DNA of 43,470 bases from a virus, in IMG/VR virus record IMGVR_UViG_3300032883_000247, positions 1 through 43,470 of that record; one strand, written 5' to 3'. This document shows, piece after piece, positions 1 to 43,470 of this stretch. The translations under genes were made by a program, and so were the position numbers. Numbering within the stretch: position 1 is the stretch's first letter; the number at the start of each line of letters is the position of its first letter. The notes under the pieces were generated by a model. That model worked only from the letters and a program-made list of their open reading frames with translations, did not search any database and was not told the origin of the DNA.

Positions 1-123
1 ACTCTCCCGTTTGCCTAAATAACGAGATGGTTTTTCTGCCATCTTGGTAGGAGGAAAATTATGGATTTGAGAGAAAACGCGGCCACGTTGCTGGCCAAGG
101 TTGGCGGGATCAACGCGAAGTCG
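1..123. repeat. Terminal direct repeat, copy 1 (identical to 43348-43470); most likely a circularisation overlap or terminal redundancy
   Basis: The first 123 nt (actctcccgtttgcc...caacgcgaagtcg) recur exactly as the last 123 nt. The repeat covers the 3' end of CDS 43083-43397 and the RBS plus start of CDS 61-444. Confidence 0.95.
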
Positions 124-444
124 ATCGCCGCCACGCCTCTGATCACTGTTCCCGTGGGGAAATCGATGATCGTCACCGAGATCGTGATCCGCGTCACGGC
201 GTGGGCCGGCGCCGGAGCGGCGGCCACGGTCGGGTTCGGCCAACCCGCCGCCTATACGGACTATCTCGCGGCGGCCGCTCAAGTGGTGGCCACTGGAGTG
301 ACGAATGTCTGGACAAACAAAGCGGCCGTCAAATCGATGCTCGTCGCCTATGCGGCGGGGATCGTTTTCGGGGCTAACGTGACGGTCGGCTCGGCGGCCA
401 CGACGGAGACTTGGGAAATCTCGGTTTTCGGATTCCTCGTCTGA
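61..444 (+). CDS. hypothetical protein at the tail-distal end of the structural module (Ala/Gly/Val/Thr-rich)
   Basis: ATG preceded by taGGAGGaaaatt. 127-aa ORF with no family recognised by eye. Its stop overlaps the next start (TGATG). Confidence 0.7.
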   Translation: MDLRENAATLLAKVGGINAKSIAATPLITVPVGKSMIVTEIVIRVTAWAGAGAAATVGFGQPAAYTDYLAAAAQVVATGVTNVWTNKAAVKSMLVAYAAGIVFGANVTVGSAATTETWEISVFGFLV

Positions 445-1817
445 TGAGCGCGCGCCGATCGATCGTTCTTTTTTTGATCCTCGGCCTCGCGCTCCTCACT
501 CTCGCCTGCCCTCCGAAACCACCTACCCCCAAGGTATGGGTGAGCGTGTGTAATGCCTTTCCGGATACGCCGGCCTCCGAGGCGAGGATCGCCAACCCCT
601 TCTGTCCGGCGACACATGACGCGCAGTACGTGAAGGGCGCGGAGCCGAAGGAGCTCTGCACGCTCCACAAAGCACCTCCCGTGATCCCGACGACGGCCTA
701 TCCGAGGCCGGAGGTTCATTTCCTCGTGGCCGCGAACTATACGTATTATTCCGGGCTCGTCCTCACGCCGGCCGTGATCCCCGAGGATCGCCTCCGCGCG
801 CTCTACGATCGGATGGCCACGAGCGGGATGCCGAACGGCGCCCGGGAGTTTGCCGCGATCGCCTGCAACGAGTGGGTCGGCCTTTATCGGGATCCGTTCA
901 TCAAGGAGGCGGGGAAATGGGATCTGGATCGACCTTCCGAGGAATACTGGAATCAGGTCGTGGGCCGGCTCGAGGCCGCCGCCGCGAGGAAACTCACGAC
1001 GATCGTCGCGCTCGTCGATAACTGCTCGACGTATGCCGGCTCAACATGGGAGGTGAACCCCTGGAACGGCCGCCTCAACGTGAACGGCACGACAACGGAG
1101 GCGGCTCGGTTCTACGATGATCCGCCTACGGTGGCGGCCTTCCTCCGGTGGGTCGATACGTTCGTTGATCGGACAAAACACGTCCTGCCCTATATCATCT
1201 ACGAGACGGCGAACGAGGGCGGGAATTTCGCGTGGCATCGCTCGGTGATCTCGCACCTCCTCACGCTCGGCGTGCCGCTCGATAATATCCAGATCGAGTG
1301 GTGGGACTCCTCGGAGTATTGGGAACTGCTCTCCGCAGATCTCCAATCGAAAGGGCTCGCGGCGACGCATTGTATCGGCTCGGAGCGATCCGTCGATTGG
1401 TATCGAGGCGGGGCGAAACACGACTACCTCCTCCCTGCAGGGGATTATCCCTCCTCCGATGGGCCGGACTTCTACGGCGAGGCGAAGGGCCTCAAAGGGA
1501 AGGACTGGCCGGATCAGGCAAAGAGGCCGTCGAACGCTCAACAAACCTACATCGTGGCCACGATCCGCTCGCTCGGAGGCCGGGGGTTCGAGCACCTCTC
1601 CGCCGTGCCGATGATCAATCAGGGTCTGCCCTCGCTCGACGATGCGCTCTCCGCGATCGGCGATGACGAGCGCGCCGCGCTCCTCGCGGGATATCTCGCC
1701 GGCGCGTCTCTCGCTCCGCTCGCGATCGCCGCTCCCGCCGCGCCCTTTAAATCTCCGGCCGCGCCGCGCGTCGTGGCCTTTAAATCTCTCGCGTCGTTGC
1801 GCGGGAAAAAGCGGTAA
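444..1817 (+). CDS. putative secreted lipoprotein with clan GH-A-like (TIM-barrel glycoside hydrolase) features
   Basis: ATG at 444 overlaps the upstream stop. The N-terminus MSARRSIVLFLILGLALLTLAC has a basic n-region, a hydrophobic core and a lipobox-like LTLAC. YIIYETANEGG resembles the Asn-Glu acid/base motif of GH5-type enzymes. The ORF-track frame extends upstream to TTG 411. Confidence 0.6.
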   Translation: MSARRSIVLFLILGLALLTLACPPKPPTPKVWVSVCNAFPDTPASEARIANPFCPATHDAQYVKGAEPKELCTLHKAPPVIPTTAYPRPEVHFLVAANYTYYSGLVLTPAVIPEDRLRALYDRMATSGMPNGAREFAAIACNEWVGLYRDPFIKEAGKWDLDRPSEEYWNQVVGRLEAAAARKLTTIVALVDNCSTYAGSTWEVNPWNGRLNVNGTTTEAARFYDDPPTVAAFLRWVDTFVDRTKHVLPYIIYETANEGGNFAWHRSVISHLLTLGVPLDNIQIEWWDSSEYWELLSADLQSKGLAATHCIGSERSVDWYRGGAKHDYLLPAGDYPSSDGPDFYGEAKGLKGKDWPDQAKRPSNAQQTYIVATIRSLGGRGFEHLSAVPMINQGLPSLDDALSAIGDDERAALLAGYLAGASLAPLAIAAPAAPFKSPAAPRVVAFKSLASLRGKKR

Positions 1818-1846
1818 ATCCGACCGTTTTTTTGAAGGCAGATTTG

Positions 1847-1866
1847 AAAATACTTTAAAATACTTT
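1847..1866. repeat. perfect tandem 10-mer (aaaatacttt x2) in an intergenic region
   Basis: Read directly: gAAAATACTTTAAAATACTTTtgcc. It lies between the lipoprotein gene stop and the early promoter. Confidence 0.8.
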
Positions 1867-1944
1867 TGCCTCCCGTAACCCTCGAACTGTCTCTCGGTTA
1901 AACGGCCGTTTTTTTCGTTTCCAAAAAAATACCCTCTCTAAAAT

Positions 1945-1973
1945 TTGACATATCAAAGTTTTTGCGCTATCTT
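1945..1973 (+). promoter_or_regulatory. sigma70-like early promoter candidate (TTGACA-17 nt-TATCTT)
   Basis: TTGACA at 1945-1950, a 17-nt spacer and TATCTT at 1968-1973. It sits in an AT-rich 198-nt gap upstream of the first early ORF. Confidence 0.5.
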
Positions 1974-2015
1974 ATGGGCATGAAAAATCAAATTGAAGGA
2001 AAAGGAGAAAACGCT

Positions 2016-2240
2016 ATGACGGAACAGGAACGGAAAATGCTCGCGGTGAGCCGCCGCCACATCGCGGCGATCCGCGCGCGCAAGGTCGAGGAGCGGCGCG
2101 AGGCCGATCCGAAACACGGAAACGGCGACGCTCCCTCCGGATGGACGCCGGCAGAGTTGGGAGAGAGATCGGCGGCGAGAGAAAACGATCCCCAGGAAAT
2201 CGCCGCCCAGGATATCGAGGACATCCTCGATCGTCGATGA
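2016..2240 (+). CDS. hypothetical early protein
   Basis: ATG 2016 is preceded by aaAGGAGaaaacgct. Alternative in-frame starts at 1981 or 1974 would be near-leaderless relative to the predicted promoter. The stop overlaps the next start (ATGA). Confidence 0.65.
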   Translation: MTEQERKMLAVSRRHIAAIRARKVEERREADPKHGNGDAPSGWTPAELGERSAARENDPQEIAAQDIEDILDRR

Positions 2241-2527
2241 GGGCTAAGATGGCACGCTATATCGTTCATTTCTTCGGGGTTGATCGAGGCCACGAGGCCC
2301 AGGAATACTCCGCCGCCGAGTTGGAGGAGGCCGTGCGGCCGATGGTCGAGCCGATGAATTATCGGAGGTTTCTCGCGCTCCTTCCCGCCGCCTCGCATCA
2401 GTGCTCCTACTACAAGACCGAGAAACTCGCTCCCCACTATCCGTGGGCCGGAGTCCAGAATCTCGTCAAACCCTCTAAGACGCGACGGGTTTTTCGCGGG
2501 ACGATCATCGTTCACCGAATCGATTAA
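2237..2527 (+). CDS. hypothetical early protein
   Basis: ATG 2237 overlaps the upstream TGA (ATGA coupling). Product starts MRAKMARYIVHFFGV... Confidence 0.65.
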   Translation: MRAKMARYIVHFFGVDRGHEAQEYSAAELEEAVRPMVEPMNYRRFLALLPAASHQCSYYKTEKLAPHYPWAGVQNLVKPSKTRRVFRGTIIVHRID

Positions 2528-2548
2528 TCTCTCTAAGGAGGAGATATT

Positions 2549-2953
2549 ATGGGCATCCAAGTTCTCGTTTCCACGAAGGAAACACAGGGTCAGAAGAAGG
2601 GCGATTTCTCTCACGCTACGGAGGGAGAGATCGTCGTCTTCGGTTTCGAATGCGAGGGCGAGTCGATCGACGGCGGGTGCGGATGCCGCCGCTCGCTCAC
2701 GGGCGTGAAGACGCTCCTCGGGACGACCACGTTCAAGGTCGTGCAGATCCCGAACCTCTCGATCGCCGGCCTCACGTGCCTCGTCTTCGATTCGCTCCTC
2801 CGGAGCGGATACAAATCCAAGAAGATCCCGATCGAGAAAACCTACAAAATCGCCTCGGAGGACGCCGGCCAACTCGCGCGGATCGCCGCCTCCTACCCGC
2901 TCGGCTCGGTTCTCGAGCGGCGCGGCGAGAAGATCATCCGGAGGCAGTGGTGA
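2549..2953 (+). CDS. hypothetical early protein with a Cys cluster (ECEGESIDGGCGCRRS)
   Basis: ATG preceded by taAGGAGGagatatt. 134-aa ORF. Confidence 0.75.
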   Translation: MGIQVLVSTKETQGQKKGDFSHATEGEIVVFGFECEGESIDGGCGCRRSLTGVKTLLGTTTFKVVQIPNLSIAGLTCLVFDSLLRSGYKSKKIPIEKTYKIASEDAGQLARIAASYPLGSVLERRGEKIIRRQW

Positions 2954-2976
2954 AAACCGCTCGGAGGCAAGGCAAG

Positions 2977-3114
2977 ATGAAGGCCGTCGCTCTCTCGTTC
3001 GCTCGGGAGATCGAGTACGAGGCCGAGATACGAGCGGCTCGGAGGGAGGGCCGGCGCGGAGGGCTCTCCCGCGTTCTGATCGTTCAGTTTTTCCGCGAGA
3101 GGAGGGCCGTATGA
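2977..3114 (+). CDS. small hypothetical protein (45 aa); start uncertain (GTG 2947/2950 also in frame)
   Basis: GGAGG lies 9 nt upstream of ATG 2977. The stop overlaps the next gene's ATG (ATGA), and the ORF fills an otherwise unexplained 157-nt gap in a tightly packed operon. Confidence 0.45.
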   Translation: MKAVALSFAREIEYEAEIRAARREGRRGGLSRVLIVQFFRERRAV

Positions 3115-3323
3115 GGGTCAACGTATCGGGAGAGCAGGTCGTGATCACGATCGAAAAATCCGACGATATCACGATGGCTCTTTCTCTTAACAAGGAAAAG
3201 GAGGAGGCAACGCTCTGCCTCTCGCTCCGCGACCTCTGCCGCTTGGGCGATCTCGCTCAAAACGTGCGGCGTATGGTCGTGGAGGTCACGGGCGAATTTT
3301 CTCTCTACAAAAGGAGGTCTTGA
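3111..3323 (+). CDS. hypothetical early protein
   Basis: ATG preceded by gAGGAGGgccgt. 70-aa ORF. The stop overlaps the next start (TGATG). Confidence 0.7.
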   Translation: MRVNVSGEQVVITIEKSDDITMALSLNKEKEEATLCLSLRDLCRLGDLAQNVRRMVVEVTGEFSLYKRRS

Positions 3324-4609
3324 TGGAAAAAGCACAACTCGTGAGCCACGTCAACACTCACCTCGTGAGTGAGGCGGTGGTTCGGGCCGAGCCGAGGCCG
3401 GAGTTCACGGACTCCTGGCATCCGTTTGCTCATGGCGACATCATCGATGCCGTGAGCGGCGCGTGCGCCTCGCTCGGATGGAAGGTGGGCCGGAAGGAGT
3501 ACGCCATCCGGCAGGGAGCGGAGATGTTCGGCACGTGGGAGATTGGAAATTTCACAAACGCCGAGATGAACTTCGCGCTCGGATTTCGGAACTCGCTCAA
3601 CAAATACTACGCGGTCGGCCTCTGCGCCGGCGCGTTCGTCTTTGTCTGCGATAACCGAGCGTTCCGAGGCGATTTCGTCGTCTTCCGCAAGCACACGGGC
3701 GCGCTCGAGATCGAGGAGATCACGCTCCTCGCGCAGGAGGCTCTCCTCCAACTGCCGGCGAAATTCGATGCGTTCGTAAAATGGAACTTCGGGCTCAAGG
3801 AGCACGGCCTCTCCGATCGCGAGGCGAGCCTGCTCCTCCTCGCGGCGGCCTCGAAGAAAACGCCGCTCGTGCCGCCGAGCAAGATCCCCGAGTTCCGTGA
3901 GCTCTACTTCGATGCCGGCTCAAAGTACACGCGCACGATGCACGGATTCCACGGGGCGGTGACGGAAATGTTCAAACGTCTGAACCCCGTCGAAGTGCCG
4001 TGGAGATCGAGTCAACTCGTGCGGTTCATCGATTACGAAGCACCCCTCTTGCTCGATCCGCGAGAGACGGGGATCGCCAACTGGAACGAGCCGCTCGCTA
4101 ACCTCCCGATGATCGAGGCGGCGGCCGCCAAGAAGGCGAAGGAGCACGGGGAGGCAAAGAAGGCGATCGAGCGCGTCGCGGCCGATCAGATCAAGGCGCG
4201 CGTGACGGAGAAACTCAAGGCCTCCAAGAAGGCCGAGATCAAAGGGCCGCCTTATCCGATCGTCAAGGTCATCCTCACTCCGGAGGAGAAGAAGAAGGCC
4301 GGCATCCTCGTTCCGGCAGAGAAGATCGTTCGGAGAGGGATGATCAAATCGACCGCTCCGGCCAAGAAGGCGCACGCGGCCGAGCCGCCGATCGCCGAGA
4401 AGAAGGCGAAACGGACGCTCAAGAGGAAGATCTCGGAGAAGATCACGGCCGAGCGCACGGCCAAGAAGGCCGCGCCGGCGAAGGGGCGGAAGGCCAAGAT
4501 CCAAGCGTTCGTAGAGCCCAAGATCGGAGACGTCCTGGGCTACCGCTCGCCGTTCGAGGAACTCAACAAGAAACACGGCGGCGGCGGGGAGGGAGAGCCG
4601 AAGGCGTGA
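3323..4609 (+). CDS. DUF932-like phage/plasmid protein with a C-terminal Lys/Ala-rich, histone-H1-like basic tail
   Basis: The core ...LGFRNSLNKYYAVGLCAGAFVFVCDNRAF... resembles the DUF932 signature (NShDgS...G..vfvCsN). The C-terminal ~130 aa are KKA/AKK-rich. ATG 3323 follows aAGGAGGtct; the track ORF begins one codon earlier at TTG 3320. Confidence 0.65.
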   Translation: MEKAQLVSHVNTHLVSEAVVRAEPRPEFTDSWHPFAHGDIIDAVSGACASLGWKVGRKEYAIRQGAEMFGTWEIGNFTNAEMNFALGFRNSLNKYYAVGLCAGAFVFVCDNRAFRGDFVVFRKHTGALEIEEITLLAQEALLQLPAKFDAFVKWNFGLKEHGLSDREASLLLLAAASKKTPLVPPSKIPEFRELYFDAGSKYTRTMHGFHGAVTEMFKRLNPVEVPWRSSQLVRFIDYEAPLLLDPRETGIANWNEPLANLPMIEAAAAKKAKEHGEAKKAIERVAADQIKARVTEKLKASKKAEIKGPPYPIVKVILTPEEKKKAGILVPAEKIVRRGMIKSTAPAKKAHAAEPPIAEKKAKRTLKRKISEKITAERTAKKAAPAKGRKAKIQAFVEPKIGDVLGYRSPFEELNKKHGGGGEGEPKA

Positions 4610-4624
4610 GAGAGCCGGAGGCGC

Positions 4625-4658
4625 GGGAGGCGGGGCGATCCTCGCCTCCCTTTTTTTT
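4625..4658 (+). terminator. rho-independent terminator closing the early operon
   Basis: GGGAGGCG (4625-4632) pairs with CGCCTCCC (4643-4650) across a 10-nt loop and is followed by T8 (4651-4658). It lies 16 nt after the stop at 4609. Confidence 0.85.
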
Positions 4659-4678
4659 CGCCTATTTTAAAAAAGGAC

Positions 4679-4707
4679 TTGCTTTTTATTTTTTCGTTGA
4701 TTATAGT
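4679..4707 (+). promoter_or_regulatory. sigma70-like promoter candidate (TTGCTT-17 nt-TATAGT)
   Basis: TTGCTT at 4679-4684, a 17-nt T-rich spacer and TATAGT at 4702-4707. It is in an AT-rich gap just downstream of the terminator and upstream of the HTH gene. Confidence 0.5.
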
Positions 4708-4766
4708 TGGCGGCATGGGGCTTTTATAGTCTATTTTATATATCAAATACGGCCCAAGGAGGCACG

Positions 4767-5075
4767 ATGGACAAGATAACCGATCAGGAGGTCGAACTCC
4801 TCAAAAGCCGCCTCGTAGGTCAAAATTTCAAGAATTTGCTCTCCCACAAGCACGTGACGAAGTACGCCCTCGCTCGCGATTGCAACATTCGTTATCAAAC
4901 GCTCTGCAACTGGCAGGCGAGCCGATATCGGCCGAGCGCGGCCCTCGCGATCCGCGTAGGGCTCTATCTCGGTCTTTTAAAACCGTCTTCATCGCGACTC
5001 CTCGCGCTAAAGGGCGAGATCAGGAAACTCGAGGCCGAGGCATCGCGATTGGAATCAACGCCCGGGAGGAGGTGA
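4767..5075 (+). CDS. XRE/Cro-CI-type helix-turn-helix transcriptional regulator with a C-terminal coiled coil
   Basis: LLSHKHVTKYALARDCNIRYQTLCNWQASRYRPS fits the XRE HTH pattern. ATG is preceded by ccAAGGAGGcacg. Confidence 0.75.
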   Translation: MDKITDQEVELLKSRLVGQNFKNLLSHKHVTKYALARDCNIRYQTLCNWQASRYRPSAALAIRVGLYLGLLKPSSSRLLALKGEIRKLEAEASRLESTPGRR

Positions 5076-5199
5076 GTAGAGGAGAGAGTTCCCCGCCTCT
5101 AGGAGGGCGGGGGAGAAGGAAAAGGGACAATGAAAAAGATGCCTTCATCGTAGGGCGGATGGGGGAGCGTTGTCAAGAGGAAATTTCAAGGGAGGTAAA

Positions 5200-6153
5200 A
5201 TGGACGAAAAAAACGAACAAGGGAAAACCGTCACTCTGCCTCGGCCGGAGGGCGGCGAGATGGGATTGACCGAGATGGATCTGATCGCCGTCCCCCCGGA
5301 GGCGATGCGCCTCGAGCGCGTCGTTGAGCGGACGGAGAAACAGATCGAGGTTTTCAAGAAGATCCGCGTGATCTGCCTCCGGCTCACGAACGAGCGGGAT
5401 TGGCTCTATCAGGGCGACGGGCTCTCGCTCAACGAGACGGGCGCGCAGAAGATGGGGATCGCCTGGGGGATGGATATCAACTGCGACAAAATCGATCTCG
5501 AGTGGGTCTCGGACGATCGGGGCCGCTACTACATCTACACGGCCACAGGCCGAGGATATTCGAAGAAACTCGGCCGGATGATCGAGGATATCGGCACGTG
5601 CTCCTCGAGGGATGATTTCTTCGGGAAGATCGGCAAGGAGTGGAAGAAACTCGAGGACGTCGACATGACGGACGTCAAAAAGAAAGCGGTGACGAACCTC
5701 TACCGCCGCCTCATCACGCGATGCCTCGGGCTCTCCAACGTGACGGAGGCGGAGCTCGCGTCGGCCGGCCTCGATCTCACGAAGATCGAGAAGGTTCTCT
5801 ACGGAGAGGATCGGAAGAAGGCCGAGGCGGAACTCACTCCGGAGCTCCTCGGCAAGCGTGGCGAGATCGAAAAGATCGCTCTGGAGCTCGCTCACGGCGA
5901 TCGCTCGGGAATGAAACCGATCATCAAGGCGGCCTCGACGTGGCAGGACAAGGAGAAAAACGACGTCTTCCGCGAGGACGTGCGCGATATCAAAACCGAG
6001 CGGTGGATTGGGATGACGCTTGATCGAATCAAGGGAACACTCAAGAAGGAAATGCCGGACGTTTTCGCGAAGTTGTATCCCCCCTCTCCCGCCGCGAGCG
6101 CGCCGGCGCAGACGGGGAAGGGATCGGAGAAAAAGGAGGAGCCGAAGAAATGA
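5200..6153 (+). CDS. hypothetical protein; possibly an ssDNA-annealing/recombination protein (ERF/Rad52-like guess, mainly from synteny)
   Basis: ATG preceded by caAGGGAGGtaaa. The segment GRYYIYTATGRGY...DVKKKAVTNLYRRLITRCLGL loosely recalls the ERF core. It lies directly upstream of, and is coupled to, a Cas4-like nuclease. Confidence 0.5.
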   Translation: MDEKNEQGKTVTLPRPEGGEMGLTEMDLIAVPPEAMRLERVVERTEKQIEVFKKIRVICLRLTNERDWLYQGDGLSLNETGAQKMGIAWGMDINCDKIDLEWVSDDRGRYYIYTATGRGYSKKLGRMIEDIGTCSSRDDFFGKIGKEWKKLEDVDMTDVKKKAVTNLYRRLITRCLGLSNVTEAELASAGLDLTKIEKVLYGEDRKKAEAELTPELLGKRGEIEKIALELAHGDRSGMKPIIKAASTWQDKEKNDVFREDVRDIKTERWIGMTLDRIKGTLKKEMPDVFAKLYPPSPAASAPAQTGKGSEKKEEPKK

Positions 6154-7136
6154 ACCCCGCACAACTGATAGAAATCGAGGAGCGGCTAAAGACGCAAATC
6201 GACGTGAACCTCTTGAAGGACACGGGCCATCGGCCGCGCCTCTCGAATTGGGCCGGCGACCTCGGGTTCGCCTGCGATACGTACCAAGTGCTTTGTCGAG
6301 TACGCCCGGATCTCCGGCCGGATACAGATCTCGGGCTCAAAAAGGTCTTCCGCGCCTCCGGACTCCTCGAGACGCCCAATCTCACGCTCATGCAGGAGGC
6401 CGGCCTCCGGATCGTCGAGCAGGCGCGCTCGTATCAGTGGACGGAGAAGAAGATCTCGGGCCGGATCGACGCGAAGATCGCCGTGCCGGAGCTCTCGAAG
6501 CGGCCGATCCCGCTCGAGCATAAGGCTCTCTCTCCGAACTCGTTCCGGACGGTGGCTAAACACAAGGCGGAGGGAATCCCGCTCACGAAGGCGCGCTACA
6601 CGTGGCTCAAAAAATATCCCGGCCAGTTGATGGTCTACGATCTCATGGACGGGGAGGAGTTCGGGACGTGGTTCTTCTTCGAGAAATCCTCCGGCGATTA
6701 TTTCTTCTGGATTCTCCCGCTCGATCTCGCCTACGCGGAGGAGCTCGTGCAGAGAGCCGAGAGGACGAACGAGGCCGTGGAGGCCAACCGGATCCCGGCT
6801 CCCGAGCGGAAGGTGGAGTGCGAGGACTGCGATTTCGAGATGACCCATTGTTTCCCCGGCAAGGATTTCGGCGAGGGCTACGATATCGCGATCGATCGGG
6901 CGGAGCTCAACGAAAAGGCCAAGCGTTTCCTCGAACTCAAACCCATGAAAAAGGAATTCGAGGAGATCGACAGAGAGTTCAAGGAGCTCTACAAGGGGAA
7001 GAATATCCTCCTCGCCGACACGAAGATTTTCTGGAAGGCCTACGAACAATCGCTCCTCGATCTGCCGGAGGATTTGAGGAAAAAGTTCACGAAAAAAGTC
7101 TCGAACTTTAAGATGCACGTGGAGGCATTGAAATGA
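6150..7136 (+). CDS. PD-(D/E)XK nuclease, Cas4/RecB-exonuclease-like, with a Cys cluster
   Basis: GRIDAKI...PLEHKA supplies a D...ExK catalytic motif. An N-terminal Cys (FACDTY) plus a C-terminal CEDCDFEMTHC resemble the Cas4 Fe-S ligand arrangement. ATGA coupling at both ends. Confidence 0.7.
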   Translation: MNPAQLIEIEERLKTQIDVNLLKDTGHRPRLSNWAGDLGFACDTYQVLCRVRPDLRPDTDLGLKKVFRASGLLETPNLTLMQEAGLRIVEQARSYQWTEKKISGRIDAKIAVPELSKRPIPLEHKALSPNSFRTVAKHKAEGIPLTKARYTWLKKYPGQLMVYDLMDGEEFGTWFFFEKSSGDYFFWILPLDLAYAEELVQRAERTNEAVEANRIPAPERKVECEDCDFEMTHCFPGKDFGEGYDIAIDRAELNEKAKRFLELKPMKKEFEEIDREFKELYKGKNILLADTKIFWKAYEQSLLDLPEDLRKKFTKKVSNFKMHVEALK

Positions 7137-7786
7137 AAAAAGAAACGGAAGTCCTGGCTCTCTCGGCTCGCGTTCGAGCCGTCGAGCTCGTGGTGGCCGA
7201 TGGGCCCTCGCTCGCTCTGATGAAGGAGTATCTCACGGAGAACAAGACGATCCAGGGCGAGATCATGGCGTTTTTCAAACCGATCAAACAGAAAACGGAC
7301 GAGGCGCACCGGCAGGCCTGCGCCGATGAGGCGCGATTCCTCCTCCCGCTCCGCGAGGGAGAGAAGGTGGCCAAGACGAAGATTGCCGGCTATATCGACG
7401 CCGAGCGGAGGAAACAGGAGATCGCGGCCGAGATCAAGAGGAAGGCACAGGAGGAGGCGAACCGGCTCGTGGACGAGACGCTCGCCAAGGCCGCGGTGGC
7501 CAAGACGCCGGAGGAGGCCGACCGCCTGATCGATGAGGCGGCCGCGAAGGAGATCGAGATCATCCAGACGGCGCCGCCGCCTCCGGCTCGGCCGTCGACG
7601 GATGGGATCGGGATTCGCGAGGAGTGGCACTACGAGATCACGGACGAGGAGGCGATACCGAAGGAGTGGTGGATGCTCAATCTTGCGGCGATCGCGGAGC
7701 ACGGCCGGAAGAACAAGGAAAAGGCCTCGATCCCGGGCGTCCGGTTCTGGAAGGAGACGGCGATCTCGGGCATGAGGAGAGGATGA
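7133..7786 (+). CDS. hypothetical coiled-coil protein in the recombination module
   Basis: 217-aa ORF coupled to the nuclease gene. The central region is charged and helical (AAEIKRKAQEEANRLVDE...). Confidence 0.7.
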   Translation: MKKETEVLALSARVRAVELVVADGPSLALMKEYLTENKTIQGEIMAFFKPIKQKTDEAHRQACADEARFLLPLREGEKVAKTKIAGYIDAERRKQEIAAEIKRKAQEEANRLVDETLAKAAVAKTPEEADRLIDEAAAKEIEIIQTAPPPPARPSTDGIGIREEWHYEITDEEAIPKEWWMLNLAAIAEHGRKNKEKASIPGVRFWKETAISGMRRG

Positions 7787-7787
7787 G

Positions 7788-7982
7788 ATGGCAAACGCCG
7801 GGAAAATATCAATCTGCGAAACCCTGAATAGGCGGTGGTGTTTGGCGGTTCGGGCCGGCAACGGGAAACTTTTGTTCGTCACCGATCGATCCTGGCCGGC
7901 GCGGTGGAAGGCGAGGATGGCGGCGGAGAATCTTCTTTGGCTCTTTAGGCGACGCAGAGTCAAAATCGTGATCGTGGGTTAA
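7788..7982 (+). CDS. small hypothetical protein
   Basis: ATG lies 1 nt after the upstream stop. 64-aa Arg/Trp-rich product. Confidence 0.5.
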   Translation: MANAGKISICETLNRRWCLAVRAGNGKLLFVTDRSWPARWKARMAAENLLWLFRRRRVKIVIVG

Positions 7983-8100
7983 AAGGCCAACAATGAGGCG
8001 CACGAGAGAGGGCCACACGAAAAAGCGCATCCCACCTATAACGCGGCCGACGAGGCCGCACCCTCCTTGTGGCCCCTCTCTTTTTCTCCGAAAGCGAGGG

Positions 8101-9081
8101 ATGATGAAACACCGCACCGGAAAAGCATGGATTCCTCTCTGGATCGATAAACGATTGTTCGGGAGCACTCGTCACGAGTTGATCCTCCGGCCTCCGGAGG
8201 AGGCGGCGGCCAAATATGGGGGATTTCTCGACCTCCGAGGAGTCTTTGATGATCTCATGGCACTGGCCGGAAAGGACAACGGCTACGTGAGGGTCAACGC
8301 GGGGTTGACGTACCCCGATGAGCAACTAGCAGGCCTCTTATACGTGCCGGTCGAGATTCTCCGGCTCACGATCGAACTGGCGATAAAGTACGGCAAGATT
8401 GAGAGGCTCCTCGATGGAACGCTCCGATTTACCTCCTGGGAGGATTATCAACTCTCGCCGCGATGGATGCGCTCCTTCGATCCCCCCGAGGCGAGCCTTC
8501 CTTTTGAGGCCGGAGCTCCGGATTCGCGGAAGCCTATTCCGCAAAAGCGGAGGGCTAAGGAAAGAAGAAAAGAAAATAAAATAAAAGAGAATAGAAAAGG
8601 AGACGCACCGGCGATCGCTCAAGTGATCATGGATGAGATCGCTAAATTTCCGGAGATCGCTCGTAGAATCGATTTCACGGCTCTCGCCGGCCTCCTCGCA
8701 GAGTTCCCCGATCTCGATCACCTCGAGGAGATCAAGAAGAAAATGACTTGGTGGCTCGATAATCCCCCCCACAAACATTCGCGGATAAACCTCCAACTGC
8801 GCAACTGGTTCGTGAAGGCGCAGGAGTTCCTCGAGAAAATGAGGCGGGAGGCACGATCTGGAGCGGCCGGCGAAAGCACTCGGAGGGTCGATCCCTATCG
8901 GAAACTCAAGGAGGCGTATCACGACGAGCTCACGGTGGAGCTCGATAAAAAGATCGAGAAGGCCGGAGGCGATCCCGCGCTCGCGGCGGAGCTCCGGAAT
9001 GAGGCAAACGAGAAGATGCAGAAGTTTATCCGCGATCTCGCGGCCGGCGAGCGGTGGGCCGTGGAGTGGAGGCCGAAGTGA
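8101..9081 (+). CDS. putative replication initiation / replisome organizer protein (DnaD/phage_rep_org_N-like N-terminus)
   Basis: KAWIPLWIDKRLFGS...DLMALAGKDNGYVRVNAGLTYPDEQLAGLL...IELAIKYGKIERL matches the replisome-organizer N-terminal pattern (WIKL...G.l). ATG 8101 follows gcGAGGG; an upstream in-frame ATG at 7993 is possible. Confidence 0.55.
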   Translation: MMKHRTGKAWIPLWIDKRLFGSTRHELILRPPEEAAAKYGGFLDLRGVFDDLMALAGKDNGYVRVNAGLTYPDEQLAGLLYVPVEILRLTIELAIKYGKIERLLDGTLRFTSWEDYQLSPRWMRSFDPPEASLPFEAGAPDSRKPIPQKRRAKERRKENKIKENRKGDAPAIAQVIMDEIAKFPEIARRIDFTALAGLLAEFPDLDHLEEIKKKMTWWLDNPPHKHSRINLQLRNWFVKAQEFLEKMRREARSGAAGESTRRVDPYRKLKEAYHDELTVELDKKIEKAGGDPALAAELRNEANEKMQKFIRDLAAGERWAVEWRPK

Positions 9082-9443
9082 TCCGCCTCACGATCCCGAA
9101 CGCCGTTCTCTCAAACAACGAGGTGATCAAAATGCACTGGGCCGTCAAACGCGCGACACGCCGGGCCTACGGGTGGGCTCTCCAGGTGGTAATCCTCGAG
9201 AGCCGAGAGATCGAGCCGGATTTTCTCTATCGAAAGACGCGCCGGCGCGTGAAGATCGTATCGTATCGAGGCCGGACGCTCGATCCCGACAACCTCTCCG
9301 GAGGGGCGAAGATCCTCATCGATGCGATGCGCGATCTCGGCCTCATCTTTCGGGACTCCAAGAAGTGGATCATCCTCGAGATAGATGATCGCCTGGATCG
9401 GCTCAACCCGCGAACCGAGATCGAGATCGAGGAGATAGGATGA
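9078..9443 (+). CDS. rusA: RusA-family Holliday junction resolvase
   Basis: The LDPDNLSGGAKILIDAMRDLGLIFRDSKKWI pattern (DxDN...D) and the ~120-aa length are typical of RusA. GTG 9078 overlaps the upstream stop (GTGA), with GGAGG 6 nt upstream. Confidence 0.75.
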   Translation: MIRLTIPNAVLSNNEVIKMHWAVKRATRRAYGWALQVVILESREIEPDFLYRKTRRRVKIVSYRGRTLDPDNLSGGAKILIDAMRDLGLIFRDSKKWIILEIDDRLDRLNPRTEIEIEEIG

Positions 9444-9745
9444 ACACGAATCTTGTACTCCGCGCGATCGAAAACGAGAGGGCTCGCCAGGATAAAAAGT
9501 GGGGCGTTCAAAATCACAACCCCGACTACTGGATGGTGATCCTCCTTGAGGAAGTTGGGGAGGCCGCCAAGGCGATCCTCGAGCGAGACTGGCCCGGCTA
9601 TTGCAACGAGTTGATCGAGGCGGCGGCGGTGGCGGTGGCGGCCGTCGAGTCGCTCCACCGCAACGGCGCGCCAAGGAAGGGCGGAGAGGAGGAGAACTGG
9701 GAGTGCCAGTGTGATGATTGCAAAAGAAAGCGAGGAGAGCGATGA
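9440..9745 (+). CDS. MazG-like nucleotide pyrophosphohydrolase-family protein
   Basis: ERARQDKKWGVQNH...WMVILLEEVGEAAKA is the phage MazG-like / dNTP pyrophosphohydrolase pattern (KWG...EE.GE). ATGA coupling. Confidence 0.6.
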   Translation: MNTNLVLRAIENERARQDKKWGVQNHNPDYWMVILLEEVGEAAKAILERDWPGYCNELIEAAAVAVAAVESLHRNGAPRKGGEEENWECQCDDCKRKRGER

Positions 9746-9954
9746 GAGATATCGAGGGTCTTTTCCGATCGGCTTTTTTTATCGGGTGGGCGATCTTCGT
9801 GATCGTGTTCACGTTCCTCGTGGTGGCCGGCCATCGGCAATATTTGAAGGAGGCGAGGAAAAGGAACTCGGTGATGCCATCGACACTCGGGGAGGATATC
9901 GGGGCGGCAGTGAGGTTTTTGATCGCTAAAATAACGGGGCGAAAGGAGGAATGA
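9742..9954 (+). CDS. small membrane protein (one TM helix)
   Basis: ATG 9742 overlaps the upstream stop, with GAGGAG upstream. Hydrophobic segment FFIGWAIFVIVFTFLVVAG. Confidence 0.6.
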   Translation: MRDIEGLFRSAFFIGWAIFVIVFTFLVVAGHRQYLKEARKRNSVMPSTLGEDIGAAVRFLIAKITGRKEE

Positions 9955-9955
9955 C

Positions 9956-10354
9956 ATGGAATGTCCAAAATGTGAGGGCCGAGGCAGGGAGGGCTACGAT
10001 GCCGGAGGCGGCCGCGTCAAGTACTATGCCTGCGGTCTTTGCCTCGGGAGTGGCAAAGTTCCTGATCCCGAGCCGGCGCCCGGCGAGGTGGCCGTGATTC
10101 AATATCTCCGGCCGGCCGGAGAGAGAAGGATTGTATTCGCGCCGGTCGGGGAGGAGTACGTTCGGAGGGCGAGTGGGATGATCTTCTCCTCCGAGGTGCT
10201 CCGAACGGGAGAGGTGGCCATTTATGCGCGGTGGGAGGGCGAGAGCGAGGAATACGAAAAAATTGAGATTGGCGATAACGGGCCCGGCGAGAACACGCCT
10301 ACCGATGCTCTCAAACACCTGATCGATCGCAAGAGGGCGGAGCGGCCGGCGTGA
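9956..10354 (+). CDS. hypothetical protein with two DnaJ-type CxxCxGxG zinc-finger motifs
   Basis: CPKCEGRG and CGLCLGSG at the N-terminus. RBS gaAAGGAGGaatgac. Confidence 0.7.
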   Translation: MECPKCEGRGREGYDAGGGRVKYYACGLCLGSGKVPDPEPAPGEVAVIQYLRPAGERRIVFAPVGEEYVRRASGMIFSSEVLRTGEVAIYARWEGESEEYEKIEIGDNGPGENTPTDALKHLIDRKRAERPA

Positions 10355-10566
10355 GCAAACTCAAGCCGATCGAAAACGGGGAGCCCTACTACGTGCGCGA
10401 TGGCGCGGTCGAGGAGGAAGGCTGTTGTGATTGCGGCCTCGTCCACCAAATGATTTACAAGATCGTTGGCCGGAGGATCGAGATCAGATCCTACCGCGAT
10501 ATTTTCGCCACGCGGCTCGAGCGGAAGGCGGAGGGGATTCGGATCAGGAGGAGGGCTAAAAAATGA
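10351..10566 (+). CDS. small hypothetical protein
   Basis: GTG start overlaps the upstream stop (GTGA). 71-aa product containing CCDCG. Confidence 0.55.
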   Translation: MSKLKPIENGEPYYVRDGAVEEEGCCDCGLVHQMIYKIVGRRIEIRSYRDIFATRLERKAEGIRIRRRAKK

Positions 10567-10958
10567 GGCATTATTATTACCTACATTCGAACGGCGATTT
10601 GATCGGAAAACCGCCGATCGTGGTCGATAACGATCCGCAGTATTTCAACTCCCCGTTCGTGAAGAAGTGGTGGCTTGTCGAGACGGATCGGCGCGATACG
10701 GCCTATCGCCTCGTGCTCGAGGCTCTCACGCTCGGCGTCCGAGTCGAGCGCGTCGTGGAGCTCGTGAAGAAATGGGGGCTCACGAAAGAAGACTCCTGGG
10801 AGTACGTGGCGAGGACAAAACCGGACGCCTGCCTCGGCGCGGGGCTCAAGATTTTCATTGAACAAATCCTAAAAATGACGGAAGATTCCTATTGGGAGGA
10901 GTTCATGGTATGGGGCCGGACGCGCGAGGAGGCGGAGAAAAAGGAGGTGAAAACATGA
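10563..10958 (+). CDS. hypothetical protein
   Basis: ATGA coupling at both ends. 131-aa ORF. Confidence 0.7.
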   Translation: MRHYYYLHSNGDLIGKPPIVVDNDPQYFNSPFVKKWWLVETDRRDTAYRLVLEALTLGVRVERVVELVKKWGLTKEDSWEYVARTKPDACLGAGLKIFIEQILKMTEDSYWEEFMVWGRTREEAEKKEVKT

Positions 10959-11131
10959 AGTTTGAGATCGCGGTCATCATTTTCCTGGGCGTCATCGTGC
11001 AGGTGTTGACGTTCCTCCTCGGATTCCTTCTCGGAGGCCGAGAGGCTGAAAAGAAGGCGAGGCAGGAGGCGGCGAAGGTGCTCAAGGATGCGCTCGGGAT
11101 ATTCGAGAAAGCAGGAGGTAAACCATCATGA
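10955..11131 (+). CDS. small single-TM protein, holin-like candidate
   Basis: 58 aa. N-terminal TM FEIAVIIFLGVIVQVLTFLLGFLLGG followed by a charged tail. RBS aAAGGAGGtgaaaac. It overlaps the start of the RlpA-like muralytic gene (ATGA). Confidence 0.55.
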   Translation: MKFEIAVIIFLGVIVQVLTFLLGFLLGGREAEKKARQEAAKVLKDALGIFEKAGGKPS

Positions 11132-11721
11132 AAAAACGAGAGCCTTATGAAATCTATCACCTTGTGAGCAAACGATTTCTTATCGCGGCCTTCGCCGTGC
11201 TCGCGCTCTTTGCGCTCTACGCCTCGGTTTCGGCGGTGCGGACGACGCTCGATATCAACGCACTAAAGGAGGAGGTGGCGCAGAACGGCCGGCTCATCAA
11301 CGTGCTCGGCCGGCAATCGGCCGCGCTCGTGGAGAAAGTTGGCGCGCTCGAGCGATCCCTCCAAATCCTAACGACCGGCTCGGAGGTCGGACTTGCCTCG
11401 TGGTACGGGCCCGGATTCCATGGCCGGCCAACGGCGGGAGGCGCGATCTTTGACAAAGACGCGAAAACGGCCGCTCATCGAACCCTCCCTCTCCAAGCGA
11501 TTGTTCGGATCTTGAACCTGATGAACGGGAAAACCGCCGTGCTCCCGATCACGGATCGAGGGCCGTATAACGGAGAGCCGCCATTTTGGAGCGGGAGGAT
11601 TATCGATCTCTCGGAGGGAGCGGCGCGCGATCTCGGGATGATCGAGCCCGGCGTCGTGCCGGTTCTCGTCACGCACCTCTCTATCACGCTCCCCTCGGCG
11701 AGGCCGAGCACACAGGATTAG
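11128..11721 (+). CDS. RlpA-like (DPBB_1) lytic transglycosylase with an N-terminal membrane anchor
   Basis: GLASWYGPGFHGRPTAGGAIFD...TAAHRTLP...PITDRGPY...RIIDLSEGAARDLG matches the RlpA double-psi beta-barrel signature. The N-terminal segment FLIAAFAVLALFALYASVSAV is Ala-rich. Confidence 0.8.
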   Translation: MKKREPYEIYHLVSKRFLIAAFAVLALFALYASVSAVRTTLDINALKEEVAQNGRLINVLGRQSAALVEKVGALERSLQILTTGSEVGLASWYGPGFHGRPTAGGAIFDKDAKTAAHRTLPLQAIVRILNLMNGKTAVLPITDRGPYNGEPPFWSGRIIDLSEGAARDLGMIEPGVVPVLVTHLSITLPSARPSTQD

Positions 11722-11725
11722 GCCG

Positions 11726-11977
11726 ATGGCAGAGGAGAAAGAAAAAACGGCCGATCTCGGGCGATGTATCGGCAACGCTCGCGGCTCGAGTATCGAGTTT
11801 TGGAGAACCGCCTATTTCTCCAAGATCGGCAACAAGGATTTTATCGATGGCCTCCTCGGCGCGATCTGGTGGCTCGCGCGGTGGGTGGATGGCCGGCAAG
11901 TCGTCGGGGTGCTCGAAGATCCCTATGAGCTCGTCGTCCACGAGATCAAGATCGCGCTCGAGTATCCGGAGGTATGA
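11726..11977 (+). CDS. hypothetical protein
   Basis: 83-aa ORF. The stop overlaps the next small ORF start (ATGA). Confidence 0.6.
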   Translation: MAEEKEKTADLGRCIGNARGSSIEFWRTAYFSKIGNKDFIDGLLGAIWWLARWVDGRQVVGVLEDPYELVVHEIKIALEYPEV

Positions 11978-12111
11978 TGCATCTGCTCGTCTTGTTTTGG
12001 AGGGTCGTCGTGTTCGTGATCATCACGACCGTGGTCGGCTCCGTGATTACTGTCGGATACTGCCTCCTCACGCTCCTTGCTCGGCTCGAGGATCGGGAGG
12101 GCCGCCGATGA
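11974..12111 (+). CDS. small hydrophobic membrane peptide (45 aa; below the ORF-track cutoff)
   Basis: Hand translation: MMHLLVLFWRVVVFVIITTVVGSVITVGYCLLTLLARLEDREGRR. ATGA overlaps with both flanking genes. Confidence 0.5.
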   Translation: MMHLLVLFWRVVVFVIITTVVGSVITVGYCLLTLLARLEDREGRR

Positions 12112-13115
12112 TCTGGCCGGAGGATTTCGTCGATCGGATCGTCTGCGGAGACGCGTTCTTGTCGATCGAGGAGATTCCTGATGATTCGATCGATGCGGTG
12201 GTCACGTCGCCGCCGTTCTGGAAATGCCGGGATTTCGGGATCGACGCTCAGATGGGACAAGAGGAAACACACACGAAATATATCGATACTCTCCTCGCCG
12301 TCTGCGTTGAGCTCCGCCGCGTGCTCCGGCCGGAGGGCTCGCTCTGGATCGAACTCGGCGATCAATACGGGGGGAGCGGCAAAGGCCACGGCGACAAAAA
12401 GCGGGATCCGAAATTCCGCGAGGGCGGGAGGGAGCGATCGATCGAGCCGGCGCGGGACGGATATCCGAGGAAATCGCTCTACCTCCTCCCGTTCCGTTTC
12501 GCGACCGAGATGGTATCGCTCGGGTGGCTCTGCCGCAACGTCGTGATCTGGCAAAAACCGAACGTGATCCCCGAGAGCGCGAAGGATCGGTTGACGGTCG
12601 ATTTCTCTTACGTTTTTTTCTTCGTGAAATCCCGCCGCTACTACTTCGATCGCCTCCTCGATCCCGTTCAGCCGGACTCGATCCGGAGGGCGGGACGGGG
12701 TGTTTCGATGCACCATAAATATCGCGACGGCGCGCCTGGAGTGCGCCGCCACACGATGCACCAACCGCGCGAAAACGTCCGGCACGAGGGGCGCGGGATC
12801 GTGGCCTCGCGGTTCGTCCAACCGGAGATGAGAAACCGCCGCGCCGTGCGGACGATCCCGACGCGAGCGTTCGCCGGGCCTCATTTCGCCACGTTTCCAG
12901 AGGAGCTCGTAGAGCCGATGATTCGCGCCTCCTGTCCTCCGGGCGGCCTCGTGCTCGACCCCTTCGTCGGCACGGGTACTGTGGCGGTCGTGGCGCGAAA
13001 GACGGGCCGACGTTTCGTCGGCATAGATCTGAATCCCGAATACTGCGCGATCGCCGAGCGGAGGATCGCCGAGATTCTCCCGCTCGAGTTCCCGCGAGGA
13101 GAGGAGAAACGATGA
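12108..13115 (+). CDS. beta-class N4-cytosine/N6-adenine DNA methyltransferase (SPPF motif IV)
   Basis: Motif IV DAVVTSPPFW is near the N-terminus and motif I VLDPFVGTGTVAVVA near the C-terminus, which is the beta-class order. ATG 12108 overlaps the upstream stop. The long upstream extension in the ORF track (from 11586) overlaps other genes and is Arg/Ser-rich. Confidence 0.85.
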   Translation: MIWPEDFVDRIVCGDAFLSIEEIPDDSIDAVVTSPPFWKCRDFGIDAQMGQEETHTKYIDTLLAVCVELRRVLRPEGSLWIELGDQYGGSGKGHGDKKRDPKFREGGRERSIEPARDGYPRKSLYLLPFRFATEMVSLGWLCRNVVIWQKPNVIPESAKDRLTVDFSYVFFFVKSRRYYFDRLLDPVQPDSIRRAGRGVSMHHKYRDGAPGVRRHTMHQPRENVRHEGRGIVASRFVQPEMRNRRAVRTIPTRAFAGPHFATFPEELVEPMIRASCPPGGLVLDPFVGTGTVAVVARKTGRRFVGIDLNPEYCAIAERRIAEILPLEFPRGEEKR

Positions 13116-13291
13116 CGGAATCCTACGGCGAGGGAGTCCTCCGGAGAAAGGCGTTTATCGATCGGAGAAAACGCCTCGCGGAGGAGTGGAGAGCGATTCA
13201 TCCCGAAGGCCTCACGCCGGCCAACCTCAAAGAGGCGCAGGCGTTTTTCAAGAGGCGGGAAAAGGAAATCCAAAAGGAGGAGAAACAATGA
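13112..13291 (+). CDS. small hypothetical basic protein (59 aa; below the ORF-track cutoff)
   Basis: Hand translation: MTESYGEGVLRRKAFIDRRKRLAEEWRAIHPEGLTPANLKEAQAFFKRREKEIQKEEKQ. ATGA overlaps at both ends. Confidence 0.5.
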   Translation: MTESYGEGVLRRKAFIDRRKRLAEEWRAIHPEGLTPANLKEAQAFFKRREKEIQKEEKQ

Positions 13292-13554
13292 AGGTACAGG
13301 TCGAGGTGAAACAGGAGAGTCTTTTCGGAGAGCGCGATCGCGTGCTCAACGGCCTAACGCTCGAGATCAATCTCGTGGAGGCCGATATCAGGGCGGCCAA
13401 GAAGGCGATCCAAAACAAGGAGCTCGAGGTCGTCGTTCTGAACTCGAGGAAAGAGATGCTCAAGGCCTCGCTCAAGATGGTCGAATCGATCGCTCCGGAG
13501 ACGTCTCCGGAGGCCAAAGGAAAAGGGCCGGCAAAGAAGACCGGCAAAAAATAA
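13288..13554 (+). CDS. hypothetical coiled-coil protein
   Basis: ATG 13288 preceded by aaAAGGAGGagaaaca. 88 aa. The upstream part of track ORF 13186-13554 is probably not translated. Confidence 0.65.
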   Translation: MKVQVEVKQESLFGERDRVLNGLTLEINLVEADIRAAKKAIQNKELEVVVLNSRKEMLKASLKMVESIAPETSPEAKGKGPAKKTGKK

Positions 13555-13571
13555 ACCTTAAGGAGGTTTCC

Positions 13572-13952
13572 ATGATTTCTGTTCGGAAGGTTCTCGGTGT
13601 AGTGATCCTGTTCTTCCTCCTCGCCGGCCTCTCGTGGGCCGCGCAGGCGGCGACCACGCCGGCAACGGCGGAGAACGGGAACACGCTCGAGATCGTCGCG
13701 CTCGTGGCCGCGGTGGCCGTGACAACGCAGGCGATCAAGAAGGGGCTCGAGGCGTTGTTCGGAAAACCGCTCGTGCCGGCTCTCGCCTTTGCGCTCTCCG
13801 TGGTCGTGGCCTTTTTTACGGTCGCGATCCGTGCGCTCGCGATCGGCCATCCGTTCAACGCGGCTCTATTTGGGATCTTCATTCAGGTCGTGCTCTATTC
13901 AAGCGGCACGTTCTTGCTGATCAAAAAGGTCTCGCCGGAGCCGCCGAAGTAG
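13572..13952 (+). CDS. membrane protein with a signal peptide and about 3 TM helices (holin-like or exclusion-protein candidate)
   Basis: RBS taAGGAGGtttcc. N-terminal signal-like sequence VILFFLLAGLSWAAQAA, then hydrophobic segments IVALVAAVAVTT, LVPALAFALSVVVAFFTVAI and LFGIFIQVVLYSSGTFLLI. Confidence 0.7.
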   Translation: MISVRKVLGVVILFFLLAGLSWAAQAATTPATAENGNTLEIVALVAAVAVTTQAIKKGLEALFGKPLVPALAFALSVVVAFFTVAIRALAIGHPFNAALFGIFIQVVLYSSGTFLLIKKVSPEPPK

Positions 13953-14045
13953 GCCAGTCGGGCATTTCGGAAAAGGTTCTCGCCGCGTTGGGATAGCGCG
14001 GAGGTTGGGAGGGAGGGTAGGACTTTTTCACAAGAGGAGAAAAAC

Positions 14046-14747
14046 ATGAACGATAAAACAAACATCTTTCAGGCACTTATCAAACGCGATCCTGATTTTC
14101 TGGATCGGCCGCTTATCGATCTTTTGCCTTTGCGGTTTATGGGCGAGGTAGCCGTCAATGCTTATCGAGGCTTAATAAAACGGCTCGATAATTTGCCGCT
14201 TTCGCTGGAGGAAAAAGAATCGAGGCTCAAGGACGGCCAGGACGCGGGGAAGGCTCTGCTGATGATCGAGGCCAGGATCGGGGAATTGCTGCCTTCAGAA
14301 GAAGAAGCACAAAGCGCAGCGGGTAAATATGGACGTTCAAAACAAACAGGGAAACCGGGGGTGCCCAAATTCGAGGCTCCCCCGATGGAACGACACAAAA
14401 GAACTATTGCCCGCGCCATCGCCTCGCACCCCGCCGAGGTCGCCGAGGTCATCAAAGAGGCCGAGGAGAACGAGGATATCCCGACCAAGACGGCCGTTTT
14501 GAACAAGATCGCCTACAAGCAGGAAGCGGCGCGGAAGAAAGGATCGAGGGAAAAGACGCAAATTGAGATGGCCGCTGATGCATATCTCTATTACACGCGG
14601 CTCGAAGATGCGCTTCGCATCATCCCGGCGACTCCGCCGCGAGAACTCAAAGAAAAGGATTTTTTAATAATCAAAGCCGTCTGGCTTTTGATATTCAAAA
14701 GAGGAGAATATTTCAATGAAAAGAAAACACAAAGTCTTCCCCGGTGA
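14046..14747 (+). CDS. hypothetical protein in the low-GC island
   Basis: RBS agAGGAGaaaaac. 233-aa ORF whose codon usage (AAA, GAA, TTA, ATA) differs from the rest of the genome. Confidence 0.7.
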   Translation: MNDKTNIFQALIKRDPDFLDRPLIDLLPLRFMGEVAVNAYRGLIKRLDNLPLSLEEKESRLKDGQDAGKALLMIEARIGELLPSEEEAQSAAGKYGRSKQTGKPGVPKFEAPPMERHKRTIARAIASHPAEVAEVIKEAEENEDIPTKTAVLNKIAYKQEAARKKGSREKTQIEMAADAYLYYTRLEDALRIIPATPPRELKEKDFLIIKAVWLLIFKRGEYFNEKKTQSLPR

Positions 14748-15132
14748 GATCGAAGAATTTCTCAGGGCAAACGGCAACGCTGTCACCATCCGGAAAATAG
14801 CGAAGGAATTTGATTGCACACCGAGAACGATCAGAAAGAAATTGCGCATACTTCGGGATGAGGGAAAGCCGATGATGCCGACCCAGAAAGGAATCCTTAA
14901 TGCCGACAAAGTGACCGACGAGGCCAGAGCAAAATTAATCAAGGATGCCGTGGAATGGGTAGTTAAATCCATCCACAATTTAAGCGGGATCGCCGCCGTT
15001 GAGAGAAAACCGCTCCTCCAGGCTCGAAAACTACTGCAATCGCCGGAGGATAGAAAACAAATTAAGGCCCAGTTAATGATGTTGGTTCATGCCATCGATA
15101 TCATAGATATAGATCATCAATTAGAGGAATAG
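14716..15132 (+). CDS. putative winged-HTH DNA-binding protein in the low-GC island
   Basis: VTIRKIAKEFDCTPRTIRKKLRILRDEGK resembles a DeoR/HTH_11-type N-terminal wHTH. RBS aGAGGAGaatatttca. It overlaps the upstream gene by 32 nt. Confidence 0.6.
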   Translation: MKRKHKVFPGEIEEFLRANGNAVTIRKIAKEFDCTPRTIRKKLRILRDEGKPMMPTQKGILNADKVTDEARAKLIKDAVEWVVKSIHNLSGIAAVERKPLLQARKLLQSPEDRKQIKAQLMMLVHAIDIIDIDHQLEE

Positions 15133-15144
15133 AGGAGAAAAACG

Positions 15145-15402
15145 ATGGCTAAAAAACGGAAAAGATCGAGGGCCGAAATCCTCGCTCTAAACCTCGAGGA
15201 GAAGATCCTCATCGAGCGCATCCTGCTCGATAAACTCAACGTGATCGTCTCGCAGAACGATACGATCTCGACGATCTATCATCGAATCCAGGCGGAGCTC
15301 GAGGGATACAAGGCACTCCGGAAGGAGCTCACGGAGGTGATCAAAACGAGCCAGAAATTTCGCGCTCACCTCCGGAGGCACAAGAGGGCGCGGCGGCGGT
15401 GA
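15145..15402 (+). CDS. small basic coiled-coil protein
   Basis: RBS taGAGGAGaaaaacg. 85-aa product with Lys/Arg-rich termini. Confidence 0.65.
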   Translation: MAKKRKRSRAEILALNLEEKILIERILLDKLNVIVSQNDTISTIYHRIQAELEGYKALRKELTEVIKTSQKFRAHLRRHKRARRR

Positions 15403-16016
15403 GACACCTAGAGGAGACGGAGCTCACGGAGGCCGAGCGGCGGCTCGCGAAATTCCTGGCGAAACGCCGGCACGATTTCGACGTCAAGGCCGGCTATGAG
15501 AACAAAAAACAGAGCGCGGAGGAAGACCTCGTGATCCACGAGCGCGGGATCGCCGGCGAGATCGCGTTCTGCAAAATGATGAACCTCTACCCGGATCTCC
15601 GCGACGATATGATCCGCAAGGATCACGACGCCGTTCTCCACGAGGCCGGAAACGCGACGGTCGACGTGAAGACCTCAGCCGGAGGATCGAGGACGTTGTT
15701 CGTCCTGCTCGCCAAGCGGGAGACGCCGGCCGATCTCTACTGCCTCCTTTTTGTGGAGGGGAATTACTATCGGATCGAGGGATGGACGACGGCCGGCTCT
15801 CTGTTCGTGCCGGAGAATATCGTGGACGTTGGCCACGGGCCCTGCTACGCCGTGGCGAAGGAGAAACTCCTCCCGCTCGACGAGGCGATCATCGCTCTTG
15901 ATATCGAGCGTTATGAGCGCGAGATGGCCGAGGCGGCGGAGCTCGAGGGCCGGATCATGGAGGAGGAGAAAAAACTTCAACAGGAGGTCGAAGATGATTC
16001 TAGCGATAACTTTTAA
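15399..16016 (+). CDS. hypothetical protein, possibly with a PD-(D/E)XK-type nuclease fold
   Basis: GTGA coupling. GIAGEIAF...HDAVL...ATVDVKT gives an E...D...(D/E)xK-like arrangement. The function call is weak. Confidence 0.45.
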   Translation: MRHLEETELTEAERRLAKFLAKRRHDFDVKAGYENKKQSAEEDLVIHERGIAGEIAFCKMMNLYPDLRDDMIRKDHDAVLHEAGNATVDVKTSAGGSRTLFVLLAKRETPADLYCLLFVEGNYYRIEGWTTAGSLFVPENIVDVGHGPCYAVAKEKLLPLDEAIIALDIERYEREMAEAAELEGRIMEEEKKLQQEVEDDSSDNF

Positions 16017-16308
16017 GGGTGTGCCGTTCCAACTCTTTGTCAAGGATACGGTGTTCAATCCCGACGTCGTGATCCTGCCTCACGAGCTCCTCGAGCCGAT
16101 CATTAAAACGCGATCGGTCGAGCGCGACGAGGAGGTCTATATCTATACCGAGAAAATCGCGTTCTTTCAGAGGATCACTGAGGAGCGGTACGAGGAGATG
16201 AAGAAGAAGGCCACGGAGGCCATGGAGCGGGAGACCGAGATGATGGCTCAACGCAAAGTGATCACGCTCGATCCGCGCTCGCTCATCCCTGGTCGGGGAA
16301 ATCACTAA
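15994..16308 (+). CDS. hypothetical protein
   Basis: ATG 15994 preceded by cAGGAGGtcgaag. 104-aa product starting MILAITFKGVPFQLF... It overlaps the upstream gene by 23 nt. Confidence 0.6.
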   Translation: MILAITFKGVPFQLFVKDTVFNPDVVILPHELLEPIIKTRSVERDEEVYIYTEKIAFFQRITEERYEEMKKKATEAMERETEMMAQRKVITLDPRSLIPGRGNH

Positions 16309-16312
16309 TCGC

Positions 16313-16342
16313 TTGACAAACCGCGAGGGTGCGGCGTAGATT
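16313..16342 (+). promoter_or_regulatory. sigma70-like promoter candidate (TTGACA-18 nt-TAGATT) upstream of the endolysin gene
   Basis: TTGACA at 16313-16318, an 18-nt spacer and TAGATT at 16337-16342, in the 51-nt gap before the amidase gene. Confidence 0.4.
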
Positions 16343-16359
16343 GAGAGCGGCGACGGACG

Positions 16360-16890
16360 ATGCCTCCCTTCGAACCAAAACGAATCGTGATTCACCACTC
16401 GGCGGAGCTCGATCTCCCTACGATCGAGTGGAGCGGGATCCGGCGTTATCAAACGTCCCACCGGATCGACTATACGACGGTGACTCCCGAGGAGTTCGTG
16501 CGCCGCAAGGCGGCCGGCGAGGGCTCGCGCTTTGAGGAGCCGTGGCTCGATATCGGCTATCACGCCGGCGTCGAACGCGCCGAAGGGGAGTTTGAGATTC
16601 TCTACGGCCGATCGTGGATCATGCCGGGCGCGCACGTAATCGGCTACAACTCGACCTCACTCGGCCTCTGTTTCCTCGGCAACTTCACGTCCGAGCCGCC
16701 CTCGGATCGCCAACTCGCGGCCGGCGCGAGGATCATCCGAGATTGGATCTTCCTCTTTTCGATCGGAATGGAGTGGATATCCCGCCACGATGAGCTCAAC
16801 CCAGGACTCACGGCTTGTCCAGGCGCGGCCTTCGATCTCGCTCGTTTGATCGATATGGTGGCGACGCTCATCAAGGGCGGCTCGCTCTAG
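16360..16890 (+). CDS. N-acetylmuramoyl-L-alanine amidase (Amidase_2/PGRP, T7-lysozyme-like) endolysin
   Basis: IVIHHSA...DIGYHAGV...GAHVIGYNSTSLGLCFLGNF...HDELNPGLTACPG matches the Amidase_2 zinc-ligand and fold pattern. Confidence 0.9.
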   Translation: MPPFEPKRIVIHHSAELDLPTIEWSGIRRYQTSHRIDYTTVTPEEFVRRKAAGEGSRFEEPWLDIGYHAGVERAEGEFEILYGRSWIMPGAHVIGYNSTSLGLCFLGNFTSEPPSDRQLAAGARIIRDWIFLFSIGMEWISRHDELNPGLTACPGAAFDLARLIDMVATLIKGGSL

Positions 16891-16899
16891 GAGGCAACG

Positions 16900-17115
16900 A
16901 TGGATTTGACGATTCAAACACTCCTCGGGCTCCTCAAACCCGAGATCATCCTAAAGGCTCTTGAATTGCTCCATCCGGAGCTCTCGGATCAGATCGAGGC
17001 CGAGAGAATGAAGTTCCGGAAGGAGCGGGAGGAGAAACGTGCGAAATTTCTCGAGGCTCTGGACAAAATGGACGTGGCTACTCTTAACGCTATGTCTTCT
17101 GAGTTTTGGAGTTAA
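16900..17115 (+). CDS. small hypothetical helical protein next to the endolysin
   Basis: RBS taGGAGGcaacg. 71 aa. Its 3' end overlaps the next gene by 77 nt in another frame. Confidence 0.55.
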   Translation: MDLTIQTLLGLLKPEIILKALELLHPELSDQIEAERMKFRKEREEKRAKFLEALDKMDVATLNAMSSEFWS

Positions 17116-17347
17116 CTGCCCTGCCCGTTACGTACCGCCGACAATTCCCCCACCGGCCGGAGCGGCCGAGATCGCAGGGAAAATCATCGCCGGCGCGCCT
17201 CCGGTCTTCGAGCCGGGCGTCGATCCGAAAGGCTCGTTCTTTGTGGTCACGAAGGCCTACGTGAACTATCATTATTTCCTTCAACAGGATAACAAAGAGC
17301 TCCGCCTTGAGGTCGAGGAACTCCGCGCAAAGTTGGCGAAAAAATGA
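17039..17347 (+). CDS. secreted, possibly lipid-anchored, Pro-rich protein with a C-terminal coiled coil (spanin-like candidate)
   Basis: GTG 17039 preceded by GGAGcGGGAGGAG. N-terminus MRNFSRLWTKWTWLLLTLCLLSFGVNCPARYVPPTIPPP is a signal-like segment with Cys followed by a Pro-rich stretch. It is overlapped with the upstream ORF, as in Rz/Rz1-type arrangements. Confidence 0.5.
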   Translation: MRNFSRLWTKWTWLLLTLCLLSFGVNCPARYVPPTIPPPAGAAEIAGKIIAGAPPVFEPGVDPKGSFFVVTKAYVNYHYFLQQDNKELRLEVEELRAKLAKK

Positions 17348-19553
17348 ACATCGTGCGCGTCCCGATCTCTAACGTCGTGCCGTGGGATAAGAATCCTCGG
17401 AAAATCAAGAAGGACGATTTCGCTCGCCTCAAAAAGCAGATCACGGAGCTCGGCGTCTATAAACCGCTTGTCGCCTATGCGGAGAACGGCCGCTACGTCG
17501 TGCTCGGCGGAAATATGCGCCTCCGCGCGCTCCAAGAACTCGCCTACGGAGAGGTGGACGTCTCCGTGGTGGAAGTGAAATCCGAGGCCGAAAAACTCAA
17601 ATTCAACCTCTCCGATAACGATCGCGCCGGCGAATATGATGATCAGGCTCTCGCGGAGCTCGTTCTGCCGCAACTCGAGGCGATCGATCTCGAGCAATAC
17701 AAGGTGGATATCGGAGAGCCGATGGATCTGCGTATGCTCCTCGGCGAGTTCGCTCCAGGCGGCGTCGATCCCTCCGTCGTCACGGATCGTCCCTCGCTCG
17801 CCGATCGTTTCCTCTTTCCTCCTTTCTCCGTCTTCGATGCGCGCCAAGGCCTCTGGATCGCGCGCAAACGATCCTGGCTCGGCCTCGGCATCCAATCGGA
17901 GGTCGGGCGCGAGGAGAACCTCCTCGGATTCTCGCGCCACATCATCAACAAGGATTTCTATATCTCAAAGCGGGAGGGGTACGTCGATTTTCCCGAGGGC
18001 GGCGATGCCGTCTACGAGAAAAACAAAGGCACGTCGGTCTTCGATCCCGTCCTCTGCGAGCTCCTCTACCGATGGTTCGCGCCGCTCCGAGGCCGTGTCC
18101 TTGATCCCTTCGCCGGCGGCTCCGTCCGTGGGATCGTCGCCTCGCTCCTCGGCCTGGAATATACGGGCCTCGATCTCAACGATGCGCAGATCGAGGAGGA
18201 TCGCAAACAGGCGGAGGCGATTTGTCCGGGGAAGTTCCGGCAGGCGGCCGAGGAGGCCGACTCGCTCGAGACGACGCCGATCGAGCGGCGGGGCCCGTAT
18301 TGGCTCAAACGCGATGATCTCTACCGCGTGGCCGGTGCGGCGGGAGGCAAGGCGCGCGCGGCCTGGGCCCTGGCTCAAGGCGCGAAGAACGGCCTCGTGA
18401 CGGCCGGCTCGCGCTCCTCGCCTCAGGTGAATATCGTCGCTCACGTCGCTCGCCGCCTCAACCTCCGATGCCGAGCCCACGTGCCGAGCGGTGCGTTGAC
18501 GGAGGAGCTCGAACTCGCGGCCGCCACCGGCTGTGAGATCGTCCAACATGAGCCCGGCTACAACAACGTGATTATGGCTCGTGCGCGGGAGGATGCGGAG
18601 GATCTTAAATTCCGCCTCATCCCCTTCGGTATGGAGTGCGCCGAGGCCGTCGAGCTCACCTCCGCGCAGGTGCGCGATATCCCTCCGGAGGTCAAGAGGA
18701 TCGTCGTCCCCGTGGGCTCCGGCATTTCGCTCGCCGGCATCCTGCAGGGGCTCTATCGGAATAACTCCTCGATCCCCGTGGTCGGCGTCGTCGTGGGCGC
18801 GGATCCCGAAAAGCGGCTCGATCAGTTCGCGCCTCCCGATTGGCGCGAGCGTGTGATCCTCGTTCGGCCCGACGTTGAGTATTCAACACCCGTAGAGGCC
18901 AGTATCGAGGGCGTGACGCTTGATCCGATTTACGAGGCAAAGTGCGCGAAATTCCTCCAACCCGACGACCTCCTCTGGATCGTCGGCCTCCGCGCCTCCG
19001 AGCGGCGCGAGCCGGTCGTCCCGCCTCTCTGGATCGCCGCCGATGCGCGGAACATCGATTGCCTTGATCTCAAACACCCCTACGATTTCGTCTTCTCCTG
19101 CCCTCCCTACTATATGACCTCGAGAAATATACCGATAAACCCGAAGATCTCTCAAACGCTAAGACCTACGAGGCCTTCCTCGCCGATTATAGATCGATCA
19201 TCGCTCGCTCGCTCGAGCTCCTCCGGCCGAATCGCTTCGCCTGCTTCGTCGTCGCCGATATCCGAGATAAGGACGGATTCTATCGCAACTTCGTGGCCGA
19301 CACGATCCGAGCGTTCGAGGACGCCGGGGCGCGCCTCTATAACGATGCGATGCTCGTGAATACGTGCGGCCTTCTTGCGGTGCGGATTTCCAAGCAATTC
19401 ACGACGGCTCGAAAACTCGGCAAGGTTCACCAGAACGTCCTCATCTTCTTCAAGGGCGATCCGGAGCGGATACGAGAGGATTTCCCGAAAATCGTCGCCA
19501 CAATCCCCATGGATGAGGCGATAAACGAACAAAAACCGGAAAAAACGAGTTAA
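17344..19553 (+). CDS. ParB-like nuclease domain / DNA methyltransferase fusion with an inserted PLP-dependent enzyme module. The reading frame is interrupted at about 19114-19115 (part 1 17344-19113, part 2 19116-19553).
   Basis: ParB/Srx N-terminus (VPWDKNPRKI, VLGGNMRLRAL). MTase motif I VLDPFAGGSVRG. PLP-enzyme-like segment (WLKRDDL...GGKARAAW...VPVGSGISLAGI...LDPIYEAKC). MTase motif IV FSCPPYY. After tac-tat the MTase-like sequence DLEKYTDKPEDLSNAKTYEAFLADY...FACFVVADIRDKDGFY...LIFFKGD continues only in the -1 frame. Confidence 0.8.
18268..18993 (+). other. inserted fold-type-II PLP-dependent enzyme-like domain (ACC deaminase / D-cysteine desulfhydrase family resemblance) within the methyltransferase
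   Basis: ETTPIERRGPYWLKRDDLYRVAGAAGGKARAAWALAQGAKNGLVTAGSRSSPQ...RIVVPVGSGISLAGILQG...GVTLDPIYEAKCAKFLQPDDLLWIVGLR parallels the DcyD/ACCD landmarks (KRDD, GGNKxRKLE, ITAG..QSN, glycine loop, LDPVYTGKA). Confidence 0.7.
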
Positions 19554-19576
19554 TTAGGGGGTAATTCAAGCGAAAA

Positions 19577-20023
19577 ATGCCTAAAACCGGTCGTCCAACA
19601 AAATACAAGGGCGAGGAGTCGATCCGCATCGTCGAGGAGATCACGGATCGCATGACCTTTAAAGACTTTTTCTCCACCTGCGGCCTCGAACACCTCGCCG
19701 CCGCCCTCGGCACGCATCGCGAGATCTTGTGGGAGTGGAGGAAGAAATACCGCGACTTAGATAACGCCGTAAAAAAATGGGAGAGCAAGCGGAACTCTCT
19801 ATTCTACGGCCTCTCGATGAGGATGCAACCCGGCGTGTGGGTGTTCCTCGCCAAGAATTGGCTCGGGATGAAAGACACCCAGGAGCATACGATCGGCGGA
19901 GGGAGCAAGTCGGTGAAGATCCGGATCGTGCCGGCCTCGCCTCGAGCTCCGATCGTGGGCCGGCCCACGCCGGCAAACGGGGTGAACGGGAAAGATGAGA
20001 GCGGAAAAAACGGTCGAACGTAG
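19577..20023 (+). CDS. terS: terminase small subunit
   Basis: N-terminus MPKTGRPTKYKGEE plus an HTH-like LAAALGTHREILWEWRKKY and FLAKNWLGMKD fit a common TerS pattern. It sits immediately upstream of, and overlaps, TerL. Confidence 0.75.
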   Translation: MPKTGRPTKYKGEESIRIVEEITDRMTFKDFFSTCGLEHLAAALGTHREILWEWRKKYRDLDNAVKKWESKRNSLFYGLSMRMQPGVWVFLAKNWLGMKDTQEHTIGGGSKSVKIRIVPASPRAPIVGRPTPANGVNGKDESGKNGRT

Positions 20024-21218
20024 GAAGTGGGAGGCGACCCGCGTCTTCTTTGCAAACGAGGAGGCGCATCAAACGGTCGTCGTCAACGTGGGCGGGGCCC
20101 GTTCCTCGAAATCCTATTCGATCGCTCAACTCCTCGTGACAAAATTCTTCGGGGAGACAAAAAAGCACTTTCTCACGTGCCGGAAAACGCTCCCCGCGCT
20201 CCGGCAAACGGCCTATAAAGTGGCGGTCGACCTCCTCATCGAGTTTGATCTCTATCGTTTCGTCGAGCACAACAAGTCGAATCGCACGCTCTTTTCCCCG
20301 TCGAACCATAATTTCTGGATTTTCACGTCGATCGATAATCCGGAGAAGATCAAATCGACGGAGTTTAACTATATCCACATGGAGGAGGCCAACGAGTTCT
20401 CCTACGACGACTACCGCATCCTCAAACTCCGGCTCTCCGGCCAAACGGAGGGGAGAGAGAAAAACCAGATGTTCCTCTCGCTCAATCCCTCCGATGAGTT
20501 CGGGTGGATCAAGAAAACACTCCTCACCGAGGGGGGATTCGATCTGATCCACAGCACCTATCTCGATAACCCGTTCCTGCCGGCCGACTACATCGAGAAC
20601 CTCGAGCGGCTCGGCCAACAGGATGAGACATATTGGAAGATCTACGGCCTCGGCGAGTGGGCGCACGTGAAGGGCCTGATCTTCGGGCCGCCGAGGATCG
20701 AGATCGCCTTCCCCGAGGTCGATGAGACGATTTACGGCCTGGATTTCGGCTACAACAACCCGACCGTTTTGCTCGAGGTCGGCGTTAGAGAGTGGGATGC
20801 TTATCACCGCGAGGTGATCTATCAAACGCGCCTCACGAACTCGGAGTTGATCGATCTGATGAAACAACGCCTCTCGGCCTACGAGCGGAGGAGGCCGATA
20901 TACGCCGACTCGGCCGAGCCGGCGCGGATCGCCGAGATCAACGCGGCGGGATTCAACGTCTATCCGGCGAAAAAGAACGTGCTCGACGGGATCGATTTCT
21001 GCAAACGATTCACGCATCACTCGCTCGCCGAGAACGTGAATTTCAACCGCGAGTGGCCAACCTACAAATGGAGAATCGATCGGAACGGCGTCACGCTTGA
21101 CGAGCCGGTTAAATTCGAGGATCATTGTCCCGATGCCGCGCGCATGGCTCTATATACGCACCTCGCAGGGGCGGAGAGCGGCGCGTTTATCGGGTTCACA
21201 AAAGAGGACGTCTATTAG
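19995..21218 (+). CDS. terL: terminase large subunit (PBSX/terminase_6-like)
   Basis: Walker A-like VNVGGARSSKSYS and Walker B-like FNYIHMEEANE, followed by a C-terminal nuclease-type region. 407 aa. Positioned between TerS and the portal gene. Confidence 0.9.
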   Translation: MRAEKTVERRKWEATRVFFANEEAHQTVVVNVGGARSSKSYSIAQLLVTKFFGETKKHFLTCRKTLPALRQTAYKVAVDLLIEFDLYRFVEHNKSNRTLFSPSNHNFWIFTSIDNPEKIKSTEFNYIHMEEANEFSYDDYRILKLRLSGQTEGREKNQMFLSLNPSDEFGWIKKTLLTEGGFDLIHSTYLDNPFLPADYIENLERLGQQDETYWKIYGLGEWAHVKGLIFGPPRIEIAFPEVDETIYGLDFGYNNPTVLLEVGVREWDAYHREVIYQTRLTNSELIDLMKQRLSAYERRRPIYADSAEPARIAEINAAGFNVYPAKKNVLDGIDFCKRFTHHSLAENVNFNREWPTYKWRIDRNGVTLDEPVKFEDHCPDAARMALYTHLAGAESGAFIGFTKEDVY

Positions 21219-21233
21219 AGGGAGGATCGAACG

Positions 21234-22637
21234 ATGAGTCTAAGATCGTACATCAGGGATTTTCAGAACTACCAAAAGGGGGTGATCGATATCAACCTCC
21301 TCCGGCGCGACAACCTCGCTCTGCGGGAAGCCGCGGTGCAGATGTCGAAGGATATCATCACGCTCAAGGAGGAGGATCGCTCCTATCGATCGAACACCTA
21401 TACGGACTACGGCGAGGCCGTGGCCGCGATCTCTCAGAAATACGAGGCAACGGCGCGATGGGGTGTCTTCCAAACCGGAAACATCATCGACCTCCGCGCC
21501 GCTTTCATCATTTCGGAGGGGATCAAGGTCTCGGCTCGCGAGCGCGGCAAGGCCAATGCGGAGCTCGAGTTCTGCGAGAAGTTTCTCCGCTACAACGATC
21601 TCGACAAAGAGGTGGCGCACGAGTTCGCCAAGGAGGCGGAGATCGAGGGGAAGATCCTCGTCCGGCTCTTTTGGGAGGAGGCCGATAAACAGGTCTCCGC
21701 TCGCTATGTCTCGTGGTTAGCGAAGAAATATGAGGTCGAGGCCAACCCGCTCGACTACCTCGATATCCTCAAGGTGAAGTGGACGGAGGAGGACAAACCG
21801 ATCGAGGTCGGCGCCTCCGATTTCGTGTATAAAAAATTCGGCGGCCGGATATCGAAACCTAACTCGGCCGCGCCCAAGATCATGAAGGTGCTCACGAAAA
21901 TCGAGGATCTTGACAAAGCACTCCGCGACCTCCGAGAGATCGATCGGATCTTCGCCGCTCCTCTCCTCGTCGTGAAATTTCTCAGCGCGCAGGATGCGGC
22001 CAAGGCGCAGGCCGATCTCGATAAAATGAACTGGAAAATCAAAAAGGGCCTCTGCACGAACGGCGAGGTATCGTTTGTTCAACCCTCCATGAGCGGGATC
22101 GACTCGCTCGAGACGGAGATCGTGACGTTGGCGAAGATGATCTCGGGCGCCACGGGCGTGCCGGTTCATTTCCTCGGCCTCCCCGATCTGCTCTCCAACC
22201 GCGCGACGGCCGAGAATCTCATGGAGCTCATCAACGCCTCGACCCTTAAAGAGCGCACGACATGGATCGGGGCCTACGAGGAACTCCTCGGGAAGGCGAT
22301 GATCATGTCGAACATAAAAACGGGCCTCGAGCAGAAAACGGCCGCGCTCGATCCGACGAAGATCAAGGTGAATATCCCGATCGTGAGCGCGCAACAGTGG
22401 GCGGCGATCGAGAAGGTTTTCCTCCCCGCCTGCGTGGCCGGCAAGATCTCCGACGAGTTGTTCCTCGATCAAATCCCCGGGATCAACGTCGAGCAGGAGC
22501 TCGATCGCAAGAACGCGACGAAGAAGGAGGAGGAGAAGGCGGCCGAGGAGGAGGCGAAGCGGATCCCGCCGCCGCAGACGGAGCTCATCCAACCCGTCGC
22601 CGCTCCGGCCGGCCTCGAGACGGGAGGTATCGCATGA
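21234..22637 (+). CDS. portal protein
   Basis: 467-aa ORF directly after TerL with RBS aGAGGGAGGatcgaacg. The size, position and acidic C-terminus are typical. The family was not identified by motif. Confidence 0.7.
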   Translation: MSLRSYIRDFQNYQKGVIDINLLRRDNLALREAAVQMSKDIITLKEEDRSYRSNTYTDYGEAVAAISQKYEATARWGVFQTGNIIDLRAAFIISEGIKVSARERGKANAELEFCEKFLRYNDLDKEVAHEFAKEAEIEGKILVRLFWEEADKQVSARYVSWLAKKYEVEANPLDYLDILKVKWTEEDKPIEVGASDFVYKKFGGRISKPNSAAPKIMKVLTKIEDLDKALRDLREIDRIFAAPLLVVKFLSAQDAAKAQADLDKMNWKIKKGLCTNGEVSFVQPSMSGIDSLETEIVTLAKMISGATGVPVHFLGLPDLLSNRATAENLMELINASTLKERTTWIGAYEELLGKAMIMSNIKTGLEQKTAALDPTKIKVNIPIVSAQQWAAIEKVFLPACVAGKISDELFLDQIPGINVEQELDRKNATKKEEEKAAEEEAKRIPPPQTELIQPVAAPAGLETGGIA

Positions 22638-23113
22638 TTCCCGCCGCCTCGTTATTCGCGCTACAATCGGCTCAGGCGGCCTCACCGGAAACATTGAAGG
22701 CTCTATCCAAGGCCATAGAGACGAGCGCGGTGGTCGCCGCCCTCGCTATCGTGGCCTATATCGTGGTCAAGATCCTCGATTGGACGGGCAGATGGCCGAG
22801 GAAATCGGCTAAACAGATCACCGACGCGATCTCTGCCGCCGAGGTGGCCAAGGAAACGGCCGCCGCTCTGGCCGGGAAGAAACGATGCTCCGCTTTTGAG
22901 GAGAACATCCTCTGCCGTGACAAGATCGGGAGGATCGAGGCGTCGGTTGGGTGCATGGAGGGCGTGATCGAAAAGCAGGCGCAGATCTCCGCCGATATCT
23001 CGAAGACGTTGGCCGGGCAGGCGGATACGCTCGCGCGCCTCACGGACTTTATCATTGCCGGCGGCCCCGTGTTGAGAAAAAAATCTCTTGACAAATTCGG
23101 CGGTGGCGTTTAA
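22634..23113 (+). CDS. hypothetical membrane-associated protein in the head module
   Basis: ATG 22634 overlaps the portal stop (ATGA) after GGGAGG. Contains the hydrophobic helix AVVAALAIVAYIVVKIL. Confidence 0.6.
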   Translation: MIPAASLFALQSAQAASPETLKALSKAIETSAVVAALAIVAYIVVKILDWTGRWPRKSAKQITDAISAAEVAKETAAALAGKKRCSAFEENILCRDKIGRIEASVGCMEGVIEKQAQISADISKTLAGQADTLARLTDFIIAGGPVLRKKSLDKFGGGV

Positions 23114-23141
23114 AACTTAACCGTAAGCAAGGAGGCGAACG

Positions 23142-23477
23142 ATGCCTTATCCTAACGAGCACGCGTGCCGGCTCGCCAATCCCAACGATGTGAAGGTGGT
23201 GGGCTCTATCACGCGAGAGCATGAGGGGAAACCTTATCGTATCCTCGTAGGGAAACGCGCCGGAAAGACGGGGAGCGAGGCGCAGGCCTATCGATACCCG
23301 AAGGACGAGTGGACGGCCGCCGCCGCGCGCGCGCACTGCGAGAAGGCCGGAGGGTCGTTCGAGGCCGCCGCCGCCTCTCAGCAGATGAACTACCTCGATC
23401 CGATCAACAACCCGCTCATCGGAACGATGTTTGATCCGGAGCTCGAGGCGTTTGATAAGGAGGAGAAAAAACCATGA
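23142..23477 (+). CDS. hypothetical head-module protein (PYPNEHACRL N-terminus)
   Basis: RBS gcAAGGAGGcgaacg. 111 aa. Confidence 0.7.
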   Translation: MPYPNEHACRLANPNDVKVVGSITREHEGKPYRILVGKRAGKTGSEAQAYRYPKDEWTAAAARAHCEKAGGSFEAAAASQQMNYLDPINNPLIGTMFDPELEAFDKEEKKP

Positions 23478-23752
23478 CCGCGATCAATATGTCGAAGATC
23501 CCCGGGCCCTCGGAGGAGTCGCAGAAGTTCCCCGATCGCCAACCGCGCGACCCGAAGGGGAAGTGGACGCCTCCGACGACGAACCGCGTGAGCGTGCCGG
23601 AGTTTGACTACAAGGCCATGGCCGCGCGCAAGAAGGGGAAACACGGGCCGGCCGATCCTCGCGTCTTTCTCGACTCGCACACGAAACTCGATCCCTCGCT
23701 CGCGAGGCTAAAGGCGGAGGATGCGAAGAAGAAGGCGGAGAAGAAGAAGTGA
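23474..23752 (+). CDS. hypothetical basic protein in the head module
   Basis: ATGA coupling. 92 aa with a Lys-rich C-terminus. Confidence 0.6.
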   Translation: MTAINMSKIPGPSEESQKFPDRQPRDPKGKWTPPTTNRVSVPEFDYKAMAARKKGKHGPADPRVFLDSHTKLDPSLARLKAEDAKKKAEKKK

Positions 23753-24927
23753 GAATCCTCGCTCGTTTCCAGGCGATGGCCGCCTCGGAGGTTCTCTCCA
23801 TGATCCCCGCCTCCGAGTACGAGAGGATTAAACAAAGCGATCCCTCGCCGGTCTTCAAGGCCTACGTGATTGGCCATGAGGGCGAGAGCGAGGGGCGTGT
23901 CGTTGGCGGAGGAAACGTCGTCGCGCGGTGGGTGCGCTCGGCGATCGATAAACTCTACAATAAACTCGCGCTCGGGATCGCGCTCTTTCACGATCACGCT
24001 CAAACGAACGAGCACGCGGGGCGCGTGGCGATCGGCGAGATCGTGGGGAAGGCTCTCCGGACGATCAAGGATCGGCTCTCCGTGATCGCCGTCGCCTATA
24101 TCCGGCCGGAGTTCCGCCACCTCCCGCTCGACGTGGCGTCGATCGAGGCAGATCTCCGCTTTATCGAGGATCGAAAGCGGAACGTCTATCAGGCCGACGT
24201 GGACGAGATCACGGGAATAGCCCTCGGCAATTCGGCGGTCAATAAACCGGGCTTTGCCGGCGCGACTCTGCTCGCGCAGGTGCAGGCGTTTGCCGATGGG
24301 AGGTCGAGGCAGAGATCATTTCAATTTGACGGAGGAGGAGAAAACATGACGTTAGAGGAGATCATCGAACACATCAAGACGAACAAGATCCGGCCGAGCG
24401 ATCTATTCGGCGCGGCCACGCTCGTTGAGGATCCGATCGTCAAGGGCTTCGTGGCGGAGGCCGCCAAGACGGCGAGCGGCTCGGAGTACGCGACGCGCAA
24501 ACGGGCGGAGGAGGAGTTCGCCAAGACGAAGACCGACCTCGAGGCGAAGGTGAAAACGCTCGAGGAAAAGACGGCCAAACAAGAGGTGGAGCTCGCCAAG
24601 GGGAAGGTGGGGCCGCTCCTCACGAAGGAGGCGGAGGCGAGGAAACTCACGGATCAACAGAAGAAGTTCATCAACGGCCGCCTGGAGAAGGTCTTTAACC
24701 CCACGAAGGTGGAGACGCTCGAGGCGGATTTTAAAAAGCATATCGACTCGGAGCTCGACGAGTTCAAACGAGAGGCGGAGGTTTTCGGCATCAAGATTGA
24801 GCCGCAAAAGGAAGGCGGAGGCGACGGGAAGAAAACCGGAGCCGAGCCGGCCGATGGGAAACAAGACGGCACGATCGAGGACAAGTATCTCTCGCCGGAA
24901 ACGAACCCCTTTATCCCGCGCGCCTAG
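23749..24927 (+). CDS. putative capsid scaffolding protein (N-terminal globular domain possibly protease-like, C-terminal coiled coil)
   Basis: GTGA coupling. The C-terminal half is a long charged coiled coil (KTDLEAKVKTLEEKTAKQEVELAKGK...). It lies between the portal and capsid genes. Confidence 0.5.
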   Translation: MRILARFQAMAASEVLSMIPASEYERIKQSDPSPVFKAYVIGHEGESEGRVVGGGNVVARWVRSAIDKLYNKLALGIALFHDHAQTNEHAGRVAIGEIVGKALRTIKDRLSVIAVAYIRPEFRHLPLDVASIEADLRFIEDRKRNVYQADVDEITGIALGNSAVNKPGFAGATLLAQVQAFADGRSRQRSFQFDGGGENMTLEEIIEHIKTNKIRPSDLFGAATLVEDPIVKGFVAEAAKTASGSEYATRKRAEEEFAKTKTDLEAKVKTLEEKTAKQEVELAKGKVGPLLTKEAEARKLTDQQKKFINGRLEKVFNPTKVETLEADFKKHIDSELDEFKREAEVFGIKIEPQKEGGGDGKKTGAEPADGKQDGTIEDKYLSPETNPFIPRA

Positions 24928-24985
24928 AGGCGAGTGATCCGGAGGCGCGGGAGGATAGAAGAATTACGAATTTAAGGAGAAAGGT

Positions 24986-25417
24986 ATGAGCTCTCAGTAT
25001 CTGAGAACCGCCACGCCGATGGGCGACTGGCGGTCGTTCAAATTCACGGTGGCTCAATCGGGAGGCGTGGAGGACGGGATACTCATTCTGATCGTGGATA
25101 CGGTCTGCGTTTGTTTCCTCGGTGAGCCGATCCTCGACTCCCAGGGCTGTCGTGTCGATCCGCAGGTCGTTGCCGTGGGCGAGGAGTGCGTCGGCATCTA
25201 TCATGCGGAAAAAGTCCGAGTGGCGAAAGAGACCGGCTCGGGAAACGCCTTCCTCGTAGGCCAAAAGGTCTATTTTAGCGGCGTCTACGGCGATCCGGTC
25301 ACCCCGATCTATACGAGCGGCTACTATTGGATCGGGATCTGCGTTCAGCCGGCCGGTGAGGACGACGAGTACGTCGTGATCGATCTCCTCGGCAACAAGG
25401 CGACCGTGCTCGAGTAG
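24986..25417 (+). CDS. putative head decoration / DUF2190-like protein
   Basis: RBS ttAAGGAGaaaggt. GIYHAEKVRVAKETGSGNAFLVGQKVYF resembles the DUF2190 pattern. It lies immediately upstream of the major capsid gene. Confidence 0.5.
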   Translation: MSSQYLRTATPMGDWRSFKFTVAQSGGVEDGILILIVDTVCVCFLGEPILDSQGCRVDPQVVAVGEECVGIYHAEKVRVAKETGSGNAFLVGQKVYFSGVYGDPVTPIYTSGYYWIGICVQPAGEDDEYVVIDLLGNKATVLE

Positions 25418-25430
25418 GAGGCGAGAAACG

Positions 25431-26486
25431 ATGAAAAGCAGAATCTTTAACCTCGATTGGGAGAAGTTCAACTTCAAAGACCCCGAGCAGAGGAGAATGC
25501 TCGCCGGCGCGCTCCAGTATTTCCTCTCCCTCCCCGATACGTTCGTCCCTCCGCAGTTCGAGAAGGTGCAGGCCTTCGTGAACGCGCGGAAGGAGATCAG
25601 GCAGGCGCAGGCGCAGATGTTCACCACCACGGCCGATTTTCCGGCCTCCGTGCTCCCGATCATCGAGAAGTACCACATCATCCCCTCCTACGATAACGGG
25701 TACGAGCAGATCTTCGATATCCGCGATTTCTCCACCTCCAAACGGAACGGATTCCAGGTGAGCGTCGTCCAGAGCGGCCTCACGTTCAAAAAGATCAAGG
25801 TCGGCGAAAAGATCGACGTCTACCAGATGAGCGGCGACCGGGAAACGTGCTACTTCGATTTCTACGGCGCGGGGCTCGGGTGGCATCGTCAACTGTTTGA
25901 CGACGGCGACTGGTGGACGATCGAGGATAACGCGATTCAGTTCCGGAACAAGGCCTACCACTTCCGGGCGAGCGTTTTCTACGCCCTCCTCGAGGCCGTC
26001 CGCGCCCACAAGAGCGCGTGCATCGAGCTCAGCGATCCCGGGTGCGACGATTGCGATAAACTCGCTCTCGCCGACGCCAACGCGCTGAACGATGCGGCTC
26101 TGACGATCCTCCTCAACTGCCAAAACAAGGGGTACGGCGTCGGGCCGACGAACATCTCGTTTATCGTCCTCACGCCCGTTCAACTCCAGGGGCGCGTGCG
26201 GCGCGCTCTCTCCGTGAATCTCCAGGCCTACTCGGGGTCGGAGAAACAGATCAACTACAACTTCCAACACATCACCACGCTCATGCTCTCGAATCCCAAC
26301 TTCTACTACGTGATCCTCCCCAAGTTCTCGCTCAAGGGCGGGTATCGGATGGATCTGACCCTGTTCAGCGATTTCGATATCCTCTCCTACACGGACACAC
26401 AGGCGGGGTGGCAACGCTACGGCGGGTGCATCGGCGATATCGACCAGATCGAATGCGTCGACGGCACTCTGCCGAGCGGAATGTAA
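25431..26486 (+). CDS. major capsid protein (HK97-fold inferred from position and size)
   Basis: 351-aa ORF with RBS tAGGAGGcgagaaacg, downstream of the scaffold and decoration genes and followed by a strong hairpin. Confidence 0.7.
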   Translation: MKSRIFNLDWEKFNFKDPEQRRMLAGALQYFLSLPDTFVPPQFEKVQAFVNARKEIRQAQAQMFTTTADFPASVLPIIEKYHIIPSYDNGYEQIFDIRDFSTSKRNGFQVSVVQSGLTFKKIKVGEKIDVYQMSGDRETCYFDFYGAGLGWHRQLFDDGDWWTIEDNAIQFRNKAYHFRASVFYALLEAVRAHKSACIELSDPGCDDCDKLALADANALNDAALTILLNCQNKGYGVGPTNISFIVLTPVQLQGRVRRALSVNLQAYSGSEKQINYNFQHITTLMLSNPNFYYVILPKFSLKGGYRMDLTLFSDFDILSYTDTQAGWQRYGGCIGDIDQIECVDGTLPSGM

Positions 26487-26516
26487 GAGGCGCGCTCGAG
26501 GCGTCGAAATTTATCC

Positions 26517-26545
26517 GAGGGGGAGCGGCCTCTCCGCTCCTCCTC
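26517..26545 (+). terminator. strong stem-loop after the capsid gene (terminator/attenuator candidate, weak U-tract)
   Basis: 12-bp stem (gaggggGGAGCGG / CCGCTCCtcctc, one G-U pair) with a 5-nt loop (cctct), followed by attcttc. Confidence 0.5.
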
Positions 26546-26570
26546 ATTCTTCCCGGCGAGAGGAGACGCG

Positions 26571-27425
26571 ATGCACGGGATGATCCGCATCACAACCTCC
26601 GATCCCGCCTATCGGCGCATCATGAACGACAAGACACACGCGAACTATAACTCGTGGCGGCGCGGAGGTAAGAAACCCGCGTGGCAGGAGCTCGCCGATG
26701 GCGCGTGGGCCGGAGAGCCGGCCTTCGTGATCGGCGGCGGGCCCTCGCTTCGAGGTTTCGCCTTCTCCCGCCTCGTCGGCCGGCACGTCGTGGCCGTCAA
26801 CCGAGCCTTCGAATACGCGCCCTTCGCCGAGGTGTTCTATTCGATGGATATCCGCTACTACCGGTGGCTCCTCAACGGCGCGATCGCCGGCACGAGAGAA
26901 ATGTATCTCGGATTCGGCGGGATCCGGATCTGGCTCGACCTTCTCAACTACACCTACGGGCCGGAGGTTCGCTACGTCCCGGGGATCGGGCCGGAGGGAA
27001 TCTCTCGATCTCTCAAAGAGGGAATCTATCACTCGAACAACTCCGGCTACGGAGGGATTCAGATCGCGATCGTGCTCAAGGCGAATCCGATTTATCTCCT
27101 CGGGTTTGATCTCAACGCGAGCGGCAAGACGCACTTCCACTCCGGATATCCGAGGACGAATCGCGTGTCGATCAACGAGCGTTTCCGAGGCGGATTCACT
27201 CGCCTCGCAAGGCCGGCGAGAGCGGCCGGCGTCCGGATCGTGAATTTATCGGCGAGCTCCACGCTCCGGTGTTTTGAGTTCTCATCGATTGACGAGGTGT
27301 TGGATGATCACAACGAGCGGGTTGAAGATGCCGTTATCCCCACAGAAACCGGCGCCCCTCCCGAGGTTGGAGGGCTCACCGACCGCCGCGTTGCTGACGT
27401 TCGCGGAGGGGAAGGCCTGCCCTAG
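26571..27425 (+). CDS. DUF115/MptE-like (Maf-type) putative glycosyltransferase
   Basis: PAFVIGGGPSLRGF...VVAVNRAF...YSMD and SNNSGYGGIQIAIVLKANPIYLLGFDLN match the DUF115 landmarks (GnGPSL ... LiG.Dl). RBS GAGAGGAGacgcg. Confidence 0.5.
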   Translation: MHGMIRITTSDPAYRRIMNDKTHANYNSWRRGGKKPAWQELADGAWAGEPAFVIGGGPSLRGFAFSRLVGRHVVAVNRAFEYAPFAEVFYSMDIRYYRWLLNGAIAGTREMYLGFGGIRIWLDLLNYTYGPEVRYVPGIGPEGISRSLKEGIYHSNNSGYGGIQIAIVLKANPIYLLGFDLNASGKTHFHSGYPRTNRVSINERFRGGFTRLARPARAAGVRIVNLSASSTLRCFEFSSIDEVLDDHNERVEDAVIPTETGAPPEVGGLTDRRVADVRGGEGLP

Positions 27426-27537
27426 AGACGGCCGGCCGATGTATATCAAACGCGCCACGTGTTGGATGCGGCGGCAGGGATTTCGGACGGGCATCAGGTG
27501 CGTGAGGTGCGGATATCAGGAGGGCTACGAGAAATGA
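27328..27537 (+). CDS. small zinc-ribbon-like protein; start uncertain (ATG 27439 would give a 32-aa form)
   Basis: CPRDGRPM...CVRCG gives a Cys pair arrangement. The stop overlaps the cupin gene start (ATGA). The 5' part overlaps the C-terminal tail of the upstream gene. Confidence 0.35.
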   Translation: MPLSPQKPAPLPRLEGSPTAALLTFAEGKACPRDGRPMYIKRATCWMRRQGFRTGIRCVRCGYQEGYEK

Positions 27538-27875
27538 GACAAGGAAAGGTGTGGGGGCAGACGGAGCTCGTTCTCTCGAACGGTTCGCTCTCGATCCACG
27601 CGCTCTCGATCCTCCCCGGAGGATTCTGCTCGGAGCACCGGCATCGCGCCAAGACGAACCTCTTTTACGTGCTCTCGGGTGAGCTCGAGATCACGATCTG
27701 GTGCGGCTCGGGGCAAATCGATCGAACGCGCCTCGGGCCCGGGCAGAGTTCGTTCGTCCCTGCAGGGGTTTGGCATAAGTTCCGCGCCCTCCGCGAGACG
27801 CAGGCGATCGAAATCTACGAGAGCCGGCTCGAGGAGGAGGATATCGAGCGGAGATCCGGGGGAGGTAAGAAGTGA
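27534..27875 (+). CDS. cupin-domain protein (sugar isomerase/epimerase-like)
   Basis: Cupin motif 1 GGFCSEHRHRAKTNLFYVLSG and motif 2 GPGQSSFVPAGVWHKFRA. 113 aa. Confidence 0.75.
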   Translation: MRQGKVWGQTELVLSNGSLSIHALSILPGGFCSEHRHRAKTNLFYVLSGELEITIWCGSGQIDRTRLGPGQSSFVPAGVWHKFRALRETQAIEIYESRLEEEDIERRSGGGKK

Positions 27876-28525
27876 AGGGGCCGGAAACAATCGCTCGAGA
27901 TACGGGCCGTCCATGGATCGTCGTCTCGTTCTTCACCGAGGCGAACGGCTATAAACCGGACGCCCTCCGGATGATCACCTCCTGCGAGCGGCACGGGCTC
28001 GATTATTTTGTCCAGGGCATCCAGGGCGAGGGCTCGTGGATCGGGAACGTGCGCTACAAGCCGGCCTTCCTACGATCGATGCTCGCGCTCCACGCCGGCC
28101 GCGATATCCTCTGGATCGACGCCGATGGCGTAGTCCAACAATACCCCGCTCTCGTGGACGATCTCGCCTCGGATTCGAAGTTTCGGCGATTCCTCCTCGG
28201 CGTTCACTATCGCGCCGGCAGGGAGTTGCTCACGAATACGGTGTTCTTCCGCAACACGGAGGAAACCTTCGCGATGATCGACGCCTGGATCGCGCTCACG
28301 GCGGCGATGCCTGGGACATGGGAGCAGAAGACACTCCAACTCCTCCTCGGGCGCCATCCGGAGTGGGCCGTCTTCCCGCTCCCGGCCGGATATTCGCAGA
28401 TCTTTGATCTCATGCGCTCGGCCGGCAAACCGGTGATTGAGCACTTCCAGGCGTCGCGACGTCTCCGGAGGCCGACGCGGCCGATCTCGACGGGGAGCGT
28501 CACGCCAAGGAATATATGGGGATGA
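27872..28525 (+). CDS. putative GT-A-fold nucleotide-diphospho-sugar transferase
   Basis: GTGA coupling after GGGGAGG. ILWIDADGVV provides a DxD-like motif. The overall pattern resembles the Nucleotid_trans/GT-A family. Confidence 0.5.
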   Translation: MKGPETIARDTGRPWIVVSFFTEANGYKPDALRMITSCERHGLDYFVQGIQGEGSWIGNVRYKPAFLRSMLALHAGRDILWIDADGVVQQYPALVDDLASDSKFRRFLLGVHYRAGRELLTNTVFFRNTEETFAMIDAWIALTAAMPGTWEQKTLQLLLGRHPEWAVFPLPAGYSQIFDLMRSAGKPVIEHFQASRRLRRPTRPISTGSVTPRNIWG

Positions 28526-29205
28526 GAGAAATCGCGATCGTCGTGGCCACGCGCGGGAGGGTAGAGAAACTCCTCCGTTTCCTCCGATCGATCGACGGAT
28601 GCTCGCTCGCTCCGATGCGTGTCCTCGTGGCCGCCGATGGCGATCCCGCCACGATCCGCGCGACAAATGACATAGAGTTTCGGATATTCGCCGGCCGCAC
28701 GGAGCTCGAGACGTATCTCGTATCGCCTCGGCGCGGGAGCGTCGCCTGCCGGAATTTCCTCTGCGAGAAAACCACCGATGCCATCCTCTACGCGACCGAC
28801 GACATGGAGTTTAGGCCGGGCGCGATCGAGGCCGCTTCTCGCGCCCTCGTGGAGCGATTCTACGATGAGGATGGCGTCGTTGGATTTCATCAGGAGGGCG
28901 TGACGAACTACCATCCGAGCGGGGTCGCTCTTGTCGGTGGGCCGTTCGTGGCGCGATATCCGGCGAGGCATTTGTTCTTCCCCGGCTACTTCCATTTCTC
29001 CGCGCAGGAGGTGGGCGCCGCCGCCTCTCATGTCGGCCGTTTCTACCTCTGCCGCGAGGCCGTGCTCTATCATCATCACCCGGATTGGCATCGCGGGGAG
29101 CGGGATAAAACGCACGAGGAGGGGAGGGAGAGAAAGGTGGCGGATCAGGCTCTCTCGAAGAAACGGAAGGCGGCCGGCCTGATTTGGGGGATATCTCGTG
29201 GTTGA
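28516..29205 (+). CDS. GT2-like glycosyltransferase
   Basis: IAIVVATRGRVEKLLRFLRSI...VLVAADGD and YATDDMEF (DxD) fit a GT-A/GT2 N-terminal half. The in-frame ATG at 28522 makes an ATGA overlap with the upstream stop. Confidence 0.55.
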   Translation: MGMREIAIVVATRGRVEKLLRFLRSIDGCSLAPMRVLVAADGDPATIRATNDIEFRIFAGRTELETYLVSPRRGSVACRNFLCEKTTDAILYATDDMEFRPGAIEAASRALVERFYDEDGVVGFHQEGVTNYHPSGVALVGGPFVARYPARHLFFPGYFHFSAQEVGAAASHVGRFYLCREAVLYHHHPDWHRGERDKTHEEGRERKVADQALSKKRKAAGLIWGISRG

Positions 29206-29929
29206 TATCATCATCCCCGCCTGGAATGAGCCGGAAATGACGAACCTCTGCCTCCAGGCCGTCGCCGCGCACACGGGGCCGCGCCATCGCGTGATCCTCG
29301 TCGATAACGGCTCGGAGGAGAAGGCGCGCGACTCGACGCTCACGGAACTCGCGCGGCTCAAGTTCGATTTTTTCCAGATCCGGTTCAAAGAGAACCTCGG
29401 GTTCGCCAAGGCCGTGAACGAGGGACTCCGGCACTCAAAGGCCGAGTTCGTCGTCCTCCTCAACAACGATGTGGAGGTCACGGCGGCGTGGCTCGATAAA
29501 CTCCTCGCCGTGGCCAACCGGTGGAGGAGGATCGGGGTCGCCGGCGTTTTGACGGACTCGGGGAAGATCCAGAACTACCAACGCTTTCACGGCGCGATCG
29601 CCGAGCCGTTCCGCACGATCAACGTGATGAAGATCGGGCCGGTCGACGTCTCCGGATGCGTCCCCTTCTCCTGCGTCCTCCTCCGTTGGGAGATGATCGA
29701 TAAGATCGGTGATCTGGATGAGGATTTCTCCCCGTGCCTCGGAGAGGACGACGATTATTGCGATCGGGCGCGGCTCGCCGGTTGGCGCACCGTGCTCCTC
29801 CTCAATACGCTCGTTCATCATCGCCATCGTGTGAGTGTCTCGAAGATCCCGAACCTCAGAGATATCAAGACGCGAGCCGCCGCGCTCCTCGAGCAAAAGA
29901 GGGCGGCACGGAGGAGACTGAGAGCATGA
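29198..29929 (+). CDS. family 2 glycosyltransferase
   Basis: VDIIIPAWNEPEMTNLCLQAV...VILVDNGSEE...LLNNDVEVTAAWLDKL...GEDDDYCDRARLAGW is the classic GT2 pattern. Confidence 0.85.
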   Translation: MVDIIIPAWNEPEMTNLCLQAVAAHTGPRHRVILVDNGSEEKARDSTLTELARLKFDFFQIRFKENLGFAKAVNEGLRHSKAEFVVLLNNDVEVTAAWLDKLLAVANRWRRIGVAGVLTDSGKIQNYQRFHGAIAEPFRTINVMKIGPVDVSGCVPFSCVLLRWEMIDKIGDLDEDFSPCLGEDDDYCDRARLAGWRTVLLLNTLVHHRHRVSVSKIPNLRDIKTRAAALLEQKRAARRRLRA

Positions 29930-30801
29930 GGATACTGTTCCTGATCCGCCGTTTTGCCGAACTCACCGGAGCGGAGCTCTATTGCTATGAGCTCGGCCGC
30001 TCACTGGTCGAATTAGGCCATCAGTTCGCCGTCATTTCGCCTACGATCGGCGGAGAGATCGCGGCGCGAGCAAGAGATGCCGGCGTGGAGACGATCCCGC
30101 AGGCGGCCGTTAACGGTTCATTAAACGGCGATATCCTGCACCTCAACGAGCCCGGGCCCTCGGCCTTCGGCCTCGCGCGGTGGCCGGCCGTGCCGGCCGT
30201 GGCGACAGTTCACTCACAATGGCCGTGCGAGAGGCCGATCCGGGATCCGAGAATCAAAAAATATATCGCGATCCGAGCCGAGATCGCAGATAAGATCGGG
30301 AGGGAGGACGGGATCGAGGCCGCACGCGTGGTCGTGATCCACAACCCGATCGATCTCGAGAGGTTCAAACCGCGGCCGAAACAGGGACAATCCCACGCGA
30401 TCCTTTTCGTCGGCACGCTCGACTCGCTCCGGAAGGCGGCGATTCGAGACGTGGCGGCCATGGCGAGGCAGAGGAAAATGCAGTTCTGGCTCTGCGGCCG
30501 CAACCTCCACCCGACGATCGATCCGAGGGCGACGTTCGGGGCCACGCACTATTTCCCCGCGCGGTGGGATACGGAGGGCCTGATCGCGGAGGCCGATGAG
30601 ACGGCCGGAATCTTGCTCGGCCGAACGACGTGGGAGTCCTGGGCCTGCGGCCGGCCGGCATGGATTTACGATATCGATCTCGAGGGGAGGATCAAGAGTA
30701 GGACACTCTACCCGCCGCGCCACGATATCGATCGAGCCGAGATCGATCGCCGATTCGTCGCTCGGTGGATCGCGGAAATCTACGAGGAGGCGCGCCGATG
30801 A
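29926..30801 (+). CDS. GT-B-fold (GT1/GT4-like) glycosyltransferase
   Basis: MRILFLIRRFAELTGAELYCYELGRSLVELGHQFAVI is a typical GT4 N-terminus. ATGA coupling. The upstream extension in the ORF track is out of context. Confidence 0.6.
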   Translation: MRILFLIRRFAELTGAELYCYELGRSLVELGHQFAVISPTIGGEIAARARDAGVETIPQAAVNGSLNGDILHLNEPGPSAFGLARWPAVPAVATVHSQWPCERPIRDPRIKKYIAIRAEIADKIGREDGIEAARVVVIHNPIDLERFKPRPKQGQSHAILFVGTLDSLRKAAIRDVAAMARQRKMQFWLCGRNLHPTIDPRATFGATHYFPARWDTEGLIAEADETAGILLGRTTWESWACGRPAWIYDIDLEGRIKSRTLYPPRHDIDRAEIDRRFVARWIAEIYEEARR

Positions 30802-31349
30802 TGACGTCGTTCGTAGAAAATATCCCCGTGATCCTCAACATCGCCGTCGCTCTTAAACCGCGCCGGATCCTCGACGTGGGCTCGGGCTTCGGGAAATTCG
30901 GTCTTCTCCTCGCCGAGGCTCTCCTCTCGCTCCAATCGGAGTCGGGTGAGCTCGAGCCCACGCCGGAGTTCCGGATCGATTGTGTCGAGCAGTGCGATTT
31001 TATGATCCGGCAACCCGCGCACGATGCACTTTATCTCCGCCACTATCATCAGGATTTGTTCTCCGTTCCGCTCGACGATGATTTCGCGCTCTACGATCTG
31101 ATCCTCCTGATCGACGTCGTGGAGCACCACGAGAAGGCGAAGATCCTCCGGTGGATTCGGGACGCGCGCGTGGCCGCGCCTCGCTCGCGGCTCATCGTTT
31201 CCACGCCGAAAAAAGTCTGCTTTTACAAAGAGCACTATTACGGCCGAGACTGCCCTCTACACGTCTCGCAGTGGGCGTGGGCCGATTTCGAGCCCTTCCC
31301 CCACGAGTTCGTCGATACGAAAAACTCCTATATAGCGGTGATCAAATGA
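30798..31349 (+). CDS. class I SAM-dependent methyltransferase
   Basis: Motif I RILDVGSGFGKFG and post-I/II elements (DLILLIDVVEH). ATGA coupling. Confidence 0.8.
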   Translation: MMTSFVENIPVILNIAVALKPRRILDVGSGFGKFGLLLAEALLSLQSESGELEPTPEFRIDCVEQCDFMIRQPAHDALYLRHYHQDLFSVPLDDDFALYDLILLIDVVEHHEKAKILRWIRDARVAAPRSRLIVSTPKKVCFYKEHYYGRDCPLHVSQWAWADFEPFPHEFVDTKNSYIAVIK

Positions 31350-31999
31350 ACCTTAACGTCACGGAATGGCGAGCCCTCCACGCGAAGGGATATTTCAAGA
31401 ATCATCCCTACTACCAGGGAGGGGATCGGGAGAGCGGCACGGATATCGCTGATATCTCCCGTCTTTGGCCTCTGTCTCGCGGCCTGCGGGTCGTTGTCGT
31501 GGGATGCGGCTATGGGCGCGAGAGCCTTCTCCTTGCACCCTACGCGCGCGAAATAATCGGAATCGATATCGACCCCGGCCTCCTCGCCGAGGCGCGCGAT
31601 TCCTTCCTCGCTCCGCGCGGCGTGAAACAATTTACGCCCGTTCTCTACCGCGAGGGATGGGGCGCGGATATCCCGGGCGAGATCGATCTCGTTTATTCGA
31701 GGAACGTCTTCCAACACATCACGCGCGATATCACGATTGACTATCTGAAAACGCTCTCGCTGAAACTCGCTCCAGAGGGGAGGATCGTCGCGCAGTTCTG
31801 TCAGTGCATCGAAACCGGCACGCGAGACGTCGTTCCCGGGCTCGTCTATGAGCCGCAGGTCAACTGGACTCGGGCCGATATCGAAACGCTCTGCTCGCTC
31901 CTCAAACTCGAGGAGGTTAAAATTCTATCGTTGCCGCTCCGGCAGAAAAAAAAGCACTACTATTGGCATTGGCTCTGCTGTGGCGGGGGAGGTGCCTGA
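31346..31999 (+). CDS. class I SAM-dependent methyltransferase
   Basis: Motif I RVVVVGCGYGRES, IGIDIDP and DLVYSRNVFQH. ATGA coupling. Confidence 0.8.
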   Translation: MNLNVTEWRALHAKGYFKNHPYYQGGDRESGTDIADISRLWPLSRGLRVVVVGCGYGRESLLLAPYAREIIGIDIDPGLLAEARDSFLAPRGVKQFTPVLYREGWGADIPGEIDLVYSRNVFQHITRDITIDYLKTLSLKLAPEGRIVAQFCQCIETGTRDVVPGLVYEPQVNWTRADIETLCSLLKLEEVKILSLPLRQKKKHYYWHWLCCGGGGA

Positions 32000-32514
32000 T
32001 GCCGCCGATCGGATGGTTCGTTGATCTCACGGAGGCCGAAACCTATTTTACCAACGAGCGGCTCGAGACGGACGCGTGGGACTCGCTCACGACCGCTCAA
32101 AAAACGAAAGGCCTGTGGCACGGCTACAACCGGCTCTACTATTCTCCGGAGTTCTCGCTCCCGCTCTACGTGGATGCGACGGCCGCTCAACTCGTGATCC
32201 TCAAGAAGGCGCAGGGAGAGATGGCCTACTATCTCGCCGGCCACATTTGGGGAGGCGACGAGGATCGGAGGAAGGGAATCCAGGCGCAGGGAGTGATCAA
32301 GGCCGGCGTCGTCCAAGAGGAGTATCTCAAAGATATGCTCCTCCAGACGCCGATCCCGGGGCCCGTACGCGATTTACTCGATGCGTTCTCCACGGATAAT
32401 TCGAGGATCTTTATCGCCGATCTCGAGAGGAGCGAAAATCTGCCGGCCTCCGAGGCGCCGCCGCGCATTTTCGATTACTCCCTGTTCGATCTTCTCGATG
32501 GCGAGGACTACTAA
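31999..32514 (+). CDS. putative head-tail connector/adaptor protein (gp6/DnaT-like pattern)
   Basis: TEAETYFTNERLETDAWDSLTTAQKTKGLWHGYNRL resembles head-tail connector N-termini. TGATG coupling. It is the first gene of the head-completion block. Confidence 0.45.
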   Translation: MPPIGWFVDLTEAETYFTNERLETDAWDSLTTAQKTKGLWHGYNRLYYSPEFSLPLYVDATAAQLVILKKAQGEMAYYLAGHIWGGDEDRRKGIQAQGVIKAGVVQEEYLKDMLLQTPIPGPVRDLLDAFSTDNSRIFIADLERSENLPASEAPPRIFDYSLFDLLDGEDY

Positions 32515-33428
32515 TGCCGAGGCCGGCCGAGACGTCTGATCCGGTCTTGAGCCGGATCGCCGCGCTCGTCGCGCTCTATCGCTCGGCGGCCGCCGCCATC
32601 ACAAATGAATTGACAAACGTCGATGTATCGTCTTATAACGATATCGAGGCAATGAAGGCCGGGAAAAAAGTGGACGCGATCCTCGGAAAACTCTCGCGGA
32701 GCTCGAGCGCGTGGGCCGCTCGCGCGATCTCGCTCACCTACGGCGAGAGGGCCCGCGAGGCGAGAGTCTCTCTCTCGATCCTCGGAGCTCGGCGCGAGCC
32801 GAGGTTCAATACGCAGGAGCATCAGGCGGCCGTCGCTTCGTTCTATATCGACACGATGGACGACCTCCGCAAGGCGAACGCCTCGATCAAGAGGACGGCG
32901 GACTCGATCCTCCTCCTCGCGCGGCAATCGGCCGGGGTGCTCTCCTCCTTCCAGGCCTTCGATGAGCGATCCGCCGCTCTCTCGGCTACGCAGGTGAACA
33001 CGTGGGCGGCCGAGGCCGTCACTCAGAAGTGGTCGCGCGATAAACTCTCGTGGCTCATCAAAAAGCACCTCCAGGCGCAACTTTCGGGCGGGAAGTTGAT
33101 CTCTATCAAGGGCCGATCCTATTCGCTCAACTACTATGCCGAGATGGTGGCGCGGACGGAGTTGAGGAGGGCTCAATCGAAGGCGACCGATCTGATGTGC
33201 GAGGAGTACGCGAACGATCTCGTCGAGTTCTCCCGCCACGCGAACTCCTGCGAGATCTGCCGGCCTCACGAGGGCCGCGTTTTCTCTCGCTCCGGCCGGG
33301 ATCCGAACTACCCGCGCCTCTCGGAGGAACTCACGCCGCCGCTCCACCCGAACTGCGGCCACTCGATCGGGCCGACCTCGAGGGAGGCGATTGAGTATCG
33401 GAAAATTTGGGAGGAGGGCCACGCATGA
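32514..33428 (+). CDS. phage head morphogenesis protein (SPP1 gp7 / Mu F family)
   Basis: C-terminal signature CEICRPHEGRVF...PPLHPNCGHSIGP (C..C...G...P.lHPnC.c). Confidence 0.75.
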   Translation: MPRPAETSDPVLSRIAALVALYRSAAAAITNELTNVDVSSYNDIEAMKAGKKVDAILGKLSRSSSAWAARAISLTYGERAREARVSLSILGARREPRFNTQEHQAAVASFYIDTMDDLRKANASIKRTADSILLLARQSAGVLSSFQAFDERSAALSATQVNTWAAEAVTQKWSRDKLSWLIKKHLQAQLSGGKLISIKGRSYSLNYYAEMVARTELRRAQSKATDLMCEEYANDLVEFSRHANSCEICRPHEGRVFSRSGRDPNYPRLSEELTPPLHPNCGHSIGPTSREAIEYRKIWEEGHA

Positions 33429-33745
33429 TCGGGGCCTATTTGATCGATAAGGTTCACTTTATCCACGACGAGCACGACGCGTGGGGAAATAAGATTCCCG
33501 CGAGCCATCTCGATATCGTCGTCCGGGGGAGGATCGTCTACAAGGCGCGCCGGATCACGGACTTCAAGGGCGAGGAGGTGATCTCCACGTTCTCGCTCCT
33601 CGTCCGGGACTCGCTGATCGGGAGCGGCGCCGGAAACGTGATCGATTTCTCGTGGTTCGTGGTCGTCAATAACTACGAGTGGCCGATCAAGATGATCTCG
33701 AAACCGAGGGATTTCCGAACCTCTCATATTGAGGTTTTCTTATGA
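33425..33745 (+). CDS. hypothetical head-completion/neck protein
   Basis: ATGA coupling at both ends. 106 aa. Lies between the head-morphogenesis and gp10-like genes. Confidence 0.6.
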   Translation: MIGAYLIDKVHFIHDEHDAWGNKIPASHLDIVVRGRIVYKARRITDFKGEEVISTFSLLVRDSLIGSGAGNVIDFSWFVVVNNYEWPIKMISKPRDFRTSHIEVFL

Positions 33746-34158
33746 TCACGTTCGCGTATGATTTCTCCGCCTTCAAGGCCGACTTCCACCGGATCATCCG
33801 CGAGGAGACGGAGAAGGCGCGGCGCGCCCTTTTTATCGTGGCCGCCGAGCTCCGGCATGATGCACAGGCGGTCGAGCCGACGACGCCGAAAAAGGAGGGT
33901 TTCCTCCGAGGATCGTGGAAGGAGGAGATCGAGGTCAACGAGGGCGGGACGTTCTCGCTCGCGGCCGGCTATGATATCGAGTACGCCGCCTATGTCCACG
34001 AAATGGTGCGCTCCGAAATGTGGGGCGAGGCCGGGATCAGTTGGAGCGAGCCGGGATCCGGCGCGAAGTTCCTCGAGACAAAGGTCGTGGTGTTCGGCAA
34101 TAAATATATCGGCCTCCTCGCCTTTGCCTGCGGGAGGGCTCTGCAGGGGTTGCCTTAA
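33742..34158 (+). CDS. HK97 gp10-family head-tail joining protein
   Basis: AVEPTTPKKEGFLRGSWKEEIE...GYDIEYAAYVHE matches the HK97-gp10-like pattern (P..tG.Lr.s ... YA..vE). Confidence 0.65.
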   Translation: MITFAYDFSAFKADFHRIIREETEKARRALFIVAAELRHDAQAVEPTTPKKEGFLRGSWKEEIEVNEGGTFSLAAGYDIEYAAYVHEMVRSEMWGEAGISWSEPGSGAKFLETKVVVFGNKYIGLLAFACGRALQGLP

Positions 34159-34583
34159 TGCTTAACGAAATCACGCTTTTCATCATCGGCCACTGCTCGC
34201 TCGGATGGACGATCGGCGAGGATATCTTCGCCGGCTACCTCCCGCTCAGGACGGTGAGCAATCTCCCCGTTCCGAAGCGGGTCGTCGTGATCCTTGAGCG
34301 CACGCCGGGCGCCGTCGTCGGAGATCTGCCGGATTATGCCGATAAATTCATCCAGATCTGGAATCGGGCCGAGACGTATCAGGAGGCCAAGACCGATGCG
34401 GAGGAACTCTACGCCTGCCTCCACGGCTCCTCCGGATGGGCTCTCCCTGTCTTCGTGAGCGGCGTCGCGCTCTACGCCTGCGTGATCGATGCGCTCGGGA
34501 CTCCCGCGCCGATCGCCAACCCGAACGATAAGGGGCTCTTTGAGTTTTCAACAAACTACGTTTTTAGGATAGAAAACCCGTGA
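34158..34583 (+). CDS. putative tail terminator/completion protein
   Basis: TAATG coupling. 141 aa. Lies immediately before the major tail protein gene. Confidence 0.45.
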   Translation: MLNEITLFIIGHCSLGWTIGEDIFAGYLPLRTVSNLPVPKRVVVILERTPGAVVGDLPDYADKFIQIWNRAETYQEAKTDAEELYACLHGSSGWALPVFVSGVALYACVIDALGTPAPIANPNDKGLFEFSTNYVFRIENP

Positions 34584-34614
34584 CGAAACACGGGGATTTA
34601 TAGGAGGTTCAATT

Positions 34615-35136
34615 ATGGGCCAAAAACTACCGATGGGCGACATTGGGCCGTGCGAGATCGAGTGGGGTTATGGCGAGAGCGGAGCTCTCACCCTCGCTCC
34701 CTTTCTCGGAACAGTCACGCTCAAACAGGCGGACACGACCAAAGACGTCCAAGAGGAGGCCTTCGGCGAGGCCGCCGTTGACGCCGTGTTCGGAGGCTCT
34801 CAGATGGAGCTCGACGCTCCGATGACCCGCTCCTCGCTCACGCAACTCGAGGCCGTGCTCCTCGGCGCGCTCACGGGTTCGGTGCTCACGATCAAGGGGA
34901 TGGTCGGGTGCGATATGTACGCGCACGCGAAGGCAATGGTGATCAAACCGGTCTGCGATAACGTCCCGTCGACGAATCACGCCGAGTGGATTCACCTCTA
35001 CAAAACCTACCCCTATCGGAAGTGGGAACTCCAGTTCGACCGCTCCAATCAGCGCATTTTCCTCGTCGGGTTCAAGATCTTCATCAGCCAGGATTCGCTC
35101 ACGCTCGGAGACTTCGGCACGATCGGGATGCTCTAA
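34615..35136 (+). CDS. major tail (tube) protein, by position
   Basis: RBS atAGGAGGttcaatt. 173 aa. Lies directly upstream of the chaperone pair and the tape measure gene. Confidence 0.55.
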   Translation: MGQKLPMGDIGPCEIEWGYGESGALTLAPFLGTVTLKQADTTKDVQEEAFGEAAVDAVFGGSQMELDAPMTRSSLTQLEAVLLGALTGSVLTIKGMVGCDMYAHAKAMVIKPVCDNVPSTNHAEWIHLYKTYPYRKWELQFDRSNQRIFLVGFKIFISQDSLTLGDFGTIGML

Positions 35137-35166
35137 GTCGTTGGATGAGAGAGGAGAGGAGAAAAC

Positions 35167-35553
35167 ATGAATCGCATCACGATTTCAACGACAAAGACGC
35201 TCCACCCGCCGATCGAAGTGGAGATCGATGGTCAGGTCTATGAGGTGCGCCTCAACCGAGGCACGTTCGAGAGGATCGAGGAGCTCGCGGTCGAGCTCCG
35301 CAAGATCCGGCCGGACACGACCGACAATTATCGGGCCATCTTCATTCTCTACGAGCAGATCGAGATGATGACGGGCGCGCCTCGCGAGGTGGTCGAGAAG
35401 ATCGACTACAACGATCTTAAATCGATCATCGATTTTATTTTCGAGAAATACTACGGGAAGGCGCCGGCGCCGGCGACGCCTCCCGTGGCCGTTCCGGAGA
35501 CGCCTCCGGAGGCCGGAGCAGAGAAGATCGGGGAGAGCGCAAAAAACGGATAA
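35167..35553 (+). CDS. tail assembly chaperone (gpG-like, zero-frame product)
   Basis: RBS GAGAGGAGAGGAGaaaac. 128 aa. Ends GCA AAA AAC GGA TAA, with a slippery heptamer in phase. Confidence 0.8.
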   Translation: MNRITISTTKTLHPPIEVEIDGQVYEVRLNRGTFERIEELAVELRKIRPDTTDNYRAIFILYEQIEMMTGAPREVVEKIDYNDLKSIIDFIFEKYYGKAPAPATPPVAVPETPPEAGAEKIGESAKNG

Positions 35554-35798
35554 AGGCCTGGGGAGGCGCGATCGCCTATATCGCGAGCGCGTTCCCTGGG
35601 CTTTTCACCTACACGCAACTCCTCAATCTCGACGCTCGGGATTTCGATTACTGGCTCCGAGAGGCGCAGGAGAAACGGATCATCGACAAGATGAACGCTC
35701 TTGGCATCGAGCGCATGGGTATGGCCGACGACGCCTCGTATCGCCGGCAGATGTTGATCCTCGAGTGGGATTTAAAACTGCTCGAAAAGAGCAGATAA
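35167..35798 (+). CDS. tail assembly chaperone, -1 frameshift fusion product (gpGT-like; join 35167-35547 with 35547-35798)
   Basis: After a -1 slip on A_AAA_AAC (35541-35547), the -1 frame stays open for about 84 codons (KKRIKAWGGAIAYIASAFPGLFTYTQLLNLDARDFDYWL...LEKSR) and stops at TAA 35796-35798, 10 nt before the tape measure start. Confidence 0.75.
35541..35547 (+). promoter_or_regulatory. -1 programmed ribosomal frameshift slippery heptamer A_AAA_AAC
   Basis: The zero-frame codons AAA (35542-35544) and AAC (35545-35547) are in the correct X_XXY_YYZ phase, 4 nt before the gpG stop. Confidence 0.75.
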
Positions 35799-35808
35799 GG
35801 AGGGAGAG

Positions 35809-38781
35809 ATGGGCGCAACATTCGTGGCCGGCTCGATCCTCACGCACCTGATCCTCGACGCTAAACAGTTCCAGGCGGCCGTTGGCTCGGTGGATCGCCT
35901 CACCTCCGGAGCGGAGAAATCGCTCGGAAAACTCTCCAACTCGCTCGGCACGTTTTCGGATAAAATGACGAGGACTGGGAAGACGCTCGCGCTCTCCGTC
36001 ACGGCTCCGATCCTCGCGATCGGCGCGGCCGCGGTGAAGATGGCCATGAACGCCGTCGAATCGGAAAACCTTTTCGAGGTTTCGATGGGGAACATGGCCG
36101 GCGCGGCTCGGGCCTGGAGCGTTGATCTCAATAAATCGCTCGGCCTCAACGACTACGAGATCAGGAAAGTCGTCGGGACTTTCAACGTCATGTTCACCTC
36201 GATGGGGCTCGGCGAGAAAGCCGCCTTTGACATGGCGAAAGGGCTCTCCCAACTCGGCTACGACATGGCCTCCTTCTACAACCTCAAACCCGAGGAGGCT
36301 TTCCAGAAATTGCAGGCCGGGATCACGGGAGAGGTCGAGCCGCTCAAACGCCTCGGGATCGTCGTCAACGAGACGACCATCCAACATTGGGCTCTCACGA
36401 ACGGCCTAATCACGCAGGGGCAGACGATGAGCGAGCAACAAAAAATCTACGCTCGCTACAACGTGATCCTCGACGCGACCTCCAAGGCGCAGGGAGATAT
36501 GGGCCGCACGATCGAGTCGCCGGCCAATCAACTCCGCATCCTCCAGGGGCAGGTTCAGAAGGCGGCGATCGAACTCGGGACGTCGCTCCTCCCGGTGATG
36601 AAAACCGTTATGGGAGTCGTCAAGGATGGCATCGCGTGGTGGAACGGCCTCTCGCAGGCGAAGAAGGATTTTATCATCAAAGCGGCCGGCGTCGCGGCCG
36701 CGCTCGGGCCTGTTCTTCTCCTCCTCGGAAAATTCGCCTCCCTCGCCAAGTTGGCGGTCGACGGATCGCGCGGTCTGATCGGCCAGTTCTCGGGGCTCGG
36801 AAAACCGATCGAGAGCGTGGGCGCCGGCCTCAAAAAACTCCCCGCGATCGCCGCCGCCGCGTTTGTCGGATGGCAGATCGGGAAGGCGATCGGAGATATC
36901 ACGGGCCTCGACCACGTGATCGAGGGCGCGACGACGAAACTCATCAAACTCCTCGGAATCGCTAAGGAGACGGACGTTCAATGGCAGGCCGGCCACACGG
37001 ATGCCGAGGCGAGGAGGATCGAGGCACTCGGGGCCGCCTCCGAGATCGCCGGCCGGAAGGTGAAGACGATCCAAGAGGCGATGGATATCCTCTCGGGACA
37101 GTATAAAAAGACCGGCGACGCGGGATCCGCCACGCTCAACGAGATGGTCAAACAACACGATGCGGCCGCCGTGAGCGCGGGGGAGCACGCGAAAAAGACA
37201 GAGGCCGTGGGCGGGGCCTACGCCGGCGCGATCCCGCCGCTCGAGGGGTTCAAGGGCGGCATCGATGCGGCGAAAAAATCGCAAGAGGAGTTTAACTCGT
37301 TCCTCACGGACGCCGGCGTCCAGACGGCCGCGAACGTGACGGAGATTGAGAAGTGGAAGGGCTACGGCGACGCGCTCAACGCGATGCTCGCCACGGGAGC
37401 GATCACGCTCGAGGACTATTGGAAAGGGATGGCCAAGGCCGACGAGGAGCTCGATAAATTCGGCCTCCACCTCTACACGCACCTCCCTCCGGCGAGAGAT
37501 TTCTCGAAGTTAATGCAGGACATGACGCCGATCGTCGAGGATCTTCCTTTCGCCTTTGAGGACTGGGGCGACGCCGTGGGTTATGCGGCCAACAAGATGA
37601 AGATTTCGCTCGAGGACGCGCGCAACCTCACGTGGCAAATCACGAAGATGAAACTCGCGATGGTCGGGATGGCGTGGAATATCCCGACGCTCCCCGATAT
37701 CGATTGGACGAAACTCTCGGAGCCGGGGAAGGATGCGGCCAAGGACGTAGGCTCGGAGTGGGATGGGCTCTTTAACGATATCGCCTCGGCGTGGGGGAAT
37801 ACGATCCAGGCGTTTATCGAGGGAGGGGCCTCGCTCAAGGATACGCTAAAATCGATGTGGCAAGAGGTGAAGGATTCGTTTTTCCGAGTCATCGGGGAGA
37901 TGATCTCAAAATGGGCGGTCGACCTTATCAAGAATACGATCATGGATTTGACGAAAAAGGCGGCGACGGATGCCGCTACCTCGATCGCGAGCGCGGGGAC
38001 GGGGATATCGGGGCTCGCGGCGGCGGCCGGGACGGTCTTCACGACGATCGCGACGATCATCACGACCCTCGCCACGGCGATCGCCACGGCCATAGGCACG
38101 ATCGCAGTAGGATTAGCGACGGCTCTCGTGACGCTCGCCACGGCGATCGCCTCGGCGGCGACGATCCTGGCGGCGGCGGCCGTCCCGCTCCTTATCGTAG
38201 GAGCGATTGCGATTGCTCTCTTTGCCGGATTCAAGGCGATCGAGAGCCTTTTCGGCGGCGGAGGAGGCAAACAGACCGACGTCACCTATTGGCTCAAGAT
38301 GATCCATGGGAACATTCAGGAAGTCCACGATTGCCTCCTCAATGACTATAAAAACGCCTATTTCAACCCGTGGTGGAATTTCTTCGATGGAATAAATTGG
38401 GCGACTCGTGAGACTGTGAACGTGCTCTACGCGATCAAAGATTTCCTCGGGCCGATCCTCTCGGCCGCCGAGTCGATCGACTCGCAGATCTCGAAACTCC
38501 GAGGGGCTCAACACGGGGCTATCTCGACGCAGACGGAGCTCCTCCTCGTCCACGGGACGCCTCAAAAGCCGGAGGTCACGTTGACGGCCGATCAGATCCC
38601 CCGGATCTCCGGAGGGAACGGCGGATCCCGCAACGTGATTTTTAACGCGCAGTTCGATATCCAGGCGATCGACGGAAACTCGATCCGCGAGATCGTGCGA
38701 GGCCGGATCGGGCCGGAGCTCGTGGAGTGGGTCAAGACGAATATCGGAAAGCGCGAACTCGCGCAGGCCTTGGGGGTGTGA
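35809..38781 (+). CDS. tail tape measure protein
   Basis: 990-aa ORF after the G/GT chaperones. It is helical and Ala-rich with a very hydrophobic A/T/I/L segment near the C-terminus. RBS taAGGAGGGAGag. Confidence 0.9.
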   Translation: MGATFVAGSILTHLILDAKQFQAAVGSVDRLTSGAEKSLGKLSNSLGTFSDKMTRTGKTLALSVTAPILAIGAAAVKMAMNAVESENLFEVSMGNMAGAARAWSVDLNKSLGLNDYEIRKVVGTFNVMFTSMGLGEKAAFDMAKGLSQLGYDMASFYNLKPEEAFQKLQAGITGEVEPLKRLGIVVNETTIQHWALTNGLITQGQTMSEQQKIYARYNVILDATSKAQGDMGRTIESPANQLRILQGQVQKAAIELGTSLLPVMKTVMGVVKDGIAWWNGLSQAKKDFIIKAAGVAAALGPVLLLLGKFASLAKLAVDGSRGLIGQFSGLGKPIESVGAGLKKLPAIAAAAFVGWQIGKAIGDITGLDHVIEGATTKLIKLLGIAKETDVQWQAGHTDAEARRIEALGAASEIAGRKVKTIQEAMDILSGQYKKTGDAGSATLNEMVKQHDAAAVSAGEHAKKTEAVGGAYAGAIPPLEGFKGGIDAAKKSQEEFNSFLTDAGVQTAANVTEIEKWKGYGDALNAMLATGAITLEDYWKGMAKADEELDKFGLHLYTHLPPARDFSKLMQDMTPIVEDLPFAFEDWGDAVGYAANKMKISLEDARNLTWQITKMKLAMVGMAWNIPTLPDIDWTKLSEPGKDAAKDVGSEWDGLFNDIASAWGNTIQAFIEGGASLKDTLKSMWQEVKDSFFRVIGEMISKWAVDLIKNTIMDLTKKAATDAATSIASAGTGISGLAAAAGTVFTTIATIITTLATAIATAIGTIAVGLATALVTLATAIASAATILAAAAVPLLIVGAIAIALFAGFKAIESLFGGGGGKQTDVTYWLKMIHGNIQEVHDCLLNDYKNAYFNPWWNFFDGINWATRETVNVLYAIKDFLGPILSAAESIDSQISKLRGAQHGAISTQTELLLVHGTPQKPEVTLTADQIPRISGGNGGSRNVIFNAQFDIQAIDGNSIREIVRGRIGPELVEWVKTNIGKRELAQALGV

Positions 38782-38782
38782 G

Positions 38783-39559
38783 ATGCCGTTTAATTATTCA
38801 GCGACAAATCTCGTGACGGCCGGCACTTTGCTCTCCGTTTCGACGGAATCGACGATCTACAAGAAGGAGTTTCTCTACGACGATCGTCCGAGCAAGCCGT
38901 TCTATTTTACGGCCAAGGCGGGGCAGACGATTTACGTCGATCTCGGCGCGATCGGGACTCCCGTCGATCTGATCGCTCTTTTCAACCATAACCTGACGTT
39001 GGCGGCAACGATGCAGATCGAGGCCAATGATCTCGGATTTCCGGGCGCCGCGCTCTGGACGGGGAATTTCACGTGGCGGCAGTACGATGAGTATATTCTC
39101 CCTCGGGTCGGCTACCGATATTGGCTTTTCACGTTCACCGACGCCGCGAACCCCTCGCTTCCGAGGATCGGCGAGCTCTGGATGGGCGATCTCTGCGCCT
39201 TCACGAAGGCCTACGTGAGGCCGGGGAGGGAGGACGGGAAAACCTATCACGCCGTGGAACAACAGACGAATTACGGCCAGGATTGGGACGTCTATCTTTC
39301 CGAGCAAAAGGAGTTTAAGATCGCGATCGATCATATCCACGAAGACCCCTCGACGGTCGATGAGATCGAGGTCTTTCTCTCCTCGATCGCCGGGCCGGCC
39401 GGCCGATTTGTCCTTATCCCCGATATCGCGCGGCCTCACGTTTTCTTTGTCAAGGTCGTGGGATCGCCGGGCGCGCAGAGGCCGATCGTGGGCGAGCATG
39501 AGCTCCGCGAGTGGTCGCTCGCGATCCGAGAACTCACGCGGGGGATCACCGTCTTATGA
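38783..39559 (+). CDS. putative distal tail protein (by position)
   Basis: 258-aa ORF starting 1 nt after the tape measure stop. Confidence 0.5.
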   Translation: MPFNYSATNLVTAGTLLSVSTESTIYKKEFLYDDRPSKPFYFTAKAGQTIYVDLGAIGTPVDLIALFNHNLTLAATMQIEANDLGFPGAALWTGNFTWRQYDEYILPRVGYRYWLFTFTDAANPSLPRIGELWMGDLCAFTKAYVRPGREDGKTYHAVEQQTNYGQDWDVYLSEQKEFKIAIDHIHEDPSTVDEIEVFLSSIAGPAGRFVLIPDIARPHVFFVKVVGSPGAQRPIVGEHELREWSLAIRELTRGITVL

Positions 39560-40317
39560 GAGAGCTCCGCGATGAGGTGAACGATCTCTGGAGGCAAATC
39601 CAAAGCCTCAACTGGCGTCTCAACGCCACGCGCGCCTCGATCGTCCCCGCTACCGACCCGACTCAATTCGCTTTTATGGATCATTTTTCGGATGCGGATA
39701 TAAATTTTTGGTATAAACAGATCAACAACGCGGCCGGGAAAACGATCACGGAGCCGGCCGGCTCGGACATAGTTTTCACGATCACGGGAGGAGTGAACGC
39801 CACATGGACACTCGGGACAACTAATAACGCTCCCCATCTTTGCCTCGGAAACCCCGGCTACCCATATTATTTAGAAACGAAGATCTCGGCCAGTTCGACG
39901 CTTCCTGCGGATACGATTCAAGCCGGAATCTACGTTGGGAGCGGAGAAGCGACCGGAGCGAACCAGACCGTCCATTTCGGATATTCTTTAAATCCCGCCA
40001 ATTTAGGATACTGGTACAACGACGGCGCGGCCGGAAACCCTCGCGGCCCGATCGGCTTCCCGGCCTATATGAGGATACGGGTGAGCGGCTCTCCCGGCCA
40101 AGGATCGGGATATCGAGTTAGCGCACAATATTCCTCGGACGGGGTCGTCTGGACGACGTATCAAAGCGTCCTCGGGACGGATTGGTACTGGTGGGGCTCG
40201 ACGACCTACTCCTACAACCTCGGCCTTTTCGTTCGGAATTGGGGAGCGTTTCCAGGTTGTATAATTAATTTTGACTATTTCCGGGTCTACCGCGATTTCG
40301 GGCCGGGAGGCTCATAA
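39556..40317 (+). CDS. tail-associated protein with a concanavalin-A-like/LamG (DUF1349-like) jelly-roll domain
   Basis: FMDHFSDADINFW...YLETKIS...IQAGIYVG...YMRIRVSG...YSSDGVVWTT...LGLFVRNWG...INFDYFRVY follows the ConA-like lectin/glucanase pattern. ATGA coupling. Confidence 0.5.
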   Translation: MRELRDEVNDLWRQIQSLNWRLNATRASIVPATDPTQFAFMDHFSDADINFWYKQINNAAGKTITEPAGSDIVFTITGGVNATWTLGTTNNAPHLCLGNPGYPYYLETKISASSTLPADTIQAGIYVGSGEATGANQTVHFGYSLNPANLGYWYNDGAAGNPRGPIGFPAYMRIRVSGSPGQGSGYRVSAQYSSDGVVWTTYQSVLGTDWYWWGSTTYSYNLGLFVRNWGAFPGCIINFDYFRVYRDFGPGGS

Positions 40318-43073
40318 TGCCCGTTCCCTATCGCGAGTGGTCGCTCTTTCAACACGTGGGTTTTAAGAGGTCGAGTCTGGACAACACGGAGGATCGGATT
40401 CACTGGTTCGCCGCTCGATACGATTATGGGCTCGCGGGGATCTGGACGACGACCGGGCCGGTCTATTGGAAATATAAAACGATCGCTCGGCCGGTCAATG
40501 ATTTCGATCCCGATCCGATCAACCTCAACCTCCTCGTCGATTTCGAGTGCGATATCTTCGTCGCTCCTTATCAGATGGGTACGGCCACGCATTTTCATCT
40601 TGATTTCGGAGCTCAATCCTACCCCGTTTCGCCGGCCACGTGGGACTCGCTCCTCGCGAACGGCCAACTCTACGATAGCGTCAATTATTGGTGTCCTCTC
40701 CTCTCGGTTCCATTCGGGCCGATCGGCAGTTTTTGGTCAACACACCTCGAGCAAATCAACGTGCCGATCCTCCTCGTCAATCATCGAAACTACGGGTGCT
40801 CCTATAAGGCCGGCCTCGGGCCGGAAGTCTGGACGAACAAATACGAGTACGAAAATAACGGATTCCATCTCAGCATCGCAAATGTCACGGGATCGCCTCT
40901 CGCGCCGGGAGATTATTGCACGGTGGCGATCCAACTGAAACGCCTCCGATATCTCTACCTCAATCCTGTGGTCAATTCGTTCTCCCGCTACTCGATGCCT
41001 GCGGCGGGAGGAGTCGCGATCGTTCTCTCCGGCCTCGGATTCAATAACACGGATCTGGAGGTCTCCGATCCCGTGAAAAACTCGTCCAACTCCGTGCCTC
41101 CGGCCGGAGGATGGAACGATACCGTCTATCACATCGAATTCCGAGGTTTGCAGGGGCAGGGGACGTACACGCTCCATGAGCACCTCGGCGATTTCGTCGT
41201 GAACGATAACGCGACACTCACGATCGCCGCGATGCCGGCGATGCTCGAGGGCTCCTACGATGTCTATCTCATCAAGGACAAGTGGAATCTCGGCGGCGGA
41301 TTCCCTGGATTCGGGCCTGGCTACGCCTATGCCGGCGATTGGCGATGCAAAACGGATGGCCGCCTCTATCGAGGCGCGCGCCTCACGTTTTTCGTTGGCG
41401 AGGGAGGGCCCGGCAAGAAAAAACCGGTGATCTATTCGAAGTGGAAATTTAAGGGCTACCTCGGTTCGATCTTTCGCTATTACTCGCCGATCGACGTGAT
41501 CGCTCCCTCAGTTTTCTACGACGGGCGAATCCTCGCGGCCTCCTCGCTCACGCGCGCCGTCTCCTCGCGGGAGGGACTCTATACGCAGAGCGACATGGAT
41601 TTCACGCTCGCCAACCACGATCTTGAATTCTCGCGCCTCCTCTCCGCCTATTTCCTCAAAAATCAGGTGGTCGAAATCTACTACGGATGGGCCGATCAAC
41701 CGGAGGCCTGGAAGACGATGGCCGCGCGCCTGATCGTCAACGACTACTCGCGCGCCGGCGCGGAGTTCAAGGCGCGCCTCCGCGATGTGACCACAAAGTA
41801 TTTCAAGCGAAAAGTGCCGCTCTACCGATGCACGGCGGCCGAATATCCGAATATCTATAAAAACGCGGTCAACAAACCGATGCCGGAGGTTGTAGGCATG
41901 GCTGTTCTCGCCACAGTGGGCCAAGGCGGGGCGATCGAGGCTGTCCTCGTGGATACGGCCTCGCGGCAATATCTCGCCTCGCGTGGGTCACTACACGCGG
42001 TTTTGGCAGTTTATAAAGACGGGGTCGCTCTCAACTCGGCGTTGTGGGCCGTCTCCTACGCCGATGGCGGCCGCACGTATATCACGATAGACGCCTCCGT
42101 CTATGATGCCGATTCAAAGATCACCTTCGATGCCGAGGGCTATATGTATGCCGCCTGGGACTCGGCCAACGGCTACGTGCAGAACCCGGCCTATGTGCTC
42201 GCCTTCTACCTCCTCCTCCTCATGGAGATTCCCGAGGAGTTTTTCGACTTCGATTCCTTCGATGCGCTTGCCTCTCTTTTTGAGGACGAGGGTGAGGAAA
42301 CGTCGGGATTCCTTGTCCTTCAGAATGAGGTGGATGGCGAGACGCCGCTCGGCGAACTCCTTTTCACGATGGGCGCGCTCTCCGGATTCTCGATCGCCGG
42401 AGCGTTTCACGTGGAACGTAAGACGCTCGCCGTCCTCGCCACGTCGCTTTTCATTTTCTCGCAGATCGATACGAAGGAGTTTCCGGAGACCACCTATAAC
42501 CTCGACCGCGCGATCAACCGCATCCGATATCGATGGGCTCATTATCCCGGTCAGGATATTTGGGACGGAGGGCAGGAGGCGAGCCGCGCCTCTAGTATCG
42601 CCGATTTCGAGGAGGAACTCGAGAGCTCCGAGTTCGTGGATTTCCCGTGGACGACCTCCTCGGCGTGGGCCGCCAAGCGCGCGGAGGAGGAACTCCTCAA
42701 GAACGGCTACGGCCAACCCGAGATCACGTTCGAGGTGGCCTTCCCCTGGATCGATTATCTTGATATCCTGACGGATTTCCGCCTCCAAGATCCCTTCGGG
42801 GTGAGTCTCACGGGATCCGGAGAGATCGGCCGCTATTGTTATGTCTCCTCGATCACCGTCGATTTCGATCAAATGAAACTCGGGATCACGGCCGCCGATC
42901 TCTCGTGGATTTTGCGTCAATACCTGATCCTCGGCGACGAGGCCGCGCTCGCCGCCAACTGGTCGGGCGCGACGGACGAGATGAGGATATATGCCTACCT
43001 CGCGGACGAGATCACGGGGAGGTTCGCGGACGGAGAGCCGGGCAAAAAACTCTGCTCGGAGAATCTAACGTAG
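40317..43073 (+). CDS. large tail tip / host-specificity protein
   Basis: 918-aa ORF with TAATG coupling after GGGAGG. Its position after the tape measure and Dit-like genes is typical of a Tal/gpJ-like protein. Confidence 0.6.
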   Translation: MPVPYREWSLFQHVGFKRSSLDNTEDRIHWFAARYDYGLAGIWTTTGPVYWKYKTIARPVNDFDPDPINLNLLVDFECDIFVAPYQMGTATHFHLDFGAQSYPVSPATWDSLLANGQLYDSVNYWCPLLSVPFGPIGSFWSTHLEQINVPILLVNHRNYGCSYKAGLGPEVWTNKYEYENNGFHLSIANVTGSPLAPGDYCTVAIQLKRLRYLYLNPVVNSFSRYSMPAAGGVAIVLSGLGFNNTDLEVSDPVKNSSNSVPPAGGWNDTVYHIEFRGLQGQGTYTLHEHLGDFVVNDNATLTIAAMPAMLEGSYDVYLIKDKWNLGGGFPGFGPGYAYAGDWRCKTDGRLYRGARLTFFVGEGGPGKKKPVIYSKWKFKGYLGSIFRYYSPIDVIAPSVFYDGRILAASSLTRAVSSREGLYTQSDMDFTLANHDLEFSRLLSAYFLKNQVVEIYYGWADQPEAWKTMAARLIVNDYSRAGAEFKARLRDVTTKYFKRKVPLYRCTAAEYPNIYKNAVNKPMPEVVGMAVLATVGQGGAIEAVLVDTASRQYLASRGSLHAVLAVYKDGVALNSALWAVSYADGGRTYITIDASVYDADSKITFDAEGYMYAAWDSANGYVQNPAYVLAFYLLLLMEIPEEFFDFDSFDALASLFEDEGEETSGFLVLQNEVDGETPLGELLFTMGALSGFSIAGAFHVERKTLAVLATSLFIFSQIDTKEFPETTYNLDRAINRIRYRWAHYPGQDIWDGGQEASRASSIADFEEELESSEFVDFPWTTSSAWAAKRAEEELLKNGYGQPEITFEVAFPWIDYLDILTDFRLQDPFGVSLTGSGEIGRYCYVSSITVDFDQMKLGITAADLSWILRQYLILGDEAALAANWSGATDEMRIYAYLADEITGRFADGEPGKKLCSENLT

Positions 43074-43082
43074 GAGATAAAT

Positions 43083-43397
43083 ATGGGCTATACTGATGGC
43101 GACAATTTCATCGATGGCGCGGTTCTCTCGTTTCAGGAGATGAACCGGATCAAAAACAACTGGCGTGCCGCCGCCGCTCCGGCCAACATTCAGCCGGGGA
43201 TGCTTTTCTCCGACTCCGACGATGATCGGCTCTACCATCGCGGGGCGGCCTCGGCGAGGGAACTCTATCAGCACGTAGTGAGCCGGACGACGCTCCCGCA
43301 GTTCGCGAACACGGATTTCAAAGCGATAAACGCGGTCTGTCTAAATGACTCTCCCGTTTGCCTAAATAACGAGATGGTTTTTCTGCCATCTTGGTAG
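43083..43397 (+). CDS. hypothetical tail-fibre-associated protein
   Basis: RBS tAGGAGataaat. 104 aa. The N-terminus MGYTDGDNFIDGAVLSFQEMNRIKNN resembles tail-fibre N-termini. The 3' end lies inside the terminal repeat. Confidence 0.65.
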   Translation: MGYTDGDNFIDGAVLSFQEMNRIKNNWRAAAAPANIQPGMLFSDSDDDRLYHRGAASARELYQHVVSRTTLPQFANTDFKAINAVCLNDSPVCLNNEMVFLPSW

Positions 43398-43470
43398 GAG
43401 GAAAATTATGGATTTGAGAGAAAACGCGGCCACGTTGCTGGCCAAGGTTGGCGGGATCAACGCGAAGTCG
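43348..43470. repeat. Terminal direct repeat, copy 2 (identical to 1-123)
   Basis: Exact 123-nt match to the window start. The implied unit genome length is 43347 bp. Confidence 0.95.

Follow-up and report, generated by a model that had tools for sequence, protein, structure and literature searches.

A phage ParB-methyltransferase gene with a nested PLP-dependent domain hints at DNA modification by a SAM-derived amino(carboxy)propyl group

The gene at positions 17344–19553 of the analyzed window (the whole stretch of viral DNA, 43,470 nt, from the IMG/VR record IMGVR_UViG_3300032883_000247) encodes, in this order, a ParB_N domain, the N-terminal half of a methyltransferase (MTase), a nested fold-type-II PLP-dependent domain (PALP), and the C-terminal half of the MTase. 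All features described here are located on the plus strand. This architecture suggests that, instead of simple methylation, the DNA undergoes an undescribed modification with an amino(carboxy)propyl group from SAM. The gene might encode a fused two-step DNA hypermodification enzyme, in which the 3-amino-3-carboxypropyl (acp) group of SAM would be transferred to a DNA base and would then be decarboxylated by the PLP domain to an aminopropyl group; we assign this reading, which is derived from sequence comparisons, a probability of about 0.45. A sequence-only reading of the same DNA had described the four elements in the same order, and all of them, as well as every motif that it quoted, were found in the claimed places, whereas its uninterrupted reading frame was not. 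Its interpretation was likewise upheld in part: the nesting of the PLP domain stands, and chemistry beyond plain methylation that uses the aminocarboxypropyl part of SAM is favored by the present evidence, but the family assignment of the PLP domain did not hold, and a role in target recognition is disfavored.

The presence of a PLP domain inside the MTase fold is supported by profile searches and by structure prediction. PF00291 (PALP) matched the excised module at aa 317–488 with 64.9 bits (cut-off 35, E = 1e-17) and the full protein with 61.7 bits. The full extent of the module, aa 311–556 (18274..19011), was set by family landmarks beyond the Pfam match. In the AF2 model, the PLP part has pLDDT values of 90–97, and the insertion falls between helix 280–293 (helix B) and strand 562–565 (strand 3) of the Rossmann fold. 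With Foldseek, the top 50 PDB matches, with E-values as low as 3e-11, belong without exception to the fold-type-II PLP enzymes, the best being D-cysteine desulfhydrase (DCyD) and ACC deaminase (ACCD) homologs. Lys336 in the GGKAR motif (18349..18351) is the predicted Schiff-base lysine; its counterparts in the alignments are K51 of 4d8t and 1f2d, K36 of M6 gp52, and K92 of ViI gp226. The S359-P360-Q361 motif (18418..18426), which is S-N-Q/H in ACCD/DCyD, is shared with ViI gp226. The glycine-rich phosphate-binding loop VPVGSGISLAGI (18706..18741), assigned by alignment, contains G458-S459, and the Y530-E531 pair (18931..18936), which is Y-D in M6 gp52, includes an acidic residue for which a place next to the pyridine N of PLP is predicted, like that found in ACC deaminase. 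Lys336, the SPQ motif, the glycine loop, and Y530-E531 are invariant among 30 homologs with 44–53% identity. The module is predicted to be catalytically intact and is strongly constrained, with 37 synonymous and one non-synonymous codon differences relative to contig L005 (described below). The claim that a real, conserved PLP domain with intact lysine and glycine loop is inserted at this place was thus borne out.

Judged by profile comparisons, the closest characterized relatives of the module are ViI gp226 (YP_004327553) and M6 gp52 (YP_001294560), not ACC deaminase. Its best PHROG is phrog_3650 (E = 1.9e-34, covering only positions 40–241 of the 392 profile positions), the archetype of which is ViI gp226 (E = 2.5e-241), and the match to phrog_7093, the M6 gp52 family (E = 6e-14), spans almost the full length of that profile. 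An hhalign comparison with ViI gp226 gave 97.4% (E = 1e-11) and placed K92 opposite K336. Like the module, gp226 and gp52 are small phage fold-type-II PLP enzymes with an aligned Schiff-base lysine; gp226 shares the SPQ, GYN, and Q..iP..PxGS motifs and the glycine loop, and gp52 the acidic residue after the C-terminal Tyr. Biochemical work has established both enzymes as decarboxylases of amino-acid:nucleobase conjugates in phage DNA (Lee et al., NAR 2022, PMC8989533). However, the identity to them is just 24–27%, the alignment spans only about the first two thirds of gp226, and, unlike in these systems, the module is invariably paired with an MTase-fold enzyme that depends on SAM and in many cases belongs to the same polypeptide. 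The substrates of gp226 and gp52 are made by a 5-hmdU kinase and an amino-acid:DNA transferase, neither of which was found in the scanned ORFs of the window; searches of 30 window ORFs with Pfam or PHROGs detected no dUMP hydroxymethylase, 5-hmdU kinase, or aGPT-Pplase. Therefore, SAM is the sole evident amino-acid donor. Decarboxylation as the reaction of the module is not assured, because fold-type-II PLP enzymes catalyze many reactions.

The nested architecture was observed in 120 or more database clusters; many metagenomic viral contigs have it, and so do a few cultured phages, with an intact gene in, for example, Pam4, vB_EliS_R6L, and Cooper-like mycobacteriophages. Among 80 PALP-seeded viral loci, 54 have the nested form, always at one identical site, five have a C-terminal fusion, and the PALP gene lies directly downstream of the MTase gene in five and upstream in 12, while three loci lack an MTase. 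The free-standing form of the module is a gene of about 250 codons before or after the MTase gene. A few PALP genes have no MTase within 6 kb (L006, L058, L068, L079, and L082), and no third gene recurs beside PALP and MTase across the 80 loci. The MTases of this clade and PALP thus constitute a conserved system of two components. Its PLP part is a partner in its own right, and nesting is one of several arrangements, not the essential feature. No description of the nested ParB/MTase/PLP architecture was found in the literature, although, by the numbers given above, it is not rare.

The remainder of the protein is a ParB-MTase fusion. The ParB_N domain (ParB-CTPase fold, aa 3–82, 17350..17589) was recognized by PF02195 (29.1 bits, cut-off 26.3), this part is matched by ParB-like PHROGs at E = 1e-21, and the GGNMR box with the box-II Arg is found at 17506–17520. 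It is followed by an N-terminal extension of the transferase (aa 150–245, 17791..18078) with the conserved pattern DRFLFPPFSVFDARQGLW..RKRSW..GIQSE.GR and then GTSVFDPVLCELLYRWF. This extension, which may contact DNA, also exists in the insert-less phiFL3A gp36. Motif I, the cofactor-binding loop VLDPFAGGSVRG (18097..18132), is in a "G..R" state that, by its residues, appears to suit SAM that still has its carboxylate. Strand 2 with motif II, EYTGLDL (18157..18177), has the conserved D/E at its acidic end. Downstream of the module, the Rossmann fold resumes, according to both motif and AF2 model, with strand 3 and motif III, PLWIAADARNI (19024..19056). Motif IV, CPPY (19099..19110), aligns with TDPPY of Trm-G10 5e71 and is present in 169 of 170 clade members, irrespective of the partner. 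In a comparison with amino-MTases, motif I (DPFAGGSVRG) is present, but motif IV has a Cys instead of D/N/S. The C-terminal half with motifs V–VIII (19116..19550) is encoded in a shifted frame and matched the Cpart HMM at E = 7e-57. A match to phrog_498, "DNA methyltransferase", has E = 2e-101; PF01555 (N6/N4 DNA amino-methyltransferase) stayed below the gathering threshold (26.2 versus 26.7 bits, in two stretches). Within the CPPY clade, no enzyme with an experimentally established target specificity was found.

The insert-less fusions of the type of phiFL3A gp36 (Enterococcus) and B054 gp77 (Listeria) share ParB_N, the N-terminal extension, FAGGSVRG, and (S/T)CPPY with the window protein, are 39% identical over the shared parts, and also lie upstream of terminase genes, but they lack the PLP insertion of about 245 aa, and their genomes have no PLP gene. 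ParB-N6_N4 MTase fusions of phages have been surveyed without mention of PLP (PMC12704722). Partner-less relatives of this type may be plain methyltransferases.

A second partner gene was found in a sister clade. A gene for S-adenosylmethionine decarboxylase (AdoMetDC, PF02675) comes directly after insert-less MTases of the clade in 49 of 80 MTase-seeded loci, a sample that is skewed to the ZRG1 (AdoMetDC) clade, and the same holds for the phages P2559S and ZRG1. In Croceibacter phage P2559S (genes 66/67) and Pseudomonas phage ZRG1, a transferase of the same clade occupies the same genomic place and has an obligatory decarboxylase neighbor; unlike the nested PLP module, this decarboxylase is pyruvoyl-dependent, has an unrelated fold, and is encoded by a separate gene. 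The P2559S enzyme has been proven to be functional (PMC9992855). PALP and AdoMetDC never co-occur in the surveyed loci. The state of motif I tracks the partner: it is G..R in 83 of 83 PALP-partnered enzymes and D..F in 52 of 52 AdoMetDC-partnered enzymes (FAGDtVFG in the P2559S and ZRG1 type instead of FAGGSVRG). The D..F loop is confined to the AdoMetDC-partnered sister clade, and a dcSAM-type loop, with an acidic residue and loss of the carboxylate-binding residue, is absent from the window protein, which has G..R. Such a loss of Arg and gain of Asp in the cofactor loop is what would be expected if SAM were exchanged for dcSAM. In the spermidine synthase PfSpdS, Asp127 binds the aminopropyl N of dcAdoMet (PMC4356361), and the motif I Asp may be its counterpart, by analogy rather than by structural superposition. 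A PDB profile search with the transferase retrieved DNA MTases only and detected no sequence relationship to acp or aminopropyl transferases.

These features can be combined into a model of two consecutive reactions. The ParB domain would carry the protein to DNA, where the class-I core would bind SAM and transfer the acp group, instead of or besides the methyl group, to a base, with release of MTA; candidate acceptor atoms are an exocyclic N or the pyrimidine C5. The presentation of C-gamma, not of the methyl group, to the acceptor is the premise of the model, and no feature of the sequence speaks for it. Via Lys336, the PLP module would then form a Schiff base with the amino acid on the DNA, at its alpha-amino group, and decarboxylate it, yielding a cationic 3-aminopropyl base. 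In the sister phages, the order would be reversed: the pyruvoyl-dependent AdoMetDC would make dcSAM, and a dcSAM-adapted transferase (G to D, R to F) would move the aminopropyl group. We propose, more tentatively still, that the phages of this group carry a SAM-derived 3-aminopropyl or acp decoration of DNA that is reached by two convergent routes (acp transfer plus PLP, or AdoMetDC and dcSAM).

Comparable transfers are performed by TYW2, Tsr3, TapT, discadenine synthase, and spermidine synthase, in which the C-gamma of SAM or dcSAM is attacked and MTA is released; TYW2 and spermidine synthase also use the class-I MTase fold. The proposed chemistry is alike, but these enzymes act on RNA bases or small molecules instead of DNA. 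To our knowledge, none of them has a fused decarboxylase, and we know of no acp- or aminopropyl-modified DNA base. A precedent for two aminopropyl routes exists in polyamine biosynthesis, where either dcSAM is used or a carboxylated intermediate is formed and then decarboxylated.

The main rival to the acp model is that the core is an ordinary DNA (N6-A or N4-C) methyltransferase, and that the PLP module is an auxiliary enzyme that acts off DNA, on SAM/SAH-derived or other amino-acid metabolites or in counter-defense, and became fused merely through a common anti-restriction setting. The PALP-type transferases indeed combine the SAM-type motif I with all other motifs of partner-less relatives such as phiFL3A gp36, which is annotated as an adenine MTase, and some PALP genes have no MTase nearby. 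In addition, "polyvalent" phage proteins often join independent anti-defense domains (PMC5512222), and phage AdoMetDC has been interpreted as a component of polyamine metabolism, not of DNA modification (Li et al., PMC9992855). However, the in-frame insertion into the Rossmann fold is kept in more than 100 divergent clusters, the two genes are adjacent in both orders, and C-terminal fusions exist, which argues for direct coupling. Furthermore, the nearest characterized PLP relatives work on DNA-linked amino acids, and the cofactor loop of the sister clade changes exactly with the AdoMetDC neighbor, which would make no sense for a methyl donor. On balance, we consider plain methylation unlikely.

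A rather improbable alternative is that the PLP module is itself a SAM decarboxylase, an analog of AdoMetDC that hands dcSAM to the core, so that the product would be the same and decarboxylation would precede transfer. The mutual exclusion of PALP and AdoMetDC at the same genomic position would be explained, nesting next to the cofactor site would suit channeling, and the Y-E pair speaks for a strong electron sink of the kind that suits decarboxylation. Yet none of the 83 PALP-partnered transferases has the D..F loop, and the characterized PLP relatives decarboxylate DNA-bound, not free, substrates. We also know of no PLP-dependent AdoMetDC.

The sequence-only reading had placed the module in the ACC deaminase/D-cysteine desulfhydrase family, and a small-molecule lyase of this type might break down SAM-derived ACC or vinylglycine or desulfurize cysteine. 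These enzymes (PDB 1f2d, 1tzk, 4d8t, and 1j0a) are the best PDB matches by sequence and by fold (with Foldseek, E = 3e-11 and a target TM of 0.6), they share the KRDD...GGxK, glycine-loop, and DP(V/I)Y(E/T)xK motifs, and the Y530-E531 pair is that of true ACC deaminases (Y294-E295; Y-T in DCyD). Nevertheless, the module does not appear to be a member: the equivalog models (TIGR01274, NF003030, and others) scored only 16–36 bits against NCBIfam cut-offs of 289–610; of the ACCD pair S78-N79, the Ser is kept but an invariant Pro takes the place of the PLP-O3' Asn79; and the module, with about 245 aa compared to about 340, is about 95 residues shorter. The phage families phrog_3650 and phrog_7093 are nearer than any cellular family, and, unlike ACCD/DCyD, the module is embedded in a DNA enzyme, an obligatory link for which a lyase does not account, so that this function is very improbable. 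Least credible of all is a non-catalytic target-recognition or regulatory domain, as had also been suggested: the loop position tolerates insertions, but the Schiff-base Lys and the phosphate loop do not vary, nor do the other active-site residues, the module often occurs as a protein of its own, and the insert-less MTases of the clade are complete.

If the acp model is true, alkylamine groups from the amino-acid end of SAM would constitute a new class of natural DNA modification. The acp and aminopropyl transfers, familiar from tRNA, rRNA, and polyamines, would for the first time have an equivalent on DNA. The model would also account for the PLP enzymes in or beside hundreds of phage "DNA methylases" as well as the AdoMetDC genes next to ParB-MTase and terminase genes in many marine phages, and many phage "speD" auxiliary metabolic genes would have to be reassigned from polyamine synthesis to DNA modification. 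A cationic DNA tether made by one polypeptide would bear on the evasion of restriction and CRISPR and on charge neutralization during packaging, and it could provide a one-gene tool for site-specific amine labeling of DNA. Even if the enzyme is a plain methylase, the strict partnership with PLP enzymes or AdoMetDC and the covarying cofactor loop demand an explanation.

The gene is followed directly by a putative small terminase gene (19577–20023) and the large terminase gene (19995–21218; 19577..21218 in total), with Terminase_3 detected on the orthologous contig; a terminase-adjacent position was also observed in ZRG1, phiFL3A, and many other loci. The frame-corrected CDS joins 17344–19113 to 19116–19550, with the stop codon at 19551–19553, and encodes 735 aa. 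It had been described as one continuous ORF, with a mention of frame correction, but the frame is broken in the window because of an extra TA at 19111..19115 (TACTA[TA]TGACC). As a result, the listed ORF (17344–19359) ends with about 80 aa from the wrong frame, and the true C-terminus is read in another frame up to the stop at 19551–19553. Either the assembly is in error here, or the gene was inactivated very recently. Contig L005, which is 98% identical to the window, lacks the TA insertion and encodes an intact 726-aa ortholog (P0001) that is 100% identical in the protein comparison.

The gene of interest lies at 17344–19553 on the plus strand of the window. The ORF listing and the three-frame translation revealed a single gene, the frame of which is interrupted once. 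The uncorrected ORF (17344–19359, 671 aa) ends with about 80 residues that are low-complexity and out of frame, while past ...FSCPPYY the protein resumes in another frame as DLEKYTDKPEDLSN..., with the stop codon at 19551–19553. Joining 17344–19113 and 19116–19550 yields a 735-aa protein, and all motifs quoted in the sequence-only reading were found in this frame-corrected protein, where that reading had placed them. Its description of one continuous ORF applies to P0001, the intact database orthologue (726 aa), which is uninterrupted and differs from the window protein by one residue and at the extreme C-terminus, but not to the window itself, where an extra TA within 19111–19115 breaks the frame. 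The contig that encodes P0001 (L005) is 98% identical to the window DNA across the gene and lacks the TA (two bases are missing at window 19111–19112); a further indel of about 25 nt separates the 3' ends, with the window protein ending in ...DEAINEQKPEKTS and P0001 in ...DEAI. The codon differences between the two copies, 37 synonymous and 1 non-synonymous, point to strong purifying selection on the gene. A programmed frameshift was rejected, because a slippery site is absent and the shift is missing from the 98%-identical contig. The frameshift of the window either is an error of sequencing or assembly or arose by mutation very recently, and P0001 or a cultured carrier is a better experimental entry than the frameshifted copy.

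Pfam detected ParB_N at aa 3–82 (above threshold), the fold-type-II PLP domain PALP (PF00291) at aa 317–488 (62–65 bits versus a cut-off of 35), and N6_N4_Mtase in two stretches, slightly below threshold. In the PHROGs database, phrog_498 'DNA methyltransferase' also matched in two stretches (E 2e-101), ParB-like families were matched as well, and the middle part matched phrog_3650 (E 2e-34) and phrog_7093 (E 6e-14). An AlphaFold2 model, for which 30 homologues served as input, had a mean pLDDT of 81 (90–97 in the PLP part) and placed the insertion point between helix 280–293 and strand 562–565, which in the Rossmann fold correspond to helix B and strand 3. In a Foldseek search against the PDB, the top 50 hits were all fold-type-II PLP enzymes, the best being D-cysteine desulfhydrase (DCyD, 4d8t) and an ACC deaminase homologue (1j0a); no chain among them has the composite architecture. 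In an alignment with the insert-less gp36 of Enterococcus phage phiFL3A, about 245 residues stand where gp36 has a 12-residue link, and all remaining motifs are common to both proteins, including the unusual (S/T)CPPY motif IV. Taken together, the domain, model and alignment results show that the initial anatomical description, a ParB domain followed by a methyltransferase (MTase) split by a PLP module, was accurate. The N-terminal extension of the transferase (window 17791–18078, aa 150–245) is also strongly conserved, with invariant Trp and Arg residues, and carries DRF.(F/V)PPFS, which resembles another (x)PP(F) motif in degenerate form.

Among 30 full-length homologues (44–53% identity), the PLP part is the best-conserved region; K336, K322-R323-D325, T353-A354-G355, S359-P360-Q361, G458-S459, D527, Y530-E531-K533 and V547-G548 are invariant. 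The predicted Schiff-base residue K336 aligned to Lys51, the Schiff-base Lys of DCyD and ACC deaminase (ACCD), so that the catalytic Lys sought within PF00291 was recovered; the Gly loop and DP(I/V)YE align too. Judged by these residues, the PLP module is intact. Although these landmarks of the proposed ACC deaminase/DCyD family are there, membership in that family was rejected: the Asn that follows the catalytic Ser is an invariant Pro in the window module, the module is about 95 residues shorter, and all NCBIfam equivalogs were missed, with scores an order of magnitude low. The best PHROG for the module, phrog_3650, has gp226 of phage ViI as its archetype (E 2.5e-241), and hhalign of the module profile with gp226 gave 97.4% probability (E 1e-11), with K92 opposite K336; both also have the motifs SPQ, GYN and Q..iP..PxGS, which are specific to the family. 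M6 gp52, which belongs to phrog_7093, aligned over 226 columns (E 2e-5), with K36 on K336 and FYDLK on IYEAK. M6 gp52 and ViI gp226 are PLP-dependent decarboxylases, which in DNA turn C-alpha-glycinyl-T and O-seryl-T into 5-NedU and 5-NeOmdU; a model of gp226 was based on 1j0a and has K92 as its Schiff-base Lys, and the corresponding Lys of gp52 is K36 (Lee et al., PMC8989533). On these matches and alignments, the module is best described as a member of a phage small-PALP clade, the known members of which decarboxylate DNA-attached amino acids. Unlike in M6 and ViI, where substrate-making genes exist, no dUMP hydroxymethylase, 5-hmdU kinase or amino-acid:DNA transferase was found among the 30 window ORFs scanned.

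Searching with a profile built from just the insert recovers many stand-alone proteins of about 250 aa with 50–64% identity. The same profile served to collect 80 viral loci, each of which was scored by HMMs for ParB, the MTase N-half, PALP and the MTase C-half. The nested form in a single ORF, always with the same insertion point, is the most common configuration (54 of the 80 loci). In addition, PALP is joined to the C-terminus of a complete MTase in 5 loci, is a separate gene directly downstream in 5, an upstream gene in 12, and lies on the opposite strand in 1, while in 3 loci the fetched stretch has no MTase. The separate form is present in the mycobacteriophages AlanGrant and Vincenzo, in which gene 1 encodes a ParB-MTase and gene 2 a PALP. 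In AlanGrant (L001:1–2275), and alike in Vincenzo, gene 2 is labelled 'nucleoside deaminase' or 'carboxylate deaminase' and is actually a PALP of phrog_3650 (E 3e-106); these public annotations are probably wrong. A programmed frameshift or split gene was rejected for AlanGrant, where an entire insert-less ParB-MTase is encoded by gene 1 and a stand-alone PALP by gene 2, and so was a selfish insertion of the PALP ORF splitting the MTase at locus L007, where the 363-aa upstream ORF contains both MTase halves. No third conserved pathway gene was found around the 80 PALP loci; the recurrent neighbors are terminase and portal genes downstream. By these arrangements, the system is a two-component unit, of which nesting is just the commonest packaging.

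Several loci have additional features. In L008:6001–8294 and L009:4120–6413, an HNH_3 endonuclease ORF apparently interrupts the MTase gene that lies behind the PALP gene, at a point after the N-terminal part and before motif I, which may represent a split gene or a homing-endonuclease insertion. A 253-kb viral contig (L043:3932–8635) carries three tandem ParB-MTase paralogues with a nested PALP in the middle one only, and in L060 and L061 a second paralogue adjoins the PALP-containing one.

In Croceibacter phage P2559S (L099:3667–5308) and Pseudomonas phage ZRG1 (L100:4092–5937), the ParB-MTase gene overlaps at its 3' end with a gene annotated as S-adenosylmethionine decarboxylase (AdoMetDC, SpeD), and terminase genes follow. 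For P2559S, the protein was shown to be a genuine AdoMetDC, and speD genes of this kind have been treated as polyamine genes (Li et al., PMC9992855). Among 80 further loci (L101–L180), fetched with an insert-less MTase profile and biased to the ZRG1 clade, so that the proportions do not represent population frequencies, 49 have an AdoMetDC homologue directly downstream (PF02675 confirmed), 3 a PALP-like gene and 27 neither partner; one locus is truncated. The ORFs of about 110 aa downstream of the MTase in the 27 loci do not seem to hide an AdoMetDC: by eye they resemble small terminases (HTH and GDTxAxIFWLKT), not SpeD. The two partners are mutually exclusive, with no AdoMetDC in any of the 80 PALP loci or in the window. 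A neighbour-joining tree built from 170 MTase cores groups the AdoMetDC-partnered enzymes in one block and the PALP-partnered enzymes in another, within which nested and separate forms interleave.

The group consensus sequences differ at few positions, and the difference is sharp in motif I, which reads LDPFAGGSVRG in the PALP-partnered and partner-less enzymes and FDcFAGDtVFG in the AdoMetDC-partnered ones. Motif I covaries with the partner: G..R is found in 83/83 PALP-partnered and D..F in 52/52 AdoMetDC-partnered enzymes, and the partner-less enzymes have G..R in 30 cases and D..F in 2. Of these two, L093 covers a shorter stretch of the ZRG1 locus, where AdoMetDC is present, and the L150 stretch stops right after the MTase, leaving the downstream neighbor outside it. 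Motif IV is shared, with CPPY in 169/170 cores; its Cys as a PALP-specific adaptation was rejected, because it is clade-wide. Arg to Phe and Gly to Asp changes in the loop that binds the methionine moiety of SAM would be expected if the carboxylate of the cofactor is lost. The aminopropyl nitrogen of decarboxylated SAM (dcSAM) is bound in spermidine synthase by an Asp, Asp127 in PfSpdS (PMC4356361). The positional likeness to the motif I Asp is an analogy, as a PDB profile search gave DNA MTases only and no spermidine synthase. We take the spermidine synthase Asp to be located in the glycine-rich motif I.

The AdoMetDC-type transferases appear to be built for dcSAM, the sole sensible use of which would be aminopropyl transfer, and the PALP-type transferases, including that of the window, keep the SAM-type loop. 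Given a dcSAM-suited loop in one type and a SAM-type loop with a decarboxylase-like partner in the other, the simplest scheme would comprise two routes to one product. In the first route, AdoMetDC would turn SAM into dcSAM, and the aminopropyl group would then be moved onto DNA; in the second, the 3-amino-3-carboxypropyl (acp) group of SAM would be moved onto DNA and then undergo PLP-dependent decarboxylation there. For acp transfer from SAM to bases there are precedents in tRNA, rRNA and discadenine. Polyamine biosynthesis has the same duality, dcSAM routes versus carboxylated intermediates that are later decarboxylated. The analysis shows homology, linkage, mutual exclusivity and covariation, whereas the group leaving SAM, the type of reaction of the PLP module and the product are inferred; for the acceptor atom, an exocyclic nitrogen and pyrimidine C5 are both compatible with the motif IV Cys. 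We place the system with the post-replicative hypermodification of phage DNA, see a substantial chance that its modification is of a new class, and assign the full two-route model, including acp transfer and on-DNA PLP decarboxylation, a tentative probability of roughly 45%.

A plain methyltransferase accompanied by an auxiliary PLP enzyme, which is unlikely yet the most serious competitor, would fit the retained MTase motifs and the existence of partner-less relatives, but leaves unexplained both the in-fold fusion and the cofactor-loop switch of the sister clade. It is still less probable that the PLP module is a PLP-dependent SAM decarboxylase supplying dcSAM to the core, given that the G..R loop is invariant in the PALP-type enzymes. 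An ACC-deaminase-type lyase is highly improbable in view of the Pro for Asn, the shorter chain and the missed equivalogs. The target-recognition role that the sequence-only reading had considered, with a non-catalytic module, is the least credible, as occurrence of the same module as a stand-alone gene or C-terminal fusion argues against it.

The two-route model concerns a widespread architecture. A protein search of 5.8 billion sequences gave 2062 matches among the scored candidates, and the best 120 of these all combine PF00291 and PF01555, with or without PF02195, so that the ParB, MTase and PALP combination sought in databases was indeed recovered. The nested form also occurs in cultured phages, namely Pam4 of Pseudanabaena and vB_EliS_R6L and ZS04 of Erythrobacter, where GenBank labels it 'pyridoxal-phosphate dependent enzyme' or 'DNA modification methylase'. 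In vB_EliS_R6L, a PAPS-reductase-like gene (gp7, L004:2535–3578) is located some 1.5 kb upstream of the nested gene; it was not seen as a recurrent neighbor in other loci. The ParB domain, the class-I MTase fold and the gp226-like PLP enzyme are of known kinds. The full-text literature searched, which most subscription journals lie outside, describes neither a PLP-containing ParB-MTase nor acp or aminopropyl DNA, and the same holds for the obligatory pairing, for nesting and for the chemistry predicted here. A 2025 survey of ParB-CTPase fusions includes ParB-N6N4 MTases of phages and never mentions PLP (PMC12704722).

Window positions 1–124 are repeated exactly at 43347–43470, and this terminal repeat of 124 bases indicates a complete, circularly closed phage genome of about 43.35 kb. 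In the Pfam and PHROGs scan of the window ORFs, the large ORFs at 411–1817, 3320–4609 and 5170–6153 had no family match. A second, conventional DNA methyltransferase is encoded at 11586–13115 on the plus strand (PF01555, 151 bits, residues 202–491 of 509; phrog_67). A 197-aa ORF upstream of it (11128–11721, plus strand) overlaps it by 136 nt, which might reflect another frame problem or an N-terminal extension. Other genes encode a DUF7715 protein (2549–2953), a Cas4-like exonuclease and a second exonuclease (6150–7786), and an Amidase_2 endolysin (16360–16890), the last just upstream of the ParB-MTase-PALP locus.
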